DNA of 64,000 nt from a bacterium (GTDB lineage Bacteria; Cyanobacteriota; Vampirovibrionia; Obscuribacterales; Obscuribacteraceae): positions 10,647 to 74,646 of the forward strand of contig WGMS01000022.1 in the NCBI GenBank assembly GCA_016124935.1. Reading direction: 5' to 3'. A program made the position numbers and the translations under genes. Below are positions 1 to 64,000 of this stretch, one piece after another; within the stretch, counting starts at the first letter, position 1, and each line of letters starts with the position of its first letter. The notes under the pieces were generated by a model. The model was not told the DNA's origin and searched no databases. It saw nothing but the letters and a program-made list of their open reading frames with translations.

Positions 1-1
1 C

Positions 2-166
2 GGGGCAAGGCTCTCGCCCAGTCAAGAGGATCTGGCTACCACCACCAATCTCATCGAAGCCGGTGTGATTCTAGGAGTCTCCTTGCTCGACCATATCATC
101 GTCGGCGGTCCGGATAGAAGGGACTGGTACAGTATCAGGGAGCACTATCCGGAACTCTGGCTCTAA
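2..166 (+). CDS. radC: RadC-family (JAB domain) protein, C-terminal fragment; 5' end lies outside the window
   Basis: Frame 2 reads without a stop to ...SPSQEDLATTTNLIEAGVILGVSLLDHIIVGGPDRRDWYSIREHYPELWL*. The PS.ED..T..L...G..LG..LLDHIIVG pattern is the conserved RadC C-terminus. It is too short for the ORF track. Confidence 0.6.
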   Translation, partial: GARLSPSQEDLATTTNLIEAGVILGVSLLDHIIVGGPDRRDWYSIREHYPELWL

Positions 167-274
167 TGTTAATCACAGGTCAAAGTTTCTTTGGCTTAAT
201 TCGCTTATTGTCTCAAGCTTGCTAGAATCTCTGGATCATCCAAGGCTTCCCCGCCTGTAGCAAGAAGGTGCGAG

Positions 275-1510
275 ATGACTGAGTTCAAGCGAAGAAAGTC
301 CATAGTGGTAGATGTTGGTGGTGTCGCTATTGGTGGCGACAACCCGATAGTAGTCCAGTCCATGACTAACACCGCCACCGAAGACTATCTATCCACAGCC
401 GCCCAGGTAAAGGAGCTTCATCAGGCCGGATCGGAGCTGGTGCGCATCACCGTCAACACCCGCGAAGCGGCCCAGGCTGTGCCCAAGATAGTCAGAGAGC
501 TGGAGAAGGAATCTGTGAATGTCCCTCTGGTTGGCGATTTCCACTTTAACGGACATATTCTCTTGCGAGAGTTTCCGGACTGTGCCAGAGCGCTGGCTAA
601 ATACAGAATTAATCCCGGCAATGTCGGTCGGGGTGATCGCCATGACGAGAACTTCAAGGCTATGATCGATGTGGCCAGGGAAAACGACAAGCCTGTGAGG
701 ATAGGTGTCAACTGGGGTTCGCTCGATCAAGACCTTCTTGGCCGGCGCATGGACGAGAACGCCGCCTTGAAAGCGCCGCGGCAAGCCCATGAAGTATTAA
801 TCGATACCATAGTGGAGAGCGCTCTTACTTCGGCCAGGCTTGCAGAAGATTACGGGCTGCCTGCCGAGCGCATAATAATTTCGGCTAAGGTCTCAGAGGT
901 GCCGGATTTGCTCGAGGTCTATCGTAAACTGGCTGCCGACTGTGCATACGCGCTTCATCTGGGTCTGACCGAAGCCGGTATGGGCACCAAAGGAATAGTT
1001 TCTTCGGCGGCGGCTTTGTCCATACTGCTTGCCGAAGGTATCGGCGATACTATCAGAGCCAGCCTCACTCCGGCTCCGGGTGGGTCCCGGGTGGAGGAGG
1101 TGCTCACCTGTCAGCATATTCTCCAGGCACTGGGTTTGCGTTCATTTTTGCCCCGGGTGACCGCCTGTCCGGGCTGCGGCCGCACTACCAGTACGGTCTT
1201 TCAGGAGCTGGCCAGGGACATTGAAGAGCATCTGGAGAAGAGCAAAGCTGATTGGGCGCGGTCTTATCCAGGGGTAGAAAATCTCAAAGTGGCGGTCATG
1301 GGCTGTATCGTGAATGGACCGGGAGAGTCTAAGCATGCCGATATCGGCATCTCTTTGCCAGGAACTGGAGAAGAACCCCGGGCGCCGGTCTATGTGGACG
1401 GAGAATATGTTAAGACCCTGGAGGGCGCTTCTTTAACTGGCGATTTCATCGCCCTGGTCGAAGAATATGTCAAAGATAAGTTCGGCACAGGCGCCACCGC
1501 GGTAAAGTGA
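275..1510 (+). CDS. ispG: 4-hydroxy-3-methylbut-2-en-1-yl diphosphate synthase (GcpE/IspG)
   Basis: 411-aa ORF with IspG-type TIM-barrel N-terminal half (VRITVNT, INPGN). The C-terminal 4Fe-4S ligand motifs CPGCGRT and GCIVNGPGE are present. Confidence 0.93.
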
Positions 1511-1615
1511 TGCTAGATTGCGGCAGGCGCTCGGGTAGACCGGGCTAGAGTCGCAAAGCCAAGTTAAATCAGCGCTGCTAGCCGCCCGAGCAAGCTCGCG
1601 CGGAAAGAAAGAACG

Positions 1616-1647
1616 GCGCGCGAGGGCCCCGGGCAACACTCGCGCGC
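1616..1647. terminator. GC-rich 9-bp stem hairpin between convergent ispG and the tRNA-binding protein gene; possible bidirectional terminator
   Basis: GCGCGCGAG (1616-1624) pairs with CTCGCGCGC (1639-1647). The + strand continues ...GCATCTTTTG. The - strand continues GTTCTTTCTTTCC. A third complementary copy, CTCGCGCG, lies at 1595-1602. Confidence 0.35.
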
Positions 1648-1808
1648 AGTGCATCTTTTGACCTGGAAGATGCGGATCATGCGCCTCACTCACTCTTATC
1701 TGTGAGGGGCATCCTGTGTAATGATAATACATGCGAATGTATGGTGCGGTCAAGTTAAATCTGTTGTTGGTTTTTTATCGCAAGTAGTTTTTCTATATTC
1801 GATATTCG

Positions 1809-2168
1809 TCAGCAGATTCTGGCTCCCAGGGGAAGTTCCTTATTTCCTACCTGGTCCGGAGTAAGGAGGATAATATTGCCGGTGGTGCCATCTTTGGAGG
1901 CGCCGAGAACCAGAACCTCGGACATGAAATCCGCTATTTGCCTGGCGGGAAAGTTGATCACCGCTACAACAAAGCGACCGACCAGATCTTCGGGTTTATA
2001 GTTCTCTGTTATCTGGGCACTGGATTTGCGCTCGCCTAGCTCTTCGCCAAAGTCGATATATAGCTTATAGGCAGGTTTGCGCGCTCTGGGAAATTCTTCC
2101 ACACGAAGTACTTTGCCGATTCGCATGTCGACTCTGGCGAAGTCTTTATATTCGATTTGAGGCTCCAT
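1809..2168 (-). CDS. tRNA-binding domain protein (CsaA/YgjH-like OB fold)
   Basis: 119 aa. The pattern DMRIGKVLRVEEFPRARKPAYKLYIDFG...SSAQIT..YKPEDLVGRFVVAVINF is typical of the EMAP/CsaA tRNA-binding domain. Confidence 0.8.
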   Translation of the reverse strand: MEPQIEYKDFARVDMRIGKVLRVEEFPRARKPAYKLYIDFGEELGERKSSAQITENYKPEDLVGRFVVAVINFPARQIADFMSEVLVLGASKDGTTGNIILLTPDQVGNKELPLGARIC

Positions 2169-2258
2169 CTATGTCTTCTCCTGCGACTTTTGGAAAAAGC
2201 GAAGCTCCGGTCTGATCAGATTCCGGAGCTTCAAACGGTTTCTAACCGGTTCTTTTAA

Positions 2259-3233
2259 TTAGCCGTGACCGTTCAGGCTTTTGATCTCTTCGGTGATCTT
2301 GGGAACGATCTCGAAAAGATCGCCGACGAGACCGTAAGTGGCATGTTTGAAGATAGGAGCATCGGCATCTTTATTGATGGCGACTATTACCTTCGAGGAA
2401 GACATTCCGGCCAGGTGCTGAATCGCTCCGGAGATGCCACAGGCGAAGTAAAGCTGCGGGCTCACGGTTTTACCGGTCTGTCCGACCTGGTGCTGATGAT
2501 CGATCCAGCCTGCGTCGACCACGGCTCTAGAGGCGCCCAGAGCTGCTCCCATGGAGTCGCAAAGTTCCTGCAGAACCTTCCAGTTCTCCGGACCTTTGAT
2601 GCCTCTGCCTCCGGAGACAATCACCGAAGCTTCACTGAGCTCGACCTTTTGACCTTCGGCTTTGTGGGTTTCGGTCACTTTGGCGCGGATATTGCCACCG
2701 TCGACGGTGAGCGCCTCCACTTCGGCTTTGTGACTATCGTCGGTAGCTTCGGCTTCGAAAACATTCGGTCTCAGGGTGATTATGGCAAGCGGGTTCTTGA
2801 TTTCGAAAACTCCATAGGTCTTACCAGAATACATCGGCTTAACAGGTGTCGAGGCTCCCCCTTCGGCGAACTCAGTCACGTCGGTTATCATCGGCGCACC
2901 CATTCTGGCTGCTGCCCGCGGTAAGAAGTCTTTCGCCATAGAAGTGTTGGCGGCAAAGACGAATCTGGGGTCGGCCTTTTTAATGGCTTCACACAGGGCG
3001 GTGGTGTAACCTTCGGCGGAGTATTCATCTAACGCGTCACAGGAGACGCTATAGATTTTTTCCGGTTTGTGCTTGCTTATGGCGTCTGTAAGCGAGGAAG
3101 GATCTTTGCCTATAACTACGCACGATACAGGTTCACCGCCGGCCAAATTTTTTGCCTGGGCGAGAGCCTCGAAGCTGGCTTTTCTCAAATTGCCCTTGCG
3201 CTCTTCGATAAAAACTAGAATTCCTTGGGACAT
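2259..3233 (-). CDS. etfA: electron transfer flavoprotein alpha subunit
   Basis: 324 aa with the C-terminal FAD-binding signature PQLYFACGISGAIQHLAGM. It lies immediately downstream of etfB. Confidence 0.92.
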   Translation of the reverse strand: MSQGILVFIEERKGNLRKASFEALAQAKNLAGGEPVSCVVIGKDPSSLTDAISKHKPEKIYSVSCDALDEYSAEGYTTALCEAIKKADPRFVFAANTSMAKDFLPRAAARMGAPMITDVTEFAEGGASTPVKPMYSGKTYGVFEIKNPLAIITLRPNVFEAEATDDSHKAEVEALTVDGGNIRAKVTETHKAEGQKVELSEASVIVSGGRGIKGPENWKVLQELCDSMGAALGASRAVVDAGWIDHQHQVGQTGKTVSPQLYFACGISGAIQHLAGMSSSKVIVAINKDADAPIFKHATYGLVGDLFEIVPKITEEIKSLNGHG

Positions 3234-3254
3234 TATTTCTCTCCTGATGCTTAA

Positions 3255-4043
3255 TTAGAGTACTTTCGCTTCCTGGCGCAAGAGCTCGACCAGCTTCTTG
3301 GCCTGGGTGGAGGCGTCTCCGTCGAGGACGGTGCCCTGGGGGCGCGAGGCGGGCATTCTCATCTCTTTGAGGACGATTTTGCGTGCGTCGCCCCCTACTT
3401 TGCCTTTCAATCCGAGCGCTTCTGCGTTCTTGGTCTCGATTGGTTTGCGTCGCGCTGCCATCACACCTTTGATTGAAGGGTAACGCGGTTCGTTCAGTCC
3501 TTTCTGGGCGCTGATTACGCAAGGAAGCGAACCCTCCACGAATTCGTGGGCTCCTTCTATCTCTCTTTCAGCTTTGAACTTGCCGTCGGCCACTTCGAGA
3601 TTGACCACCATGGTGACCTGGGGCATGTCTAGCAATTCTGCCACTATGGACGGTACCTGGTTGTTGTCTCCACCGACACCTTGCTGACCCATGATTACCA
3701 TGTCGAAGCCACCGTCTTTGATGGCGGCAGCCAGAACTTCGCCGGTGCTCAGCGGATCGAGCCATTGCAAATCAGGATCGTTGATGTGGACGGCAGTGTC
3801 TATGCCGCGTGCCAGGCTGTCTCTGAGGACATCGGTCACCTCTGCGCCGCCGACGGAGAATACCGTTGTCTCTCCTCCGTGCTGCTCTTTGAGCTTGAGA
3901 GCCGCTTCTATGGCGAACTCGTCGTAGGGGCTGGTGATGAAACGAACACCATCGAGGGCGATATTTGTTTTGTCATCGGCAACTCTTATATTGGTTTCTG
4001 TGTCCGGTACAGATTTTACGCATACAGCAATCTTCAAAGCCAT
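3255..4043 (-). CDS. etfB: electron transfer flavoprotein beta subunit
   Basis: 262 aa. The N-terminus MALKIAVCVKSVPDTETNIRV and overall ETF-beta pattern fit, and it forms an operon with etfA (21-nt gap). Confidence 0.92.
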   Translation of the reverse strand: MALKIAVCVKSVPDTETNIRVADDKTNIALDGVRFITSPYDEFAIEAALKLKEQHGGETTVFSVGGAEVTDVLRDSLARGIDTAVHINDPDLQWLDPLSTGEVLAAAIKDGGFDMVIMGQQGVGGDNNQVPSIVAELLDMPQVTMVVNLEVADGKFKAEREIEGAHEFVEGSLPCVISAQKGLNEPRYPSIKGVMAARRKPIETKNAEALGLKGKVGGDARKIVLKEMRMPASRPQGTVLDGDASTQAKKLVELLRQEAKVL

Positions 4044-4146
4044 TCCTCCCGGGCTGGACCTTATCTATGACCCCGCCATTCTATTTTGTCTTTGACGAAT
4101 ATCCCGGTTTTTACCAGATTCTTTAATTTAGAGGTTGCGAAGAGCA

Positions 4147-4186
4147 GGCAGTAAAGAGATAAAACCACTTTACTGCCTTCGTTTTT
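4147..4186 (+). terminator. orphan intrinsic-terminator-like hairpin on the + strand, with no upstream + strand CDS
   Basis: GGCAGTAAAG (4147-4156) pairs with CTTTACTGCC (4168-4177) around an 11-nt loop. TTCGTTTTTGCTTT follows. It sits in the 237-nt gap between two - strand genes. Confidence 0.3.
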
Positions 4187-4280
4187 GCTTTAGCTAATGA
4201 ATGAACTCCACCTTGAAAAGATTTGCGCTCCTATTTTTTTTAAGGGATGTCAATATCGAGAAATTGTTTGATGGTATCAA

Positions 4281-5006
4281 TTAGTGCTTTCCATTTCCTC
4301 CGGATTTTTTGCTCTCCGGATGAAGTAAAACCCCCTGGGGTTTAAGGTAGCACTTCTCTTTCTCGCACCAGGAGATCTTCTCTACCAGCTCATCTGGATC
4401 GTCAATGATCTGGAGCAGATCGAGATCGTCTTCCGAGATGAATCCCCGGGTGAGAACATGGGTTCTCAACCAGCCCAGCATCGGATTCCAGAATTCCGAA
4501 TCGACCAGGAACAGAGGGAAGCGTTTTATTTTATTGGTCTGGATCAGGGTGACCGCTTCGAAGAGCTCATCAAGGCTGCCGAAGCCTCCGGGTAAAATAA
4601 CGAAGGCCTGGGCGTACTTCACGAACATCAGCTTTCTAACGAAGAAATAACGGAAGTTGACCGAAACATTCTGATAAGGGTTGCCTCCCTGTTCCATGGG
4701 CAATTGAATATTGAGACCCACCGATGTGCCACCGGCTTCAATGGCACCACGGTTGCCTCCTTCCATCACCCCGGGACCGCCCCCGGTTATCACCGCAAAT
4801 CCGGCACTGGCCAGCTTGTTGGCGATGGTCTGGGCCATAATGTATTCTTTGTCTCCTTCTTTGCACCGGGCGGTGCCGAAGATCGACACTGCCGGTCCTA
4901 TTTGGGAGAGATCATCGAAGCCTTCTACTAATTCCGCAATCATTCTGAAGATGCGCCAGGTATCCTTGACTGTCATCTCTTCAAGCACAAATCTGCTATC
5001 GGGCAT
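4281..5006 (-). CDS. LOG-family / TIGR00730 Rossmann-fold nucleotide-binding protein (cytokinin riboside 5'-monophosphate phosphoribohydrolase-like)
   Basis: 241 aa with the GGGPGVMEG and PGGFGSLDELFE motifs diagnostic of the LOG/lysine-decarboxylase-like family. Confidence 0.85.
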   Translation of the reverse strand: MPDSRFVLEEMTVKDTWRIFRMIAELVEGFDDLSQIGPAVSIFGTARCKEGDKEYIMAQTIANKLASAGFAVITGGGPGVMEGGNRGAIEAGGTSVGLNIQLPMEQGGNPYQNVSVNFRYFFVRKLMFVKYAQAFVILPGGFGSLDELFEAVTLIQTNKIKRFPLFLVDSEFWNPMLGWLRTHVLTRGFISEDDLDLLQIIDDPDELVEKISWCEKEKCYLKPQGVLLHPESKKSGGNGKH

Positions 5007-5091
5007 ATTTACACCTCTTGGTCAATGCCTCGGGACCCGGAAATAGACTCGGGCCTCCGGTATTTCGTGTTTAATTAAATTCTATATATCT

Positions 5092-6144
5092 CTAGTCTAT
5101 CAGGAAGAGTTCAAGTGCGTTGCGATCATGCATCAGACCGGTTTTAACACTGGTTTCGAACCGAGTTAACATCTCTTTTTTGGCGACCAGACGCTCGAGG
5201 CTCCAGTTTTTGAGACGCTTCAGATCCTTTTCCACTAAGAAGGGCCTTATCTTCATTTGGGAGGAGACTCTTTTGACCTGCTCGGGCAGGGGCAGTTCCC
5301 GTTTTTTTATTCCTGGTCCGTAGGGGAGTTTGTGATTGCCGTCCTCGCAAATGGATTTCATCTCGATCCAGCGGGATAGAAAAGTCTGCAGGGTCGCGAT
5401 TATTTGAATCGCCGGTTGCCGGGAGAGAAGCTCTTCCACGCTATCGAGAACCCTATGCGATTGTCCTTTCAGCCAGAAGTCGAGCATGGTGAAGACATGG
5501 GAGTGATACGGGCTCATCTCCTCCACGACCGCCAGGGTGATGTGCTTCTCCGGCAAGATATAAGTGGCTGCCTTCTCGAGTTCGTTGGCGATCTGACGTA
5601 AATTCGCTTCGGTGCCGTCTAAAAGGTAGGTGATCGCATCGTCATCGATGGTCGCTTGGTAGCGATGAGCTTCTTTCCTTACCCAGGTCTCGAGCTGTGG
5701 ATTATGGGAGCCGAGATAAAATTTCGCTTTGGGAAACTCTTCTTTTTGAGCGTGTTTTGATACTATCTTCGATGTCTTCAGAGTGCTGTCGAAATTGAAA
5801 GGGCAGGAGAAAATCAAATAGGTGTTCTCTGCCACAGAACCAAGCACATCGTCGAGATATTCCAGCTGTTTGGTCGTTTTTGAGGCGCTGGGTTTGGCGC
5901 TTGCTTTTGCCGCTCCAGCGGATTTTTTCTTGGTAAATAAATCGCAGTTCTCGAAGACGATAACTTTGTTTCCCTGGCCGAAGGGCATTGTCAGGGCGTT
6001 GTCGCAGACATCGACCAGATTGGGGCGGTCTATGACCGAAAGATTGAAAGAGGCCCAGGCCGGGTCTATCAGAGAGTCCTTGAGCTTCTTCAAGCGACGC
6101 TTGAGTTCGAAATCCTCGTCTCCGGCTAGCACAATAACGGGCAT
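5092..6144 (-). CDS. holA: DNA polymerase III delta subunit
   Basis: 350 aa. It has a delta-like N-terminus (VIVLAGDEDFEL...FNLSVID) and a central ...GTEANLRQIANELEKAATY resembling the holA consensus ...L..L..ELEKL. Confidence 0.7.
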   Translation of the reverse strand: MPVIVLAGDEDFELKRRLKKLKDSLIDPAWASFNLSVIDRPNLVDVCDNALTMPFGQGNKVIVFENCDLFTKKKSAGAAKASAKPSASKTTKQLEYLDDVLGSVAENTYLIFSCPFNFDSTLKTSKIVSKHAQKEEFPKAKFYLGSHNPQLETWVRKEAHRYQATIDDDAITYLLDGTEANLRQIANELEKAATYILPEKHITLAVVEEMSPYHSHVFTMLDFWLKGQSHRVLDSVEELLSRQPAIQIIATLQTFLSRWIEMKSICEDGNHKLPYGPGIKKRELPLPEQVKRVSSQMKIRPFLVEKDLKRLKNWSLERLVAKKEMLTRFETSVKTGLMHDRNALELFLID

Positions 6145-6153
6145 GCTCTTTCC

Positions 6154-6849
6154 CTACCCTTTTGCCTGGCTGGAAATATCCATGGCGCTGGCTTTCAGGC
6201 GCTCGCCGGTGGCGATGAAATAAACCCGTTTGGCGATGGAGACACAGGCGTCTCCCATCCGTTCTAAGAAGCGATTGCAGAAGAGGAACTGGGCTCTGAG
6301 CTGGGCATTGCCCCGGTCCTGATCGCCGAGGTCTCCGAGCAATTCTTTGGAGAGCTTATCGTGGAGATAGTCGACACTGTTGTCTCTTCTCAGAATCTCT
6401 TTTGCTTTTTCCGAAGAGTCGGTGAGAAAGACGATGAGAATGTCTTTGGCCATCTGGTGAACCACAGAGGCCATCTCTATTAGCTCCTGAGGAATGGCGA
6501 TGTCTTCTTCTTTGGCCCAGTCGGCTACCTTGGCGACCCGGTTGGCGTGGTCCGCGATGCGCTCCAATTTAGCGATGATTATTGTGATACTGACCAGGGT
6601 TCTTATCTCTTTTGCGTTCAGTGATTCTTTTTCCAGGAGCATATCCAGGCACTTCTCTTCGATATTGTGGCAGGCGGCATTGATCTCCTCTTCCTGCTGT
6701 TCTATGAAAGCCATGGAAGCAGTGGCTTCTCTGCGCAGCATCTTGTTCATCTCGCCCAGAGTGGTGTCGACCTTCCTGCCCATGGCGATCACATCGCCTT
6801 TCAAAAGTGTGAGACTCTCTTTCAATTTACGATCTCCATTTTTGCTCAA
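6154..6849 (-). CDS. phoU: phosphate signalling complex protein PhoU
   Basis: 231 aa with two PhoU repeats ending in ERIADHANRVAK and ERMGDACVSIAK. It lies downstream of a two-component pair. Confidence 0.85.
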   Translation of the reverse strand: MSKNGDRKLKESLTLLKGDVIAMGRKVDTTLGEMNKMLRREATASMAFIEQQEEEINAACHNIEEKCLDMLLEKESLNAKEIRTLVSITIIIAKLERIADHANRVAKVADWAKEEDIAIPQELIEMASVVHQMAKDILIVFLTDSSEKAKEILRRDNSVDYLHDKLSKELLGDLGDQDRGNAQLRAQFLFCNRFLERMGDACVSIAKRVYFIATGERLKASAMDISSQAKG

Positions 6850-6882
6850 TCTGCGAAACCGGGATACCTGGAATAAATTCCT

Positions 6883-7599
6883 CTAATGACCTTGACCGAT
6901 TCTGGATGGGGTGTTCAATCGATAACCCGAGCGCTGCACCGTCTCCAGCAGCACTGGGTTTTTCGGATCTTTCTCCAATTTCTGTCTCAACCATCTCATG
7001 TGGACCGCCACTGTTTTTACATCGCCCGAATAGTCGGAGCCCCAGACTTTGTTCAGGAGAACATCGGTGGAGAGGGTCTTACCGGCGTTTTTCATCAACA
7101 CTTTGAGGAGCTTGAACTCTTTGGGAGAGAGCTCTATTTTGTTTCCTTCTAAAGTAACTCTTTTGGCGTCGTCATCGAGAATCAGATCGCCTACTCTGAG
7201 CAGGGCACTGGATATAGTGTCGCCTTTGCCCGACCGACGCAGCAGGGCCTGTACTCTGGCAGTGAATTCTATTTTGCTGAAGGGCTTGGCCAGGTAGTCG
7301 TCGGCTCCGGAAGAGAGACCGGTGGCCACATCGCTGGGAGAGGATCTGCCGGTGAGCATCAATATAGGCACGTCCACCGAGCGTTCTCTAATGAGCTTTA
7401 CCACCTCCGGACCGGTCAGGTCGGGCAGCATCCAGTCGATTACGATGAGGTCAGGAGCGGCTTCCTCGAGACCGCTGAGGGCGTCCATACTGCGCTTGAA
7501 TGGAACCACTTCAAAGCCCAGGCGTTTCAGGTTGTAGGTCAGTGTTTCTATGATGGTTTCATCGTCGTCGACGATCATCACCCTTTTGAGCTCTTGCAC
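6883..7599 (-). CDS. OmpR/PhoB-family response regulator (REC plus winged-helix)
   Basis: REC domain (MIVDDDETI...DLIVIDWMLPD...KPF) and trans_reg_C (LSPKEFKLL...VWG...VAVHMRWLRQKL...GYRL). The track ORF runs to 7686, overlapping the kinase gene. GTG at 7599 follows GGAGAGGAG; ATG at 7578 is an alternative start. Confidence 0.85.
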   Translation of the reverse strand: MQELKRVMIVDDDETIIETLTYNLKRLGFEVVPFKRSMDALSGLEEAAPDLIVIDWMLPDLTGPEVVKLIRERSVDVPILMLTGRSSPSDVATGLSSGADDYLAKPFSKIEFTARVQALLRRSGKGDTISSALLRVGDLILDDDAKRVTLEGNKIELSPKEFKLLKVLMKNAGKTLSTDVLLNKVWGSDYSGDVKTVAVHMRWLRQKLEKDPKNPVLLETVQRSGYRLNTPSRIGQGH

Positions 7600-7606
7600 G
7601 TTAACT

Positions 7607-8353
7607 TTATCTCCTCTCCGCCCCGGGAAACTCCACAATAAATCTCGATCCTGCCCCCAGCTCCGACTGCACGGTGATTTTAGCACCGTGCAGGTCGGCT
7701 ATATGTTTCACAATTGATAATCCAAGACCGGTGCTGCCTCTCTGTTTTGTCCTGTCTACTCTATAAAAGCGATTGAAAATCTTGGGCACCTCTTCTTTCT
7801 CGATGCCGATACCGTTGTCCGAAACTATCAACACGCCTGGATTCTGCCCCGATCTAATCTTGACCTCGCCACCTTCCTGGGTGTATTTGACCGCGTTTTC
7901 CACCAGGTTGAGAACCACCTGATTGAGCTGTTCTCGATTGGCGTATATACAGTAATCATCCTCTACTTCGGTGCGAAGGCGGATGTTTTTCTTCCTGGCG
8001 AGATCTTCGGTCGATTCAAGGGCGTAGATGGCGCTGTCGAGGAGCAAGACCTCGGAGCGCATCAGGTCTTCCTGTTGATTATGGGTTACATGTTCGATTG
8101 AGAGAACGTCCTTGACCAATCCTTCGAGGCGGTCTACCTCCTGGCTGGTGCGTTTTAACATACGAACCAGGGTCTCTTTGTCTTCCAGGGCTCCGTCGAG
8201 CAGCGTTTCGACGAGCAGTTTGATATTGGCAATCGGCAGTCTGAGCTCGTGGGAAACCTCCGCGATCCAGCTTCTGTCGAGAGAAGACTGGCTTATCTGA
8301 GGTGGTGGATTCATCCCTTTCTGGTCTGAACCCTGATTTGAGCTGGAACTCAT
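7607..8353 (-). CDS. histidine kinase, PhoR-like catalytic core without transmembrane or sensor domain
   Basis: 248 aa with H-box SHELRLPIANIK, N-box NLVENAVKYT, G1 SDNGIGI and G2 GSTGLGLSIVK. No hydrophobic segment is visible. Confidence 0.85.
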   Translation of the reverse strand: MSSSSNQGSDQKGMNPPPQISQSSLDRSWIAEVSHELRLPIANIKLLVETLLDGALEDKETLVRMLKRTSQEVDRLEGLVKDVLSIEHVTHNQQEDLMRSEVLLLDSAIYALESTEDLARKKNIRLRTEVEDDYCIYANREQLNQVVLNLVENAVKYTQEGGEVKIRSGQNPGVLIVSDNGIGIEKEEVPKIFNRFYRVDRTKQRGSTGLGLSIVKHIADLHGAKITVQSELGAGSRFIVEFPGAERR

Positions 8354-8504
8354 TGCAAGAGGTTTCCGACTGCGGTTTTTCGAATTCTAGTACATGGAAG
8401 AAGCGAATAAAACAGTTGTTCTTATTATTTCAACAATATTTGAGCCGACGGACCAGTCGCGATACAATCCACTAACTCTATCCATATTTATAAGGAGAGC
8501 TCTT

Positions 8505-10040
8505 TTGCATCCTGTCACATTAGTAATTCTCGATGGCTGGGGAATTTCCAATCAGAGAGAAGGTAATGCCATCCTGGCAGCCAAGACGCCCAACTATGAT
8601 TTCCTCCTCAAAAATTTCGCCAATTCTAAGGTTGATGCTTCCGGCGAGGCCGTCGGCCTTCCCCGGGGATTGATGGGTAATTCCGAGGTCGGTCATTTGA
8701 CCATCGGCGCAGGCAGGGTGGTGGTCCAGAAGCTTACTCTAATCTCCAACACTATCCAGGACGGAAGTTTTTTTACCAACCCTGCCTTAATCGATGCTGT
8801 CAAGTATGCCAAAAGCCATGGAGGCAAACTGCACTTCATCGGTCTAGTTTCGGATGGATGTGTGCACTCCAGCCCGGATCATCTCGATGGTCTGCTTGAG
8901 CTGGCCAGAAGAAACAAGGTCGAGAAGACCGTCATTCATCCGATTCTAGACGGCAGGGATACACCGCCTCGGTCGGCCCTCGGCTATATGAAGGAACTCA
9001 CCGCCAAGTTGACGCCGGGGATGGATATAGGTGTGGTCTGCGGCAGATACTTTGCCATGGATCGTGATCAACGCTGGGATAGAACCGAGAAATATTACCG
9101 TGCACTCGTTTTAGGAGAAGGTCATAAAGCTGCAAGCGCCGTCGAGGCTGTCGAGCGAGCCTATGAACATGATCAGTCGGATGAGTTCATCGAACCTTAT
9201 ATAGTGAATGATCTCAGGGTCGAGTCGGGGGACGCGGTAATCTGCTTCAACTTCCGTCCAGATAGAGTGCGCCAGATCTCCCGGGTTCTGACGGTGAAGG
9301 AATTCGATGGTTTCCAGAGACCGGGCTTGCCGGATATTCACTATGTATGTCTTACTTCCTACGACACGTCTTTGAAGTTGCCGGTGGCTTTCGATCTGAG
9401 CCAGATGCCGAATCAAGATCTGTCCATGACATTGCCCGAACTCATCTCCTGTCAAAAATTGGGACAGTTTCATACCGCCGAGACCGAGAAATATGCCCAT
9501 GTCACTTATTTTTTGAATGGTGGCAAAGAGAACGAGGTCGAAGGAGAGACCCGTTCTTTGATACCGTCATTGAAAGTGGCGACTTATGATCTGGCACCGG
9601 AGATGCAGACCCCTGAAGTTTGCAGGGTCGCCTGCGAAGCGGCCAGATCTGATCGGTATCCTTTTATTGTCTTAAATTTTGCCAATCCGGATATGGTCGG
9701 TCACACCGGCGAGATGGATGCCGCGGTCCAGGCTGTGGAAGTGGTCGATGATGCTTTTGGAAAATTGCTCGAAACCACCCGAGAGCTTGAAGGGACGCTA
9801 ATTATCACCGCCGACCATGGCAACGTCGAACAGATGTTGAATGTGAAGACCGGGGATCCTCATACGGCTCATACGACTAACCCAGTACCGTTAATAGTGG
9901 CAGACTTCAATCCCGATCACAAACTTAACAGCTTTAGCCTGAATAACGGCACACTGGCGGATATCGCTCCCACTGTCATCGATATTATGGGACTTGAGAA
10001 ACCAATCGTAATGAGCGGACACAGTCTAGTCAAGAGGTAG
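8505..10040 (+). CDS. gpmI: 2,3-bisphosphoglycerate-independent phosphoglycerate mutase
   Basis: Contains LVILDGWG, NSEVGHLTIGAGR and ITADHGN motifs. The track ORF starts at 8394, but TTG at 8505 sits 7 nt after AAGGAG and gives the canonical N-terminus (M)HPVTLVILDGWG. Confidence 0.9.
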   Translation: MHPVTLVILDGWGISNQREGNAILAAKTPNYDFLLKNFANSKVDASGEAVGLPRGLMGNSEVGHLTIGAGRVVVQKLTLISNTIQDGSFFTNPALIDAVKYAKSHGGKLHFIGLVSDGCVHSSPDHLDGLLELARRNKVEKTVIHPILDGRDTPPRSALGYMKELTAKLTPGMDIGVVCGRYFAMDRDQRWDRTEKYYRALVLGEGHKAASAVEAVERAYEHDQSDEFIEPYIVNDLRVESGDAVICFNFRPDRVRQISRVLTVKEFDGFQRPGLPDIHYVCLTSYDTSLKLPVAFDLSQMPNQDLSMTLPELISCQKLGQFHTAETEKYAHVTYFLNGGKENEVEGETRSLIPSLKVATYDLAPEMQTPEVCRVACEAARSDRYPFIVLNFANPDMVGHTGEMDAAVQAVEVVDDAFGKLLETTRELEGTLIITADHGNVEQMLNVKTGDPHTAHTTNPVPLIVADFNPDHKLNSFSLNNGTLADIAPTVIDIMGLEKPIVMSGHSLVKR

Positions 10041-10282
10041 CGCTTGTCTGGAAAATCGCATCGCCAGCGGCTTTTCGAGAATCTCGCTCTTCAGAATGCG
10101 ATTCTATTTATTTATCGGTCCATATCAAGTGGTTTGCTATCGAAAAAATACCGGTTATAATTGCGGCCGTCATAGGTAGGCGATTATTTAATCCAATTAC
10201 TAAATGATTGCCTCCGATCATGTAAAACTCGAGCATTGTCGAAGGTAGAATCATTAACCTCATAAGGAGACGGATCAATCTC

Positions 10283-10594
10283 ATGATTATCAGATTTAGA
10301 ACTCTTGCCCTGGCTTTTGCAAGCCTTTTCCTGGTAGTTTCCCTCGCCGCTTGCGGTGGTGGAGCTGACAAAGCCGGAACCGAAGGCGGCGGAACAGAAA
10401 CCGCTGCTCCTGCTGAAGGCGGCGCTGAAGCTGGTGCTGGTGCCGGTGCAGAAGCTGGTGCAGAAGCTGGCGCTGAAGCCGGTAAAGAAGCTGGCGCTGA
10501 AGCTGGTGCCGAAGCTGGTGCTGGTGCCGGTGCTGACGCTGGTGCCGATGCCGGTGCCGACGCTGGTGCTGAAGCCGGCGGTGAAGAAAAGTAA
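10283..10594 (+). CDS. small lipoprotein with Ala/Gly/Glu(Asp) tetrapeptide repeats
   Basis: Signal peptide plus lipobox (LVVSLAAC|GGG), then about 20 copies of (A/E/D)AG(A/E/K) units. A strong intrinsic terminator follows. Confidence 0.7.
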   Translation: MIIRFRTLALAFASLFLVVSLAACGGGADKAGTEGGGTETAAPAEGGAEAGAGAGAEAGAEAGAEAGKEAGAEAGAEAGAGAGADAGADAGADAGAEAGGEEK

Positions 10595-10618
10595 TAGCTC
10601 GATAGCTTGAATACTTTG

Positions 10619-10648
10619 AAACGCTCCCTTTCGAGGGAGCGTTTTTTA
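10619..10648 (+). terminator. rho-independent terminator
   Basis: ACGCTCCCT (10621-10629) / TTCG loop / AGGGAGCGT (10634-10642), followed by TTTTTT. Confidence 0.85.
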
Positions 10649-10725
10649 ATTCGATTTTATAAGTTCCGGAACTTTATTTGGAATAAGCTGTCAAAATTGC
10701 AATTCCACCTTCTGAAGGACAGATC

Positions 10726-11742
10726 ATGAAATCCAGCTCTGCATTAAACCGCTCGAAACCGGTTATCGCCGCTACCGTTGCTCTTATCGGTTTTGCTCTT
10801 GGTCTCGGTCTCACATCTAATTCGATTGCTTTTGGCCAGGGGCAGGGTGGTGGGACGATTCCACTGCAGATGCCTTTCAATAACAACGCACCAAATCCAA
10901 TGCAGGGGATTTTGAATCAACCTCTCACCAATACCGGTCCTGGAGCGATTGTGGTTCCTCCTATCTCTTTTGTGGATATAAACACCGGTAGATTCGGCAA
11001 GCTCGAAATCGATCTGGATGATGGCGAGTTCATGGAAGGCTCTTGCAAAAACATACATCTGGTCGCCAGGGATATGGACCTTCGTGAGGGGCTTTTGAAA
11101 TCTCTCGATATCTCTCTTTCGCGAGGAAATTTCCAGGACTTCATCGTCGATACCATGAGTTTGAGCACAAAAGGATCATTGCGTTTTGATACCGGAGTGC
11201 TGTTCAATCAAAAAGTGCTTCAGTTTACCGAGCCCGCCGAAGCACAGGTGGAAGCCGAAATCAGTCAGGAGAGCCTGAACTCCTTTTTGAAATCACCCCA
11301 TACTCTAGACAGGCTTTCTGTCACCGCCGGCAGCAAAGTCGGTGCCATCGCCGGTCTTCTGGGAGCGAACGCACCGCAAATAGGCTTGGTTATTTCTGAT
11401 GGTAATCTAGCCCTGGGCAAGAGGAATTCGGTCAATATTTCTCTGGACAGCAAAGTGGGCATGGGTCAATATGCCCTCAATATTCCGGTTGAGATTGATA
11501 GCAAGCTGGAACTTCGAGACGGATGGGTCAAAATCACTGATACCAAGCTCAAGACCAGCGGTAAAGAGATTTCGCCTCAACTCTCCAATATGATCGTTCA
11601 GAAAGTGAACAACCTCTCCTCTCTGGGCACCCGTTCCGATGATATTCACTTTAAATTCACCAGCCTGGAAGTAAAAGCCGGCAAGAAATTCATTGTCAAG
11701 GGAACCGCTTCGATCAATCGTCTGCGCTTCGGACGCAGCTGA
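10726..11742 (+). CDS. hypothetical secreted protein
   Basis: 338 aa with an N-terminal signal-like segment (KPVIAATVALIGFALGLGLTSNSIAFG). I recognise no family motif. Confidence 0.6.
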   Translation: MKSSSALNRSKPVIAATVALIGFALGLGLTSNSIAFGQGQGGGTIPLQMPFNNNAPNPMQGILNQPLTNTGPGAIVVPPISFVDINTGRFGKLEIDLDDGEFMEGSCKNIHLVARDMDLREGLLKSLDISLSRGNFQDFIVDTMSLSTKGSLRFDTGVLFNQKVLQFTEPAEAQVEAEISQESLNSFLKSPHTLDRLSVTAGSKVGAIAGLLGANAPQIGLVISDGNLALGKRNSVNISLDSKVGMGQYALNIPVEIDSKLELRDGWVKITDTKLKTSGKEISPQLSNMIVQKVNNLSSLGTRSDDIHFKFTSLEVKAGKKFIVKGTASINRLRFGRS

Positions 11743-11874
11743 GTCTCTGATCTCGAATTTCTACTGCTCTTGCCAAAGTTCTACAGTCTTTATGAAGACT
11801 GCGCCGATTCTTGCAATTTCCATATATACTATGAAGCTCTCGGCCCCCGTCGGGCCCTAGAAAGCGAGAGCCGG

Positions 11875-12600
11875 ATGTACCGGCGTAGAGATAACAGACA
11901 GTGGGACCAGCTTCGGCCGGTCAAGTTCAATCGAAACTTCACCAAGAACGCAGATGGTTCGGTGCTTGTGGAGTTCGGCGATACTAAGGTATTTACCACA
12001 GCAAAAATTGAAGAGCGTGTGCCTGCCTTTCTTATCGGTAAGGGAGAGGGCTGGATTACGGCAGAGTATTCTTTGTTGCCAGGATCCACCCTGGTGCGCA
12101 ACCAGAGAGAGGTGAAGCGGGGGCAACCGTCCGGCCGAACCTCGGAGATTCAACGCCTGATCGGGCGTTCGCTTCGGTCGATAGTCGATCGCAGAGCTCT
12201 GGGAGAGAGGACCATAACCGTGGACTGCGATGTTTTGCAAGCCGACGGCGGTACCCGGGTAGCCAGTATCTGCGGCGGTTTTCTTGCTTTATACGATGCC
12301 CTGCTCAAGCTTCAGAAAGAAGGTCTCTGGGATGAATTGCCCCTGACCGAGCATCTGGCGGCGGTCTCTATCGTTCAGCTCAAGGGGCAATTGCTTCTGG
12401 ATCCGAACTATAACGAGGATTCTCAGGCCGACATGGACAGCAATATCGTCCTTACCGAATCCGGGCGCATTCTGGAACTGCAGATTACTTCGGAAGCCGA
12501 GCCTTACAGGGCGGACAAGGTCCAGGAGCTTATCGATCTGGCAAGTAAAGGAATTAACGAAATAATATCTTTGCAGTACAAAGCCCTGGGTCATCGCTGA
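11875..12600 (+). CDS. rph: ribonuclease PH
   Basis: LRPVKFNRNFTKNADGSVLVEFGDTKVFTTA...GEGWITAEYSLLPGST is the RNase PH signature. ATG at 11875 (MYRRRDNRQWDQLRP) fits the family length better than the track start at 11770. Confidence 0.9.
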   Translation: MYRRRDNRQWDQLRPVKFNRNFTKNADGSVLVEFGDTKVFTTAKIEERVPAFLIGKGEGWITAEYSLLPGSTLVRNQREVKRGQPSGRTSEIQRLIGRSLRSIVDRRALGERTITVDCDVLQADGGTRVASICGGFLALYDALLKLQKEGLWDELPLTEHLAAVSIVQLKGQLLLDPNYNEDSQADMDSNIVLTESGRILELQITSEAEPYRADKVQELIDLASKGINEIISLQYKALGHR

Positions 12601-12733
12601 GCACTGTCAGATCCATATGACTAATGAAAATATGGTGTTAAGACAATCATAAATTTATCTTCTATACCTTCTGACAACGGCTATATTACCGTTAAACTAG
12701 AGGCCAAGAAGTACTGATCGGCGATTAATCCCA

Positions 12734-14305
12734 TTGACTGAAACGAAGACCGAATCCACCTCCAATGCAGATCGGCTCAACCCGATCAAAGAGACCTTCA
12801 AGGATGTAACCATACCCCGGTTGCTCAAATCCTCCTGGAGGGTTTTCGTCAGGGTACGCAATCTTCAAGGAACGAAAGCCGCTCTTCGGGTTTTTCCGAT
12901 CATCTGGATAATCGTTCGTCTCGTCAAAGGGCTCTCCAAATTCCATGCTGCCGAATACGAGCGTAATCGTGTTTCCGACCAGCCTGATGATGCCGAGGAG
13001 GCCGCCCTCACCAACGAAGAATACGACGAGTATCGAGAGTTGGGACGCTGGTTGACCAGGCAGCTCCACGATCTGGGTCCTACTTTTATCAAAATCGGTC
13101 AGACCCTCTCTACCCGGGCAGATTTGATGCCGCTGCCCGCTATGCTGGAGCTGGCTAAACTCCAGGAGAATGTCGATAAGTTCGAACTCTCCGTGGCCAG
13201 AGAGATAATCTTTCGAGAGCTGGGCGCTTATCCCGAGGATCTTTATGAGAGCTTCGAGACAGTTCCTCTGGCTGCCGCCAGCCTTGCCCAGGCGTATAAA
13301 GCCACCCTTCGGGACGGACGGGCTGTGGTAGTCAAAGTGCAGAGACCCGGTCTTGCCGGCATCATCGCCCAGGACATACAGGTTCTGGGGGCGGTGGCCG
13401 ATGAGGTGATGGAGTACCCCAACCTCTGCAGGCATACCGATTGGCCTGATGTGGTGGAAGAGTTCGCCAGGACTATTTTTGAAGAGATAGACTATATTCG
13501 CGAGGGAAGGAACGCAGATACCTTCAGGCGTAATTTTCGTAATTTCGAGCAGATTTATATCCCCCGAATCATCTGGAGGATGACCGGCCGTCGGGTATTG
13601 ACCGTCGAGTTCGTACCGGGCGTTCGGATTGACGATGTCGAAGCCATCGATCAGATGGGCCTATCGAGAGAAGAAGTAACCAAACTCGGTGCCAAATTCT
13701 ATCTTCGTCAACTGCTCGAGGATGGCTTCTTCCATGCCGATCCCCATCCGGGCAATCTCCGTGTGATGGAAGACGGACGCATCGGTGTCTTCGATTTCGG
13801 GATGGTGGGTAAGATCTCTCCTGATTTGAAGATGCATATGGTCAACGCTCTCATTCATGTCACCCAGAGAGACTACAGAGCCCTGGTGGATGATTTTGTG
13901 GGCATGGGTTTTCTCACCGAGGAGGTCGATAGAGATGCCCTCTGTGCCGACCTGACACCGATAATCGATACTCGATTCTCGGAAGGCATGAGTAAGGTCC
14001 GTTTTCGCAAGATGCTCTTCGACTTCTCCGACGTCTGCTACCAGTATCCTTTCCGCCTGCCTTCCGAATTCACCTATGTGATGCGCGCTCTGCTCACTTT
14101 AGAAGGGGTAGCCCTGACCATCAATCCCAAATTCAACTTCATCGACGCGGCCATGCCCTTTGCCCACCGGTTGCTCTTGCAGAACAATAAGATCATCCGA
14201 GAGGCGCTGTTTAAGGAAGTCTTCACCGATGGTAAGTTCAATAAACAGGCTGCGGTCAAGCTTATTCGGAACGCTGCCAGCCTGACCGGAACCTTGCTCG
14301 GCTGA
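12734..14305 (+). CDS. ABC1/UbiB-family atypical protein kinase (AarF domain)
   Basis: 523 aa with LGPTFIKIGQTLSTRADLMP, VVVKVQRPG and FHADPHPGNL motifs. The TTG start is uncertain. Confidence 0.85.
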   Translation: MTETKTESTSNADRLNPIKETFKDVTIPRLLKSSWRVFVRVRNLQGTKAALRVFPIIWIIVRLVKGLSKFHAAEYERNRVSDQPDDAEEAALTNEEYDEYRELGRWLTRQLHDLGPTFIKIGQTLSTRADLMPLPAMLELAKLQENVDKFELSVAREIIFRELGAYPEDLYESFETVPLAAASLAQAYKATLRDGRAVVVKVQRPGLAGIIAQDIQVLGAVADEVMEYPNLCRHTDWPDVVEEFARTIFEEIDYIREGRNADTFRRNFRNFEQIYIPRIIWRMTGRRVLTVEFVPGVRIDDVEAIDQMGLSREEVTKLGAKFYLRQLLEDGFFHADPHPGNLRVMEDGRIGVFDFGMVGKISPDLKMHMVNALIHVTQRDYRALVDDFVGMGFLTEEVDRDALCADLTPIIDTRFSEGMSKVRFRKMLFDFSDVCYQYPFRLPSEFTYVMRALLTLEGVALTINPKFNFIDAAMPFAHRLLLQNNKIIREALFKEVFTDGKFNKQAAVKLIRNAASLTGTLLG

Positions 14306-14583
14306 GCCGTCGGGATCGACCGTGAGCATCGTGATTACACGGATTTCATTTGTTGCGGAATGTATCAGCGGTTTGAAAAATTCCCGTTAAGTCCTTCTCC
14401 GTGTGGGTTTTTGGCTGTTTGCAACCCTTTCTGCTTGACAATCATTAGCTGAATATTGCTTGCTAAGGCAATAATGCTGATGTACCCTTTTCTAGCTGGT
14501 GAGAGTGCAAAAAGCTGCACCGGTCGAGGGACCCGAAGCTCCCACCGATTTCTCCTGTTGTTGATAACGGTTCTAAAAGATAG

Positions 14584-15306
14584 ATGAGTACAGCCCTTAC
14601 CACACCGGCGGCCATCACGGCGACCTGTTCCAACTGCGACAGTTTGATCGAGTCCATGGCCAAGTTCTGTGGAGATTGCGGTGAGATAACCGAGTTCGGC
14701 TCGGGAGTATTCCAGGCTATCTACGAGACCAGAGCAGTGCCGGAGTATTCCGCGCAGTTGCCCGAACCGGCCATCAACGCCCCATCAGATAATGAAGCCA
14801 GCCAGGTGTCCTACCATGAGCTGGCTTTATTAGAGTCTTACAGGCTTGCCAATCGTTCCGGCCAGGAGATGGAATGGGCGCCTACCCCGACGCCGACCAA
14901 CAATCAGGGTAGGGTAATCGAGCACAATAACGAACGGGTAGCAGCGCCGCGGTTCGCCCGGGAAGGTAAAGCCCAGGCAAAGCGGACCCAGCTGCCGGAG
15001 TCGCTTGTTAGAGAGATGCAGTCTCTCAATGCCCTGCTTCTCAGAGAGAGAATTTTTCTGGGTATTCACTGGACGATTTTTGTCACTGCCAATTTAATCG
15101 GATTCTATCTGGCTTCCAAATGTTATGCCGGTTTTGTCGGAGACGAAGTGACCAGATTCATCATGGCTCTTACCCCCCTTACTTTTATCAACGCCGTTGC
15201 CCTGGCTTGTCTTGCTCCCATCCGCGGTACCAGAAGAGAGATTGCTCGGGTAAAAGAGCGTATGCAGTATTTGAAAGTTCAGCTCGATTACGGCAATCTT
15301 ATATAG
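14584..15306 (+). CDS. zinc-ribbon protein with two C-terminal transmembrane helices (hypothetical)
   Basis: 240 aa with an N-terminal CSNC-x11-CGDCG zinc ribbon, an acidic/low-complexity linker and two hydrophobic helices (IFLGIHWTIFVTANLIGFYLA; FIMALTPLTFINAVALACLAPI). Its 3' end overlaps the RT gene's 3' end by 8 bp, convergently. Confidence 0.65.
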   Translation: MSTALTTPAAITATCSNCDSLIESMAKFCGDCGEITEFGSGVFQAIYETRAVPEYSAQLPEPAINAPSDNEASQVSYHELALLESYRLANRSGQEMEWAPTPTPTNNQGRVIEHNNERVAAPRFAREGKAQAKRTQLPESLVREMQSLNALLLRERIFLGIHWTIFVTANLIGFYLASKCYAGFVGDEVTRFIMALTPLTFINAVALACLAPIRGTRREIARVKERMQYLKVQLDYGNLI

Positions 15307-16255
15307 ACGGTATAGTCTGCTTGGCCTGGCTGATCAATCGGTTTAAAACCGTTCTGTATTTTTCCACCTCTTTGCTCTGGGGATCGAGCATGGAGAGAAT
15401 GGAGAGATGATTCTCCAGCTCTATTACCCGGTCGCGATAGCGCTCCGGTTCCACTTCGGCCTGGTGAAAAATAGCTCTTATCTTTCTGCGTTTTGCTCTG
15501 GGCAAGCTGGGTTTCTCATTTACCACCAGCCCCGAGACCATCTGCTTTGAATTATGTTTGTGGAATCTGGTTTTCTTGATATTCATGCGAAAGCCTTCCA
15601 CTTCGACAATATCGGATATGGTGCGCATATCCGCCAGAGAAAAATTGCCATTTCCGGAAATGGTGATATCGTCGCAATATCTGGTATACGACCAATCGTT
15701 GGCAGCGCAGAAATCAGCCAGGTCGGCGTCCATGGAATAGGCGATTAAATTGGCGAGATAGGGAGAGGATGGCGCTCCCTGGGGCAAACAGCCTATATAG
15801 GTGGAGAGTTCGGTCAGCACGCATGCAACGGGGAAAGAGAAGCCCAGTCTAAGATACAGTCCGAGCACCCGCTCGGACGAAATAGAGCCGAAGAAGTCTT
15901 CGAGGTCCGTATTGAATACGAATCTTTTCTTGCAGTGGGGTTGGGCATTGCTGAGGATGGACATACCCGGACGAAATCCGGTGCATTCATCCGGCAGGGG
16001 AATGTCGGCCAGAAATTTTTTGACTATCGCTTTCTGAACTTTCTTGAGCGGCTCCCTGGGCGCGGCCACGGTTCTCATATCGCCGGTGCTTTTCTTTTTG
16101 CGAAAGCGAGTGTAGAACTCTTCTGCTCTGTAAATAAATCTGAGTAGCTCGAACTCTGAAGAATCGAGGGCGTTCGCCAGTTGGGCAACGGTTTGAATGT
16201 CGTACATATAAGGCACCGGCAAAACTCCCGCTTCTCGACTATGAATTATTTGCAC
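15299..16255 (-). CDS. retron-type reverse transcriptase
   Basis: RT1 FRKKKSTGDMRTVAAP; RT2 LKKVQKAIVKKFL; retron NAxxH = NAQPH (15935-15949), followed by NTDLEDFFGSI; RT4 LPQGAPSSPYLANL; RT5 YTRYCDDITISG (YCDD at 15668-15679); RT6 GFRMNIKKTRF; RT7 QMVSGLVVNEKPSLPRAKRRKIRAIFH (VTG-like VSG at 15530-15538). The maximal ORF starts at GTG 16255. GTG 16216 (GGGAG 9 nt upstream) or ATG 16207 (MYDIQTVAQLANAL) are likelier starts. Confidence 0.85.
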   Translation of the reverse strand: MQIIHSREAGVLPVPYMYDIQTVAQLANALDSSEFELLRFIYRAEEFYTRFRKKKSTGDMRTVAAPREPLKKVQKAIVKKFLADIPLPDECTGFRPGMSILSNAQPHCKKRFVFNTDLEDFFGSISSERVLGLYLRLGFSFPVACVLTELSTYIGCLPQGAPSSPYLANLIAYSMDADLADFCAANDWSYTRYCDDITISGNGNFSLADMRTISDIVEVEGFRMNIKKTRFHKHNSKQMVSGLVVNEKPSLPRAKRRKIRAIFHQAEVEPERYRDRVIELENHLSILSMLDPQSKEVEKYRTVLNRLISQAKQTIPSI

Positions 16256-16560
16256 AAAAGTAGAAAACGGGGAAAGACTCCTTTACCCCGCTAGGAAGAA
16301 TGCGCTCAAGACGCTCGTTTCCTGCATTAGAAGACTCGTGCATAACACTACTTGAACCGAGTCCCAGCAATTGAATGGTTAGCTGGAAGTTACCTACAAC
16401 ATCTGGTTGACGAAACATCAACCTTCCCGCCGAAGCGGTCCAGAGTAAATAGAGTCTTCCCTCGTCTCTACGTTTCGTTGATTTTCAGTTGTTTGTACCG
16501 CCCTCAATCAACACACTGATCTAACTCTAAGTTGTAACGAATGTCAACGAACTTTCGGTT
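16256..16560 (-). ncRNA. candidate retron non-coding RNA (msr-msd) region; boundaries not determined
   Basis: ORF-poor leader directly 5' of the RT on the same strand. Verified hairpins on the - strand: 16477-16512 (GTTGATT/AATCAAC); 16450-16470 (TAGAG/CTCTA); 16427-16438 (CCGC-UUCG-GCGG); 16405-16423 (GGTTGA/TCAACC); 16333-16363 (GACTCG/CGAGTC); 16268-16290 (CGGGG-AAAG/CTTT-CCCCG). Candidate long-range a1/a2 pairing joins 16451-16461 to 16270-16281, 11 bp with one bulge. Confidence 0.4.
16519..16547 (-). promoter_or_regulatory. possible sigma70-type promoter for the RT leader
   Basis: Perfect -35 TTGACA (16542-16547), 17-nt spacer, weak -10 TTAGAT (16519-16524) on the - strand. It lies about 120 nt downstream of the gcvPB stop. 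Confidence 0.2.
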
Positions 16561-16666
16561 TCTTTAGCGGATTCACACGGGGAATATATGGGTATGGATC
16601 GCTGGAGATATCTATCGTCGAGGCACTGAATATGATGCCCGGTTCAACTGAGCGTCCTCAAGTTTC

Positions 16667-18127
16667 CTATTGATTCGGACTCCAGCGAAGATTCGGTTTT
16701 CTGGCTGCCAGAGCTTCATCCAGCTTCTTCACCGGTGTATTGTGCGGCGCATCCTTGACCGTATCCGGAGTCTCGATACTCTCTTTGTCGATCTCTTTCA
16801 TTATCGAAATGAATTGATTGAGCGTCTCTCTCGATTCGGTTTCGGTCGGTTCGATCATCATCGCTTCCGGTACCACCAGAGGGAAGTAGACTGTCGGTGC
16901 GTGTACTCCGAAGTCGAGCATGCGCTTGGCGATATGAGCAGTGGAAACTCCCCTTGCTTTCTGGGTGGAGCCGGACATGACGAATTCGTGCATACAGGGT
17001 TGGCTGTATGGAACCTTATAGTTTTCTTTGAGACTCTGCTTCAGATAGTTAGCGTTCAAAATAGCGTCTCTGGACACCTGAGAAAGCCCGTTAGCGCCGT
17101 TGGCCAGGATATAGCTATAGGCACGGACTAAGATGCCGAAATTGCCGTAGAAGCCTTTTACCTTGCCGATTGAATCGGGACGATTCCAATCGAACTGGAA
17201 AAGCTCACCGGTTTTCTTGATGGTCGGTTTCGGGAAATAGGGCTCCAGCTCTTTGATGGCTGCAACGGCACATCCGCCCGGGCCACCGCCACCGTGGGGG
17301 GTGGAGAAGGTTTTATGGAGATTGAGGTGACAGACGTCGAAGCCCATGTCTCCAGGGCGGACCAGACCCATGACCGCGTTGAGATTGGCGCCGTCATAAT
17401 AAAGCAGACCACCGGCTTTATGCACCAACTCTTGCACTGTCCAGATCTCTTCCTCGAAGAGTCCCAGGGTGTTGGGATTGGTCAGCATGATCGCAGCCAC
17501 ATCGGGACCCAGGGCTGATTTAAGGGCATCGATATCGACTAGACCTCTATCGTTCGATTGGATCTCGACCACCTCGAAACCAGCCATGGCAGCTGTGGCC
17601 GGGTTGGTGCCGTGGGCGGTGTCAGGTACTATCACCTTGGTACGCTTATGATCGCCGCGGGCTTCAAAATAGGCTCGAATCAGAAGGAGACCGGTGAGTT
17701 CTCCGTGGGCTCCTGCTGCCGGCTGGAAAGTGACATGGGGCAATCCGACGATTTCGGAAATCGCCTTTTCCAGATTCCAGATAAGCTCAAGGGCTCCTTG
17801 AATTTGATCTTCCGGTTGATGAGGATGCAAATCGCGGAATCCGGAAAGTCCTGCCATGGCGTCGTTCACCTTGGGGTTGTACTTCATCGTACAGGAACCA
17901 AGCGGATAGAAGCCGGTGTCGATGCTGTGATTGAGTTGACTGAGACGAACATAGTGTCTGACACAGTCTAACTCGCTCACCTCGGGCAGTTGAGCCGCCT
18001 CTTTACGAAGCAGTTCGGGCGGGACCAAGTCCTCCAGCTTCTTCTCCGGTACGCCGGGCTCAGGAAGAACTGCAGCGGTTCTTCCTTGGCTGGATTTTTC
18101 ATAGATCAACTTTTCCATTTTCATCAA
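16667..18127 (-). CDS. gcvPB: glycine dehydrogenase (aminomethyl-transferring) subunit 2
   Basis: 486 aa. The PLP-lysine context [19 protein letters not shown] and overall P-protein subunit 2 pattern fit. Confidence 0.92.
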
Positions 18128-18145
18128 TCCCCATCAACAACGCTT

Positions 18146-18802
18146 TCAGTGCTCGAATATGCCGGCGAATCCCTTTAGATCAAGTTCGCAAACGGTCGGC
18201 AAGGTTTTGAAAAGCTTCTCGGCAAGCTCCAGTCGGTCTTCTCTTTCTAGAATCTCGGTGAGTTTTTTCTTGAGCGGAGGCAAGACCAGCACATCATTGG
18301 CCGCGTATTCCAACTGGGCTTCGGTGAGGTCCGAGCGTGCCCAATCGCTTGTTTGATTGCTCTTGTCAAGCTCTTTGCCGAGCAGCTCCGAAACCAGGTA
18401 TTTGAGGCTGTGTTTATCCGTGTAGGTACGGACTAATTTGGAGGCGATTTTCGTGCACCAGATCGGATTGATGTCGATGTCGAGATAATGCTTCATTACC
18501 GCCACGTCGAAACGGGCGAAATGAAACAGTTTGGTGACCGATTCTGCTTCGAATAGCTTTTTGAGATTGGTCTCTTTCTTGGTTGGCAGGCTGGCTGGAT
18601 CCTGAAATTTTATAAAGGTGACCAGTCCTTCATTATCGCTTATTTGCACCAGGCATAGTCTATCCCGGGGGATAACCAGACCTCTGGTCTCGGTATCCAC
18701 CGCGATGCAATCCTTGGTCAGATAGTGGTCGAGTACGCTTTCGGGAATATCGAAATCGAATACTTGCAGCTTCTTTTGTTTCACTAGTGCCTCTGTGGTC
18801 AC
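18146..18802 (-). CDS. DEDDy 3'-5' exonuclease (RNase D-like, single domain)
   Basis: Exo I AVDTETRGL, Exo II LFHFARFDVAVM, Exo III YAANDVLVL. Confidence 0.8.
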   Translation of the reverse strand: MTTEALVKQKKLQVFDFDIPESVLDHYLTKDCIAVDTETRGLVIPRDRLCLVQISDNEGLVTFIKFQDPASLPTKKETNLKKLFEAESVTKLFHFARFDVAVMKHYLDIDINPIWCTKIASKLVRTYTDKHSLKYLVSELLGKELDKSNQTSDWARSDLTEAQLEYAANDVLVLPPLKKKLTEILEREDRLELAEKLFKTLPTVCELDLKGFAGIFEH

Positions 18803-18936
18803 GACCCTGCCCCTTTATGATTTGCTGAGATCAGCTCTTATTATAGGCTGCCTGAATGGGCTGGATCCCTCTTGAGTGCCGCTTGTGAAGCACTATATAA
18901 GTTAGGTTCAGTTTAGTTTGGACTGGAAGCCGGTTT

Positions 18937-20250
18937 TCAGTATGCCCGGTCTAATACTTCGGCAATGTGTCTGACCTCGATATCGAGACCGCGGGCGGCA
19001 ATCCCGGCTTCCAGCTGCAGCTGGCAGCCGGGATTGCTGGTCACCACTGTTTTTGCTCCTGTTTTTTCGAGATGGTCTAGTTTTTCTTCGAGGATGTCGA
19101 GAGAGAGTTCGGTGTTGAACAGGTTATAGATACCGGCGGAGCCGCAACAATGTTCCTGTTGCGCAAGCGGAACCAATTTCCGGGTGTCGTTTTTTTTGTC
19201 GAGTTCTTGCAATAGAGTGAGCGGCTCTTCATGCACTTTCTGGGCATGGGCAAGATGGCAAGCCGCATGATAAGTGGTTTTTCTTTCAAAAGGCTCCGGA
19301 ATCGTCTGGAACGTGTACTGGACAAGAAACTCAGAAAGGTCCCTGACTCTTGCCGAAAACTCAGCCGCCCGGTGCGCCAGTTCGGGATCGTCTTCAAAGA
19401 GGGTTTTGTAGTGTTTGAGCATGGCGCCACAGCCGGCGGCGTTGACTATTATAGGATCCTGTCCGAAACCGAATCTCTCCAGATTACGCCTGGCCAGATC
19501 CCTGGCGATGTCTGCTTCTCCCTGGTGAAAAGCCAGGGCGCCGCAACAGGTCTGATCCGGCACTTCTACCGAATGACCCTGTTTGAGCAGAATGCGCATG
19601 GTACTGTGGTTGACATGGTTATAGAAAATGTCCATCACACAGCCCTTGAAAAGAAGGGTATGTACACCTCTATCCGACGGGTTTTTGGGATCGAGGCGAG
19701 TGGGCAGGGGAATATGCTCTTTCAGCAGGGGCAAGAATTTTTCCCATCCGGCAAGTCTTTTCAAGAAACGGCGGGGAGGAGATAGTGTCGTATCCGGTGC
19801 AAAATGATCGGTCAGGCGTCCTAAAACGCGGCTGCCCATAGCAAGTTGCCAGATGCGCAGAAGCATCCCAAGAACTCTCAGGAGTCCATAACGGGGCAGG
19901 ACCTGACGGAAGGCGATTCTACCCAGCAGTCTAGAAAAGGCGGATCTTTTGTTCGCCAGCTGCGGCCTGACCGCGTCTAAGATAGATTCGTAGTCGACTC
20001 CCGAGGGACAGGCGGTTTGACAACCGAGGCAGCCCAGGCAAGAGTCCAGATGTTCCGCCAGTCTATCTGAGAAAGGAAGCTTGTTCGAGACATACTGGTC
20101 AACCAGATAGATGCGCCCCCGGGGAGATTCGGTCTCCCGACCCGTGGCCAGATAGGTCGGGCAAGCCGGCAAGCAAAGACCGCAGTGGATGCAGGCTTCG
20201 AGGGTGGCTTTGCTCAGATTGATTACTCTAGATCCGTTGATATCATCCAT
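18937..20250 (-). CDS. glcF: glycolate oxidase iron-sulfur subunit-like (Fe-S)-binding protein
   Basis: Two 4Fe-4S motifs (CIHCGLCLPACP, CLGCLGCQTACP) and two CCG domains (CCGALAF, CCGSAGIY). Confidence 0.8.
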   Translation of the reverse strand: MDDINGSRVINLSKATLEACIHCGLCLPACPTYLATGRETESPRGRIYLVDQYVSNKLPFSDRLAEHLDSCLGCLGCQTACPSGVDYESILDAVRPQLANKRSAFSRLLGRIAFRQVLPRYGLLRVLGMLLRIWQLAMGSRVLGRLTDHFAPDTTLSPPRRFLKRLAGWEKFLPLLKEHIPLPTRLDPKNPSDRGVHTLLFKGCVMDIFYNHVNHSTMRILLKQGHSVEVPDQTCCGALAFHQGEADIARDLARRNLERFGFGQDPIIVNAAGCGAMLKHYKTLFEDDPELAHRAAEFSARVRDLSEFLVQYTFQTIPEPFERKTTYHAACHLAHAQKVHEEPLTLLQELDKKNDTRKLVPLAQQEHCCGSAGIYNLFNTELSLDILEEKLDHLEKTGAKTVVTSNPGCQLQLEAGIAARGLDIEVRHIAEVLDRAY

Positions 20251-20271
20251 GATGGCGCCTTAAACAAGAAT

Positions 20272-21498
20272 TCAAAATCGGATCCCGGGATTCAATATAA
20301 ATTCCGGGTCGAAGCGTTTTTTTATGCTCTCTTTCAGATTGGATAACCTGGTGGCATTGTCCTTAATTGCATGATTGACCTGATTAATAGTTTTGACCTT
20401 GTATAGACCGTCGTCGGATCTGTGCGCCAGGGTGATGGCGCCGGCCAGGCTGCACTGCATCGCCGGGAAGGCGAGTTTGCGCTCCAGTGAATCGAGATGA
20501 TCTTTTTTTAGTTTCAAGGTCAGCTTGCCCTGGAGCGGTCTTAAGCTGAAGGTACACCCTTCAACTTCGTTGAGAATCTCAGGAATAAGTTTGAGTGGAG
20601 CCGCCAACTCCACCAGATCGCAGACGGCGTTATCGCTAAGGCTGAAACCGGCTAATTTATCGAGCAGTCCGTCGAGGGCGTCTTTTTCAAGACGGTGAAT
20701 CTTTCCAACACCGCTCATATTGGAGACCAGCTCTTCGAGATGGTCCATCGACTCTTCCACCTCTTTCCGGTGTCCGAAATCGGCCACCAGGGCGAATCTC
20801 TCAAATCTCTCGGGCAAAAAATCCGCGCTTGCTATTTCGAGGACTTTTATCGCAATACCCGATGCTATCAAGCTTTTGCAAAACCCGGGAATAATGTCGG
20901 GGGATTCTAAGGGCATAAGAAGGGCTTGCCGGAATTGAGGCAGGGCGAACAGTCTGAGGTGGGCGCGGTGGCTTATCCCGAGCCAGGAGCGAGAGCCCAC
21001 AAGCAATTTTGTCAGATCGTAGCCGGTGACGTTCTTGACTATCTTGCCGCCGCTTTTGAAAGCGCTGCCGTCGGCCAAAATGCTATCAAGACCTAGAACC
21101 AGATTTCTCGGTCCACCGAAACCGGTGTCTAAGGGACCTCCGTTGCCTGTTTCGATGAGCTCGTTTACGGAAGAATTCGGAGAACTTCCATTTACCGGCA
21201 GCCACTGTCCGGATCGAGCCAGATAACGGTTCAGCTCAGCTATCTTTATGCCTGTCTCAACGGTGATAACCATATCTTCTTGAACATGCTCCACCACTGA
21301 GTCGAGGGCGGAAAGATCGATGACTATAGAGCCTTTGTGCTCGCTTACCTCGCTTAAAAAGGCTCCTCCGGTCAAGATTTTGGTTTGCTCTGTCGAAGCC
21401 TTGCGCAGAATGCGACTCAATTCGGTGGCGTCTCCCGGTCTCAGGGAGGGTGTAGCTTCTGACAGCGTGACCGGTTCATTGCTTTCGTTTTTGTTCAT
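20272..21498 (-). CDS. glcE: FAD-binding oxidoreductase, GlcE-like
   Basis: 408 aa. The N-terminal PCMH-type FAD-binding-like region (ILTGGAFLS...VIDLSALDSVVEHVQEDMVITVETGIKIAELNRYLARSGQWLPV) fits, and the gene sits directly upstream of glcF. The call is weaker than for glcF. Confidence 0.6.
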   Translation of the reverse strand: MNKNESNEPVTLSEATPSLRPGDATELSRILRKASTEQTKILTGGAFLSEVSEHKGSIVIDLSALDSVVEHVQEDMVITVETGIKIAELNRYLARSGQWLPVNGSSPNSSVNELIETGNGGPLDTGFGGPRNLVLGLDSILADGSAFKSGGKIVKNVTGYDLTKLLVGSRSWLGISHRAHLRLFALPQFRQALLMPLESPDIIPGFCKSLIASGIAIKVLEIASADFLPERFERFALVADFGHRKEVEESMDHLEELVSNMSGVGKIHRLEKDALDGLLDKLAGFSLSDNAVCDLVELAAPLKLIPEILNEVEGCTFSLRPLQGKLTLKLKKDHLDSLERKLAFPAMQCSLAGAITLAHRSDDGLYKVKTINQVNHAIKDNATRLSNLKESIKKRFDPEFILNPGIRF

Positions 21499-21593
21499 AG
21501 AGAAACGATATCAGAATTAACGGTACTAATAAAACGGATCTCTGCTGATATCATTGAGTCCGTTCAGGTCCACCGCTTTTCTTAGTAAGTACT

Positions 21594-22739
21594 TTGCCCG
21601 ATTTTACCCACGACAGCATAGATAAAAATGCAAAGGACCTGGTGCTTGTCTCCGGCTACTACGGCTTTGGTAATCTTGGCGACGAAGCGATTCTAGAAGT
21701 TCTTTGTTCTCAGTTGAAATCCGAATCCATAGTAGTGTTATCGAACAATCCCCGGAAAACCGCCTCGACCTTTTCGGTAGAAGCGCGCAGTCGTTGGAAA
21801 CTGGCGAAAGTCTTTGCCCTCTTTCAAAGGACAAAGTTGTTTGTCAGTGGCGGCGGTGGGCTCTTCCAGGACACCAGTTCGTTGCGCTCGGTTATCTACT
21901 ATTCTCTTCTACATTTCATGGCGAGGATAGCCGGGGTAAAGGTTCTGGTCTATGCCCAGGGACTGGGTCCACTGCGCTCACCCCTGGCTAAGTATCTGAC
22001 CTCGTTATCGATGCGCTTTTCCGATTCGATTACTGTAAGAGATCCACAATCGCTGCGCATGCTTCGAAACTGGGGACTTTGCGGTCATCTCACCGCCGAC
22101 CCCGTATGGTCTCTTGCGCCCGGCAATCTTCCCGGAGAGATTGAAAGCGAGCTGGAGCGATTTAAAAAAGATGGCGATGGTGGCAACATTCTGATAGGGC
22201 TATCTTTGAGGGAGCATTCCTCGATGGATGAGAACTCTCTTAATAGATTCAAGAAGATTCTCTCCGCTGCTTTGCCGCCGAATGCGGTGCTGGTTCCTCT
22301 TATCTTGCAAAAGGATCAAGATACGCGTCCATTGGATTCGGTTATCGATGAGTGGACGGGGAAAGGGCGAGCTGTGCTCAGATTCGATGCGGAATCTCTA
22401 GAGCGTCCGAGCCAGTGGCTTGCCCTGATAGGCCGGTTGGATTATGTTGTGGGTATGCGTCTTCATTCTTTGATCATGGCTCTGGGAGCCGGTGTGCCTG
22501 TATTTGGGCTCTCTTACGACCCCAAAGTCGAAAAGGTGATGAAAGAGTTCGGGCAACCTTTCTTAAATTTGATCAATGATCGGGCGGTTTTTGAGGACGA
22601 TCAGGCTATGGAAAAACTGTTGAAAGAAGCGCTATTGCGTCGTCAAGATAGTATCCAGTCTTTGAAAAAGCCCCTGGATGAGGCTCGCCGGGCCGCTTGC
22701 ATGAATATCCATTTTATAGATAGAATTTTAGGCAGGTAA
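21594..22739 (+). CDS. csaB: polysaccharide pyruvyl transferase CsaB
   Basis: 381 aa. The N-terminal SGYYGFGNLGDEAILE motif and overall PS_pyruv_trans pattern fit. The TTG start is uncertain. Confidence 0.8.
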   Translation: MPDFTHDSIDKNAKDLVLVSGYYGFGNLGDEAILEVLCSQLKSESIVVLSNNPRKTASTFSVEARSRWKLAKVFALFQRTKLFVSGGGGLFQDTSSLRSVIYYSLLHFMARIAGVKVLVYAQGLGPLRSPLAKYLTSLSMRFSDSITVRDPQSLRMLRNWGLCGHLTADPVWSLAPGNLPGEIESELERFKKDGDGGNILIGLSLREHSSMDENSLNRFKKILSAALPPNAVLVPLILQKDQDTRPLDSVIDEWTGKGRAVLRFDAESLERPSQWLALIGRLDYVVGMRLHSLIMALGAGVPVFGLSYDPKVEKVMKEFGQPFLNLINDRAVFEDDQAMEKLLKEALLRRQDSIQSLKKPLDEARRAACMNIHFIDRILGR

Positions 22740-22772
22740 GGCAAATTTTATCTCTCAAGAAGGCATCTTCTA

Positions 22773-23663
22773 ATGGCAACTGCTGGCAATAATTTCGAAT
22801 CTAGACAGAAAGTACTGGGATATCCCGTGGATGTGGTCAATGAGAGCGAAGCGCTTTCTATGATCGAGAACAGCTGGGAGCTATCGAGGACCATGCATGT
22901 GGTCACGATCAACGCCGAGATGGTCATCCAGGCCCAGAAGGACAATCGGCTGGATAGGATCATCCGTCATGCGCATCTTATAGTTCCCGATGGTGCCGGA
23001 GCGGTCTTCGCTCTCAAGCTGGACGGACATGACAGCGTGCGGGTGCCCGGTATCGAGCTTGCCGAAAAGGCGCTCTCGGCGGCGGCCAGAAAAGGCATTC
23101 CGGTAGCTCTTCTGGGTAGCAAAGCCGAAATTATCGAGAAGCTGCGCAAAGACCTTCCCAAAATCCATCCCGGTCTTCACATCTGTGCTTCCCAAGACGG
23201 TTATATAAATGAAGCCGAAGAAGAAGAGGTGGTGCGTCAAATCGCACAGAGCAAGCCCGGCTTACTGCTTGTCGCCATGGGGGTTCCGCGGCAGGAGTAT
23301 TTCATCGACAAATGGATAAGTCTCTTCCCCGGTACAGTAATAATAGGTGTAGGCGGCAGTTTCGATGTTTTCGCCGGAGCGGTCAAACGGGCGCCGGTTC
23401 TCTTTCAGAAGCTTCATCTCGAATGGTTCTATAGATTGATTAAAGAGCCCTGGAGATTCAATCGTATGGCTTCCACCCTGCCTAATTTCGCTTTTCAAGT
23501 GTTGTTCAATCATTTCTTTAATTCGAGCCCCCGGGCGCTATCGGCATCGGAACCCCATCCCAGTGCCGGGCGACGCAGCCATTCTCCCAAAAAGAGAAGA
23601 GTGCGGGACTCCCAGGACAGATCTAAAAAATCAACTGAATCCAGAGAGTCCACCGATATATAG
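22773..23663 (+). CDS. WecB/TagA/CpsF-family glycosyltransferase (N-acetylmannosaminyltransferase-like) with basic C-terminal tail
   Basis: LIVPDGAGAVFA, VAMGVPRQEYF and HLEWFYRLIKEPWRFNRM motifs. About 50 aa of Ser/Arg/Lys-rich tail follow the domain. Confidence 0.85.
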   Translation: MATAGNNFESRQKVLGYPVDVVNESEALSMIENSWELSRTMHVVTINAEMVIQAQKDNRLDRIIRHAHLIVPDGAGAVFALKLDGHDSVRVPGIELAEKALSAAARKGIPVALLGSKAEIIEKLRKDLPKIHPGLHICASQDGYINEAEEEEVVRQIAQSKPGLLLVAMGVPRQEYFIDKWISLFPGTVIIGVGGSFDVFAGAVKRAPVLFQKLHLEWFYRLIKEPWRFNRMASTLPNFAFQVLFNHFFNSSPRALSASEPHPSAGRRSHSPKKRRVRDSQDRSKKSTESRESTDI

Positions 23664-23668
23664 GCGAG

Positions 23669-24079
23669 ATGATCTTCAAAAGCGACATGAGCCCGGAAGA
23701 TGCCCGGGAGCTCTCCTTGAGAAATCTTGCTCATCTCGGTGATGCTGTTTTCGAGCTCTATGAGCGAGAGAAAGAAATCTCCGAAAAGAAGCTTGCCAAG
23801 CAGATTCATAAGCAAGTGGTCTCCAGAGTCAACGCCAGGAGCCAGGCAGAGTTGCTGCACCGCATAGCCGAGAGCCTGACCGAAGCCGAGCGCGATTTGG
23901 TGCGCCGGGCTCGAAATTTGAAAGCCGGCAATTTCAAAAAGGTCGACCAGGCCGTTTATCGACAAGCCACCGCCTTTGAAGCCTTATTAGGATATCTGTA
24001 TGTCACCGATATGGAGAGACTGAAGCGGATTCTCGCCTTAACCGATGCAGAGGATTTGGATCTCTCAGATATTGAGTAA
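23669..24079 (+). CDS. mrnC: Mini-ribonuclease 3
   Basis: 136 aa with an RNase III-like catalytic motif LAHLGDAVFELYER and AFEALLGYLY. There is no dsRBD. Confidence 0.85.
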   Translation: MIFKSDMSPEDARELSLRNLAHLGDAVFELYEREKEISEKKLAKQIHKQVVSRVNARSQAELLHRIAESLTEAERDLVRRARNLKAGNFKKVDQAVYRQATAFEALLGYLYVTDMERLKRILALTDAEDLDLSDIE

Positions 24080-24223
24080 TGTGTCCGATCAAATCGAAGA
24101 CACCGACCAATCCTTAACAATAGGTTGTAATGGCGCGATGGCAGAGATTGTAGTGTTACCTTAAATTTCGAAGACCTCCTGTGTCTGCTTTCAATTCATT
24201 TCAATTCAGGGGACCCCAGACCG

Positions 24224-25345
24224 GTGAGTTTAAGCTCGGAAGACATCTACAGATGCCTTATGGACAAGAGTGCTGATGGTTATATCGTCAGCGATTCAAG
24301 GGGCCTGATTGTCAGCTGCAACAGAGCTGTTGCCAAGCTGGTGGGCAAAGAAGAGAGTCAGCTGGTGGGCTCCCAGCTGTCGAGCCTGATCGATTTTGAA
24401 AGAGACGAGGCCAAAGATGCCTCCGGGGCTGTTTCCCCTTTGCCTGCCGGAGCCGACAAGCTTGGTATCGAGAACGTCAAGACCGTTGCCGTCATAGGCA
24501 AAGCAGGCAGCGAATTTTTGATGCCGGTTACCCATACGCCCATCGGCTCGGATAACGGCAAAAGCGAAGACTTTCTGACGATTATATATATCCTCCAGGC
24601 TAGCACCGTTCAGCAAGCGCAGACAGAGTTCGTCAGCACTGTCAGCCATGAATTGAGGACTCCCTTAACCAGCATTAAAGGTTTTGCCGATACTATTTTG
24701 AGAGCCGGCGATCGCATCGATGTCGCCGCCCAGCGTCGTTATATAGGCATTATCAAAGATCAAGCCGACCGACTGACCAGGCTTGTTGAAGATCTTCTTG
24801 CCGTATCGCGGCTGGAGTCGAAAAGGCTGCAGTTGACGATTCGCGCCATCGATCTGAAGGAGGCGGTGGAGAGAGTACAGCGTAATCTTTCTGAAAAGGC
24901 AGGCGATCATTCTGTCGATGTCCGCTTCGGACCAGGGATTCCGCCGGTCTGGGCCGATGCCGATAGATTGGAGCAGATCCTCACCAATCTCATAGATAAT
25001 GCCATCAAGTACTCACCGGCCAATACCACCGTAACAGTATCGGCTAATGTTATTTCCCCGGATGATCCAAAGCAGCCCGAGATGATCGAGATCTGTGTCA
25101 ATGACCAGGGTGTGGGCATCTCTAAGGAGAATATTCCAAAAATCTTTTCTAAGTTCAGCCGTCTCGATAATCCCCTGGTGCGCCAGACCGAAGGCACCGG
25201 GCTTGGCTTATACATAACCAGATCTCTGGTATTGGCTCTTGGCGGTGATATCAGCATTACTTCCGAGCCGGGCAATACCACATTCACGGTCAAACTTCCC
25301 TCGGCAAGCCTCGAGATGCAGGCGGCAAGAGGTAGGGACGTCTGA
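24224..25345 (+). CDS. PAS-domain sensor histidine kinase (cytoplasmic)
   Basis: H-box SHELRTPLTSIKG, N-box LTNLIDNAIKYS, G1 NDQGVGI, G2 GTGLGLYI, and an N-terminal PAS-like segment. The stop overlaps the next gene's start (TGATG). Confidence 0.88.
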   Translation: MSLSSEDIYRCLMDKSADGYIVSDSRGLIVSCNRAVAKLVGKEESQLVGSQLSSLIDFERDEAKDASGAVSPLPAGADKLGIENVKTVAVIGKAGSEFLMPVTHTPIGSDNGKSEDFLTIIYILQASTVQQAQTEFVSTVSHELRTPLTSIKGFADTILRAGDRIDVAAQRRYIGIIKDQADRLTRLVEDLLAVSRLESKRLQLTIRAIDLKEAVERVQRNLSEKAGDHSVDVRFGPGIPPVWADADRLEQILTNLIDNAIKYSPANTTVTVSANVISPDDPKQPEMIEICVNDQGVGISKENIPKIFSKFSRLDNPLVRQTEGTGLGLYITRSLVLALGGDISITSEPGNTTFTVKLPSASLEMQAARGRDV

Positions 25346-26661
25346 TGCTCCTACCCAAGCCCCAGATTCTGGTTATTCACCAAACCCGGCAGGCGGCCGA
25401 CTATGCCTCGGTGCTAGAAAAAACCGGTGCCAGGGTCAGCGCTGTCGCCTCTTTCGAAGAGGCCAATGAGCTGCTTTCTTTTCTTCATCCGGATTTAATC
25501 GTTCTATCGGCCAATATGCCCGAAGGAGACGGCAGGCTCTATTGCCAGCAAATTCGAGCCACGGTAGTCCATCCCAGGCCGGTTCTCGTATTGCTCCATC
25601 CCTCAGACGATGTCAATGAGAGAATCAATGCCTTTAGATATGGTGCCGACGACGTGCTGGCCGATCCTATAGACAAAAACGAGCTCGCCATAAGGGTGCT
25701 GGCCCATTTGAGGCGCCGTCAGGAAGAGTTCTCCAATCCGCTTACTCAGTTGCCCGGTCCCAATATGATAAGGCGTATGCTGGAGCAACATCTGGTCTCC
25801 GATCGCTCCTGGGCGGCTATGTCTATCGACTTGAATAAGATAAGGGTCTATAACGAGACCTATGGCGATCTTGCCGGAGATCAGTTGATCAAGGCTCTGG
25901 GAGCCATTCTTACAGACATAGCAGACGAGAACGACTTTGTCGGTCATATCGAAGCCGATGACTTCATCATGACCACACCGCCTGCCGAAGCGGCCCGGAA
26001 AGCGGAGCGCATCTGTCAGCAGTTCGATACCATAAGCACTAGATTCTATCCCAAAGGCGATCTCGAAAGAGGTTACCTGATCTCGACCGGACGTGGCGGT
26101 ATCAGAAGAAGGATTCCCCTTATCTCTATCGCTATTGGTATTGTGGACAGTACCAAGCGTCGATTCCACAGTTATGTCGACGTCTTGACCACGGCAAGGG
26201 ATGCTCGCTATCTGGCCAAGGAAAAGGCAGAGTCTTGCTATGTCGTTAGTCAGACCCCGAGCGATGCCGGTCGGGTCGAGATGACCAGCTCCAAGATTCT
26301 GGTGGTGGAGCCCGATGGTGCCATGGCCTGTCTCTTGCAAGAGACCCTCTCTTTAGAGGGTTATATCGTCGATGTCACCTCCTCTGCCGATGATGCCCTG
26401 GAGATGTGCAAATATGATCCCCATCCGGATCTGGTTTTGCTCGAATCGAATCTAACCGACAGAGTGATGGATGGCTGGAAGCTATGTCAGAAGCTCAAAG
26501 AAGATAACGAACTATCCAAGATCTGGGTGGTAATGGCAACTTCTCATCCCGATCAATCGAGAGCGCTGGAAGCCGGTGCCGATCTGTATCTTCCCAAACC
26601 TTTCGATATGCCGAGCTTGCTTACCGAGATAAGCCAACTCTTGAAGAAATCGCTCGCCTGA
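25345..26661 (+). CDS. response regulator with REC / degenerate GGDEF / REC architecture
   Basis: The N-terminal REC-like domain is followed by a GGDEF-fold region (LTQLPGPNMIRRML...) whose signature is EADDF instead of GGDEF. A C-terminal REC follows (ILVVEPDG...DLVLLESNL...LPKPF). Confidence 0.8.
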   Translation: MLLPKPQILVIHQTRQAADYASVLEKTGARVSAVASFEEANELLSFLHPDLIVLSANMPEGDGRLYCQQIRATVVHPRPVLVLLHPSDDVNERINAFRYGADDVLADPIDKNELAIRVLAHLRRRQEEFSNPLTQLPGPNMIRRMLEQHLVSDRSWAAMSIDLNKIRVYNETYGDLAGDQLIKALGAILTDIADENDFVGHIEADDFIMTTPPAEAARKAERICQQFDTISTRFYPKGDLERGYLISTGRGGIRRRIPLISIAIGIVDSTKRRFHSYVDVLTTARDARYLAKEKAESCYVVSQTPSDAGRVEMTSSKILVVEPDGAMACLLQETLSLEGYIVDVTSSADDALEMCKYDPHPDLVLLESNLTDRVMDGWKLCQKLKEDNELSKIWVVMATSHPDQSRALEAGADLYLPKPFDMPSLLTEISQLLKKSLA

Positions 26662-26676
26662 ATTTAAGCCTTCGGT

Positions 26677-27327
26677 CTAATCTAAATTTGTCGGATTCTC
26701 TTCGATATTCTCGTTGACCACCGAAATTATCCAATCCACCGCTTCGCTAATAGATCGGGCCTGGAAGTCCGGCTTCACCGGCCATTGATAGTCGCCTTTC
26801 TGAACTCTTTCACCATAGCCTGTTTCAACTAGAATGCCGCGGGCGCCGCAGTTTTTGGCGAGTTCCACATCGGTGGCTTTATCACCGACAACGAAGGATA
26901 GTTCTCTATCCAGGTTCTCGTGATCTTTGTAAGCTTGCTCGACCATGCCCACGGCAGGCTTTCGACAATCGCAATCCCTGGCATATTTTTCTATTTTGGC
27001 ATCCGGAGCAGGTAGATGGGGGCAATAGTAGACAGCATCCAAGAATGCGCCTTGATCCGCCAGCAGTTTCTCCAGCCTTTGATTCAGGGCAAGAATATGG
27101 TCTTCCGGGTAATAGTCCCTGGCCGCACCGGTCTGGTTGGTGACAAGAATCGCTTTGATTCCCAGCATATTGAGGCGCTTGACCGCTTCTGCCGCTCCAT
27201 CGATAAGATTGAGATCCTCCAGATCTTTTATATATCCTGCTTCTATGTTCAGCGTGCCATCACGATCCAGAAATACTACAGGACGCTTTTCGCTTTTGTC
27301 GTGCTTCGAATTCATCATATAAATCAC
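26677..27327 (-). CDS. gmhB: D-glycero-beta-D-manno-heptose 1,7-bisphosphate 7-phosphatase (HAD-IIIA)
   Basis: VFLDRDGTLN, TNQTG, CDCRKP zinc-site-like motif and VGDKATDVE. Confidence 0.78.
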   Translation of the reverse strand: MIYMMNSKHDKSEKRPVVFLDRDGTLNIEAGYIKDLEDLNLIDGAAEAVKRLNMLGIKAILVTNQTGAARDYYPEDHILALNQRLEKLLADQGAFLDAVYYCPHLPAPDAKIEKYARDCDCRKPAVGMVEQAYKDHENLDRELSFVVGDKATDVELAKNCGARGILVETGYGERVQKGDYQWPVKPDFQARSISEAVDWIISVVNENIEENPTNLD

Positions 27328-27389
27328 CGGGCTGCTCTTGAAAAAGTATACTCGCTGCTGGTGAGATCTCTCTTCCCAAGCCGTTCAAG

Positions 27390-27429
27390 AAGTAAATCTA
27401 AGTAAATCTAAGTAACTCAAAGTAACCTA
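27390..27429. repeat. four tandem 10-bp repeats (AAGTAAATCT x2, AAGTAACTCA, AAGTAACCTA)
   Basis: Read directly from the sequence. The period is one helical turn. They lie in the divergent gmhB / blaI-like intergenic region. Confidence 0.9.
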
Positions 27430-27440
27430 TAAGATTTTGA

Positions 27441-27462
27441 TTTAGGTAACCAACTACCTAAA
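27441..27462. promoter_or_regulatory. palindromic candidate operator TTTAGGTA-N6-TACCTAAA
   Basis: Perfect 8-bp inverted repeat 53 nt upstream of the BlaI/CopY-family repressor start codon. Confidence 0.4.
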
Positions 27463-27514
27463 GTCGTCGGTCTGTGTTACGATTTTCCAAAGCCTTAGTA
27501 TCTGGTGAGTTTGC

Positions 27515-27925
27515 ATGAGATTACACGACGATAACGCGTCCTTTCGATTCAATCAGGTTGGACTGAAGAAGTTTCTTGGCGACCTGGAATGTGAAATCAT
27601 GGAGCTGGTCTGGAAGCTCTCCAGCTCTAATCCTACTGTTACCGTAAGAGAAGTCTACGACGCTTTGAGAAAGAAGCGTGAGATAGCATATACAACGGTA
27701 ATGACCACCATGGTAAGACTATCTGAAAAGGGTCTTTTGAAGATAGTGGACAAAGTCGGATTGGCCAATTGTTATGTGCCTGAGTCTGACAGAGAAACCT
27801 TTATAAGAAACTCGGTAGAACATGTACTGGACATCTTCTTCAGCGAGTTTCCCGATGAGTGCTCCGAGTTCGTCGCCGGTATGATGAGTCGCAAGCGTCC
27901 GAAGAAATCGACAAGGCGAAGATAG
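27515..27925 (+). CDS. BlaI/MecI/CopY-family transcriptional repressor
   Basis: 136 aa. The winged-helix Penicillinase_R pattern fits (E.EIMELVW......TVREVYDAL...REIAYTTVMTTMVRLSEKGLL). No BlaR1/M56 partner gene is adjacent. Confidence 0.75.
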   Translation: MRLHDDNASFRFNQVGLKKFLGDLECEIMELVWKLSSSNPTVTVREVYDALRKKREIAYTTVMTTMVRLSEKGLLKIVDKVGLANCYVPESDRETFIRNSVEHVLDIFFSEFPDECSEFVAGMMSRKRPKKSTRRR

Positions 27926-27968
27926 TAACAGGCGCAATCTGACTGTATTTGATTATTAGTGGTTTTAC

Positions 27969-28000
27969 GGCTTCAGTGCTCTGAAGCCGTTTTCTTTTTC
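27969..28000 (+). terminator. rho-independent terminator of the blaI-like gene
   Basis: CGGCTTCAG / TGCT loop / CTGAAGCCG, followed by TTTTCTTTTT. Confidence 0.8.
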
Positions 28001-28020
28001 TGATCGCTATTACGCAGAAC

Positions 28021-28050
28021 AAATGAAAAGAGGGACGGTGGCACCGTCCC
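28021..28050 (-). terminator. rho-independent terminator of secretin paralog 1
   Basis: GGGACGGTG-G-CACCGTCCC hairpin (28032-28050). On the - strand it is followed by TCTTTTCATTT. Confidence 0.7.
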
Positions 28051-28077
28051 CCTTCATTACTCTTACCGATACCGCGA

Positions 28078-30405
28078 TTATTGAGAATCGGGAATCGGCG
28101 CGCCTTCCGGCAGAGTCGGAGAGGTCTTCTGGTGACGTTCCGCACGACCCGAGGAGTAGTGACGTTCGTCCACAACGGTAGGTTCGACCTGGAACATGTT
28201 CATGTCGCGAGGTCCTTCTACCCGACCGATCTCTTCCGGCAGTTTGAGCTGTCCAGGAGTACCAGGCAGGATTATTTCCGGTCTGACTGCTATGACAAGC
28301 TCGCTCTCGTTCTTGGCGAAAGCTTTCGATCTGTACATCGCACCGAGTACCGGAACTTCACCGATTATCGGTAATTTAATTAACTCACGACCGTTGTTGG
28401 TCGAGACCAATCCACCGATGAACAGCTCCTGTCCGGGTTTCATCTCGACAATGGTCTGAGCCTTTCTCGTGATGAAAGAGGGGATGATAGTGGCTGAACC
28501 AGGTACGTTCAAACCGTTTGCCAGAGAAGGAATTCTCTCTTCAGGAGAAACTTCCAGGTTTATCGCTCCATTCTCCATGAGGATAGGAATGAAGTTCAAT
28601 CTCAGACCGAACGGTTCGAATACGACCGACTGTTGAGCCTGACCGGCTGCAGCCACGGCTTGCAGGATCGGGATCTCACCACCTGCCAGAAAGGCAGCGC
28701 GCTCGCCGGATATACAGACAAGGGATGGCTCCGACAGTACTCTAGCCCGGTTCATCGAGATCAGACCCTGAATGGTGGGGTTTATTGAGAAGCGGCTGGA
28801 GCTGGTGGAGGGAAAGTTGGTGCTTGCGCTGAACAGGTTCATCAAACCGCCAGAGGCGAAGCTGACACCACCCGGAGCTCCGAAGAGAACCGAAGCGGGA
28901 GCCACGGATGGAGGCTGGTTTAGTAGAACTGCCTGACCGATACCGCTGATGTTGTTACCCTGGAACTGGTTGGCTGAAGCAAACCCTGTGGGACCCACCG
29001 AGAAGCCTGTGTTGACCCTGCCGGCTGGCACCGCGCCAGGCGCCAGTGGAGTTCCTGCAACTCCTCCGGTGGTGTTTGTGTACTGGTTGATACCACCGAA
29101 TGGAATAGGAATGTTTACTCCGGCGGTCTGGTTAGTACCACCTATACCGAAGGCGAACCCCGAGGTGGTGCCGTTGAATCCTACCGCGGTGGCAAGTTCT
29201 CTGGCGGAGCTGGTGTTCATCTCCATGAATGTGACATGCAGGATGATCAGGGGCACTTTGCGGATTTTGATCATCGAGGTCACCCGGCCGCCATCACTGG
29301 TGATGACCTGACCTTTGGAGATATTATTCTGGGTGTTGGGGAAAAATGTATATCTGTCCACCGAAGCGAGCTGGGCCAACTGACCGGAAGCACCACCAGC
29401 CTGACCGCCGCCGCCCTGGGCGGAAACTTCGCCGATTCGGGCATTGATCAGTCGGTTGTTAGCAACCTGGATGTTCATGCCGCGGTCGTCCATGAAGACG
29501 TTGGCAGCCATGAAGGCTCTGATAACCGACTCGGGGTGATCGACATCACCCATCAAGAGGACTCTGTCGGAGCCGCCGACGGAGAAAGCCTTGACGATGA
29601 TTCTCGGATCGATCTCTCTAAGAGAGGTCTGGAGTTCGTCGAAGTCTCTGTCTACGAGGATATCGATGGCGGTGGTGTTACCGGCATCGTCCCAGAGAAC
29701 CATGGTGGCGCTGCCGGGCGCTTTACCAAGCATTACCATCTGGTTTTCGGCTACCACGACCGGCTCGGCAATGCCGGGATCCGAGATGGAGGTTCTGACT
29801 ATCTTGTTTCTCAATTTGAAGGTTCTCGACTGAGAAACTTTCAAATCGATGACGTTGGTGGTCTTGAACTCTTCCATGTCCACGGTACCGGTCACTACGG
29901 GCGGTATCGGTGTGGCGGTGACGTCACTGCCGGTGGACTGAGCGATAACGTGGTCGGGCGCTAGCTGGGCGAGCAATTGTTTGCCGTGGGTCGCGCTGGT
30001 GGCCGACAACTGGGGAGTTACTCCCGGAACTGGTCCGTTGTAGCTTACAAGAGTCGGTGCGTTATCTTTTGTAGAGGAGGAGTTTATGGAGGGATGAATA
30101 CTGAGAGCTGCTGCAGGTGCCGGCATATCTTTGGCGAATTCATTGCCGCCACCAAGAAGAAGCATCACATGATCTTCTTCGAGCGCCGCGCTGTCAGTAG
30201 ATTGCTTTTTGGAAGCAACGGTTTTATTGACCTGGTTCTTCTTTGCTTTTACCGAAGCTTTCTTCGGTGAAGCCTTGGAAGATTTCTCGCTCGTGGACAG
30301 CTTTTGCCAGATGGCGTCGGCTGCCTGGGCTGGTTGTACAAGCCAGCCGGCCTGGGTCAATAAAATTGACAGGCTCATTGCTAGGCTTTTCCTTGGCGTA
30401 TTCAT
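28078..30405 (-). CDS. CpaC/RcpA-like secretin (pilus-N domain, BON-like domain, secretin domain), paralog 1
   Basis: 775 aa. It has a signal peptide, a Lys/Ser-rich spacer and a T2SS-T3SS_pil_N-like segment (VSQSRTFKLRNKIVRTSISDPGIAEPVVV...MVLWDDAGN). A BON-like segment follows. The secretin core (LSEPSLVCISGERAAFLAGGEIPIL...IGEVPVLGAMYRS...SELVIAVRPEII) carries a Gly/Asn-rich insertion. Confidence 0.85.
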   Translation of the reverse strand: MNTPRKSLAMSLSILLTQAGWLVQPAQAADAIWQKLSTSEKSSKASPKKASVKAKKNQVNKTVASKKQSTDSAALEEDHVMLLLGGGNEFAKDMPAPAAALSIHPSINSSSTKDNAPTLVSYNGPVPGVTPQLSATSATHGKQLLAQLAPDHVIAQSTGSDVTATPIPPVVTGTVDMEEFKTTNVIDLKVSQSRTFKLRNKIVRTSISDPGIAEPVVVAENQMVMLGKAPGSATMVLWDDAGNTTAIDILVDRDFDELQTSLREIDPRIIVKAFSVGGSDRVLLMGDVDHPESVIRAFMAANVFMDDRGMNIQVANNRLINARIGEVSAQGGGGQAGGASGQLAQLASVDRYTFFPNTQNNISKGQVITSDGGRVTSMIKIRKVPLIILHVTFMEMNTSSARELATAVGFNGTTSGFAFGIGGTNQTAGVNIPIPFGGINQYTNTTGGVAGTPLAPGAVPAGRVNTGFSVGPTGFASANQFQGNNISGIGQAVLLNQPPSVAPASVLFGAPGGVSFASGGLMNLFSASTNFPSTSSSRFSINPTIQGLISMNRARVLSEPSLVCISGERAAFLAGGEIPILQAVAAAGQAQQSVVFEPFGLRLNFIPILMENGAINLEVSPEERIPSLANGLNVPGSATIIPSFITRKAQTIVEMKPGQELFIGGLVSTNNGRELIKLPIIGEVPVLGAMYRSKAFAKNESELVIAVRPEIILPGTPGQLKLPEEIGRVEGPRDMNMFQVEPTVVDERHYSSGRAERHQKTSPTLPEGAPIPDSQ

Positions 30406-30466
30406 TCCACTCTCCCTCTAAGTTATATAACGCTCTTCCACGTATTCAAGGATGAATCTAAATCTA

Positions 30467-32857
30467 TTATCTGAAGTCAGGTATCGGAGCACCTTCAGGC
30501 AACGTAGGTGATGTCTTCTGGTGACGTTCCGCGCGACCACTTGTGTAATGGCGCTCGTCCACCACCGTCGGCTCTACCTGGAACATGTTCATGTCGCGAG
30601 GACCTTCTACCCTTCCGATCTCCTCAGGCAGCTTGAGCTGTCCGGGGGTACCAGGCAGGATGACTTCCGGTCTGATGGCGATGACCAGTTCGCTCTCGTT
30701 CTTGTTGAAAGATTTGGAGCGATACAGGGCGCCTATAACCGGAATCTCTCCGAAGATAGGATATTTATTCAATTCGCGACCGTTGTTGGTGGTGACCATG
30801 CCGGAGATAAAGAGCTCCTGACCGGGCTTCATCTCTACGATAGTCTGTACCTTACGGGTTGTGAATCCGGGAATGTTGGTATTGCTTCCCGGGAAGTTGA
30901 AGGCGAAGGCATTAGAAATCACCCGCTCTTCCGGCGACACCTCCAGGTTTATCGATCCGTTTTCCATCAGAACAGGAATCATATTGATTCGCATACCGAA
31001 AGGCTCGAAGGTGACCGAGAACTGGTTCTGACCGGCGGTGGCGATGGCTTGCAGAATTGGGATTTCTCCACCGGCCAGGAAGGATGCCCGCTCACCGGAG
31101 ATACATACAAGGGTTGGCTCGGAGAGAACCCTTGCTCGGTTGTGGGCGATGATACCCTGAACCGAGGGGTTGACCGAGAACTTGTAGGGGCTGCCGGTGG
31201 CGAAGTTGGATACTGCGGTCAACAGGTTGCCGAGACCGGCTGTCTGGAAGGCCGCACCACCCGGAGCACCGAAAAGAATTTGCGAAGGTAGAATCGGCGC
31301 CGCCTGCGGAAAGATTGGCAGACCGATACCCAATACCTGGGTCGCCTGGGCCGGGTTGACGAAGGAGACGGAGGCGTTAGAGTAATTGGTTGAAATGCCC
31401 TGAATATTAGCGTCTACCGGAAATCCCTGGGGCGAGTTCGAAAACCCGGGTAATCTCTGGTTTGCACCTGGAATACTAACCAGGTAGCTACCGTTCGCCG
31501 CGGCGTTGGCGGTACTACCACCGATACCGAAGCCGAAGCCGGGACCGGAGAAGTTGAAACCGAGAGAGACACCGAGCTGGCGGGCAGCCAGGGTGTTCAT
31601 CTCCATGAAGGTCACATGCAGCGCGATCAGGGGGACTTTACGTACCTTGATCAAACTGGTGACTCGACCACCATCACTGACAATTCCCTGAGCCAGAGAA
31701 ACGTTGTTGTTCAGGTTGGGGAAGAAGGTGTATCTGTCGACGGAAGATAGCTGGGCAAGCTGACCGGTTTGACCACCGGCCTGTCCGCCGCCACCCTGGG
31801 CGCCCATCTCACCGATTCTGGCGTTGATCAGGCGGTTGTTGGCTACCTGGATGCTCATGCCACGGTCGTCCATATAGACGTTAGCTGCGGCGAAAGCTCG
31901 GACCACCGACTCGGGGTGATCCACATCTCCGTAGAGGATGACTCGGTCAGAACCGCCTACAGAGTAGGTTTTGACAATAATTCTGGGGTCAATCTCTCTG
32001 AGAGTGGCTTGAAGTTGGTTGTAGTCTCTCGATACTTTGACGTCGATGGCGGTATTGTTGCCGGCGTCGTCCCATATTACGAGAGTAGCTTTACCCGGGG
32101 ATTTGCCCAGCAGGACGAGTTGGTTCTCGGATACGACAACCGGCTCTACGATTCCGGGGTCACTGATAGAGGTTCTGACTACTTTGTTTCTCAGCTTGAA
32201 GGTTCTGGAACGAGAAACCTTCACATCGATAACGTTGGTCGGCTTGTACTCTTCCAGGTCCACAGTGCCTGTCACTACAGGAGGAATCGGGCTGGCGGTG
32301 ATTTCGCTGCTGCTGGACTGGGCAATCAGATTGTCCGCAGCCAGTTGAGCGATAAAGTCTTCGCTGCGGGCCGATTGAGCTTCGTGAGCAGTTTGAGCTT
32401 TGGATTTGATCTCTTCATCTATAGGAATTTCGCTGGTAGCTTCAGCCGAGGGAGAAGATATAGCTGGATTGATAGCTACCGGGGCGGCATCCATGCTGGC
32501 CGGAAGGCTCGGATGAATAGAGAGCGCAGCGGCTGGCGCCGGTCCTGCGCCCAGGGCTCCGACGTCCTTGCGACCCGGCAGGAACAACATCGAATGACTC
32601 TCATCTATAGATACATCGTTTGTAGCGATCTTGATCGCTTTCTGCGGGGCTGCGGCACCGGAAGTTTGCTTGGTGGCAACCTTCTTAGAAGATACGGCCT
32701 TCTTAGTGGCTACCTTCTTAATAGATTTACCGCCGGCGGTGTCTGACAATTTTTGCCAGATTGCACCATCTGCCGGTGTAGCGCTTGCCGATTGCCAACC
32801 AGCCTGTGATAGCGCGATCAATGCGCTAAGAGCTAAGCTCGTATTTGGCTTGTTCAT
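30467..32857 (-). CDS. CpaC/RcpA-like secretin, paralog 2 (tandem duplicate)
   Basis: 796 aa with the same architecture as paralog 1. The last ~75 aa and the signal peptide are near-identical. An identical 18-nt start region, CATTCCACTCTCCCTCTA (+ strand), occurs at 30403-30420 and 32855-32872. Confidence 0.85.
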   Translation of the reverse strand: MNKPNTSLALSALIALSQAGWQSASATPADGAIWQKLSDTAGGKSIKKVATKKAVSSKKVATKQTSGAAAPQKAIKIATNDVSIDESHSMLFLPGRKDVGALGAGPAPAAALSIHPSLPASMDAAPVAINPAISSPSAEATSEIPIDEEIKSKAQTAHEAQSARSEDFIAQLAADNLIAQSSSSEITASPIPPVVTGTVDLEEYKPTNVIDVKVSRSRTFKLRNKVVRTSISDPGIVEPVVVSENQLVLLGKSPGKATLVIWDDAGNNTAIDVKVSRDYNQLQATLREIDPRIIVKTYSVGGSDRVILYGDVDHPESVVRAFAAANVYMDDRGMSIQVANNRLINARIGEMGAQGGGGQAGGQTGQLAQLSSVDRYTFFPNLNNNVSLAQGIVSDGGRVTSLIKVRKVPLIALHVTFMEMNTLAARQLGVSLGFNFSGPGFGFGIGGSTANAAANGSYLVSIPGANQRLPGFSNSPQGFPVDANIQGISTNYSNASVSFVNPAQATQVLGIGLPIFPQAAPILPSQILFGAPGGAAFQTAGLGNLLTAVSNFATGSPYKFSVNPSVQGIIAHNRARVLSEPTLVCISGERASFLAGGEIPILQAIATAGQNQFSVTFEPFGMRINMIPVLMENGSINLEVSPEERVISNAFAFNFPGSNTNIPGFTTRKVQTIVEMKPGQELFISGMVTTNNGRELNKYPIFGEIPVIGALYRSKSFNKNESELVIAIRPEVILPGTPGQLKLPEEIGRVEGPRDMNMFQVEPTVVDERHYTSGRAERHQKTSPTLPEGAPIPDFR

Positions 32858-33949
32858 TCCACTCTCCCTCTATCTAGCTTCCTGTAGATTTTGATAACTG
32901 CGACTCATTTTAGTTTGCGGAAGCGAGTTTAGTAAGTGTCGGTATGGACCCGACCAGGTCAGCAGTTTAGCATGAGTATCCGGACTGTGCACCTACCTTT
33001 TCTTATACCGTTCAAAGGTTTGAAACTAATGGGGGGCGAATTCCCGAAACGCCCCACCTGTTTGGGCTCATGTACTGTAGCGGATTGTTGCGGCATTTTG
33101 CGAAGGCTTTATTGACAACCGGATATGGTGCCATGTGGTGGCGGCGTTCCAGGCATGTCAAGGTGGCATCGGCAATGATACCGTCATCAGTGGTATCGCC
33201 GCTACAGTCTGCTTTTGTATGCTGGATGGATAGTGTAAATATTGGCTATCGCAAGCTATCGGTCATATAATTGGGTTTTAGCCTATATCGGACACAAGCG
33301 GACGAGGGGATGTCAGTGGATTTTCTCGAGCTTTGGTCCAGGCGATCAGTCAATTTCTTGCCAGGTCGTTAAAACCGGCTCTATATCGAGATTTCGTGGC
33401 TGTCTTTCCGGTTGTGATGAGGACGATGCCACTCTTTTGTAAAAATCAGGTTGCTGCTTCGTTGCTTGCGATGATCGAAAAAAAACTGAATAAATTCTAG
33501 TTAAGGAGATGCTTCAGATCAGTCTGCCTGATCTCTCTAATTGGGGAGGGAAGCATATTTGATGGCTTGTCGTTGAATATGAGATTGATGTTGTCTGGTG
33601 GCAGTTTTTGTTTTGCGTTTTAATTTCGACCAATCAGATCCTTCTCTTTCAACTAATACGCATCGTGGATAAAAGTTCCCCCTGGCATCCTCGTTTATCG
33701 GTTCTTTTGCAGGTGCTTCGAGAAGTCGAAGATCCTAAGGCTTCCTCAACTATATATAGGATTCAAGAAGGCTCTTGCCACCATGGCTTGCCTATCATGA
33801 GAAAGACCACAGGTATAAGAATCAAGATAAGTATTGTTATTCACCTCTTTTAAGTTATATACTCTGCCCTGAAATCTTCAGCGGGTTTTACTGTTTAGGA
33901 TTTCCTACTTGAAAAGGTATCAATATTGGGAAGGTGAGAGAGAAAAGCC

Positions 33950-34678
33950 GTGACAGAGACAAATAGTGACCAGGAAAAGGTACTAGTCGTTGATGATGAA
34001 GCTTCTATTAGAAGAATCCTCGAGACCAGACTGAAGCTGGCTGGGTACAACGTAGTGACCGCCGCCGATGGGCAAGAGGCGCTGGATCAATTTAATGGTT
34101 TTCAGCCCGATCTGGTGATTCTCGATGTGATGCTTCCCAAGATGGACGGTTACGAAGTCTGTCGCGAGATTCGCAAGACCTCCGATACTCCTATAATCAT
34201 GCTCACCGCTGTGGCCGATGTCTCTAACCGGATTCAGGGTCTTGAGATTGGTGCTGATGACTATGTGGTCAAGCCTTTCAGTCCCAGCGAACTGGAAGCC
34301 CGGATCAAAGCTGTTTTGAGACGTACTGTGGAGAGGCAGCAAGAGACCGGTCAAAGCAAGAGTTCGAATGTCATCACTATAGGTAGCTTGAAAATCGATC
34401 TCAACAAAAGACAGGTGACCCGGAAGAACGAAAGAATCAGATTGACTGGCATGGAATTCAGTCTGCTCGAACTGCTGGTGACCAATTCCGGTCGACCCTT
34501 TTCTCGGGGCGAGATTCTCCAGCAGGTCTGGGCTTATCCCCCTGATCATAGAATCGATACCCGGGTAGTCGATGTACATATAAGTAGATTACGTTCCAAG
34601 CTTGAAGAAGATTCTTCCAATCCGGATCTAATTCTCACCGCAAGGGGAATCGGCTATATGTTCCAGAAGATAAACTAG
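33950..34678 (+). CDS. OmpR-family response regulator, RpaB-like
   Basis: 242 aa. VLVVDDEASIRRILETRL...PDLVILDVMLPKMDGYEVCREIRK.SD.PIIMLTA..DV..RI.GLE.GADDYVVKPFSP.ELEARI closely follows the cyanobacterial RpaB pattern as I recall it. GTG start. Confidence 0.85.
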   Translation: MTETNSDQEKVLVVDDEASIRRILETRLKLAGYNVVTAADGQEALDQFNGFQPDLVILDVMLPKMDGYEVCREIRKTSDTPIIMLTAVADVSNRIQGLEIGADDYVVKPFSPSELEARIKAVLRRTVERQQETGQSKSSNVITIGSLKIDLNKRQVTRKNERIRLTGMEFSLLELLVTNSGRPFSRGEILQQVWAYPPDHRIDTRVVDVHISRLRSKLEEDSSNPDLILTARGIGYMFQKIN

Positions 34679-34702
34679 GCACTAAGTCTTTTGTATCTAG
34701 CT

Positions 34703-34738
34703 AAAAAAAAACGACCTCCTTCAGGAGGTCGTTTTTTT
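34703..34738. terminator. bidirectional rho-independent terminator between convergent genes
   Basis: A-run / ACGACCTCC-TTCA-GGAGGTCGT / T-run, i.e. AAAAAAAAACGACCTCCTTCAGGAGGTCGTTTTTTT. Confidence 0.9.
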
Positions 34739-34767
34739 GGGTTCATTTTCCTGGGAGCCGAGATCTA

Positions 34768-36054
<1,287 letters not shown>

Positions 36055-36262
36055 CTATACCCAGCTCTTGTGGCGAGCCGGTCTAAGTAGTGGCCTTTTG
36101 AGGGGATCATATTAACACTATAAATATGTCCAACCTCCGGATGAGAATCTTGTTTTCATAGTTGATGTAGTATTTTGAAATAGATTAAGATGTCAAGGCA
36201 GGCTTTTGATAAATCGCAAGCTGATGGGAGAAGGTAATTGGTGAGTTCAGGGGCGGGAGAAG

Positions 36263-36973
36263 TTGGCGGTACGCAGTAGAGCAGGCATTATCCTTCTTCT
36301 TTGTCTTTGCCTGGTTCAGCCCTTGGCCGTCTCTCCGGGATATGGCGAGGCTCTATCCGGTCATGTGCAGAAGAAGGATAGTGGCAATGCTGCCTACCCG
36401 GAAGGAATGGATATAGATGATATGGACCCTGGAGAAGCCAGGGACAGGGCCCCTTCGCCGCCGGTTTCGGCCGCTCCGCCTGTTTATCGCACAGAAGGCA
36501 GCGGTCCAGTATCTAATCAGCCCGCAGATCGACCCGGGTCGGTGCCGGTCTCGAGTGTTCCTTCCAATCTGCCTGCCAATTCTTTTCCGTCCACGTTTCT
36601 GGGGCGATGGCACTGTGTGACCGAGGTGGTTGATTCTTATGTCCGCGACGTCGGCGTCGGCACCAAGATGGTCAGCGAGGTGAAGTTCTCGCGCAAGCCG
36701 GACGGAAGAGTGGTGGCAGACTGGTTGCAGCCTGGTTGGACCGAGTCCCAGGCCTTTGCGGTGTCCTGGAGCGATCAGGAGGCTCGCGTCGATCGAACCT
36801 GCTACTATTTTGGCGATGGAATGCAGGGCGCCTGGGCGTCCCGGTCTCGTGATCACTTCATTATGCAGGAGCCGGCTAAGATGCTCTGCAAGAGCTATAT
36901 AGATCAGTATATAGATGGACGATACCTGGGGCGGTATCGTACCGTATCTGTCCTCACTCGAATTATCAACTGA
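36263..36973 (+). CDS. hypothetical secreted protein
   Basis: 236 aa with a signal-like N-terminus (IILLLCLCLVQPLAVSPGYGEA) and a Pro/Ser-rich linker. No motif recognised. The non-ATG start is uncertain. Confidence 0.5.
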   Translation: MAVRSRAGIILLLCLCLVQPLAVSPGYGEALSGHVQKKDSGNAAYPEGMDIDDMDPGEARDRAPSPPVSAAPPVYRTEGSGPVSNQPADRPGSVPVSSVPSNLPANSFPSTFLGRWHCVTEVVDSYVRDVGVGTKMVSEVKFSRKPDGRVVADWLQPGWTESQAFAVSWSDQEARVDRTCYYFGDGMQGAWASRSRDHFIMQEPAKMLCKSYIDQYIDGRYLGRYRTVSVLTRIIN

Positions 36974-36975
36974 CC

Positions 36976-38307
<1,332 letters not shown>

Positions 38308-38495
38308 TTAGTGGTATCACCGTCAGTATTTATCACCGAATTTCGGAAATTCCCAAAATTTTTGGTGCAAATGATCGGCGTTCAAGTATAATCCTAAAAC
38401 GAAAGTTCGTTTTTCAATCATCCAGTAAACAATATCATTTGAGCGGAAGTCTTACCTTATAGTTCGCACAGCGAACCTAGAAGCGGCGGTCGAAA

Positions 38496-38852
38496 ATGGG
38501 CGGTGACCATCCCGGTGGTTTCCAGGCAATTCAAGAGTATTTCCAGCAGAAAGTCTGTCGGTTTTGTTCTCGGCAGTTCGAGCAGGAAGGAATCGAACTC
38601 TTGCGTCAGGAACCAGGGGTTTTAGTAGTACGAGTGACTTGCAATTCTTGCGGGCACCCGCTGGGGGTAGCCATAGTGGGAACTACTCCCAAGCCGGAGA
38701 AGAGCAAGCCTCGCAGTTACGGAGAGTGGACCAAAAAGGACCGCTCCAGGCTGGCTAAAATGCCTAAAATCACCTACGACGATGTGCTGACGGCGCATCA
38801 GTTTTTTCAGAATCTTGGTTCCGACTGGGCCAAGTACATCCCCGGCACCTGA
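38496..38852 (+). CDS. hypothetical zinc-ribbon protein
   Basis: 118 aa with CRFC-x25-CNSC cysteine pairs and a basic C-terminal half. A terminator follows. Confidence 0.5.
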   Translation: MGGDHPGGFQAIQEYFQQKVCRFCSRQFEQEGIELLRQEPGVLVVRVTCNSCGHPLGVAIVGTTPKPEKSKPRSYGEWTKKDRSRLAKMPKITYDDVLTAHQFFQNLGSDWAKYIPGT

Positions 38853-38930
38853 GCCGATGGATTTCCGCACAAAATGAGGTGTTGTTGACAACCGGATCGG
38901 TATCCCGGGTCGGAATTGTATCGTTATAAA

Positions 38931-38960
38931 GGGCTGGAGCGATCAGTTGCCAGCCCTTTT
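38931..38960 (+). terminator. rho-independent terminator
   Basis: GGGCTGG (38931-38937) pairs with CCAGCCC (38950-38956), followed by TTTTCTCATTT. Confidence 0.6.
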
Positions 38961-39076
38961 CTCATTTGAGGCGAACAGCTTTGCAACTAAGCTAAAATTT
39001 CTGGAATTTATTTCGAAATGTGCGCAAGGCTCTTTATAACCAGCTTCTTGTCGCTCGTTTTTGAGACAATTGAGCC

Positions 39077-40678
39077 ATGTTCGATCGAGAGATACGTCTG
39101 GTACCTGCAGTGCCCAAGCGCGATATTCGCCTTGACGTCGCCTTTTGCTATCCTGGTCCTTACGAAATCGGTATGGCCGGTCTGGGGATGCAGCTTGTCT
39201 GGTGGCTGTTCGAGCAGCACGAGCATGTCTTCGTGCGGCGCTGCTTCTTTGATGTCGATCAGCATTCTTCTAACGGACAGAGTGATTGCTATGGATTCAC
39301 TCTCTCCTGGGAACTCGATTTCCCTACCGTCTTGACCATGCTGGAGCGCTATGGAATCGAGCCCCTTTCTCAGGACCGTGGAGAAGACAGTCCCGTAGTT
39401 TTTGGCGGCGGACCGGTTTTGTCCGCCAACCCCGAGCCTTACGCCGCCATATTTGATGTCGTTCTGCTTGGCGACGCAGAGGCCACGGTTCCCGCCTTCA
39501 TTGAAGCGATGATTGAAACGGCAGGTCTAGAGCGTTCTGAGCGCTTGAAGTGGTTCGCCGCGGTGCCTGGTCTGTACGTCCCGTCCTGCTACAAAGTCGA
39601 TTACCGGGATTCGGGTGCGGTTGTCTCTATAGAATCCATAGTTGAGGCGGCACCGCAACACGTTGCCCGTCAAGCCTTCAAGCCTGCTTCCGACTACATT
39701 GCCAGTACCTGCATCCTTTCTCCTGATACCACTTGGGGTGCTACTTATCTGATGGAAGTGGTGCGATCCTGTCCCCAAGAGTGTCGATTTTGTCTGGCCA
39801 GCTATCTGACCCGACCATTTCGTTTCGCTTCGGTTGATACCATAATAGATGCGGCGCTCAAAGCCTCGGCTCATACCGACAAGATCGGTTTGCTCGGACC
39901 TTCTATTACGGAGCACCCGGAATTCGAGGTGATTGCCGACCGTCTGGCAAAAGTCGACAACCTGCGGGTGAATATCGCTTCGGTGCGCGCCGATACTCTT
40001 ACCGAAAGCCTGGCGGCTAATATTGCCAGACTCGGCCAGAAGTCGGTAACCATCGCCCTTGAGTCCGGCTCGCAGCGTCTGCGGGATATCATGAAAAAGA
40101 ATCTGACCGAGGCCCAGATTGAAAAGGCTGTCGATGCTATCGCCGGCGGTGGTCTGAGTGGTATCAAATTCTATGGTATCGCCGGGCTTCCGTTTGAAGA
40201 GCAAGGTGATCTCGATGAAACGGTGGCTTTACTCGGTCGTTTGAAGAAGAGTCACTCTGCCTTGAAATTCGTCTTCGGTCTGAGCTCTTTCGTGCCGAAA
40301 GCCCAGACTCCTTTCCAACGCATAGGCAGAGACCGGGGCTGCAAAAAGAAAATGGAGTTTCTGAGAAAGAGTCTTGCTCCCAAAGGAATCGACGTCAGGA
40401 CCGAGAGTCATAACTGGAGCGATATTCAGGCATTGTTGTCCCGGGGAGATCGCCGCTTGTCCGAAATCCTCATCGATATTGGTGATGGCGCTCAAAGCCT
40501 GGGGAGTTGGAAGCGAGCCATGAAGGCAAGACCGGATGGTGTCCCTTCTATGGACTATTTCGTTTTTGAAAGTTATCCCGAAGAGCAATTGCTGCCCTGG
40601 GATCATCTCATCGCTCCCGATAAGAGCGGATATCTCGACGGTCATTTGATAACGGCTCGGGCTTTAGCAACAAATTAG
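39077..40678 (+). CDS. radical SAM protein with N-terminal B12-binding-like domain (TIGR03960-like)
   Basis: 533 aa with the CxxxCxxC cluster motif SCPQECRFCLAS. The N-terminus FCYPGPYEIGMAGLGMQLVW resembles the uncharacterised radical SAM family found in many bacteria. Confidence 0.75.
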   Translation: MFDREIRLVPAVPKRDIRLDVAFCYPGPYEIGMAGLGMQLVWWLFEQHEHVFVRRCFFDVDQHSSNGQSDCYGFTLSWELDFPTVLTMLERYGIEPLSQDRGEDSPVVFGGGPVLSANPEPYAAIFDVVLLGDAEATVPAFIEAMIETAGLERSERLKWFAAVPGLYVPSCYKVDYRDSGAVVSIESIVEAAPQHVARQAFKPASDYIASTCILSPDTTWGATYLMEVVRSCPQECRFCLASYLTRPFRFASVDTIIDAALKASAHTDKIGLLGPSITEHPEFEVIADRLAKVDNLRVNIASVRADTLTESLAANIARLGQKSVTIALESGSQRLRDIMKKNLTEAQIEKAVDAIAGGGLSGIKFYGIAGLPFEEQGDLDETVALLGRLKKSHSALKFVFGLSSFVPKAQTPFQRIGRDRGCKKKMEFLRKSLAPKGIDVRTESHNWSDIQALLSRGDRRLSEILIDIGDGAQSLGSWKRAMKARPDGVPSMDYFVFESYPEEQLLPWDHLIAPDKSGYLDGHLITARALATN

Positions 40679-40786
40679 TCTTTTGGCGTTCTTGACAACT
40701 GGTCATTAGATCTTTGACTTCTAAACCGGATAATATGTGTAAATACATCTCGCTTTTCTCGATTCTCTCAGGAGCAATTAATTCGA

Positions 40787-41728
40787 ATGGGCAATTCTGC
40801 TGAAATATGGATCAGGGACCTGGTTAAACCCATCGAGGAAGATTTGATGTCCGGAGCCGCTGAGCTTGCTCTCCGGGCGATAATAATCTTTCAGACTATT
40901 ATGAAAGAGAAGAAGGCGGAGAAGCCAGAGGTGCTGCGCTCTTATCTGACCGAAGCCGCCAAGCAGCTGGTCGGGGTGCAGCCGGCAATGGCTCCGGTCT
41001 TTCATCTGTCCAATTCGGTCTTGATCGCAATCAAAGACTGTCAGTCCTCCGATCAGTTAATAGAAAAGTGCCAGAGTACCCTGGATGAATTTGAAAAGAC
41101 TTTATGCGCGTCCGCTGCAAGAATCGCCGACCTGGCTTATGAACTTATCGAGCCGGGCTCTGTCGTATTTGCTTATTCTTTCAGCTCCACTGTCGTAAGC
41201 GCACTGCTCAATGCCCGCTCTAGAGGCCGATATTTCCGGGTGGCCTGTACTGAATCGAGACCCAGCCTGGAAGGACGCAAACTTGCCTCAAGGCTCAATT
41301 CGGGCGGAATCGAAGTGATCCACACCTTCGACACGGCCATGGGCTTGATTCTGCCTGCCTGTAGTGTCGCTTTCATGGGCTGTGATTGTATCGCTCTACC
41401 CGGGGTTGTCAATAAAGTCGGCTCCTGGATGCTTTCGGTGGGCTGCCGCGAATTGAAAGTGCCTTTGTACGCTTTATCGGGAACGGAAAAGTTCGTCTCC
41501 GAAGAACGCCTTTTCGAATTCGAGAAGCACGAGAGACCTGGCTCTGAAGTCTGGGAAGATGCTCCCCGGGAGATAAACGTTCTGAACAGCCAGTTCGATC
41601 TTGTTCCTTTTAATCTTCTCAGCGGGCTGGTTACCGAAAAGGGGATTCTTCAAGAAGCGGATATCAAAGAGTTGATCTCGAACTATGCTGTACATGATTC
41701 GCTCAAGCTAGAGACTGCGACTTCTTGA
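40787..41728 (+). CDS. eIF-2B alpha/beta/delta-like family protein (sugar-phosphate isomerase fold)
   Basis: 313 aa. The central ...VFAYSFSSTVVSALL...FRVACTESRPSLEGRKLA..L...GIEV and GCDCIALPG..VNKVGS resemble the IF-2B/MtnA family. Confidence 0.6.
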   Translation: MGNSAEIWIRDLVKPIEEDLMSGAAELALRAIIIFQTIMKEKKAEKPEVLRSYLTEAAKQLVGVQPAMAPVFHLSNSVLIAIKDCQSSDQLIEKCQSTLDEFEKTLCASAARIADLAYELIEPGSVVFAYSFSSTVVSALLNARSRGRYFRVACTESRPSLEGRKLASRLNSGGIEVIHTFDTAMGLILPACSVAFMGCDCIALPGVVNKVGSWMLSVGCRELKVPLYALSGTEKFVSEERLFEFEKHERPGSEVWEDAPREINVLNSQFDLVPFNLLSGLVTEKGILQEADIKELISNYAVHDSLKLETATS

Positions 41729-41772
41729 GAAGGTTTTATAGGGCGAGGAAAAAATCCTTCTGGTGGCAGCTC

Positions 41773-43056
41773 TCAAGAATTAGTCGCTTTGGCCGAGAGC
41801 CCTATCAAATAGCCGTTTTCCAGCATAAACAGATATTTGAGGGTGTCCTCTCTCTCTTCTCTGTCGGTGCCGTCGGAGTTTTTGGTTCCTAGTCTAATAC
41901 TGGTTTTGAGGGCGAGATTGTGCAGGTCGTAAATGGTGATTTCCATAGTTTTGCTAGCCGGCGCGTAATACAGGTTCTTGTTGCCATAGTCGACAGCGAA
42001 CAGGGATTTCTCCGTAAAACCAGGCAGGGTATCCACAATCGAGCCATCTCTGACATCTACTAGAAGATCGTTGACTAGCACAGCGGGCACCATAGGCAAT
42101 GCCACCAGCGAGTCTTTTCTATTGTTTTCTCCGGCTTTGAAATGATCTTTCAGATAGATAATCTCTCGCACCTGACCGTCGTCGGCCCCGAAGATTCTGA
42201 GCTTCTCCCGGTCGAGAACACAGAGCGCTTCTCCCTTTGATAAATACGCTACCTGCGCATCATCTTGAATGGGAATGTCCAGCGATTTGATCTCCCAGCT
42301 TCTGGCCGGATCTATGTATTTGAGTCTCTGAGGGTAGACGCTGGTATTAATAGCGGTGCTATTGTTGTTTTTCGCGCTGACGGTTTTGGCATAGAATCTG
42401 CTGGCGTTCTCGTCATAGTAGATGGCCCTCACCTGGTCCTTGAAGTCGATTCTGCGCGCAGGCGATTTTTTTAGATCGGCGATATAGTAGATTTTGAAGG
42501 ACTTACCGGCTCCTGTCGTGATCAGCCCGCTGCGGTTTCCGTTCAATACGAAAAGTCGAGCGCCTCCATCCGGAGCGCTGATTTCGAGGGTGCGAAGACG
42601 ACGATCGTTCAAATGAATCGCCGGTTTGTTGTTGGATTCCCGGGCTAGTGAATAGAATGCCCCTTCGACCACGGCATCTCTGTCTTTCTGAGAAGCTATC
42701 TCTTCGAACTCCCAGTTGGAGTTGAGCTTGCAATAGCTGTAATAGCCCTGCCCTCCGTCCAGGCGAAAGCTGTTCGTGCCCGCCAGTCTGTCGAGCTTCA
42801 CGGTCTGGTTCACCGTGGTCAGTTTGCTTGCTACTTTGGTCAATTCCGGGGGCGCCAGTATATGGATCCTGAATTTTTGCACTCCGGAACGGGTGATTTC
42901 GTTGCCTGTAAGCAAACCGGCAAGAGGGCTGAATTCCGCCAGCAAAATAATCGAGAGAAAGAACAGGGCGGCTATGACTGCATAGGCTCTGGTCTTCGAG
43001 AAGCTTCTCTCTGGTTTTTTAGAATGCATTCCTATGGATAGAGGCCCCGGTGCCAT
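41773..43056 (-). CDS. hypothetical membrane-anchored protein
   Basis: 427 aa with a single N-terminal TM helix (YAVIAALFFLSIILLAEF). The remainder is beta-rich and unrecognised. It overlaps the gdh 3' end by 25 nt. Confidence 0.5.
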   Translation of the reverse strand: MAPGPLSIGMHSKKPERSFSKTRAYAVIAALFFLSIILLAEFSPLAGLLTGNEITRSGVQKFRIHILAPPELTKVASKLTTVNQTVKLDRLAGTNSFRLDGGQGYYSYCKLNSNWEFEEIASQKDRDAVVEGAFYSLARESNNKPAIHLNDRRLRTLEISAPDGGARLFVLNGNRSGLITTGAGKSFKIYYIADLKKSPARRIDFKDQVRAIYYDENASRFYAKTVSAKNNNSTAINTSVYPQRLKYIDPARSWEIKSLDIPIQDDAQVAYLSKGEALCVLDREKLRIFGADDGQVREIIYLKDHFKAGENNRKDSLVALPMVPAVLVNDLLVDVRDGSIVDTLPGFTEKSLFAVDYGNKNLYYAPASKTMEITIYDLHNLALKTSIRLGTKNSDGTDREEREDTLKYLFMLENGYLIGLSAKATNS

Positions 43057-44369
43057 CTGGCTTCGACTACTCTGTCAAGAGCGAGGCGCATGGCGGCCAT
43101 TCTCATGGAGCATTTGTATTCGTCGGCCACTGCGAAGACCCGGTTGCAGATCTTGTTCGTGATCTCTTCCAGTCTTGCCCAGACCTCTTCTTCGGTCCAT
43201 AAAAGTCTCATCAGACCCTGCACCCATTCGAAATAGCCGACACTCTCGGCTGCTCCGTTGGCGAGGATGTCCGGCACGACGATGATGCCGCGGGCGTCCA
43301 GGATTTCATCGGCTTCAGGGGTGATGGGCGCATTGGCGCCTTCGACAATGATCTTGGCTCTGATCTTCTCGACATTGGCGAGATTGATCTGAAAACGAAC
43401 CGCGCAGGGGACCAGAACGTCGCAGGCCAGCTCCAGGAGATCTTGATTGGATATCGGGGTGGAGCCTTCGAAATCGGTGATTCTTCCTCCGCTCTGCTTC
43501 TGGTGTTGCAGCAGCTTGTGGACGTCGAGACCGTCCGCGTTGTAGATGCCGCCTTTACTATCGGATACGGCGATCACTTTGAAGCCCATGTTGTGAAGAC
43601 CGCGGGCTACTTCGGAGCCGACCAGGCCGAAGCCTTCGATGGCTACAGTGGGTTCGTTTCCTAGATTGAGCTTTTTGACCACATTGCGGGTTACCAGCGA
43701 AACACCATATCCGGTTGCACGGTGGGCGGAAAGCGATCCCCCTATGGATTTCGGTTTGCCGGTCACCACCGAAGGTACGGTGTGGCCGACGTTGACGCTG
43801 AAAGTGTCCAGCATCCACGCCATGGTCTGGGGAGTGGTGTTCAAATCAGGACCCTGGACATCTTGATTCGGTCCGATCAACTCTATGATTTCGGAGCAGT
43901 AGCGTCGGGTGGCGCGCTCGAGTTCTCCTGTAGAGACCTTTGTCGTGTCGAGGCGGATTCCACCGTGGGAACCGCCGAAGGGCAGGTTCATCAGGGCGCA
44001 TTTCCAGGTCATCAACATCGCCATGGCGGCGACTTCCCCCATGGAAAGATCGCCGTTGAAGCGGACACCGCCTTTAGCCGGACCCATGGCCACGTCATGG
44101 TGAACACGGTAGCCTATGAAGGAGCGCACGCTCTCATCATCCATTCTCACCGGCACTATTACCGTCATGCATCTTTTCGGCTGCCGCAAGGGGAGCATCA
44201 CGTCTTCTTCGAGCTTCATCCACTGGGTCGCTTTGTCCATGAAACGCAGGACCATTCTGAAATCTTCGTTTTCCCACTCGTTGCCATGCGGTTCCAGGGT
44301 TTCCATTGTATTGGTTGCTGTTTCCATCATTTGATTCACTCGTATGTGCCCACGGTAAAGTGTGAGCAA
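43032..44369 (-). CDS. gdhA: Glu/Leu/Phe/Val-family glutamate dehydrogenase
   Basis: 445 aa with AKGGVRF...MTWKCALMNLPFGG..GGI and the NAD(P)-binding IEGFGLVGSEVA. The start may be an internal Met (MMETATN). Confidence 0.88.
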   Translation of the reverse strand: MLTLYRGHIRVNQMMETATNTMETLEPHGNEWENEDFRMVLRFMDKATQWMKLEEDVMLPLRQPKRCMTVIVPVRMDDESVRSFIGYRVHHDVAMGPAKGGVRFNGDLSMGEVAAMAMLMTWKCALMNLPFGGSHGGIRLDTTKVSTGELERATRRYCSEIIELIGPNQDVQGPDLNTTPQTMAWMLDTFSVNVGHTVPSVVTGKPKSIGGSLSAHRATGYGVSLVTRNVVKKLNLGNEPTVAIEGFGLVGSEVARGLHNMGFKVIAVSDSKGGIYNADGLDVHKLLQHQKQSGGRITDFEGSTPISNQDLLELACDVLVPCAVRFQINLANVEKIRAKIIVEGANAPITPEADEILDARGIIVVPDILANGAAESVGYFEWVQGLMRLLWTEEEVWARLEEITNKICNRVFAVADEYKCSMRMAAMRLALDRVVEARWHRGLYP

Positions 44370-44417
44370 TTGTACTCCCCCTTGCTCCTCAAAAGCTTAT
44401 TTAGCCAGGATCTTAAT

Positions 44418-45410
44418 TCAGGATTTATCTTTGTTCAGGTCGGCCAGGCGGTATTCGAGAACCCGCTCCCTGATTCGAAATGGTTTGTGGAGGTTGAGAC
44501 CGAGGTATTGAATCGTGTTATCGAGGTCCGAATTTGATTCTGATTCCGACTTACTTTCACCTTCGAGGGCGGCAAGGGGCAGAAGCCCTACCACTTCGCT
44601 GCCCGGCACAGCCACGCCTCTTTCAGCGGACTCTTTTTTTACCGTATCGAAAACGGATTTCAAAGAGGTGATTCGATAATCGAGAATATTGGTGGATACC
44701 TGGCACAGACCGTATTCTTCCATGTACCAGCCTATTGCTTTCACTCTTTTCAGTCCGGCAGCGGCGCTTGATTCTCGGATTCGAGAAGCTATTTTTCTGG
44801 CTATCTTCAGATCGGTGGTCTCCAGGCTGACGTTGTAAGCCACCAGCACCTCTCTTGCACCGATAGCAGTGGCGCCGGCCCGTTCATTGAAGGCGGCGGG
44901 CCCAAAGTCAGGAAGGAAGCCGTCATCTTCGATGCGTGTTTTCAAGCCTTCATATTGTCCCCGGCGTAAATCAGCCAGCTCTACTCTGGTTGGGTGCAGG
45001 GCCGCTTTCCCGTAGAGATAGACAGGCAATGCCAGATTCCTCCCTGCCCTGAATGCTAGTTCTCGAGCCGCTTGAATGCAGCTTTCCATGGTCGAGCCTT
45101 CCAGGGGCACGAAGGGGCAGACATCGCAGGCGCCGATTCTGGGATGCGCGCCGCGATGCTTCGTCATATCGATTAGCTCGAGAGCTTTCTCTATGGCCCG
45201 GTAAGCCGATGTTACTACAGGCTCTTTCTCTCCGGCAAAGGTAAAAACCGTTCGGTTGGCGCCGGGACCTGGATCCGTTCCAAGAAGCATTGTTCCGGGA
45301 ACGGAGGCAATGGCTTCGGCTATGGCGGCTATGGTTCTAGGTTCACGAGCCTCGCTGAAATTCGGAACACATTCGATTAATTCTGGTTGCAAATCTGTTT
45401 TTTCGCCCAT
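44418..45410 (-). CDS. ftcD: glutamate formimidoyltransferase
   Basis: 330 aa. It has the N-terminal ECVPNFSEAR motif plus FTCD_N and FTCD domain order. No cyclodeaminase domain is present. Confidence 0.85.
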   Translation of the reverse strand: MGEKTDLQPELIECVPNFSEAREPRTIAAIAEAIASVPGTMLLGTDPGPGANRTVFTFAGEKEPVVTSAYRAIEKALELIDMTKHRGAHPRIGACDVCPFVPLEGSTMESCIQAARELAFRAGRNLALPVYLYGKAALHPTRVELADLRRGQYEGLKTRIEDDGFLPDFGPAAFNERAGATAIGAREVLVAYNVSLETTDLKIARKIASRIRESSAAAGLKRVKAIGWYMEEYGLCQVSTNILDYRITSLKSVFDTVKKESAERGVAVPGSEVVGLLPLAALEGESKSESESNSDLDNTIQYLGLNLHKPFRIRERVLEYRLADLNKDKS

Positions 45411-45515
45411 TCACTTTTTAGATCATTTTTCAGGTCTTCTTTGTAAGGCTATTGAATCTGGTAATTTCTTTTCCCATCTGTCATAGTGACAGGCGAAAAC
45501 TGAGCTGGATAGCCG

Positions 45516-47411
45516 ATGTCCGATACCGAGAGAAAGCCAACCTCTATCTGTACAGAATGCGGTTTCATGTCCGCCGATGGAGCCCGTTTCTGTCCGCATG
45601 ACTCTACAAAACTGGAATCGCTTTCTGAAGATTCACCGATCGGCACTATAGTAGCAGATCGCTACCTGATCTTATCCGCCCTGGGAAGAGGCGGTATGAG
45701 CGTCGTTTACAAAGCGCGCCACCAGTACATGCATCGCAATGTCGCACTCAAGATGATTCGAGCCGAATTGGAAGAGGATTCCTTTTTGCTCAAACGGCTG
45801 GAGGTCGAGTCGAAGGCGATAAGCTCCCTCAAGCATCCCCATATCGTTCCGGTTTATGACTTTGGCAAGCTGGAGGACGGCACCCCCTTTCTTGTCATGG
45901 AATACCTTACCGGATGCGATTTGAAAGAGTATATCGATGGCAATGCCCCTCTGGATTATAGAGAAATACTGCCGCTGTTCAAGGATGTTTGCGATGCCCT
46001 GGCCCATGCGCACCGCAATGGGGTGATTCATCGAGACATAAAGCCCTCCAACATAATTGTCACTCGGTCGGAGGACAATGGAAGGATGGTCCCTGTCGTG
46101 GTCGATTTCGGCATAGCCAGGATGGTCAACCTCGAGGGCGAGGACCTTCATCGGCTGACAGCTACAGGTCAGGTTTTCGGCAGTCCTTTCTACATGAGTC
46201 CTGAGCAGTGCAGGGCGGTTAAACCGGATGCCAGGTCTGATATCTATGCCCTCGGTTGTGTTATCTACCAGGCGCTCACCGGGGAGATGCCGGTTAGAGG
46301 CAATACTCCATTCGATACCATGGTCAAGCATATTCAAGAGCAACCAAGAGCATTCGCTTCCATCCCTGATCTGGCTGCGGATGTGATACCGAGCAGGATA
46401 GAGCAATGTGTCTTCAAGGCGCTGGAGAAAGACCCTGGTAAAAGATTTCAGAGTATGGAGGAATTCTCTCGCGCTATCGAAGCCTGTCTGACTTCTTCTT
46501 TTTCTTCTTCTTCTTCTAAGTCTCTGACCCGGGCGGCAGAGTTTCCGCCGGTCGGGAAGGTTGCTGCTCTCGACTCTTCTGGTGGCAAATATGGTGCTTA
46601 CGCGATCCTGCTTCTCTTGATTTCGGTGGTGGCGATAATGGGCTTCCAGCGGTTTGGCAGTCTTCTGTTATCCGGCAGTGCATCGAACCAGAACCAGAAC
46701 CAGAGCCAGAACCCAGAGCCTGAGCCGCAGAAAGAGTCGGTGCAAGAACCCGTTAAAGAACCCCAGTTCTCCGCACCCTTCTCTTTGCCGGATAGCACAA
46801 TATCTGTAGAGACCCCGGCAGAGAAAGAAGACAAAGAGAAGGTTTCGGTTCCCGGAGGCACAGCGGCGGTTGATCGTTCGCTTCAAGGGATGCAGCTTCC
46901 CGCGTCTGCCCCGGCGCCAGTACCGGTTGAGGTCGCTTTTGCCAATTTCAATCCCGTAGAGTTCCGACGAATTCCCGGCTGGCAATACAATGCCTCTGCC
47001 TACGAACATAATCAGGCTCTGGTCGGCCTGGATGTGCGCAGAAACAACAGTGGGTTTGCCGGTATCTCCTACACTTTCCATTTCTCTTATGATGGCAATG
47101 GCCTGGATGGAGTCTCGAAAAGCGCCTTTGAAGCGCTTCGTCGCCGGTCTTATGCTTCAGACCATGTTGATGTCGGTTTAGTGAAATCCAGAAAAATCCA
47201 GTACGGAAAAGATCCGGGGGAGGTTGTAAAACTTGACGTGCTCGAATTCAAGAGAACGGCGCATGGAGAGAATCCCCGCACCGTTGTTATCTATTACCGA
47301 ACCCAGAGCGGAGTAGAAGCACTGCAGCTGATACCGATATCAGACTCGAATGCCCGTACCGAGAACCTTGCAAATGCTCTTGCTGTCAGATGTTTTCGGT
47401 CTCAACGCTGA
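45516..47411 (+). CDS. Ser/Thr protein kinase with TM segment and extracytoplasmic C-terminal domain
   Basis: 631 aa. Hanks kinase motifs are present (GRGGMSVVYKA, HRDIKPSNI, DFG, SPEQ). An N-terminal CTEC...FCPH zinc-ribbon-like segment, one TM helix (YAILLLLISVVAIMGF) and an NQ/PE low-complexity linker are also visible. Confidence 0.9.
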   Translation: MSDTERKPTSICTECGFMSADGARFCPHDSTKLESLSEDSPIGTIVADRYLILSALGRGGMSVVYKARHQYMHRNVALKMIRAELEEDSFLLKRLEVESKAISSLKHPHIVPVYDFGKLEDGTPFLVMEYLTGCDLKEYIDGNAPLDYREILPLFKDVCDALAHAHRNGVIHRDIKPSNIIVTRSEDNGRMVPVVVDFGIARMVNLEGEDLHRLTATGQVFGSPFYMSPEQCRAVKPDARSDIYALGCVIYQALTGEMPVRGNTPFDTMVKHIQEQPRAFASIPDLAADVIPSRIEQCVFKALEKDPGKRFQSMEEFSRAIEACLTSSFSSSSSKSLTRAAEFPPVGKVAALDSSGGKYGAYAILLLLISVVAIMGFQRFGSLLLSGSASNQNQNQSQNPEPEPQKESVQEPVKEPQFSAPFSLPDSTISVETPAEKEDKEKVSVPGGTAAVDRSLQGMQLPASAPAPVPVEVAFANFNPVEFRRIPGWQYNASAYEHNQALVGLDVRRNNSGFAGISYTFHFSYDGNGLDGVSKSAFEALRRRSYASDHVDVGLVKSRKIQYGKDPGEVVKLDVLEFKRTAHGENPRTVVIYYRTQSGVEALQLIPISDSNARTENLANALAVRCFRSQR

Positions 47412-47420
47412 GTCTTTTGT

Positions 47421-48341
47421 TCAGCGGGATTTCCTCTTTCTGAAAAAGCAGAACCAGATGGTGAGCGCCATGAGCGCCATAGAGTATAAGGCCCAGGACA
47501 GGCTCCAGAAAATCGCTGGAAGCAGGTAGTCACGTTGCATAACGGTGGCATCGGAATAGACACCGGAAGGAAAGACCGAGGCACCCATGACCAGGGCTAT
47601 CGACCGCAGGCTGTCCATGGCTGTGTGTACCGCCAGAAAAAGGAGCACGAGATTAGCCTTTTTCTCATCCAGCTTCAATCCGGCCATAATCGTCAGAAAT
47701 GCCAGTAAGCCTGCCCAGGCTAGGCTCATTAGAATCGGCAGAGCCATGGTTGAAAAGAGTCCGGCTCCCATGAAGATTAAGGCTCCCAGTATTGTGAATA
47801 CTCCCAGGGCTATTAGAGTGGGTCTGGCCAGGTGCTTGTATTGACCGAGAAATATCAGAACAGCTCCGACTATGGCTGTTCCCAGATATCCGGCCTGGAC
47901 ACTGATAAATGGAATGCCGCCATGGCAGAATGTCAGACCGCCATGACCCTGACCGTCGGGGACTATGGTCATGCCGCTGACATGGCCGCCGGTGAGGATG
48001 CACATTACTGCATGGCTCATTTCGTGCACCATAATCGCAAATTGATTCAGTGGAGTAAAAATCAGCTCAGAAAACGGCAACTTGGACAGAATCACCGTAA
48101 CTATGAGAATCGTCCAGAACATTTTGTGATTTGATTCCCGTGTCGGAGCTTCGCTTACAGAGGGACTGTCACTTTTGGGATCTGTTTCGAGCTCCGCTTC
48201 CAGCTCGGCGAGCCTGTTTTTTGCCGAGGGGGAGAGATGAGAAGGCAGTTGCGAATTCTCGCCTTGACCGGTTTTTAGTTTTAGCGTTTCTTTAGCAAGC
48301 TTTTCCTGGTTGTCGCTTCTGCCGTTCTTCTTTTTCATCAC
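47421..48341 (-). CDS. M50B-like membrane metallopeptidase family protein
   Basis: 306 aa. VHEMSHAVMCILTGGHVSGMTIVPDGQGHGGLT matches the Peptidase_M50B HExxH...G..V..I....DGSG.T pattern. It has multiple TM helices. Confidence 0.6.
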   Translation of the reverse strand: MMKKKNGRSDNQEKLAKETLKLKTGQGENSQLPSHLSPSAKNRLAELEAELETDPKSDSPSVSEAPTRESNHKMFWTILIVTVILSKLPFSELIFTPLNQFAIMVHEMSHAVMCILTGGHVSGMTIVPDGQGHGGLTFCHGGIPFISVQAGYLGTAIVGAVLIFLGQYKHLARPTLIALGVFTILGALIFMGAGLFSTMALPILMSLAWAGLLAFLTIMAGLKLDEKKANLVLLFLAVHTAMDSLRSIALVMGASVFPSGVYSDATVMQRDYLLPAIFWSLSWALYSMALMALTIWFCFFRKRKSR

Positions 48342-48432
48342 TCAAAATATGGTTACTCGAAGGGATTAACTTGAGATTCAAGAGGAATAACATATATCAG
48401 TCGAGAGTTTTCTCAGTGTCTTACTTTATTCT

Positions 48433-49074
48433 ATGCCAGCATCGAAAAGACAGCCGCATATCCAGTTGCAAGGTGCTTATTTCGACAAGAAAGCCGATAT
48501 GTTTCTCCGTCCTATTCCGGAGTTTATTCAGGAGAGGACCCGGGAGATCGTCGAGATGTCAGGGGTCGGGATTGGTTCGACGATCCTGGACGTGGGCTCC
48601 GGAGTCGGAGTACTGATCGGCTATTTCCTCGGTGCCGGGGTTCGACCGGAAGACATCGTAGGCTGTGATCTCAGTACCGAGATGCTGACCAGAGCTCGCT
48701 CCAGCTATCCCGGTGTCTTTTTCTGGCAGGGCGATGTGGCTGATATTGCTTCAGCTATGAGAGAAGATTTACCCGCTCATATCCTTGCTTTTGATCGAGT
48801 TTTTTTCAATGCGTGTTTTGGAAACATGTTCGATCAGAAACTGGCTCTTAACAGCGCGCTGGCGGTATTGAAAGTAGGCGGACAAGTAATTCTCAGCCAT
48901 CCTCTCGGCGCCAGGTTTGTTGACGCGCTTCGGAAAAGTGATCCCGACATCGTTCCCCACCTGCTTCCAGACTGCAAAAAGCTTGACGACTGGTCTAAGG
49001 AGCTTGGATTCGGGCTCGATAGCTGTGTGGACCAGGAAGATTTCTATTATGTTGCTCTGACAAGGAAAAAATAG
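48433..49074 (+). CDS. class I SAM-dependent methyltransferase
   Basis: 213 aa with motif I ILDVGSGVGVL and an acidic motif II (CDLS). Confidence 0.75.
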   Translation: MPASKRQPHIQLQGAYFDKKADMFLRPIPEFIQERTREIVEMSGVGIGSTILDVGSGVGVLIGYFLGAGVRPEDIVGCDLSTEMLTRARSSYPGVFFWQGDVADIASAMREDLPAHILAFDRVFFNACFGNMFDQKLALNSALAVLKVGGQVILSHPLGARFVDALRKSDPDIVPHLLPDCKKLDDWSKELGFGLDSCVDQEDFYYVALTRKK

Positions 49075-49082
49075 GAAGGCAA

Positions 49083-51356
49083 ATGACCAGAGAAGAGGAA
49101 AGAAAACCCAACCCCCTTGCCATCGGCTCTAATAATCAGGGCGCAGATAGCGATCAGTTGAAAGCTCAGGTGATGAGCAATCGTCAGGCTCTTTTGAGCC
49201 AACTTTCGGCTAATCAGCCCGGCGTGCGTCCCGAGGGCGAATCTGAGCAGGAGTCGGTTTCCGAAGCGGTTGCCGCGCCGCCGCCCGCCGTTGAATCGAC
49301 CATGGGGCGTGTGGTCGAGGTCATCTTCGACACCCTTCAGGCAAGCTGTGCAGAAGCCAATAAAGCCCTGGCAGGCAGCGACGCCCAGTTGAACTGTCAG
49401 AGACCGGCGGGGATTCAGATGAGGACCAGTCCTCAGACAGGTGCAGCTGTTCAAGCCTTGCGTGGAAACGTCTCTTTGCCGAATTATTCTCTTATCGTTG
49501 ACTGCACCGACGAAAGGATTCTTGTATTCATTATCCCCAGCGAGTTTCTGCTTGGATTCGACCCTGAATCGGAGCTCATCGCGCCCCATCTGATACTCCG
49601 GCAACTTTTCCAGGCGGATGGCCAGTCTGGGTGGTTCATGGACAATACTCCGGTGGGCAATGCGATGCTTCCGGAGCTTTCTCGACAGCTCCTTAGAAAC
49701 CTGATTGCCGTCGCCCGGGGCGAGGCTAATCCTAAACAACCATTCTCCTATGGCATGACCGGAGCGAATTCGTCTCCGCAACAGTCTCCGGCTCAGCCTC
49801 AGCCTTCAAGAGCGGCTGCTCCGGTGCCGCCCGGCAAGGCCGGTGCCCAGGCCTCGACTCCACCATCATTACCTGCGCCTGCGCCTTCTCAAGTCAATTA
49901 TTCTCAGGGTCTCAGTCGTTCTCAGACTGTCAAACAGTTGATGGTAGCGGCTCTAGACGAACCCCGACGAACTCCTCTGCCTTTCCATGCTGTTCCCGCT
50001 CCCGCTCCTGAAGCATCCGCCACCGCTCTTCCTTCGAACGGCGGTGCTGTCCAAGGGGCAACTCCCTCTCCTGTTGCTGCTTCTTCTTCGGTATCTCCAC
50101 AATCTGTTCCTCAGGCTCCTGCAAACGATAGGCGTCGAGAAGGCATCCGGGAGACCAATGAGTTTGCCATGCTCTCGGAGCTTATATCTAAAGAAAAGGC
50201 GACTCCGTCTCCCCAGATTTCACCGGTGAAAAGTGCCTCTCAGGCGGACGAGATGTGGCAGCGTCCCGAGTCGAAGTCTCCATCTCCACCCGGTGCTCCT
50301 ATTCCTCCCGGGCGTGCCAGACCTTCTTCTCCCGCTCCGAATCCATCTCCATCGCCTGCTCCGGTCTCGACTCCGCCGCCACCGCCTCCGCCTCCGCCTG
50401 CGGAGGCAGGCTCTGGGAACTTCCGTGTTCCGAGCGACCTCTTTGAGAGCCATGATTCGGTGCCACAGGTAGAACCCGCAGTTTCCGCAAAGAACGCTTT
50501 TCCTGTCCCGCCCGGTCATATGGTGCCTACCGAGTCTTTGCCAGCGACTGCTCCTGAGCCTGAGCCTGAGCCTGAGCCCGCTCCGGAAGTTGCACCGGAA
50601 CCCAGACCTGCTGCTGCTGCTGCTGCGGATGCTTCTTTATCCGAGGTCAGTGGTGTGCAGTCAATCCCGGAGATTCCATTCTCGCTGCCTGGGCCGACTC
50701 CTGTTTATGCGCCGGATAGTGCCGCTATGGTTTCCGGTCCTGAAGCGACGTCGCCTCCGATTCCGCCTTCGAGTCAACCGCTCGAACCATCTTTATCTAG
50801 AATGGATGCACCTCTACAAGAGAAGAGCGAGGGTTTGCTCTCCAAGGTAATCGCTGAGTCTGCCGGCGAAGCGAAAGAGGCTCCGCCGCCATCTTTCAAA
50901 TCGCTCAAATCGCTCATTTCTGCCGGTGACGAAGAGGAAGCCGTTCCTGTAGAACCGGAGTCGCCCTCTCCTGTTGCAATAGAGGCTCCATCCAGTTCTT
51001 TGCAGACTCTTCTCAGTGATAGCCTAGAGGACGAGGTCTTGCCGCCGCCGGTTCAGCCTGCGGAAGCATCCGTTCAAAATATTCCTGGGACTCCGGAAGC
51101 GTCTGCGACAGTGCCGCCCGGCGAAGCCTCAGGTGACCTTGGCAAATTGGTAAGCGACACAGAGAAATATTTATTCGAAGGCTGCGATCAACTTATGGTC
51201 AACCTTGAAAAAGCGCTTGCTACTCTGAAATCCGCCGGTGTAGAGGCTATGCAGGATGACAACATCGAGCAGGTTACTGAGATCATGAATCACACCAAAC
51301 GATTGAAGGCGTTGAAAGATAAGCTCGCAGCTCTCAAAGGCGAAATAGAGGACTGA
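49083..51356 (+). CDS. large proline-rich hypothetical protein
   Basis: 757 aa. A ~230-aa ordered N-terminal region is followed by >400 aa of Pro/Ala/Ser-rich sequence (PPPPPPPPP, PEPEPEPEPAPEVAPEP, AAAAA). The C-terminal ~100 aa look coiled-coil-like. Confidence 0.6.
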   Translation: MTREEERKPNPLAIGSNNQGADSDQLKAQVMSNRQALLSQLSANQPGVRPEGESEQESVSEAVAAPPPAVESTMGRVVEVIFDTLQASCAEANKALAGSDAQLNCQRPAGIQMRTSPQTGAAVQALRGNVSLPNYSLIVDCTDERILVFIIPSEFLLGFDPESELIAPHLILRQLFQADGQSGWFMDNTPVGNAMLPELSRQLLRNLIAVARGEANPKQPFSYGMTGANSSPQQSPAQPQPSRAAAPVPPGKAGAQASTPPSLPAPAPSQVNYSQGLSRSQTVKQLMVAALDEPRRTPLPFHAVPAPAPEASATALPSNGGAVQGATPSPVAASSSVSPQSVPQAPANDRRREGIRETNEFAMLSELISKEKATPSPQISPVKSASQADEMWQRPESKSPSPPGAPIPPGRARPSSPAPNPSPSPAPVSTPPPPPPPPPAEAGSGNFRVPSDLFESHDSVPQVEPAVSAKNAFPVPPGHMVPTESLPATAPEPEPEPEPAPEVAPEPRPAAAAAADASLSEVSGVQSIPEIPFSLPGPTPVYAPDSAAMVSGPEATSPPIPPSSQPLEPSLSRMDAPLQEKSEGLLSKVIAESAGEAKEAPPPSFKSLKSLISAGDEEEAVPVEPESPSPVAIEAPSSSLQTLLSDSLEDEVLPPPVQPAEASVQNIPGTPEASATVPPGEASGDLGKLVSDTEKYLFEGCDQLMVNLEKALATLKSAGVEAMQDDNIEQVTEIMNHTKRLKALKDKLAALKGEIED

Positions 51357-51377
51357 GCGGAGCTGTTATTGAAACTT

Positions 51378-51471
51378 GCTTTGAAAGTGGCGGAGAGGGT
51401 GGGATTCGAACCCACGGAACAGGTTTAAGCCCGTTCAACTTCTTAGCAGGAAGCCGCTTTCGACCACTCAG
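51378..51471 (-). tRNA. tRNA-Ser (anticodon GCU), class II with long variable arm, CCA encoded
   Basis: The reverse complement reads GGAGAGG-TG-GCT-GAGTGGTCGAA-AGC-G-GCTTC-CU[GCU]AA-GAAGT-(variable arm)-GTGGG-TTCGAAT-CCCAC-CCTCTCC-G-CCA. All stems pair. Confidence 0.93.
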
Positions 51472-51544
51472 CCACCTCTCCAAGATTTATTTCCTCTATA
51501 TGATACCAGGACTTAGAAGACCTAAAACCAAATAATCGAACAAT

Positions 51545-52441
51545 TTACAAAATGCCGAGGACGACCAGTTTGATCCAGTAATAGGCTATGGGACCGGCAA
51601 ATAGCAAACTGTCTCCCCTGTCTAGAAAGCCGCCGTGACCGGGAATGGAATCCCCCGAGTCTTTCATGCCTGCGTCCCGCTTCATCAATGATTCACAGAG
51701 GTCTCCCAGTTGTGCGGCGATGGAGACCACCAGGCCAAGTAGCGGGGCATGAATCAATTTGAACTGGAAGGGATGACAGGAGAAGACATAGTTGTCAGCC
51801 AGGTAGACTACGATTGTGGCGATGATAATCGAGCTTAGCAAGCCCCCCAGTGCGCCTTCGACGGTTTTCTTTGGCGAGACCTCCGGATAGAGCAGGTGTT
51901 TGCCGAAGGTTTTGCCGGCATAGTAAGCGAAGACATCGGTGCCGAAGATAATGAAGAAGCAGACCCATAGATAGGCGAGACCCGGCTGCTGCAGAGGATT
52001 TGTAATCGCCTCCACCCCGGGGGCGCCCAGATCTCTCAAGAGCACTAGATGGCAGGGCATCCAACCTACATAGATAAAACCCATAATAGTCGAGGCGATA
52101 TCGGCGATGGTGGCAGGCGGCTTTTCGCTTCTAAGCAGGAGGCGAACGAAGGATATACAGATGCCCACAGTAAAAAGAATCGATAGGTGACTGAGAGCGA
52201 AATCGGCGGGCAGATCTAGTTCAGGGATATTGGGCAGGGCAGTAAGGACGAAAAAGGCTATGATCATGCCCCGGACTATATTGGCGGAAGGTTTATAACC
52301 TTTTGCCCTGGCCATGGCGACAAACTCGTTTCCTCCCAGCATGCAGGCATAGCCGAGCACCAGGGGAAAGACGAGTCCGCCTATCATGATGCTTCCGATG
52401 GCGGTAAGGAATAGAATCCAGCCGAATAGTACTCTCATCAA
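51545..52441 (-). CDS. cdsA: phosphatidate cytidylyltransferase
   Basis: 298 aa multi-pass membrane protein with the CTP-transferase signature SLMKRDAGMKDSGDSIPGHGGFLDRGDS. Confidence 0.88.
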   Translation of the reverse strand: MMRVLFGWILFLTAIGSIMIGGLVFPLVLGYACMLGGNEFVAMARAKGYKPSANIVRGMIIAFFVLTALPNIPELDLPADFALSHLSILFTVGICISFVRLLLRSEKPPATIADIASTIMGFIYVGWMPCHLVLLRDLGAPGVEAITNPLQQPGLAYLWVCFFIIFGTDVFAYYAGKTFGKHLLYPEVSPKKTVEGALGGLLSSIIIATIVVYLADNYVFSCHPFQFKLIHAPLLGLVVSIAAQLGDLCESLMKRDAGMKDSGDSIPGHGGFLDRGDSLLFAGPIAYYWIKLVVLGIL

Positions 52442-53622
52442 TCTTTTGGAGACATTACCCTTGCTGCGACAATCGCCGTCAGGGGAATAGTAAACACCAG
52501 ACCTAGGCTACCACTCAATGCCGATGCCACTTCGGTGGCGAAGAGATCAAGGTTGACAAGCTTAATGGAAGGCATCTGGGTTGCCAGTAGAAGTAAGGGC
52601 AGGGCTCCGCCAGTATAAGCCAAGATGAGGGTATTCGTCATGGTTCCCATTATGTCCCGGCCTACATTCATACCGGAGTCATAGAGTTCTTTCATGGTCA
52701 TCTTTGCATCCGCTTTCGATATCTCTGAGACTGCCGAAGCTATGGAGATTCCTACGTCCATGATCACGCCGAGCGCTCCTATCAACATGCCTGCCGCCAG
52801 TAGACCGCTGTAAAAGGGTGGTTTCTGCACCAGCACCGAACCTCTCAATATCTGCGCTTCTTCGCTGGACAGTCCGGTAAGCGGTGCGTACCAGATTACG
52901 AGCTGGGCGGCGATGCCCGCTACTATGACACCACCAATAGTGCCCATTATTGCTGCCAGGGATTTTTTCGTGAAGCCGCCTATCAAAAGAATACTTGTGG
53001 CGGTGGCAGCCAGGCAGATAAACACCGAGACCATAAGCGGATTGAATCCCTGCAGGCTGAGAGGCAGCAGCACGCAGGCCACCAGCAAGACTGTTATTAA
53101 TAGAGCCAACAGAGACTTGACTCCCTGCTTGCCGCCGAAGACCAGAAAAGCGGCCAGGAATGCCACCAGAAGCCAGGCAAGAACCGGGGTGCGGTTGTAG
53201 TCGGCGATATTGATCTCGATGGTGCCGTCAGGCTTTTGATCCAGAGCGACTACTACCTCCTGACCGGGTTCGACTTCGACGTTGTACGCCGGATTGTCGG
53301 TCAGTTCATTGTCTATGATAAACTCTTTGCCGCTCAGCGCCCCTTCGGTGATTCTCAACTTTACGGTCTGCAGATTGGAGATCATGCCGGTGCTGCCCAG
53401 AAGCTCTTTGTTTACCCTTAGTTTCGTCGCTTCGAGCACTTTGCCTACCACCAGCTGCTCTTCCAGACCGGAGCCGGCAAAAATGGTGGTATCTCTATTG
53501 GTGCTTTGATCGGCTTTGCTCTCTGTTTGCGCCAGCACGCCGGTAGCGAAGGGCAGGAGGAAACAAAAGGCAAAAATGATGACCACCAGGAGATTTTGAA
53601 CGATTCGTCTATGGCTTCTCAT
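52438..53622 (-). CDS. YibE/F-family membrane protein
   Basis: 394 aa. An N-terminal signal/anchor and a ~130-aa extracytoplasmic domain precede about 6 TM helices, which is the YibE/F-like layout. There is a 4-nt overlap with cdsA. Confidence 0.65.
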
Positions 53623-54802
53623 CGTTATCTACAAAAGAGTCACTCTGGTTCTCTGCTCTACCGAAGTCGAGGCTTAATTGATTCGCCGGCGGATTTTTAC
53701 CCAGATGCTGGTAGGCAAGCGCTGTTGCGATTCGCCCTCGCGGTGTGCGTTGCAGAAAGCCTGCCTGGATCAAAAATGGTTCGTAGACGTCCTCGATGGT
53801 CTCACTGTCTTCTCCTATGGTGGCAGCTATGGTATCTATGCCGACCGGTCCGCCGTCGTAATTGTTGATTACCACATGAAGCAGCTTTCTGTCCGTGCTA
53901 TCGAGGCCGGACTGATCGACTTGATACGATTGCAGAGCTTCCACGGCAATCTCGCGGTCGATCTCTTTCTTGCCTTTATACTGGGCGAAATCCCTCACCA
54001 GTCTGACCAATCTGTTGGCGATTCTAGGCGTACCTCGCGATCTCGAAGCTATTTGATCCACGGCGTTTTGCGCTATGGAGAGACCGAGAATGCCTCCGGT
54101 TCGCTCGACGATTTTGGAGAGCTCTTCCTGATTGTAGAAATCGAGACGGCAAGAGAATCCGAATCGATCTCTCAAGGCTTTCGAGATCGAGCCGGCTTTG
54201 GTAGTAGCGCCAATCAAAGTGAATTTCGGCAGAGGCAGTCTCATCGTTCTGGTGGCATGACCTTTGCCCGAGGTCAAGTCGATCATGAAATCCTCTATCG
54301 CCGGATAGAGAAGCTCTTCGGCAACTTTGTTCAGTCGGTGGATCTCATCGATAAAGAGCACATCCCCTGCTTCAAGCTGATGCACCAGACCGACGATATC
54401 CCGCGGCCTTTCCAGGCTGGGGCCTGATGTCATGTGAATCTTGGCGCCCATTTCCGAGGCTATGACCTGGGCCAGGGTGGTTTTACCCAGGCCGGGAGGA
54501 CCATAGAGAAGAACATGATCGATGGGCTCTTTTCGCTCCAGCGCCGCCGATATGGACATGGTCAGCATCATCTTCAAATGAGACTGGCCGATATATTCTT
54601 TCAGGTGCTGCGGGCGCAGCTTCTGATCTGACTTGCGGTCGGAGTTGGTCTCGTTGGAAGACATGACTGAGTGGCGTTCGCGGTCTTGCACTTTGCCTTT
54701 ACCCGAAGATTGAGATCCGGAGATTGCACCGTTAGTGGTGGTGGCTGGCTGGTAGACAGTGCCTTCCGGTAGCTGGTATCCATTATTCTTGATTATAGTC
54801 AT
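53609..54802 (-). CDS. ruvB: Holliday junction branch migration DNA helicase RuvB
   Basis: [12 protein letters not shown], Walker [10 protein letters not shown], Walker B FIDEIHRL and sensor [10 protein letters not shown]. The ~46-aa N-terminal extension suggests a possible true start at ATG 54664. Confidence 0.9.
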
Positions 54803-54921
54803 TGGGCTAATTATGACAAAGAAGCGCGACTCTATGAAGAGTGAGGTGGTCTAATGAGAAAGAAATCAATTAAAAAAGACCGACGAAGATATGGTATCGA
54901 TATGCTTGGCGCGGCGTTACG

Positions 54922-55920
54922 CTAATACTGCCTGGATTTTTCCCAGGCCCAGGCTGTCTCGATGATTCTCTCCAGGTCGTACTTCGGCTCCCAGCCCAGT
55001 ATCTCTTTTGCTCTTGTGTAGTCCGCCACCAGTTTGGCCGGGTCTCCCGGTCTTCTTGCCGTCACTTTTCGTTTAATAGAACGGCCCGAAACTTTCTCGC
55101 AGGTTTTGATCACCTCTTCCACCGATGCACCTCTTGAAGTGCCCAGATTGATTGCATCGAAGGTACTGTCGCCTTCTTTAAGAGCGAGGAGTTTGTCGAG
55201 AGCCAGGCAGTGCGCTTCGGCGAGATCATAAACGTGGACATAGTCTCTTATGCAGGTGCCGTCTTCCGTGTCGTAGTCGTCGCCGTAGATGCCTATCTCC
55301 TCTCTTCTTCCGAGGGCGGTCTGGAGAACGAGAGGAATCAAATGGGTCTCCGGCTCATGGCTCTCTCCTATGGCGGCTTGATCATCGGCTCCTGCGGCGT
55401 TGAAATAGCGCAACGAGATATAGGACCAGCCGGAAGCCAGATGCAGACCCATTAGAGCCTGCTCGATCATCAGTTTGGTTATTCCGTAGACATTGATGGG
55501 GGACTGGGGATGTTTTTCGTCAATCGGTATATATTCCGGATTGCCGTAGGTAGTACAGCTGGAAGAAAAAATCACCTTATTCACGCCATGCCTGGCTAGA
55601 AGCTTAAAAAGATTCAAGCTGCCTGCTACGTTGTTATCGAAATACTTGAACGGTTTCTCCTGGGACTCACCTACATAAGCGTTGGCGGCGTAGTGAACCA
55701 CCGCATCCGGCTTCTCTGCGGCAAGCACCGGATCGAGGGCTTCGCTGTTGGCTATGGAAATATTGTGGAACGTGACTCTTTCGCTATCAGGAAGCGCTTG
55801 AGCATGCCCTTCTCTCAGATCATCCACCGCTAAAACTTTCACTGTCGGATAACGATCCAGCGCCTTTTTCACGAAATGGCTGCCGATATAGCCGGCTGCT
55901 CCTGTGACTAGAATCTTCAA
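54922..55920 (-). CDS. galE: UDP-glucose 4-epimerase
   Basis: 332 aa with GAAGYIGSH Rossmann motif, SSSCTTYG and catalytic YGITK. Confidence 0.9.
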   Translation of the reverse strand: MKILVTGAAGYIGSHFVKKALDRYPTVKVLAVDDLREGHAQALPDSERVTFHNISIANSEALDPVLAAEKPDAVVHYAANAYVGESQEKPFKYFDNNVAGSLNLFKLLARHGVNKVIFSSSCTTYGNPEYIPIDEKHPQSPINVYGITKLMIEQALMGLHLASGWSYISLRYFNAAGADDQAAIGESHEPETHLIPLVLQTALGRREEIGIYGDDYDTEDGTCIRDYVHVYDLAEAHCLALDKLLALKEGDSTFDAINLGTSRGASVEEVIKTCEKVSGRSIKRKVTARRPGDPAKLVADYTRAKEILGWEPKYDLERIIETAWAWEKSRQY

Positions 55921-56072
55921 TCTGATGGCCTTCCGGTGGATTTCTGGGGTTCAAGTCGATTAAGATAACCGATTTATTCGACTCTAACTTTGACTTCCGA
56001 GAGTTTTATGATGAAAAGTTAGAAGTATATTTATATATAGTGAATATAGGCATGCTACCGAATTGAGCCAAA

Positions 56073-58673
56073 GTGAGGCTTGGGTTGAACGGCACTGACA
56101 GAAACAGAAACAACCAGAACAGATCGTCTACGATAGCGGACGCGGCCCACGCCCATGTACCTTCGGGTCGAGAGTTCTTCTCCTGGGTCACTATTGGCGC
56201 TCTTGGGGCACTGATGCTCTTTCTCGCCCTAACCTCCGGGCAACTCTTCAATCGTGGCATCAAAGCCGGCGACATAGCCGAACGGCATATCGTGGCGCCC
56301 CAGGCTGCCTATGTCATCGATCCGGTTGCTACCAAAGAGTTGATGGAGAATGCCAGGCAGCTGGTTATTCCGGTTTTTCAGGTTGATCGCTCTCGGGACC
56401 AGAACACTATTTTCAAGGTGGATGAGAGCATAGGTAGGATAAAAGTGCTTCAGTCGCGGGGCATCGTGCCCGAGATGGTGCCGGGTATCCAGCTCAATCT
56501 CTCCGCCGATGAAGATTTTTATCTCCTCAATTGCTCGAGAGTGGCATTCGACGCCATATTCGATTTTGACCAACCGGAAGGCGGCAGAGATCTTGCCAAT
56601 CTTGAACAGTCTATTCATGGCAAAGTAGAAGCAGCGGCAAAACAGAAGCTATTCGGACCCCGGGGCAAGCGTGCTCGCGCCAGATCTCCCCTGTTTGAAA
56701 AGACTATCGATTCTATAAAATCGACTTTTCTGACAGGTAGAAAAACTCTTAGCGATGTCGTTCAGGTGGAGGATCTGGTCAGTCGCAGCGAGGCGCTTAT
56801 CGCCCTCAGTGTTCGACCCGATTATATGTCTGACTATTCTTCTACAATGCTCAGGACCACAAGACGAATTTGCAATCGCTTTCAGCGTTTTCCTGTCAGC
56901 CGTAAAGATGTCTGGGCCGACACCGTCTTCGAGTTCCTTCCTGACGACTGGGAGCCGACCCTCAGAAGAAGTTCCGCCATACTGGTATCCAACGCCCTGG
57001 AGCCGAATCTGGTCATCGACCCGGTCGCCACCAAGAAGAAGGCTGATCAAACCCTCAAGGAAGTGAACGCGGTCACTAGGAAGTACGAGGAAGGAGAGAT
57101 GATCGTCTCGAAAGGCACGATTATCACCAAGGAGATTGCCCAGACCCTGCAAGCGCTTGGAATTTCGCGGATTAGTTCTGTTCCATTCTTGATGGTGCTT
57201 GGTTTTACCGTTATCGCCGCCGTCGCCTTTGCTGCTATCTTTATCTACAACTTCGAGCCCAAGCACTTCTTCTCGGGTATGTCCCTCGGTTTGATTTACA
57301 CTGTCGTGATCGTTGCATGCGCCAGCGCCAGTCTGCTTGGTAGGACCTATCCGCAATTCGTTCCCATGGCGGGAGCGGCGTTGTGTTTGACGATTTTCTT
57401 CGGGCGCAGAGTGGCGGCGGCTGTTATTATTCCTGTGTTGGTCTTGATCGCGGTCAATCGGCTGGTGGAGGGGACTCATCTTTTTGCTATTTCAATAGCT
57501 TCGCTTTCCGCCATCTTCGGCTATTCGAGAGACCGTAAGTCTTTGATGTTCACCGGACTGGTAATCGGTGTGGCCCAGTCCCTGGGCTTTCTTTTGGGAT
57601 ACGGTCTGGTCAAAGCCCTGCCTTTCTTGAGTCTGGCATCAACGCCGTGGATGGTCCTGGCACCGCATATGGCATTACCTTCTTTCTCTAATCTGGGTCA
57701 GGTACTGGCTATGGAGTTTGCCGGCGGACTTGCTTCCGCCATTATCGCCATAGGCTGCCTTCCTTTTCTCGAGAATATTTTCGGTCTGGTCACCCCCTAC
57801 CGGCTGGCTGAGATGGCCGAGGCCGATCAGCCGCTTTTACAGCAGCTGGAGGAGAAAGCCCCCGGTACTTATCAGCACAGTCTCGCCGTGGCTAATCTTG
57901 CCGAGGCCGCAGCCAAAGCGATTAAGGTCGATGTGAAGCTGGTCCGCGCCGGTGCGCTCTATCATGATGTCGGAAAGATGGTCCGGCCGAAATTCTTTAT
58001 AGAGAACCAGCTTGGAGCCAAGAACCCCCATGACTCGATGTCTCCGGAGGACAGTCGCAATCGCGTTCTTGCCCATGTCACCGATGGATTGGAACTGGCC
58101 AGAAAGTATTCATTGCCCAAGGCGATCGCCGATTTCATTCCCATGCACCAGGGCACCACTCTGATGGCCTACTTCTATCACAAAGCTTGCGAAAGGGACG
58201 GCAAGGATAACGTCGATTCCTCTTTCTACAGATATCCAGGTCCGAAGCCGAATTCCAAAGAGACCGCCATCGTCATGCTTGCCGATGCTGCCGAGGCCGT
58301 CACTCATAGTATGCGGGATCCCACCGAAGAAGAGGTGGAGCAGGCAATCGACAAGATCTTTCAGTTGCGTTGGGCTGATGAACAGTTCAGCGACGCGAAT
58401 CTTTCTTATGACGAACTGCAGCGGGTCAAACTGGCCTTTGTTCGTGTCTGGAGAACCTTGCATCATGAGCGTCTAAAGTATCCTTCTACCGATACCGGCA
58501 AGATGGATGTGGATGACGAATCCGAAAGCGATGACGCCGCGGTTAATGAGGATGCAACCACCGCCGGTGACGAGCCCTGTTGTGGACCGGTGGTTCTGGA
58601 AGAAGAGAAAGTCGAAGAGAAAACCGGTGAATCTGATACGGCATGGTCAGCCCGGGGAGAGAGCTGTTCTTAA
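56073..58673 (+). CDS. 7TM-receptor HD-domain phosphohydrolase (PgpH/YqfF-like)
   Basis: 866 aa with a large N-terminal extracytoplasmic domain, about 7 TM helices, an HD domain (HSLAVANLAE...LYHDVGK) and an acidic C-terminal tail. GTG start. Confidence 0.8.
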   Translation: MRLGLNGTDRNRNNQNRSSTIADAAHAHVPSGREFFSWVTIGALGALMLFLALTSGQLFNRGIKAGDIAERHIVAPQAAYVIDPVATKELMENARQLVIPVFQVDRSRDQNTIFKVDESIGRIKVLQSRGIVPEMVPGIQLNLSADEDFYLLNCSRVAFDAIFDFDQPEGGRDLANLEQSIHGKVEAAAKQKLFGPRGKRARARSPLFEKTIDSIKSTFLTGRKTLSDVVQVEDLVSRSEALIALSVRPDYMSDYSSTMLRTTRRICNRFQRFPVSRKDVWADTVFEFLPDDWEPTLRRSSAILVSNALEPNLVIDPVATKKKADQTLKEVNAVTRKYEEGEMIVSKGTIITKEIAQTLQALGISRISSVPFLMVLGFTVIAAVAFAAIFIYNFEPKHFFSGMSLGLIYTVVIVACASASLLGRTYPQFVPMAGAALCLTIFFGRRVAAAVIIPVLVLIAVNRLVEGTHLFAISIASLSAIFGYSRDRKSLMFTGLVIGVAQSLGFLLGYGLVKALPFLSLASTPWMVLAPHMALPSFSNLGQVLAMEFAGGLASAIIAIGCLPFLENIFGLVTPYRLAEMAEADQPLLQQLEEKAPGTYQHSLAVANLAEAAAKAIKVDVKLVRAGALYHDVGKMVRPKFFIENQLGAKNPHDSMSPEDSRNRVLAHVTDGLELARKYSLPKAIADFIPMHQGTTLMAYFYHKACERDGKDNVDSSFYRYPGPKPNSKETAIVMLADAAEAVTHSMRDPTEEEVEQAIDKIFQLRWADEQFSDANLSYDELQRVKLAFVRVWRTLHHERLKYPSTDTGKMDVDDESESDDAAVNEDATTAGDEPCCGPVVLEEEKVEEKTGESDTAWSARGESCS

Positions 58674-59896
58674 ACACCATATTCTTTCTCTTTCAATCTG
58701 GTTCGATCGAAAACCCCGGTCATATAGAGGGTGTACTCGATATCGTTTTTAGAACGATGACAGAATTCCAGTGCGATGATCGCCTTTTCGTAACTGACAA
58801 GATTATTTTGCCTGAGGTCGACCAACCTGAGGCATGAGAAGAGAAGATTGTCATCGAGGATATTATTCTCTCTCATCATCGAAACCACCTGTTTGACCTG
58901 GTTGTAGTTCACCGAGAGACATTCCTGAATATCCACGGGGATGCTTTCGTTGCTCAGAATACCGCTTGCTTTGAGCAGATCGATAAAGGGAACGGCTTGA
59001 TTCGGCACCATTCGGTAGGCGCTTGCTTCGGCCACGGCTTGCACCGCGGATAGTCCTTTGAGAATCACCGTGGTCAGGGCGTTGACTGTCTGTTCTTTCT
59101 CTAGGGTGCCTCTGTCCATCATCTCTTGAATCTCCACCGCTCTTTCTATCATCTCCGGTTTGAGATTGCTCTTGGCTAGAAGGGCACTGCCGAAGGTGGT
59201 ATCGGCACTGATTGAATCGATAAGCAATTCACTGATCTGGGCATCGGTGCAGATGTTGCAGAGCGAGAAGAGTTCTCCGAGTTTAGGGGTCGATTTAAGC
59301 GGTTTTTTCGAATAGCCGCGATTGCTCTCTAAGTTGAGCAATTGCTGCTCTCTGGCAAGACCGGCATGAAGAGAGGTTATTCCTTTGTTTCTCTCGATAT
59401 GACCGGTGCGAATCAGATTTTGAATCGCCAGGGCTCTATTGATAAGGGGCTGCGAGACCAGACCGCGATGGCAGATGATATGACCAAGAGGAAGGGCGGT
59501 ACTTTCGTTGGTGACCAGGCACTCGTCCAGCTTGTCAGGGGTGATTATCTCTGCGTTAATCAAGAGCTGACCGAGTTTATTGGTCTCATTGTCTTCCGGT
59601 CGGACAATCTTGGCTCTCACAAAAGCATCGGAGATGTTGCGCTTCTCTGTATAACAGAGCTTCATGACTTCCACGGCTTTTTCGAAATCAAGCAGGTTGT
59701 CGTTGATCATGTATTGAAGATCAAGAGCGGATTTGAGCTGACTGTCGTTCAAAAAGCCCGCAATCACCAGCACTTTTCCAAGCGGTAGCCCCTGGGCTTC
59801 ATAGATGCCGAGGGCCTCTTTGATATATTCGGAGGTCAGAACTTCGGCCGCCAGAAGAAGGTCTCCCAGTCTAACGTGCTTTTGAATATCAGACAT
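58670..59896 (-). CDS. protein composed of repeated GspE-N/MshEN-like domains, with no ATPase domain
   Basis: 408 aa with at least four ~50-aa repeats of the form LG.LL.....I....L..AL..Q......LG..L...G.....L..AL..Q. Examples are LGDLLLAAEVLTSEYIKEALGIYEAQGLPLGKVLV and LGQLLINAEIITPDKLDECL...LPLGHIIC. Confidence 0.6.
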   Translation of the reverse strand: MSDIQKHVRLGDLLLAAEVLTSEYIKEALGIYEAQGLPLGKVLVIAGFLNDSQLKSALDLQYMINDNLLDFEKAVEVMKLCYTEKRNISDAFVRAKIVRPEDNETNKLGQLLINAEIITPDKLDECLVTNESTALPLGHIICHRGLVSQPLINRALAIQNLIRTGHIERNKGITSLHAGLAREQQLLNLESNRGYSKKPLKSTPKLGELFSLCNICTDAQISELLIDSISADTTFGSALLAKSNLKPEMIERAVEIQEMMDRGTLEKEQTVNALTTVILKGLSAVQAVAEASAYRMVPNQAVPFIDLLKASGILSNESIPVDIQECLSVNYNQVKQVVSMMRENNILDDNLLFSCLRLVDLRQNNLVSYEKAIIALEFCHRSKNDIEYTLYMTGVFDRTRLKEKEYGV

Positions 59897-60449
59897 CCTT
59901 GCCCTCTCTCTTTTGAATGAAGGTTATTACGGTCTGACCGTATTTCCTTTGATCGGTTGAAACCAGTCCCGTACTTTCTAAATCCGGGTTGAAGCTGTGA
60001 AGGTGTTCCAGTATAAACAGTCCGCCCTTTTTAAGTAAGCGTTTATTATCGACCAGATGAATGCATGCCTGGCCCAGGGTCGATTTGTAAGGCGGGTCGG
60101 CAAAAATGATATCGAAATGCCGCGCCGCAAGCCTTCCTGCTGCGGCCCGCGCATCATCATTCATGACCTGAGCTTCATAGCCCAGGTGCTCATAGTTCTC
60201 TTTGAGGGCAAGGGCCAGTTTTCTGTCCATCTCAATGGCGATCAGGCTGTCGGCTCCCCTGCTCATCGCCTCCATTCCCATGATTCCGGAGCCGGCGAAA
60301 AGATCGAGGAATGACGCTCCTTTTACCCTGGAGCCGAGAATGTTGAAGAGAGCCTGTCTTATTTTCGCCGCAGTAGGCCTGGCCAGATTGCCTTTGGGAC
60401 TGGGGACGGTTCGACCTCTGTCCTTACCGCCGGTGATTTTCAGTGTCAT
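59889..60449 (-). CDS. rsmD: 16S rRNA (guanine966-N2)-methyltransferase
   Basis: 186 aa with FLDLFAGSGIMGMEA and FADPPY motifs. Confidence 0.85.
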   Translation of the reverse strand: MTLKITGGKDRGRTVPSPKGNLARPTAAKIRQALFNILGSRVKGASFLDLFAGSGIMGMEAMSRGADSLIAIEMDRKLALALKENYEHLGYEAQVMNDDARAAAGRLAARHFDIIFADPPYKSTLGQACIHLVDNKRLLKKGGLFILEHLHSFNPDLESTGLVSTDQRKYGQTVITFIQKREGKDV

Positions 60450-60565
60450 CTATTTGGGATAATTCTCAAGGAGTTATGGAGTTTAGTTAAAGAGCTTCGC
60501 TCTATATAAAATGTCCCGGTCGGGCCCATGGTAACATGATCAATTCCAGTGGTGATTTATAAACT

Positions 60566-61297
60566 ATGAAACCTCGTAGAGTTGCCCGGGAGCTGGCAGT
60601 TATTGTGCTCAGCCAGATGCCCCGGAAGAAAGAAAAGATTGAAAATCTGGAGATCGAGAATCTCCTGACTACATCCATAGAGAGCCTGACCGGCTACGCG
60701 AAGCAACTGCTCGATGAGTCCGCTTCCGAGCTGTTAAAGGCATCCGGAGAGCTGGATGATTTTGAGCTGGAGCATCCTCGCAATGTCAAACGAGTGCATC
60801 AGATTCGCAGTGTCGATGTCAGCACCGAGTTCCTCAGGGAGCACTTATCGCGTATAAACACAGCACTGGCTCTGGTCTCTGAAGCGATAGTGATTCCGGA
60901 ACTCACCCTTGCTTTTAACGCAGGGATGCAGTCCGAGGTCAGGGATTTTGCCGTGCAGTTGATCTCTACTTACGTCGCCAACAAGAACCTGGTGGAGAAA
61001 GTCACAGAATCGATGAAGTCCACCTGGAGGCATGACCGGATGATGAGTCTCGACCGGGAGATTTTGAATCTGGCCGTCACCGAGTTGTTTTTCATGCCGG
61101 ATATCCCGGTGGCTGTCTGTGTGAACGAGGCGGTGGAGCTCTGCCATCGCTTTGCCGATGACAGGGCGGCAAAGTTCTTGAACGGAGTGCTGGGAGACCT
61201 GGTGGAAGAGGCTGAATATTTCAGGCAGACCGGAGAATTGAAGTCGGTGCCGGATTCTTCTGCCGTATCGACAACATCGGAAGAATCCGTATCGTGA
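60566..61297 (+). CDS. nusB: transcription antitermination factor NusB (extended form)
   Basis: 243 aa. It has an N-terminal RR.ARELAV..L pattern and a C-terminal ...DIPVAVCVNEAVELCHRFADDRAAKFLNGVLGDL, typical of NusB. A ~90-aa insertion makes it longer than usual. Confidence 0.7.
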   Translation: MKPRRVARELAVIVLSQMPRKKEKIENLEIENLLTTSIESLTGYAKQLLDESASELLKASGELDDFELEHPRNVKRVHQIRSVDVSTEFLREHLSRINTALALVSEAIVIPELTLAFNAGMQSEVRDFAVQLISTYVANKNLVEKVTESMKSTWRHDRMMSLDREILNLAVTELFFMPDIPVAVCVNEAVELCHRFADDRAAKFLNGVLGDLVEEAEYFRQTGELKSVPDSSAVSTTSEESVS

Positions 61298-61307
61298 GAG
61301 GCTTGAT

Positions 61308-62546
61308 ATGAGCGATTACGAAGAGAAGCAAGGCGATAAAAAAGGATGGTTCGGCAATACTTTCAGTAAGTTGAAGTCGGCTCTTTCCAAAACCAAGACG
61401 GCTATAGTCGGGGAGGAAGTCTCCGAGGTCCCTGAAACTATTGCCGAGAGAGTTGTTGCCCAAGTTCCTGATCAAAGTCAAGAGACTGTCTTAGAGCCGG
61501 TTATCGAACCGGAGAAAACAGCGCGGCACTCATATGACAATCAGTCTCTGGCGACGGGAGAATTGCCCCAGATCGAACCGGCTATCTCTATGGCTTCCGG
61601 TAGTGCCAGGCAATCAGAGCAGATCGTCGAAGAGAAGCCGCAGACGCCCACTTTTCGCTTCGAGCCCATCTCCGGCACCAGCCGTTCCCAGGCGCTCACC
61701 GAAGAGAAGGTGGAAGCCCGTACCGTTGTAGTCGATGACGAGTTTCTCGAAACGCTGGAAGAACGTTTGATCAAAGCGGATCTGGGTCTGGGCAATGCCG
61801 AGTCTGTTATCGATCATCTGCGTCGCAATGCTGATTCGAAGAGCTGGACCCAGGATAGAGTGGTTGACTTTCTCAAACAGGAATTTCTCTCGATTCTCAA
61901 GGCGGCGCCCACATCCGCCCTGTCATACGACCCGGATAGGTTGAACATCTATCTTGTGGTCGGCGTTAACGGAACAGGAAAGACCACCAGTATCGGCAAG
62001 CTTTGCTGGAGACTGAAGAAAGAGGGCAAGAAGGTCTTGATGGCCGCAGGCGATACGTTCAGGGCCGCCGCCGAATCTCAGCTCGAGATCTGGTCCAAAC
62101 GAGCCGAGGTAGATATCGTTCGGCTGGAGGACGGAGCCGACCCGGGGGCAGTCGTCTACAAGGCTCTGGAGAAAGCCCGGAGCGAGAACTATGACTGTCT
62201 GGTCATAGACACTGCCGGTCGTTTGCACAATAAAACCAATTTGATGGCCGAGCTCAAAAAAGTTCGGGGAGTGATAGACAAGCATGGCTCCGACTGCAAT
62301 CTGGAGTCTCTTCTTGTCATAGACGCTTCGACGGGGCAAAACGGTCTGCAACAGGCTCGGGTCTTTACCGAGGTCTGTTCTCTTACCGGGGTTGTTCTGA
62401 CCAAACTGGACGGCAGCGCCAAGGGTGGTATCGTCTTCAGTATCGCAAGAGAACTCGATATCCCGGTGAAACTCATCGGTCTTGGAGAACAGATAGACGA
62501 CCTCAAAGATTTCGAGCCCGAGATGTTTGTAGAGGCACTGCTTTAA
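61308..62546 (+). CDS. ftsY: signal recognition particle receptor FtsY
   Basis: 412 aa with an acidic N-terminal A domain, then an NG domain with GVNGTGKTT, DTAGR, TKLDGSAKGG and a C-terminal GLGE..DDL..F. Confidence 0.92.
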   Translation: MSDYEEKQGDKKGWFGNTFSKLKSALSKTKTAIVGEEVSEVPETIAERVVAQVPDQSQETVLEPVIEPEKTARHSYDNQSLATGELPQIEPAISMASGSARQSEQIVEEKPQTPTFRFEPISGTSRSQALTEEKVEARTVVVDDEFLETLEERLIKADLGLGNAESVIDHLRRNADSKSWTQDRVVDFLKQEFLSILKAAPTSALSYDPDRLNIYLVVGVNGTGKTTSIGKLCWRLKKEGKKVLMAAGDTFRAAAESQLEIWSKRAEVDIVRLEDGADPGAVVYKALEKARSENYDCLVIDTAGRLHNKTNLMAELKKVRGVIDKHGSDCNLESLLVIDASTGQNGLQQARVFTEVCSLTGVVLTKLDGSAKGGIVFSIARELDIPVKLIGLGEQIDDLKDFEPEMFVEALL

Positions 62547-62639
62547 GGTCCCTCTTTTGAAGAGAAATTTCTTGCTTTAGCGAGACACGAGAACTTGAAA
62601 CAGAACTGGAGCCTGTTCCGGTCGCTAGTTCTGCCTCGG

Positions 62640-63743
62640 TCAAGCGCTCTCTTTCTTGATCATCGTTGCGGAGTCGAGTTCTCTCACGCTGCCTTTCTCT
62701 TTATCCCTGGGGGCAGAGGGCAGCTTGTCGCCCAGGTTCTCCATCTCTTTAAACAGGTCTTGTTTGTTTTGTCTGGTGGCGATAAGGGCTCCGCCCAGGG
62801 ACAGTCCATAGAATGAGCCGAGTACCACCGCTAGAGTACCATAGAAAGCCAGAGTGCTGGGTATGAGAGTCGGTACCGAAAGGAAGATTGTGCCTGTGGC
62901 GAAAGCTGCAACCAGACCACTGAGCAAAGAGAATCCGGAGGTCAGTAATAGAGGGTGCCAGAGAAAGCCTCCTATATTCAAACTGGTTTCAGTCCTGTAG
63001 CTTTTGTTCTTTCGGATGGCGAAATAGGCGGTGCCGCCAACTATGCACGTAAGCATCAAGGGAACCAGGCTGACAGGTATGAGGTAACCTAAGACAGCAG
63101 TCAGGTAGGGCAGGGTTATAAGAAAGAGCAAACCGGCGGTCAGACCGCGCTGCATGGGTTCGTACACCCGGGAGGCTCCGATAGTCTGGTTCAGATTGGC
63201 GATGGCGGCTTTACTGGATTTGGCTCCCAGTCCGATACCCAGGCAGGATGTGAGGGCGAAGAGCGCAAGAGAGAGGTAGGTCTCGAATCCAAGCAGGAAG
63301 GGGCTGGAGACCATATAAACCAGAAGGCAGGGCACTGTTGCCACAAGAATCTGGGTGGCAAGCAGGGTGGTATCCCAGGCTTTACCGCCTTTCCAGCGGT
63401 CTTTCTGGTAGTTGAATATGCTGCCGTAGATATAGGCACCGAGGAAGGCTATGGTCCCGGCAAAAGTGTAAGAGGCCCAGTCGTTATTGGGCAGGGAGGC
63501 TGTGCCGAGCCAGTAGCTGAAGAAACTGACTGACATGACATAGCTTATGATTCCACCGGCAGAAGCGGCACCGGCGCCGAGAATGGACAGCATGATGCTC
63601 AGGGGCGCCGGCAGATTGCTCTCGGTCCGGCGTTTGCCTTCGACTATTTTGCTGGCTGCCAGCCATTTTTTTTCAGAACTGCTCGGGTCGGAAAGAATCT
63701 CCCAGGCTTTCTTTTCTGTCTCGCAATTCTTGCCTGATGCCAT
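62640..63743 (-). CDS. hypothetical multi-pass membrane protein
   Basis: 367 aa with about 8 hydrophobic helices and a hydrophilic N-terminus and C-terminus. No recognised motif. Confidence 0.5.
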   Translation of the reverse strand: MASGKNCETEKKAWEILSDPSSSEKKWLAASKIVEGKRRTESNLPAPLSIMLSILGAGAASAGGIISYVMSVSFFSYWLGTASLPNNDWASYTFAGTIAFLGAYIYGSIFNYQKDRWKGGKAWDTTLLATQILVATVPCLLVYMVSSPFLLGFETYLSLALFALTSCLGIGLGAKSSKAAIANLNQTIGASRVYEPMQRGLTAGLLFLITLPYLTAVLGYLIPVSLVPLMLTCIVGGTAYFAIRKNKSYRTETSLNIGGFLWHPLLLTSGFSLLSGLVAAFATGTIFLSVPTLIPSTLAFYGTLAVVLGSFYGLSLGGALIATRQNKQDLFKEMENLGDKLPSAPRDKEKGSVRELDSATMIKKESA

Positions 63744-63823
63744 AGATACGAGTCCATCCTTTTAATTCCCGTATCTAAGATTTACCCCCGGAAGCGCTCT
63801 GGTTCACGCCGGGCAGAGAACTT

Positions 63824-64000
63824 TTACAAGTTCAACTCGCTGATATGCTCCAGTGCCTCCGGATTTTCTATGCTGGATTTGTCTCCGGCATCTTCTCCAA
63901 GGTAAGTGCTTCTTATAGTGCGGCGGACTATCTTACCGGAGCGCGTTTTGGGTAGGGCCGGAACAGTGTGGATTTTGTCCGGACGCATCGTTTTGCCAAG
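63824..64000 (-). CDS. acs: acetyl-CoA synthetase / AMP-forming acyl-CoA ligase, C-terminal fragment (5' end outside window)
   Basis: The reverse strand reads LGKTMRPDKIHTVPALPKTRSGKIVRRTIRSTYLGEDAGDKSSIENPEALEHISELNL*. LPKTRSGKI.RR is the conserved A10 motif of adenylate-forming enzymes. Confidence 0.6.
   Translation of the reverse strand, partial: LGKTMRPDKIHTVPALPKTRSGKIVRRTIRSTYLGEDAGDKSSIENPEALEHISELNL

What the first reader, a model, noticed from the sequence alone, without database searches (positions are those of the whole stretch)
15299..16666. Solo retron-type reverse transcriptase with a long structured leader and no canonical co-oriented effector, embedded among housekeeping genes
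The ORF has all seven RT blocks plus the two features I know as retron-specific. One is an NAxxH box (NAQPH) just before the DL.DFF.SI block. The other is a VTG-like triplet inside Q.V(S/T)GLVVN.KP...R. At about 300 aa it has no fused accessory domain.

Known retrons are tripartite: msr-msd ncRNA, RT, and one or more effector genes in the same operon. Here the RT transcription unit appears to contain only a 410-450 nt ORF-free leader and the RT. The upstream same-strand gene is gcvPB, which is core metabolism. The downstream neighbour is convergent.

Three explanations fit:
- A retron whose effector is encoded in an unprecedented convergent, overlapping arrangement.
- An RT-plus-ncRNA-only system, in which the cDNA product itself may be the effector, as described for some defence RTs.
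- A domesticated RT.

The gene context suggests a cyanobacteria-related lineage. I am not aware of a retron having been characterised experimentally in that group.
Basis: partly seen in the sequence, partly recalled or inferred. Interest (0 to 1): 0.82.

Follow-up and report, generated by a model that had tools for sequence, protein, structure and literature searches.

The report
Effector-less, vertically inherited retron cassette
This is a real retron (a reverse transcriptase plus its own structured template RNA and promoter) with no toxin/effector gene beside it. It has been inherited vertically at one chromosomal site in non-photosynthetic cyanobacterial relatives and is as strongly conserved as a housekeeping gene, so it probably does something other than the usual self-contained phage-defence job.

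Summary
**Observation confirmed.** Window 15299-16666 (minus strand) holds a compact retron cassette:
- a conserved promoter;
- a 205-nt msr-msd-type ncRNA (16468-16264), with co-varying a1/a2 arms, an unpaired G and two msr hairpins;
- a 302-aa retron RT (ATG 16207, not GTG 16255).

**RT relatives.** The RT is closest to Ec86 and to type II-A RTs. Its relatives (L104, L022, L023, Ec86) carry an NDT effector upstream. No such gene is in this cassette or in the 64-kb window.

**The convergent neighbour is not the effector.** The Zn-ribbon/2TM gene sits in the same place in genomes that lack the RT (L099-L101). In some RT-bearing genomes, inserted genes separate it from the RT.

**Inheritance and constraint.**
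- The cassette is syntenic in 11 distinct Obscuribacterales loci, down to 58% RT identity.
- The RT tree matches the tree of the neighbouring host genes.
- RT dN/dS is 0.02, the same as gcvPB.
- The ncRNA is 98.5% identical at dS of about 0.55.
- No close relatives are on phages or plasmids.

**Sister clades** (41-52% identity) are also effector-less. They repeatedly lie just downstream of Ku-LigD.

**Verdict.** This is a stand-alone, apparently domesticated retron. Stand-alone retrons are known (Mestre 2020), so it is a new variant rather than a new kind. Its function and its partner are unknown.

The parts
16564..16579 (-). Conserved upstream motif CGTGTGAATCCGCTAA, 17 nt 5' of the -35 box. 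It may be a regulator binding site (inferred).
   Evidence: Conserved in the clade A orthologue alignment. It recurs as CCGTGTGAAAGCGCTAA at the same distance from TTGAC in L020. Coordinates.
16519..16547 (-). Candidate promoter: -35 TTGACA (16547-16542), 17-nt spacer, -10-like TTAGAT (16524-16519).
   Evidence: TTGAC and the spacing are conserved across all orthologues and in sister-clade cassettes L105, L021, L106, L103 and L020. The consensus scanner did not call it, because the -10 is weak. The assignment therefore rests on conservation alone.
16264..16468 (-). Retron ncRNA (msr-msd), 205 nt, bounded by the a1/a2 inverted repeats.
   Evidence: Inverted repeat I10. MFE -76.9 kcal/mol, z = -4.3. 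Consensus fold with 10 compensatory pairs. Pair counts: 94.3% paired against 47-56% slid. It is 98.5% identical to L001, while synonymous sites of the flanking genes have dS 0.39-0.59.
16443..16468 (-). a1 arm of the terminal stem.
   Evidence: It pairs with 16264-16289. The arm sequences are entirely different, yet complementary, in L005, L011, L013, L103 and L020.
16440..16440 (-). Candidate branching (priming) G. It is the unpaired G immediately 3' of the a1/a2 stem, in the motif CUCUG|G (16445-16440).
   Evidence: Its position follows from the consensus structure. The CUCUGG motif is conserved in clades A and B. That it acts as the primer is inferred from retron biology and was not tested.
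16427..16438 (-). msr stem-loop 1 (CCGC-UUCG-GCGG).
   Evidence: All seven sequences are paired, and the loop varies (UUCG, AUCC, GAAU, GUAU, UUAC).
16405..16423 (-). msr stem-loop 2, GGUUGA-UGUUUCG-UCAACC. This is the signature hairpin of the retron lineage.
   Evidence: Invariant in all clade A loci. It is present with compensatory stem changes upstream of other retron RTs (L022, L023, L026, L033, L067). The covariance model R1 hits the window once, at E = 2e-14, and hits upstream of the RT in L096, L105 and L106. Its best hit in the Ec86 locus is the Ec86 msr hairpin, but only at E = 0.15.
16290..16404 (-). Presumed msd template region. It holds a conserved template-start block, AGGAAACGAGCGUCUUGAGCGCAUUCUUCCUAG (16291-16323), and a length-variable distal part.
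   Evidence: The block is conserved in clade A, while 16324-16404 varies in length. The predicted cDNA folds only weakly (z = -1.45). The extent of reverse transcription is not known.
16264..16289 (-). a2 arm of the terminal stem.
15299..16207 (-). Retron reverse transcriptase, 302 aa. Motifs: NAQPH, YCDD, VSGLVVN. No fused domain.
   Evidence: The closest solved structure is the Ec86 RT, 1.4e-39. dN/dS is 0.02-0.04.
14584..15306 (+). Boundary gene, not part of the retron: a resident Zn-ribbon plus 2-TM protein. This family is restricted to Obscuribacterales.
   Evidence: It is present at the same position without any RT in L099-L101. It is a full-length orthologue at 34% identity. The family has about 111 clusters.
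16667..18127 (-). Boundary gene, not part of the retron: gcvPB (glycine dehydrogenase subunit 2).
   Evidence: Pfam GcvP2_C and GDC-P. It is syntenic with and without the RT.

Best explanation
Window 15299-16666 is a complete, functional, stand-alone retron cassette of the Ec86 / type II-A RT lineage.

**How it most likely works**
- Shown by conservation: a dedicated promoter (TTGACA-17-TTAGAT) drives a transcript that carries a 205-nt msr-msd ncRNA followed by the RT ORF.
- Inferred from established retron biochemistry: the RT binds the msr hairpins, chiefly the invariant GGUUGA-UGUUUCG-UCAACC stem-loop. It uses the 2'-OH of the unpaired G next to the a1/a2 stem (about 16440) to prime cDNA synthesis on the template that starts at ...UUCCUAG (16291). 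This would yield a branched RNA-DNA msDNA.

**No effector in cis.** Relatives in this lineage carry an NDT toxin gene upstream of the ncRNA. It is absent here and in every orthologue. The convergent Zn-ribbon/2TM gene is a resident chromosomal gene that the cassette landed next to.

**History.** The cassette sits between the convergent stop codons of gcvPB and the Zn-ribbon gene, where RT-less genomes have a bidirectional terminator. From there it has been inherited vertically in a subgroup of Candidatus Obscuribacterales, under housekeeping-level purifying selection on both the RT and the ncRNA.

**My commitment on function (inference).** The RT-msDNA complex has been domesticated. It acts with a partner encoded elsewhere or has a cellular role, most plausibly one related to DNA ends or repair, given the Ku-LigD linkage of its sister clades. 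It does not act as a self-contained abortive-infection toxin-antitoxin module. I put about 0.5 on such a non-canonical cellular role, about 0.3 on classical defence with a trans-encoded effector, and about 0.2 on something else.
For: **RT identity.** PADLOC retron profiles score about 1e-74, NCBIfam retron_St85 215 bits, and the Ec86 RT is the top PDB match at 1.4e-39.

**ncRNA.**
- a1/a2 inverted repeats were found.
- The arms have different sequences but stay complementary in L005, L011, L013, L103 and L020.
- The consensus fold has 10 compensatory pairs.
- 94.3% of cells pair, against 47-56% when slid; 0 of 500 shuffles reach the covariation score.
- z = -4.3.
- The CM hits the window once, at E = 2e-14.

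**Promoter.** It is conserved in clades A and B.

**Canonical relatives.** An NDT_II-A effector lies directly upstream of the ncRNA/RT in L104, L022 and L023 and in the Ec86 locus. No such gene is in the window.

**The Zn-ribbon gene is independent of the RT.** Inserted genes separate it from the RT in L005, L006 and L011.

**Vertical inheritance.** The same site holds the cassette in 11 distinct loci (plus near-duplicate contigs), from 98% down to 58% RT identity. The RT NJ tree is congruent with the ABC1+RNase PH tree.

**Selection.**
- RT dN/dS is 0.022, against gcvPB 0.021 and ABC1 0.027; other pairs give 0.02-0.06.
- The ncRNA is 98.5% identical, against 76-88% for neighbouring intergenic DNA.

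**Not mobile.**
- The best phage or plasmid relatives reach at most 38% identity.
- The msr motif is absent from viral contigs.
- Cassette GC is 48%, window GC 52%.
Against: - No msDNA has been observed. The priming G and the extent of the cDNA are inferred.
- The presumed msd does not form the single long stable hairpin typical of retrons. It forms three short hairpins, and the DNA fold has z = -1.45.
- Rfam has no match for the ncRNA. The link to the Ec86 msr hairpin is not statistically significant on its own (E = 0.15).
- The consensus scanner does not call the promoter. No terminator separates gcvPB from the cassette, so read-through transcription is possible.
- In some sublineages defence-like genes sit at the same site: a mad8-like ATPase, a PD-T4-6-like kinase and a 635-aa membrane protein. 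The site may therefore behave as a small defence islet, and a defence role is not excluded.
- Whether RT absence in L099-L101 is ancestral or a loss is unresolved.
Confidence: 0.78

Rival explanations
1. A tripartite retron whose effector is the convergently encoded, 3'-overlapping Zn-ribbon/2-TM protein (14584-15306). It would act like the 2TM effector of type IV retrons.
For: - The protein has two predicted TM helices and a Zn-ribbon.
- It lies next to the RT in every clade A locus.
- It overlaps the RT stop by 8 nt in the window.
Against: - The same gene, in the same orientation, lies between ABC1 and gcvPB in L099-L101, where there is no RT. It is a full-length orthologue there.
- Its family has about 111 clusters, several times more than the 23 clusters of clade A RTs.
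- The overlap is not conserved: orthologues have short gaps of about 2-75 nt, or whole genes, in between.
- Sister-clade RTs (L103, L105, L106, L020) have no such neighbour.
- It has no PADLOC hit.
Confidence: 0.04
2. A conventional anti-phage retron whose effector is encoded elsewhere in the genome (a split system). The RT-msDNA would still act as the antitoxin/sensor for a toxin supplied in trans.
For: - In type II-A retrons the RT-msDNA is the antitoxin of the NDT toxin RcaT (bioRxiv 10.1101/2020.06.22.160168).
- Mestre et al. raise trans effectors as one option for orphan retrons.
- In L005, L006 and L011, defence-like genes accumulate at the same intergenic site.
Against: - No NDT-like gene is in the 64-kb window.
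- Strict vertical inheritance at one site, dN/dS equal to core genes, and the absence of MGE-borne relatives are not typical of defence systems.
- Mestre et al. note that most genomes with orphan retrons lack homologues of known retron effectors.
Confidence: 0.25
3. An inert remnant: a decaying type II-A retron that lost its toxin and is drifting.
For: The NDT effector found in relatives is missing.
Against: - The ORF is intact in every orthologue, and dN/dS is 0.02-0.06 at dS up to above 1.
- The catalytic and retron-specific motifs are conserved across the family.
- The ncRNA is far more conserved than neutral intergenic DNA, with compensatory changes that preserve pairing.
Confidence: 0.02
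4. Not a retron at all: a group II intron-like, DGR, or Abi/UG/DRT reverse transcriptase with an unrelated structured 5' UTR.
For: There are weak secondary hits to group_II_RT_mat (42 bits), Drt2 (37 bits) and Drt3a (26 bits).
Against: - Retron profiles score 170-250 bits.
- Ec86, Ec67, Kva2 and Ec78 RTs are the only PDB relatives.
- Rfam finds no intron RNA domains.
- No template/variable repeat pair is present.
- The leader has the a1/a2-G-hairpin architecture of msr-msd.
Confidence: 0.01

Closest known systems
Retron-Eco1 (Ec86) and other type II-A retrons (NDT/RcaT-like effector + msr-msd + RT), e.g. Retron-Sen2
   Same: - The Ec86 RT is the closest solved structure, 1.4e-39, and the top PADLOC profile is RT_II-A.
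- NAxxH and V(T/S)G are conserved.
- The ncRNA has the same layout: a1/a2 stem, unpaired G, two msr hairpins. The second hairpin is 15/19 identical to the Ec86 GGAUGUUGUUUCGGCAUCC hairpin, and the differences are compensatory.
- The ncRNA lies directly upstream of the RT.
- Relatives at 47% identity (L104) and loci sharing the msr hairpin (L022, L023) carry the NDT effector.
   Different: - No NDT or DNA-binding effector is present in cis, in any orthologue, or anywhere in the window.
- The catalytic box is YCDD rather than YADD.
- The msd lacks one long hairpin.
- The cassette is not prophage-borne. Ec86 sits in a P2-like prophage. This one sits at a fixed chromosomal site and is inherited vertically.
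Stand-alone ('orphan') (msr-msd)-RT cassettes described by Mestre et al. 2020: the Ec107 (Retron-Eco5) branch of RT clade 2 and the Actinobacteria-restricted clade 11
   Same: The cassette has no specifically associated protein. The taxonomic distribution is restricted, and vertical inheritance suggests domestication (PMC7736814).
   Different: - The RT lineage differs: Ec86-like rather than clade 2 or 11. PADLOC RT_Ec107-like scores lower, 2.8e-63.
- The host phylum differs: Obscuribacterales.
- Here, synteny, tree congruence and dN/dS are documented explicitly.
- The sister clades have a recurrent Ku-LigD neighbourhood. I found no report of this.
Type XIII retrons of Myxobacteria (Mx162, Mx65)
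   Same: PADLOC RT_XIII is the second-best profile, 4.9e-74. Type XIII is the one retron type reported to track host phylogeny.
   Different: Type XIII is defined by WH-SWIM and HEAT/ARM-repeat partner proteins and a distinct ncRNA. None of these is present here.
[quoted passage not shown]
   Same: It is a free-standing chromosomal RT with an altered YxDD box (YIDD there, YCDD here) and a proposed or proven host DNA-repair role (bioRxiv 10.1101/2022.03.14.484287). It is an analogy for the Ku-LigD-linked sister clade.
   Different: It belongs to a different RT family and has no msr-msd RNA. The repair role here is pure speculation, based on gene neighbourhood in relatives and not in the window itself.

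Membership tests
Retron (msr-msd + RT unit) | RT belongs to the retron RT clade and has the retron-specific NAxxH and VTG motifs | tested here: met
   PADLOC retron RT profiles reach 4e-74. NCBIfam retron_St85 scores 215 bits, just below the family cutoff of 235. PDB hits are retron RTs only. NAQPH and V(S/T)G are conserved in the alignment.
Retron (msr-msd + RT unit) | Adjacent ncRNA bounded by inverted repeats a1/a2, with an unpaired G at the end of the stem and msr hairpins | tested here: met
   covariation, 94% paired against about 50% slid, z = -4.3. The unpaired G follows the conserved CUCUG.
Retron (msr-msd + RT unit) | Production of branched msDNA by 2'-OH priming | not testable with these tools
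   Requires expression and nucleic-acid analysis.
Tripartite defence retron (Mestre types I-XIII) | A specific effector gene or fused domain in the same locus | tested here: not met
   No co-oriented ORF lies in the unit. The RT has no extra domain. The neighbours are resident housekeeping genes. No gene is conserved with the RT across clade A, L103, L105, L106 and L020.
Type II-A retron | NDT-like (RcaT / STM3845-type) effector next to the ncRNA/RT | tested here: not met
   It is present in L104, L022, L023 and Ec86. It is absent from the window by tblastn and from all clade A loci.
Type II-A retron | RT and ncRNA of the II-A / Ec86 kind | tested here: inconclusive
   The RT is closest to Ec86, but PADLOC II-A, XIII, XI, XII and III-A profiles score almost equally. 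The msr SL2 resembles that of Ec86, but the CM E-value is 0.15. No bootstrapped phylogeny with reference clades was made.
Stand-alone (orphan) retron cassette sensu Mestre et al. 2020 | (msr-msd)-RT with no associated protein cluster across the clade | tested here: met
   11 distinct clade A loci share only resident neighbours. Sister loci L103, L106, L020, L026 and L033 are also solo.
Type IV retron (2TM effector) | Co-transcribed 2-TM effector that depends on the retron | tested here: not met
   The 2-TM gene is convergent and is present without the RT in L099-L101.
Group II intron RT / DGR RT / DRT-UG-Abi RT | Best profile match to that class, plus the cognate RNA or repeats | tested here: not met
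   Profile hits are only 19-42 bits. Rfam finds no intron. No TR/VR repeats are present.

The most novel reading that the evidence does not exclude
The window's cassette would be a relocated member of a large, ancient radiation of effector-less Ec86-like retrons in Obscuribacterales. The ancestral position of that radiation is immediately downstream of the NHEJ genes Ku-LigD. Under this reading the RT-msDNA has been domesticated in one of two ways:
- as an accessory or guard of DNA-end metabolism, for example monitoring or assisting Ku/LigD, much as Ec48 guards RecBCD (from my own knowledge, not checked here);
- as a direct participant in double-strand-break repair, by analogy with G2L4.

This would be the first retron with a core cellular function that is not abortive infection.
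Probability: 0.15. Interest if true: 0.85.

Novelty: new variant of a known kind. Interest (0 to 1): 0.6.

Why it matters
Retrons are now treated as tripartite toxin-antitoxin defence systems. The role of 'orphan' cassettes was explicitly left open by Mestre et al. 2020.

This lineage is an unusually clean test case:
- It comes from the best-understood RT lineage (Ec86).
- It has demonstrably lost the NDT toxin.
- It has nevertheless been kept at one chromosomal site across family-level divergence, with selection as strong as on gcvPB, on both the protein and the whole ncRNA.

That pattern argues that an RT-msDNA complex can have a selectable function without a cis toxin. It also gives concrete sequences to test.

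If the recurrent Ku-LigD neighbourhood of the sister clades is functional, it would connect retrons to double-strand-break repair.

Practically, a compact 1.3-kb self-promoted retron with a highly constrained ncRNA may also be of interest as an editing scaffold.

Tried and rejected
1. **Rfam.** Searches of the window and of the leader, at gathering and at E up to 10, found nothing relevant.
2. **Exact look-up of the window RT.** It is not on record. I used the 96%-identical P0001 instead.
3. **Genome-collection scan with the Zn-ribbon alignment.** Only 6 true loci were returned, because the patterns were dominated by generic Zn-ribbon matches.
4. **Metagenome scan with the RT alignment.** It was swamped by generic retron RTs at 33-41% identity. 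Only L019-L021 were close.
5. **Consensus promoter scan.** It did not call the conserved TTGACA-17-TTAGAT, and it found no terminator after gcvPB.
6. **Alternative terminator or attenuator hairpin.** I considered one formed by CGGGG...CCCCG plus a U-tract at a2. It folds in the window but is not conserved in L005 or L012, so I rejected it.
7. **CM-based homology to the Ec86 msr.** The right hairpin was the top hit, but only at E = 0.15. I treat this as a resemblance, not proof.
8. **The 60-aa ORF at 16239-16421 (-), inside the leader.** Orthologues carry non-3n indels across it, so it is not coding.
9. **gcvPB or the RNase D-like gene as functional partners.** Both are present in the same arrangement without the RT, and inserted genes separate them from the RT in L006 and L011.
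10. **A phage or plasmid origin.** No relatives above 38% identity were found, and the msr motif is absent from viral contigs.


Full report
**1. What is at the coordinates**

On the minus strand, 15299-16255 is an open frame of 318 aa counted from the first GTG. All orthologues start at the internal Met (MYDIQ/MYDIN...), and the sequence between is not conserved in frame. The real CDS is therefore most likely 15299-16207, 302 aa.

The protein is a retron reverse transcriptase:
- Pfam RVT_1, 5e-21.
- PADLOC retron RT profiles RT_II-A, RT_XIII, RT-Protease_XI, RT-TIR_XII and RT_III-A, 4e-74 to 1e-69.
- NCBIfam retron_St85_RT, 215 bits. Group II intron, Drt2, Drt3a and Drt5 models reach only 19-42 bits.
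- The only relatives with solved structures are retron RTs. Ec86 is best at 1.4e-39, followed by Ec67, Kva2, Ec78, Ec83 and Eco8.
- In a 29-sequence family alignment, NAxxH is conserved. The catalytic box reads YCDD, with C near-invariant there (two sequences read YGDD). The V(S/T)GLVVN block is conserved as V-x-G, with x either S or T.
- There is no extra domain.

Upstream and co-oriented is gcvPB, 16667-18127. Downstream and convergent is a 240-aa gene, 14584-15306, which overlaps the RT stop by 8 nt.

**2. The 'leader' is a promoter plus a retron ncRNA**

I aligned the region between gcvPB and the RT from 13 orthologous loci. It shows:
- a conserved TTGACA, a 17-nt spacer and TTAGAT (window 16547-16519);
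- a further conserved motif, CGTGTGAATCCGCTAA (16579-16564);
- a conserved RNA element.

The same TTGAC-N17-T(T)A(G/A)AT layout precedes the sister-clade cassettes. The generic scanner does not call this promoter, because its -10 is weak. The assignment rests on conservation.

The RNA, 16468-16264 and 205 nt long, has these features:
- It is bounded by inverted repeats. In different lineages the arms have completely different sequences yet remain complementary: window GAGACGAGGGAAGACUC / GAGUCUUUCCCCGUUUU, L005 GGGGAGGAACCAU / AUGGUUCCUCCCC, L013 UAGAUAGACUCCUUGCUUGC / GCAAGCAAGGAAUCUAUCUA, L103 UGGAGGGUGGCAUC... / ...GAUGCCACGCCUC, L020 AGGGAUUACGCCUUCUU / AAGAAGGCGUGUCCCUU.
- RNAalifold on seven clade A sequences gives a terminal stem, two hairpins and a 3' domain, with 10 compensatory pairs.
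- On that structure 94.3% of cells pair, against 47-56% when partners are slid. 8 of 17 a1/a2 pairs have changes on both sides, and no shuffle reaches the covariation score.
- The single-sequence fold is -76.9 kcal/mol, z = -4.3.
- Immediately 3' of the stem (CUCUG paired with CGGGG) lies an unpaired G, at about 16440. This is the position expected for the branching G.
- Next come SL1 (CCGC-loop-GCGG) and SL2 (GGUUGA-UGUUUCG-UCAACC). SL2 is invariant in clade A.

SL2 recurs with compensatory stem changes (GGCUGA...UCAGCC, GGUUGG-CGUUUCG-CCAACC) upstream of other retron RTs. A covariance model of the msr part hits the window exactly once, at E = 2e-14. It also hits upstream of the RT in L096, L105 and L106.

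It has GGAUGUUGUUUCGGCAUCC at the equivalent place. The model's best hit in the Ec86 locus is that hairpin, but only at E = 0.15.

The 3' part of the ncRNA begins with a conserved block, AGGAAACGAGCGUCUUGAGCGCAUUCUUCCUAG (16323-16291), that abuts a2. This is where reverse transcription would start. The distal part varies in length. Rfam recognises nothing here.

**3. Is there an effector?**

Relatives show what the canonical architecture of this lineage is. An NDT-type effector lies directly upstream of the ncRNA and RT in each of these:
- L104 (RT 47% identical; Pfam STM3845; PADLOC NDT_II-A, 2e-23);
- L023 and L022 (PADLOC NDT_II-A, 2e-22 and 1.5e-51);
- Ec86 itself (annotated 'retron St85 family effector protein').

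In the window that position is occupied by the promoter and the 3' end of gcvPB. tblastn with four NDT effectors finds nothing in the 64 kb.

The convergent gene encodes an N-terminal Zn-ribbon, a low-complexity linker and a conserved 2-TM C-terminal module. It belongs to a family of about 111 clusters, nearly all of whose named members are Obscuribacterales, Melainabacteria or Cyanobacteria MAGs.

The decisive result is this. In L099-L101 the same gene sits between ABC1 and gcvPB, in the same orientation, with no RT. It is 34% identical over its full length. The two convergent stops there are 54 nt apart and are separated by a bidirectional terminator hairpin.

Two further points:
- In L005 a Ser/Thr kinase-LRR gene lies between the RT and the Zn-ribbon gene. 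In L006 and L011 a 635-aa membrane protein does.
- The 8-nt overlap is not conserved. It comes from a short C-terminal extension of the window's RT relative to L001 (six residues); the other orthologues checked have short gaps instead.

The neighbour is therefore a resident gene that the cassette landed next to. It is not a retron component.

**4. Evolutionary behaviour**

The arrangement GlcF - RNase D-like - gcvPB - [retron] - Zn-ribbon - ABC1 - RNase PH - LmeA is found in 11 distinct loci (plus near-duplicate contigs), with RT identities from 98% to 58%.
- The RT NJ tree has the same three groups and the same internal branching as the ABC1+RNase PH tree.
- For window against L001, RT dN/dS is 0.022. 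The comparators are gcvPB 0.021, ABC1 0.027, RNase D-like 0.023 and the Zn-ribbon gene 0.069, at dS 0.39-0.59.
- Other RT pairs give 0.02-0.06.
- The ncRNA is 98.5% identical in the same comparison, while neighbouring intergenic regions are 76-88% identical. It is 93-97% identical between pairs with dS 0.6-1.6.
- No phage or plasmid record encodes a relative above 38% identity.
- The msr hairpin does not occur in the viral contig collection.
- Cassette GC is unremarkable: 48% against 52% for the window.

This is the profile of a domesticated, vertically inherited element, not of a mobile defence island gene. One caveat applies. In some sublineages the same intergenic site has collected a mad8-like ATPase with a 251-aa partner, a PD-T4-6-like kinase, and a Tn3-family transposon.

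**5. The wider radiation**

RT homologues at 41-52% identity are also about 295-aa solo RTs with the same msr motif and promoter type. Their location is different, however.
- L103, L106 and L021 have the cassette directly downstream of LigD. L103 and L106 also show Ku upstream; the short L021 contig holds only the 3' part of LigD. In L105 the arrangement is the same, with a DUF900 hydrolase in between.
- The genes outside the Ku-LigD-retron block differ on both sides in L103, L105 and L106.
- Nine further RT clusters share exact contig lengths with LigD hits from an independent search, several on contigs of 4-7 kb: P0024/P0298, P0033/P0255, P0035/P0253, P0038/P0257, P0051/P0274, P0063/P0301, P0066/P0333, P0071/P0305 and P0074/P0337, plus P0081/P0335.
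- The nearest named LigD sequences are Candidatus Obscuribacterales and Melainabacteria.

In an unbootstrapped NJ tree rooted on Ec86, the gcvPB-site clade is monophyletic. It is nested among many deep LigD-linked branches. This suggests that the LigD-adjacent position is ancestral and that the window's clade relocated. I found no paper linking retrons with Ku/LigD. The link may be functional or merely old synteny. I could not test it further, because the context look-ups were exhausted.

**6. Mechanism**

Shown:
- an intact, strongly constrained retron RT;
- an adjacent, co-varying msr-msd-type RNA;
- a conserved promoter-like element;
- the absence of a cis effector.

Inferred from established retron biochemistry: the RT binds the msr hairpins, primes from the 2'-OH of the G at about 16440, and copies the template from 16291 upward (window + strand sense) to make msDNA.

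Uncertain: the length of the cDNA. The presumed msd forms three short hairpins rather than one long stem, and the DNA fold has z = -1.45.

Function. In type II-A retrons the RT-msDNA is the antitoxin of the NDT toxin (bioRxiv 10.1101/2020.06.22.160168). Here the toxin is gone, yet the 'antitoxin' has been kept for a very long time. The RT-msDNA must therefore have a selectable activity of its own or with a partner encoded elsewhere. I favour a domesticated cellular role, about 0.5. The most concrete lead is DNA-end or repair biology, given the Ku-LigD linkage and the precedent of the G2L4 RT (bioRxiv 10.1101/2022.03.14.484287). A split defence system gets about 0.3.

**7. Comparison and novelty**

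The cassette works like an Ec86-type retron as far as msDNA synthesis is concerned. It fails the defining test for a type II-A system, or for any tripartite system, because it has no effector.

[quoted passage not shown] They discussed these as possibly domesticated (PMC7736814).

What is new:
- the lineage (Ec86-like);
- the host group (non-photosynthetic cyanobacterial relatives);
- the explicit evidence for housekeeping-grade constraint on both the RT and the ncRNA;
- the Ku-LigD neighbourhood of the sister clades.

I therefore rate it a new variant of a known kind, with interest 0.6.

Noticed in passing
L103:4608-8888, L105:2057-7891, L106:3898-7903, L021:261-2606: Sister-clade solo retron cassettes (RT 41-52% identical to the window's, with the same msr hairpin and promoter type) lie directly downstream of LigD and are co-oriented with it. 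L103, L105 and L106 also show Ku upstream. The surrounding genes differ between loci. Nine or more further RT clusters share exact contig lengths with LigD hits. I found no literature link between retrons and Ku/LigD.
   Followed up: partly
L006:3971-6844 and 9113-11020; L011:8767-10671 and 12189-14279; L015:8559-12059; L005:8982-11015: The gcvPB / Zn-ribbon intergenic site that holds the retron is a local insertion hotspot.
- One sublineage has a 690-aa P-loop ATPase (PADLOC mad8, 5e-11) with a 251-aa partner upstream of the retron, and a 635-aa multi-TM protein with no family hit downstream.
- L015 has a Tn3-family transposase and a recombinase there.
- L005 has a Ser/Thr kinase-LRR (PD-T4-6-like).
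   Followed up: partly
window 14584-15306 (+): The Zn-ribbon / disordered linker / 2-TM protein belongs to a family of about 111 clusters whose named members are almost all Obscuribacterales, Melainabacteria or Cyanobacteria MAGs. It is always found between ABC1 and gcvPB. Its C-terminal membrane module is strongly conserved (GDEVT...LTPLTFIN...GTRREI), and its linker is highly variable and Q/P-rich, giving lengths of 176-408 aa. Its function is unknown.
   Followed up: partly
window 16564-16579 (-); L020:3314-3330: The motif CGTGTGAA(T/A)(C/G)CGCTAA is conserved 17-20 nt upstream of the retron -35 box in clade A and in L020. It may be an operator for a transcription factor that controls the retron.
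   Followed up: no
window 15299-16207 (-), catalytic box: The RT active site reads YCDD instead of the usual retron YADD in almost the whole radiation, including NDT-linked P0050. P0022 and P0023 have YGDD. Ec86 has YADD.
   Followed up: no
L099:8625-8678: In RT-less genomes the 'empty site' is a 54-nt spacer between the convergent stops of the Zn-ribbon gene and gcvPB. It holds a bidirectional intrinsic terminator (AAAAAAAGCUCGGGA-CUUA-UCCCGAGCUUUUU). RT-bearing genomes have no comparable terminator after gcvPB.
   Followed up: partly
L026:3209-6138 and L067:411-3109: More distant solo retron RTs that share the SL2 msr hairpin are followed, in two independent contigs, by the same sensor-kinase-like membrane protein and LuxR-type response regulator. 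This may be orthologous synteny or an association.
   Followed up: no
window 45648-46478 (+): A Ser/Thr protein kinase domain, 38% identical to the kinase inserted next to the retron in L005. It is not adjacent to the retron in the window.
   Followed up: no
L103:8990-11905 (-): The DnaB helicase next to the L103 retron carries an intein with a LAGLIDADG homing-endonuclease domain (precomputed Pfam list).
   Followed up: no
window 51391-51481 (-): This is the only Rfam gathering-threshold hit in the 64-kb window: a 91-nt tRNA (59 bits). Its length suggests a long variable arm.
   Followed up: no

Follow-up and report, generated by a model that had tools for sequence, protein, structure and literature searches.

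A probable retron msr-msd RNA upstream of an effector-less reverse transcriptase in Obscuribacterales

A retron-type reverse transcriptase and its upstream interval

The window, by which we mean the whole 64,000-nucleotide stretch of DNA that was analyzed, carries on its minus strand a gene for a retron-type reverse transcriptase (RT) of 302 amino acids (15299 to 16207), flanked by gcvPB upstream and by a convergent zinc-ribbon/2TM gene (14584 to 15306). The retron RT models of PADLOC match this protein with E-values of about 1e-74; the RT_II-A model ranks at the top, the XIII, XI, XII, and III-A models score almost equally, and RT_Ec107-like ranks below the II-A, XIII, and III-A models. The best NCBIfam model is retron_St85_RT, at 215.3 bits and thus below that model's cutoff of 235 bits, and a PDB search returned the RT of retron Ec86 as the nearest solved structure (E = 1.4e-39); the two proteins are 36% identical (E = 8e-46). 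The retron NAxxH motif is present as NAQPH, the catalytic motif is YCDD, and a domain search of the 302 amino acids found RVT_1 and no extra domain. Based on the agreement of the PADLOC, NCBIfam, and PDB searches, the window RT is a retron RT. The protein reads VSG where VTG is expected; VTG is found in most of its relatives, as it is in most retron RTs.

Where the RT begins determines how much of the DNA upstream is noncoding. The list of open reading frames offered GTG 16255 as a start, and the initial annotation accordingly placed a local stem (16268 to 16290) 13 nucleotides (nt) before the first possible RT start. That distance is right for GTG 16255, but ATG 16207 is the preferred start: the homologues are about 295 amino acids long, and in an alignment of the upstream regions ATG 16207 falls in line with their starts, and GTG 16255 was rejected on these two grounds. 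The RT ORF ends at 15299 and gcvPB at 16667; with the RT start put at ATG 16207, the noncoding interval is 16208 to 16666.

Relatives of this locus were drawn from 80 loci in genomes and 80 in metagenomes, together with a few obtained by exact protein look-up. Homologues of the RT are many, and the closest ones come from metagenome-assembled genomes (MAGs) of Candidatus Obscuribacterales. In 18 orthologous loci, with RT identities of 58 to 99%, the 300 nt upstream of the RT are strongly conserved, and the conserved parts comprise a promoter-like pair of hexamers, a 5' hairpin of variable sequence, two helix arms, a CCGC-loop-GCGG hairpin, a 19-nt hairpin, and a further hairpin toward the RT (the Hd type described below). 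A second and more distant group of 13 sequences (group 2) has its RT always after Ku-LigD. The upstream element tracks the RT and not the gene on its other side: it occurs alike downstream of gcvPB, of a P-loop NTPase, and of LigD.

The putative promoter lies on the minus strand between gcvPB and the structured RNA, a placement that is conserved. Its -35 hexamer would be TTGACA (16542 to 16547), which keeps its distance from the first helix arm (a1), and its -10 hexamer TAGATC (16518 to 16523), which keeps its position in relatives. Clade-1 and group-2 relatives have TTGAC(A/T) followed 17 to 18 nt later by TAGAT or TACAT, at the same distance from a1, and their -10 variants include TAGATC, TACATT, TAGATT, and TATAAT. 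A simple consensus promoter scan did not list the pair, the -10 hexamer being imperfect. The sequence predicts a transcription start near 16512, where a 5' leader hairpin, P0, would begin (GUUGAUU/AAUCAAC, 16477 to 16512, minus strand; inverted repeat I14). Clade-1 relatives have a hairpin of other sequence at the place of P0, and it is missing in some group-2 members.

A conserved and covarying RNA structure

The initial annotation, working from the letters of the DNA, had described this interval as a hairpin-dense leader and a candidate msr-msd, in which a purine element, GGGAAGACUC (16452 to 16461), is complementary to three downstream sites. All of the hairpins and complementary sites that it described were found in place: six local hairpins appear in the minimum-free-energy fold of 16255 to 16475, the C(UUCG)G stem CCGCUUCGGCGG is located at 16427 to 16438, and a repeat search recovered the complementarity of GGGAAGACUC to 16267 to 16280 and to 16330 to 16337 (inverted repeats I1 and I5). 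What was observed is real, but its significance is partial: only one of the three complementary sites matters. It is the site at 16270 to 16281, whose 11-bp pairing with 16452 to 16461 had been likened to the a1/a2 repeats of retrons; that likeness is borne out, and the 11 bp are the core of a longer helix.

The longer helix joins a1, the 5' arm (16441 to 16471, minus strand, containing GGGAAGACUC), to a2, the 3' arm (16260 to 16290, minus strand, containing GAGUCUUUCCC), and both arms are supported by the minimum-free-energy fold, by RNAalifold, and by covariation. It comprises 29 pairs in the window. The outer part runs from G16471-C16260 to A16465-U16266 and continues with C16464-G16268 and G16463-C16269; the middle, from G16461-C16271 to U16451-G16281, is the pairing first noticed; and the inner part runs from U16449-A16282 to U16442-G16289 and closes with G16441-C16290. 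The unit bounded by a1 and a2 (16255 to 16475) folds better than its shuffles, at -81.7 kcal/mol (z = -4.56; 0 of 200 shuffles equal it). The long-range pairing also stands out when it is taken separately. With a 31-nt sliding query and dinucleotide shuffles, the best long-range duplex in 16256 to 16560 has -35.0 kcal/mol, against -23.9 +/- 2.7 in shuffles (z = -4.1; 0 of 300 reach the native value). This test replaced a half-versus-half RNAduplex comparison on 150-nt arms, which allows huge loops and in which native and shuffled sequences scored about the same.

Covarying structure was sought with RNAalifold in each of two sets of relatives and by pair counts in the first of them. From the 11 clade-1a sequences, RNAalifold gave a terminal helix of 24 pairs together with two msr hairpins (SL1 and SL2) and the 3' hairpin Hd, and on the 13 group-2 sequences alone it gave the same inner a1/a2 (CUCUG/CAGAG and beyond), SL1, and SL2. 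Conserved structure is therefore present in homologous loci, with compensatory changes in 11 of the 24 a1/a2 pairs of clade 1a and 93.9% of the a1/a2 cells paired. For the whole structure in the clade-1a alignment, 96.2% of cells are paired, versus 42 to 54% when the 3' partners are slid by one to three columns, and the covariation score is 0.235, versus 0.152 in shuffles (0 of 500 as high). The kinship of these sequences means that the shuffle significance is overstated; the slid control is free of that problem and is the more reliable of the two. For the a1 and a2 arms of 19 representatives, the mean duplex energy is -26.8 kcal/mol when the arms are matched and -15.2 kcal/mol when they are mismatched, and none of 20,000 permutations was as low, in a test that is conservative because three loci mis-anchored at a2 (L021, L087, and L128) were kept. 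In total, the a1/a2 helix is about 29 bp long and has been kept in relatives through many compensatory changes.

What lies at the inner end of this helix? Retron noncoding RNAs (ncRNAs) are drawn with "two opposing G residues" (Mestre et al. 2020, PMC7736814), and here the first nucleotide after a1, G16440, faces G16291, the G of a UAG motif directly before a2 (both on the minus strand). Because of this retron-like arrangement, we take G16440 as the candidate branching G, which would supply the 2'-OH primer, with G16441 as the alternative. The sequence CUCUG-G-ACCGC after a1 is invariant in 20 relatives, and UAG|CGGGG before a2 is invariant in clade 1a; group 2 has (U/A/G)(A/G)G|CAGAG, with the G and the C invariant. 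Exceptions to this junction are a subclade (L013 to L017 and L029) with A for the opposing G and one more distant locus (L032) with A/A. By analogy with the cDNA start of Ec86, the first templated base is predicted to be A16292, adjacent to G16291, which would thus mark where priming takes place.

The msr side follows directly and holds two hairpins on the minus strand. SL1, CCGC-UUCG-GCGG (16427 to 16438), has a 4-bp stem that is invariant in relatives and a loop whose sequence varies and whose length is 3 to 5 nt. SL2, GGUUGAUG-UUU-CGUCAACC (16405 to 16423), is a 19-nt hairpin, GGUUGAUGUUUCGUCAACC, of which the window has a single copy and which does not vary within clade 1. Its distant variants are compensatory (GGUCGAUG..CGUCGACC and GGCUGAUG..CGUCAGCC), and hairpins of this type, with compensatory stem variants, also lie upstream of RTs that are only 35 to 50% identical. 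RT-Ec86 binds an 8-bp stem with a UUU loop via its C-terminal region Y (review, PMC6868368), and on the strength of that biochemistry we predict that the window RT would bind at SL2.

The msd side consists of three shorter hairpins, not the one long stem-loop that is typical of retrons, again on the minus strand. Hb (CCAGC/GCUGG, 16364 to 16386), in the variable msr/msd region, comes from the minimum-free-energy fold; its arms are kept in clade 1a with one-sided changes, which amounts to weak covariation support. Hc (GACUCG/CGAGUC, 16333 to 16363) pairs 16363 to 16358 with 16338 to 16333. A hairpin at its position is found in 10 of 11 clade-1a relatives (those in which the segment could be delimited), with different arms, such as GGUUCU/AGAACC, GGCUU/AAGCC, and GCAAGAG/CUCUUGC. 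Hd (AGGAA..GCGU-loop-GCGC..UUCCU, 16293 to 16323) is the conserved 3' part of the msd and corresponds to RNAalifold helices 4 and 5, which are 100% and 94.5% paired; its GAGCG...GCGCA is invariant across clade 1 and is followed by UUCCUAGCGGGG. On the msd side, conservation is highest immediately 5' of a2, at the place from which cDNA synthesis would start.

Kinship with known retrons and the absent effector

To which known RNAs is this structure related? We built a covariance model, R1, of 52 positions from 20 Obscuribacterales msr cores; it covers the msr core only. R1 has one match in the window, at 66 bits, and it matches at full length three retron loci from MAGs of Myxococcales, Hydrogenedentes, and Fimbriimonadia (L018, L019, and L032) at 31.4, 28.2, and 18.5 bits. 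The corresponding E-values are 1.6e-5, 1.1e-4, and 0.035 for a search of 666 kb and 6.5e-7, 4.2e-6, and 1.4e-3 for the three loci alone. In each locus the match is flanked by an NDT-like gene on one side and the RT on the other. All three NDT-like genes were found by tblastn, and PADLOC assigns those of L019 and L032 to NDT_II-A. The whole msr core (the end of a1, the G, SL1, and SL2) is shared with the window, the RTs are 40 to 47% identical to the window RT, and the G|G and (U/A)AG|CA... junctions of L018 and L019 are as in the window. The three loci differ from the window in that an NDT-like gene sits directly upstream, where the window has gcvPB, and in that their msd is a long stem-loop.

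For Ec86, the msr-msd query was a sequence that we take to be that of this retron; it is found at 100% identity in 48 Escherichia coli genomes. The order of that locus, which lies inside a prophage, is effector, ncRNA, RT. The best R1 match there is marginal and covers SL2 only (8.7 bits; E = 0.094 within the locus). There are several likenesses. In both systems, the ncRNA immediately precedes the RT and shares its strand; both have a terminal a1/a2 helix in which the G after a1 faces the G before a2; the Ec86 RT is the nearest solved structure, as noted above; and the second msr hairpin of Ec86, GGAUGUUGUUUCGGCAUCC, is an 8-bp stem with a UUU loop, as is SL2. Fifteen of 19 positions are identical in the two hairpins, and the four differences make up two pairs that are still paired. 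The two also differ: a1/a2 is about 29 bp in the window and 12 bp in Ec86, a factor of about 2.5; SL1 is a 4-bp tetraloop hairpin in the window and a long stem in Ec86; three short hairpins make up the msd of the window, whereas that of Ec86 is one long stem-loop; the window has the additional 5' hairpin P0; and the window has no NDT, whereas the effector gene of Ec86 is immediately upstream and overlaps the ncRNA. Based on the R1 matches, with Ec86 itself marginal, the ncRNA belongs to the structural family of II-A/Ec86-like retron RNAs. Retron-Eco1 (Ec86) is classified as type II-A3 (Mestre et al. 2020, PMC7736814).

Did the cassette bring an effector with it? A tblastn search with the NDT proteins of Ec86, L019, and L032 found none in the 64 kb of the window and none in the Obscuribacterales loci, and the same search did find NDT-like genes upstream of more distant relatives of the RT. 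The cassette is probably descended from an NDT-carrying type II-A retron lineage and is itself without an NDT gene. Nor does a known effector of another kind lie beside it, the neighbors being gcvPB and the convergent zinc-ribbon/2TM gene. The latter was considered as an effector and set aside: it has no PADLOC match, it is the final member of a conserved RNase PH-ABC1 cluster, it is separated from the RT by another gene in one relative (L164), and it is not adjacent to the group-2 paralogues. At the same place, some relatives have other genes (a PD-T4-6-like kinase, a P-loop NTPase weakly similar to mad8, and a 635-amino-acid protein for which no family match was found); these genes vary, and none is a constant partner of the RT.

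Chromosomal synteny is conserved from gcvPB through the ncRNA and RT and on to convergent genes for the zinc-ribbon/TM protein, ABC1/UbiB, and RNase PH, and the gcvPB-side and LigD-side cassettes often occur together in one MAG. RT identity tracks the identity of neighboring housekeeping genes, with r = 0.96 in both groups, a rough figure because the pairs are nonindependent. Throughout Obscuribacterales, the cassette occupies fixed chromosomal sites, and its inheritance has apparently been vertical.

The probable msr-msd RNA and rival readings

Together, these observations are very probably explained by a retron msr-msd ncRNA that occupies about 16512 to 16260 of the minus strand and is cotranscribed with the RT downstream. 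The proposal of an msr-msd at this place is upheld by the comparative evidence, namely, the RNAalifold structure, the covariation, the retron RT, and the homologous msr cores, and the msr-msd RNA proper is 16260 to 16471 of the minus strand. In the mechanism that we posit, transcription would start at the conserved sigma-70-like promoter, and the RNA would fold so that a1 (16441 to 16471) pairs with a2 (16260 to 16290) in the helix of about 29 bp that covariation reveals. At the level of sequence, this helix would place G16440 opposite G16291 at its inner end. If the biochemistry of Ec86 is a guide, the RT would bind the 8-bp/UUU hairpin at 16405 to 16423, take the 2'-OH of the branching G as its primer, and copy the RNA from A16292 toward the msr. 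Were synthesis to stop at the point where it does in Ec86, this would yield a branched RNA-DNA msDNA of about 100 nt. Production of msDNA from this cassette is thus predicted by homology.

Could the RNA instead be what is left of a retron RNA that has ceased to template DNA and now serves as a structured 5' leader, binding the RT and controlling its translation or stability? Such a remnant would fit the absence of an effector, and it would fit an msd without a long stem, for which the predicted cDNA (16292 to 16396, plus strand) folds only weakly as DNA, at -11.9 kcal/mol (z = -1.2). With the end of the a1/a2 helix 52 nt upstream of the RT start codon, the whole structure sits within the RT leader, and apparent vertical inheritance at fixed loci is unlike mobile defense systems. 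However, it is the elements needed for priming that are under selection: the RT-binding hairpin is invariant, the junction Gs are kept, and a1/a2 covaries. The RT, moreover, retains both YCDD, its catalytic motif, and NAxxH, the retron motif, and a leader that templates nothing sits poorly with the finding that the stretch just 5' of a2 is the most conserved on the msd side. We therefore consider a remnant improbable.

A switch was also considered, in which GGGAAGACUC alternates among its three sites or a2 is held in the local hairpin at 16268 to 16290. The alternatives are energetically plausible in the window, at -13.4 kcal/mol for 16330 to 16337 and -9.5 kcal/mol for 16294 to 16299, and the CGGGG/CCCCG stem of the local hairpin exists as the initial annotation had described it. 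Conservation separates the three sites, however. Complementarity of GGGAAGACUC to 16270 to 16281 is conserved, with -12.7 to -17.9 kcal/mol in 11 of 11 sequences; pairing with 16330 to 16337 reaches -12 to -13 kcal/mol in no more than three sequences, those of the window and of its two nearest relatives, and falls to between -0.2 and -7.3 kcal/mol elsewhere; and pairing with 16294 to 16299 is weak in all of the sequences compared. The site at 16330 to 16337 also shares nucleotides with the 3' arm of Hc, a conserved hairpin. As for the local stem, both of whose strands belong to a2, its paired fraction among relatives is 72.7%, no better than that of slid controls (60 to 91%), with no compensatory change, and an equivalent structure is absent in group-2 and NDT-linked relatives. 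The competing folds that the initial annotation had allowed for, through the local hairpin or the extra sites, are not conserved in relatives, and we regard a switch of this kind as very unlikely.

That the hairpins are merely chance features of an intergenic spacer, or the 3' untranslated region or terminator of gcvPB, is scarcely credible and is effectively refuted by the comparative data: the broad region 16230 to 16670 does fold no better than its shuffles (z = -1.6) and an Rfam scan of 14000 to 17500 gave no relevant match at E <= 10, but the structure is backed by covariation, the correctly bounded unit clearly exceeds its shuffles, the element is found upstream of the RT even where other genes replace gcvPB, a conserved promoter intervenes between gcvPB and the element, and the Rfam negative is uninformative because the Ec86 retron locus, scanned as a control, is also unmatched. 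Rfam appears not to cover this class of retron RNA.

Returning to the msr-msd RNA, we ask what a retron without an effector might do. One parallel is with orphan retrons, such as those of the Retron-Eco5/Ec107 branch (PMC7736814), in which msr, msd, and RT occur without a recognizable effector gene. The Ec107 branch belongs to another RT lineage, and the cassette described here differs from orphan retrons in occupying fixed chromosomal positions across an order-level clade, in two paralogous forms. We speculate, and only tentatively, that these two effector-less paralogous cassettes are domesticated retrons that have lost NDT, are inherited vertically at fixed sites, and act with an unlinked partner or in a nondefense role. 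One would be settled between gcvPB and the RNase PH-UbiB-zinc-ribbon cluster and the other directly after Ku-LigD, and the nondefense role could be, e.g., in DNA repair. On the same tentative footing, the cassettes may be unlike conventional mobile abortive-infection systems.

The msr-msd of a previously unannotated retron now has boundaries and a proposed branching G, at a place where deposited protein calls read through the RNA. A literature search found no paper naming both retrons and Melainabacteria, and the SPIRE retron survey mentions neither Cyanobacteriota nor orphan retrons. The Ec86-type 8-bp/UUU hairpin and the G/G junction reach the nonphotosynthetic relatives of Cyanobacteria and several other phyla. 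The question of what orphan retrons do was raised by Mestre et al. (2020) (PMC7736814), and an effector-less cassette that is syntenic and duplicated across an order would be a tractable case for it; this state of the cassette in Obscuribacterales is, in our view, the part most worth pursuing. The natural a1/a2 helix of about 29 bp is also a candidate scaffold for DNA production in cells. R1 can be used to find further members of the RNA family, and a metagenome scan with an RT profile turned up at least three additional close relatives among the matches listed.

Chromosomal setting and the convergent zinc-ribbon gene

The retron is set between ordinary housekeeping genes, encoding an ABC1/UbiB-family kinase (12734-14305, + strand) and GcvPB, the glycine-cleavage P-protein subunit (16667-18127, - strand), and no prophage or mobile element is apparent around it. 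In contrast, the locus of Ec86, the E. coli retron whose RT is the closest solved structure, is set among phage genes. Converging on the RT is a + strand gene (14584-15306), the end of which runs 8 nt over the RT stop codon. Its 240-aa product has an N-terminal zinc ribbon (Pfam matches, below threshold) and, as judged by eye, apparent transmembrane helices at its C terminus; searches of PADLOC and NCBIfam gave no match. The cluster of RNase PH, ABC1/UbiB, and zinc-ribbon genes is kept in relatives, with the zinc-ribbon gene as its final gene. We consider the latter to be probably a host gene and not an effector of the retron.

What else can occupy the chromosomal gap in which the retron lies? 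When the interval between gcvPB and the zinc-ribbon gene was compared in loci L004-L012 and L164, it behaved like a small variable island, with content differing by genome: in some genomes, a P-loop NTPase (700 to 790 aa) with weak mad8 and nSTAND3 similarity; in some, a protein of 250 aa together with one of 635 aa that matches no family; and in some, a Ser/Thr kinase that resembles PD-T4-6 and carries LRR repeats.

A paralogous cassette behind LigD

A second, paralogous ncRNA-RT cassette is found directly 3' of LigD, on the same strand, in all of loci L020-L026, L028, L030, L031, and L165 (RT at 4001 or 6001); in L165, it is preceded by Ku-LigD. The LigD-side and gcvPB-side copies often co-occur in the same MAGs. 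Between distant pairs, conservation of the RT equals or exceeds that of LigD (identities of 43-53% versus 36-44%).

Possible promoter motifs, ncRNA variants, and public annotation

Two - strand motifs, GTGAATSCGCTAA (16564-16576) and TATAT (16584-16590), lie ~20 to 45 nt 5' of the -35 hexamer, and both are kept across relatives in the window's clade (clade 1). They may serve the retron promoter as an UP element, or a regulator may bind there.

The ncRNA is altered in one subclade (L013-L017 and L029), in which an additional hairpin, CCAUUAAGUAAUAAUGG, sits immediately 5' of the a2 arm, ~150 nt upstream of the RT; SL1, an msr hairpin, is longer; and the position opposite the candidate branching G, normally G, is A. 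L013 has no G between a1 and SL1.

In L002/L161, the deposited "hypothetical protein H6677_05355" (P0001, 366 aa) starts within the msr hairpin SL2, and its ORF runs through the ncRNA; the corresponding stretch of the window is 16208-16420. This call is over-extended and masks the msr-msd in public annotation.
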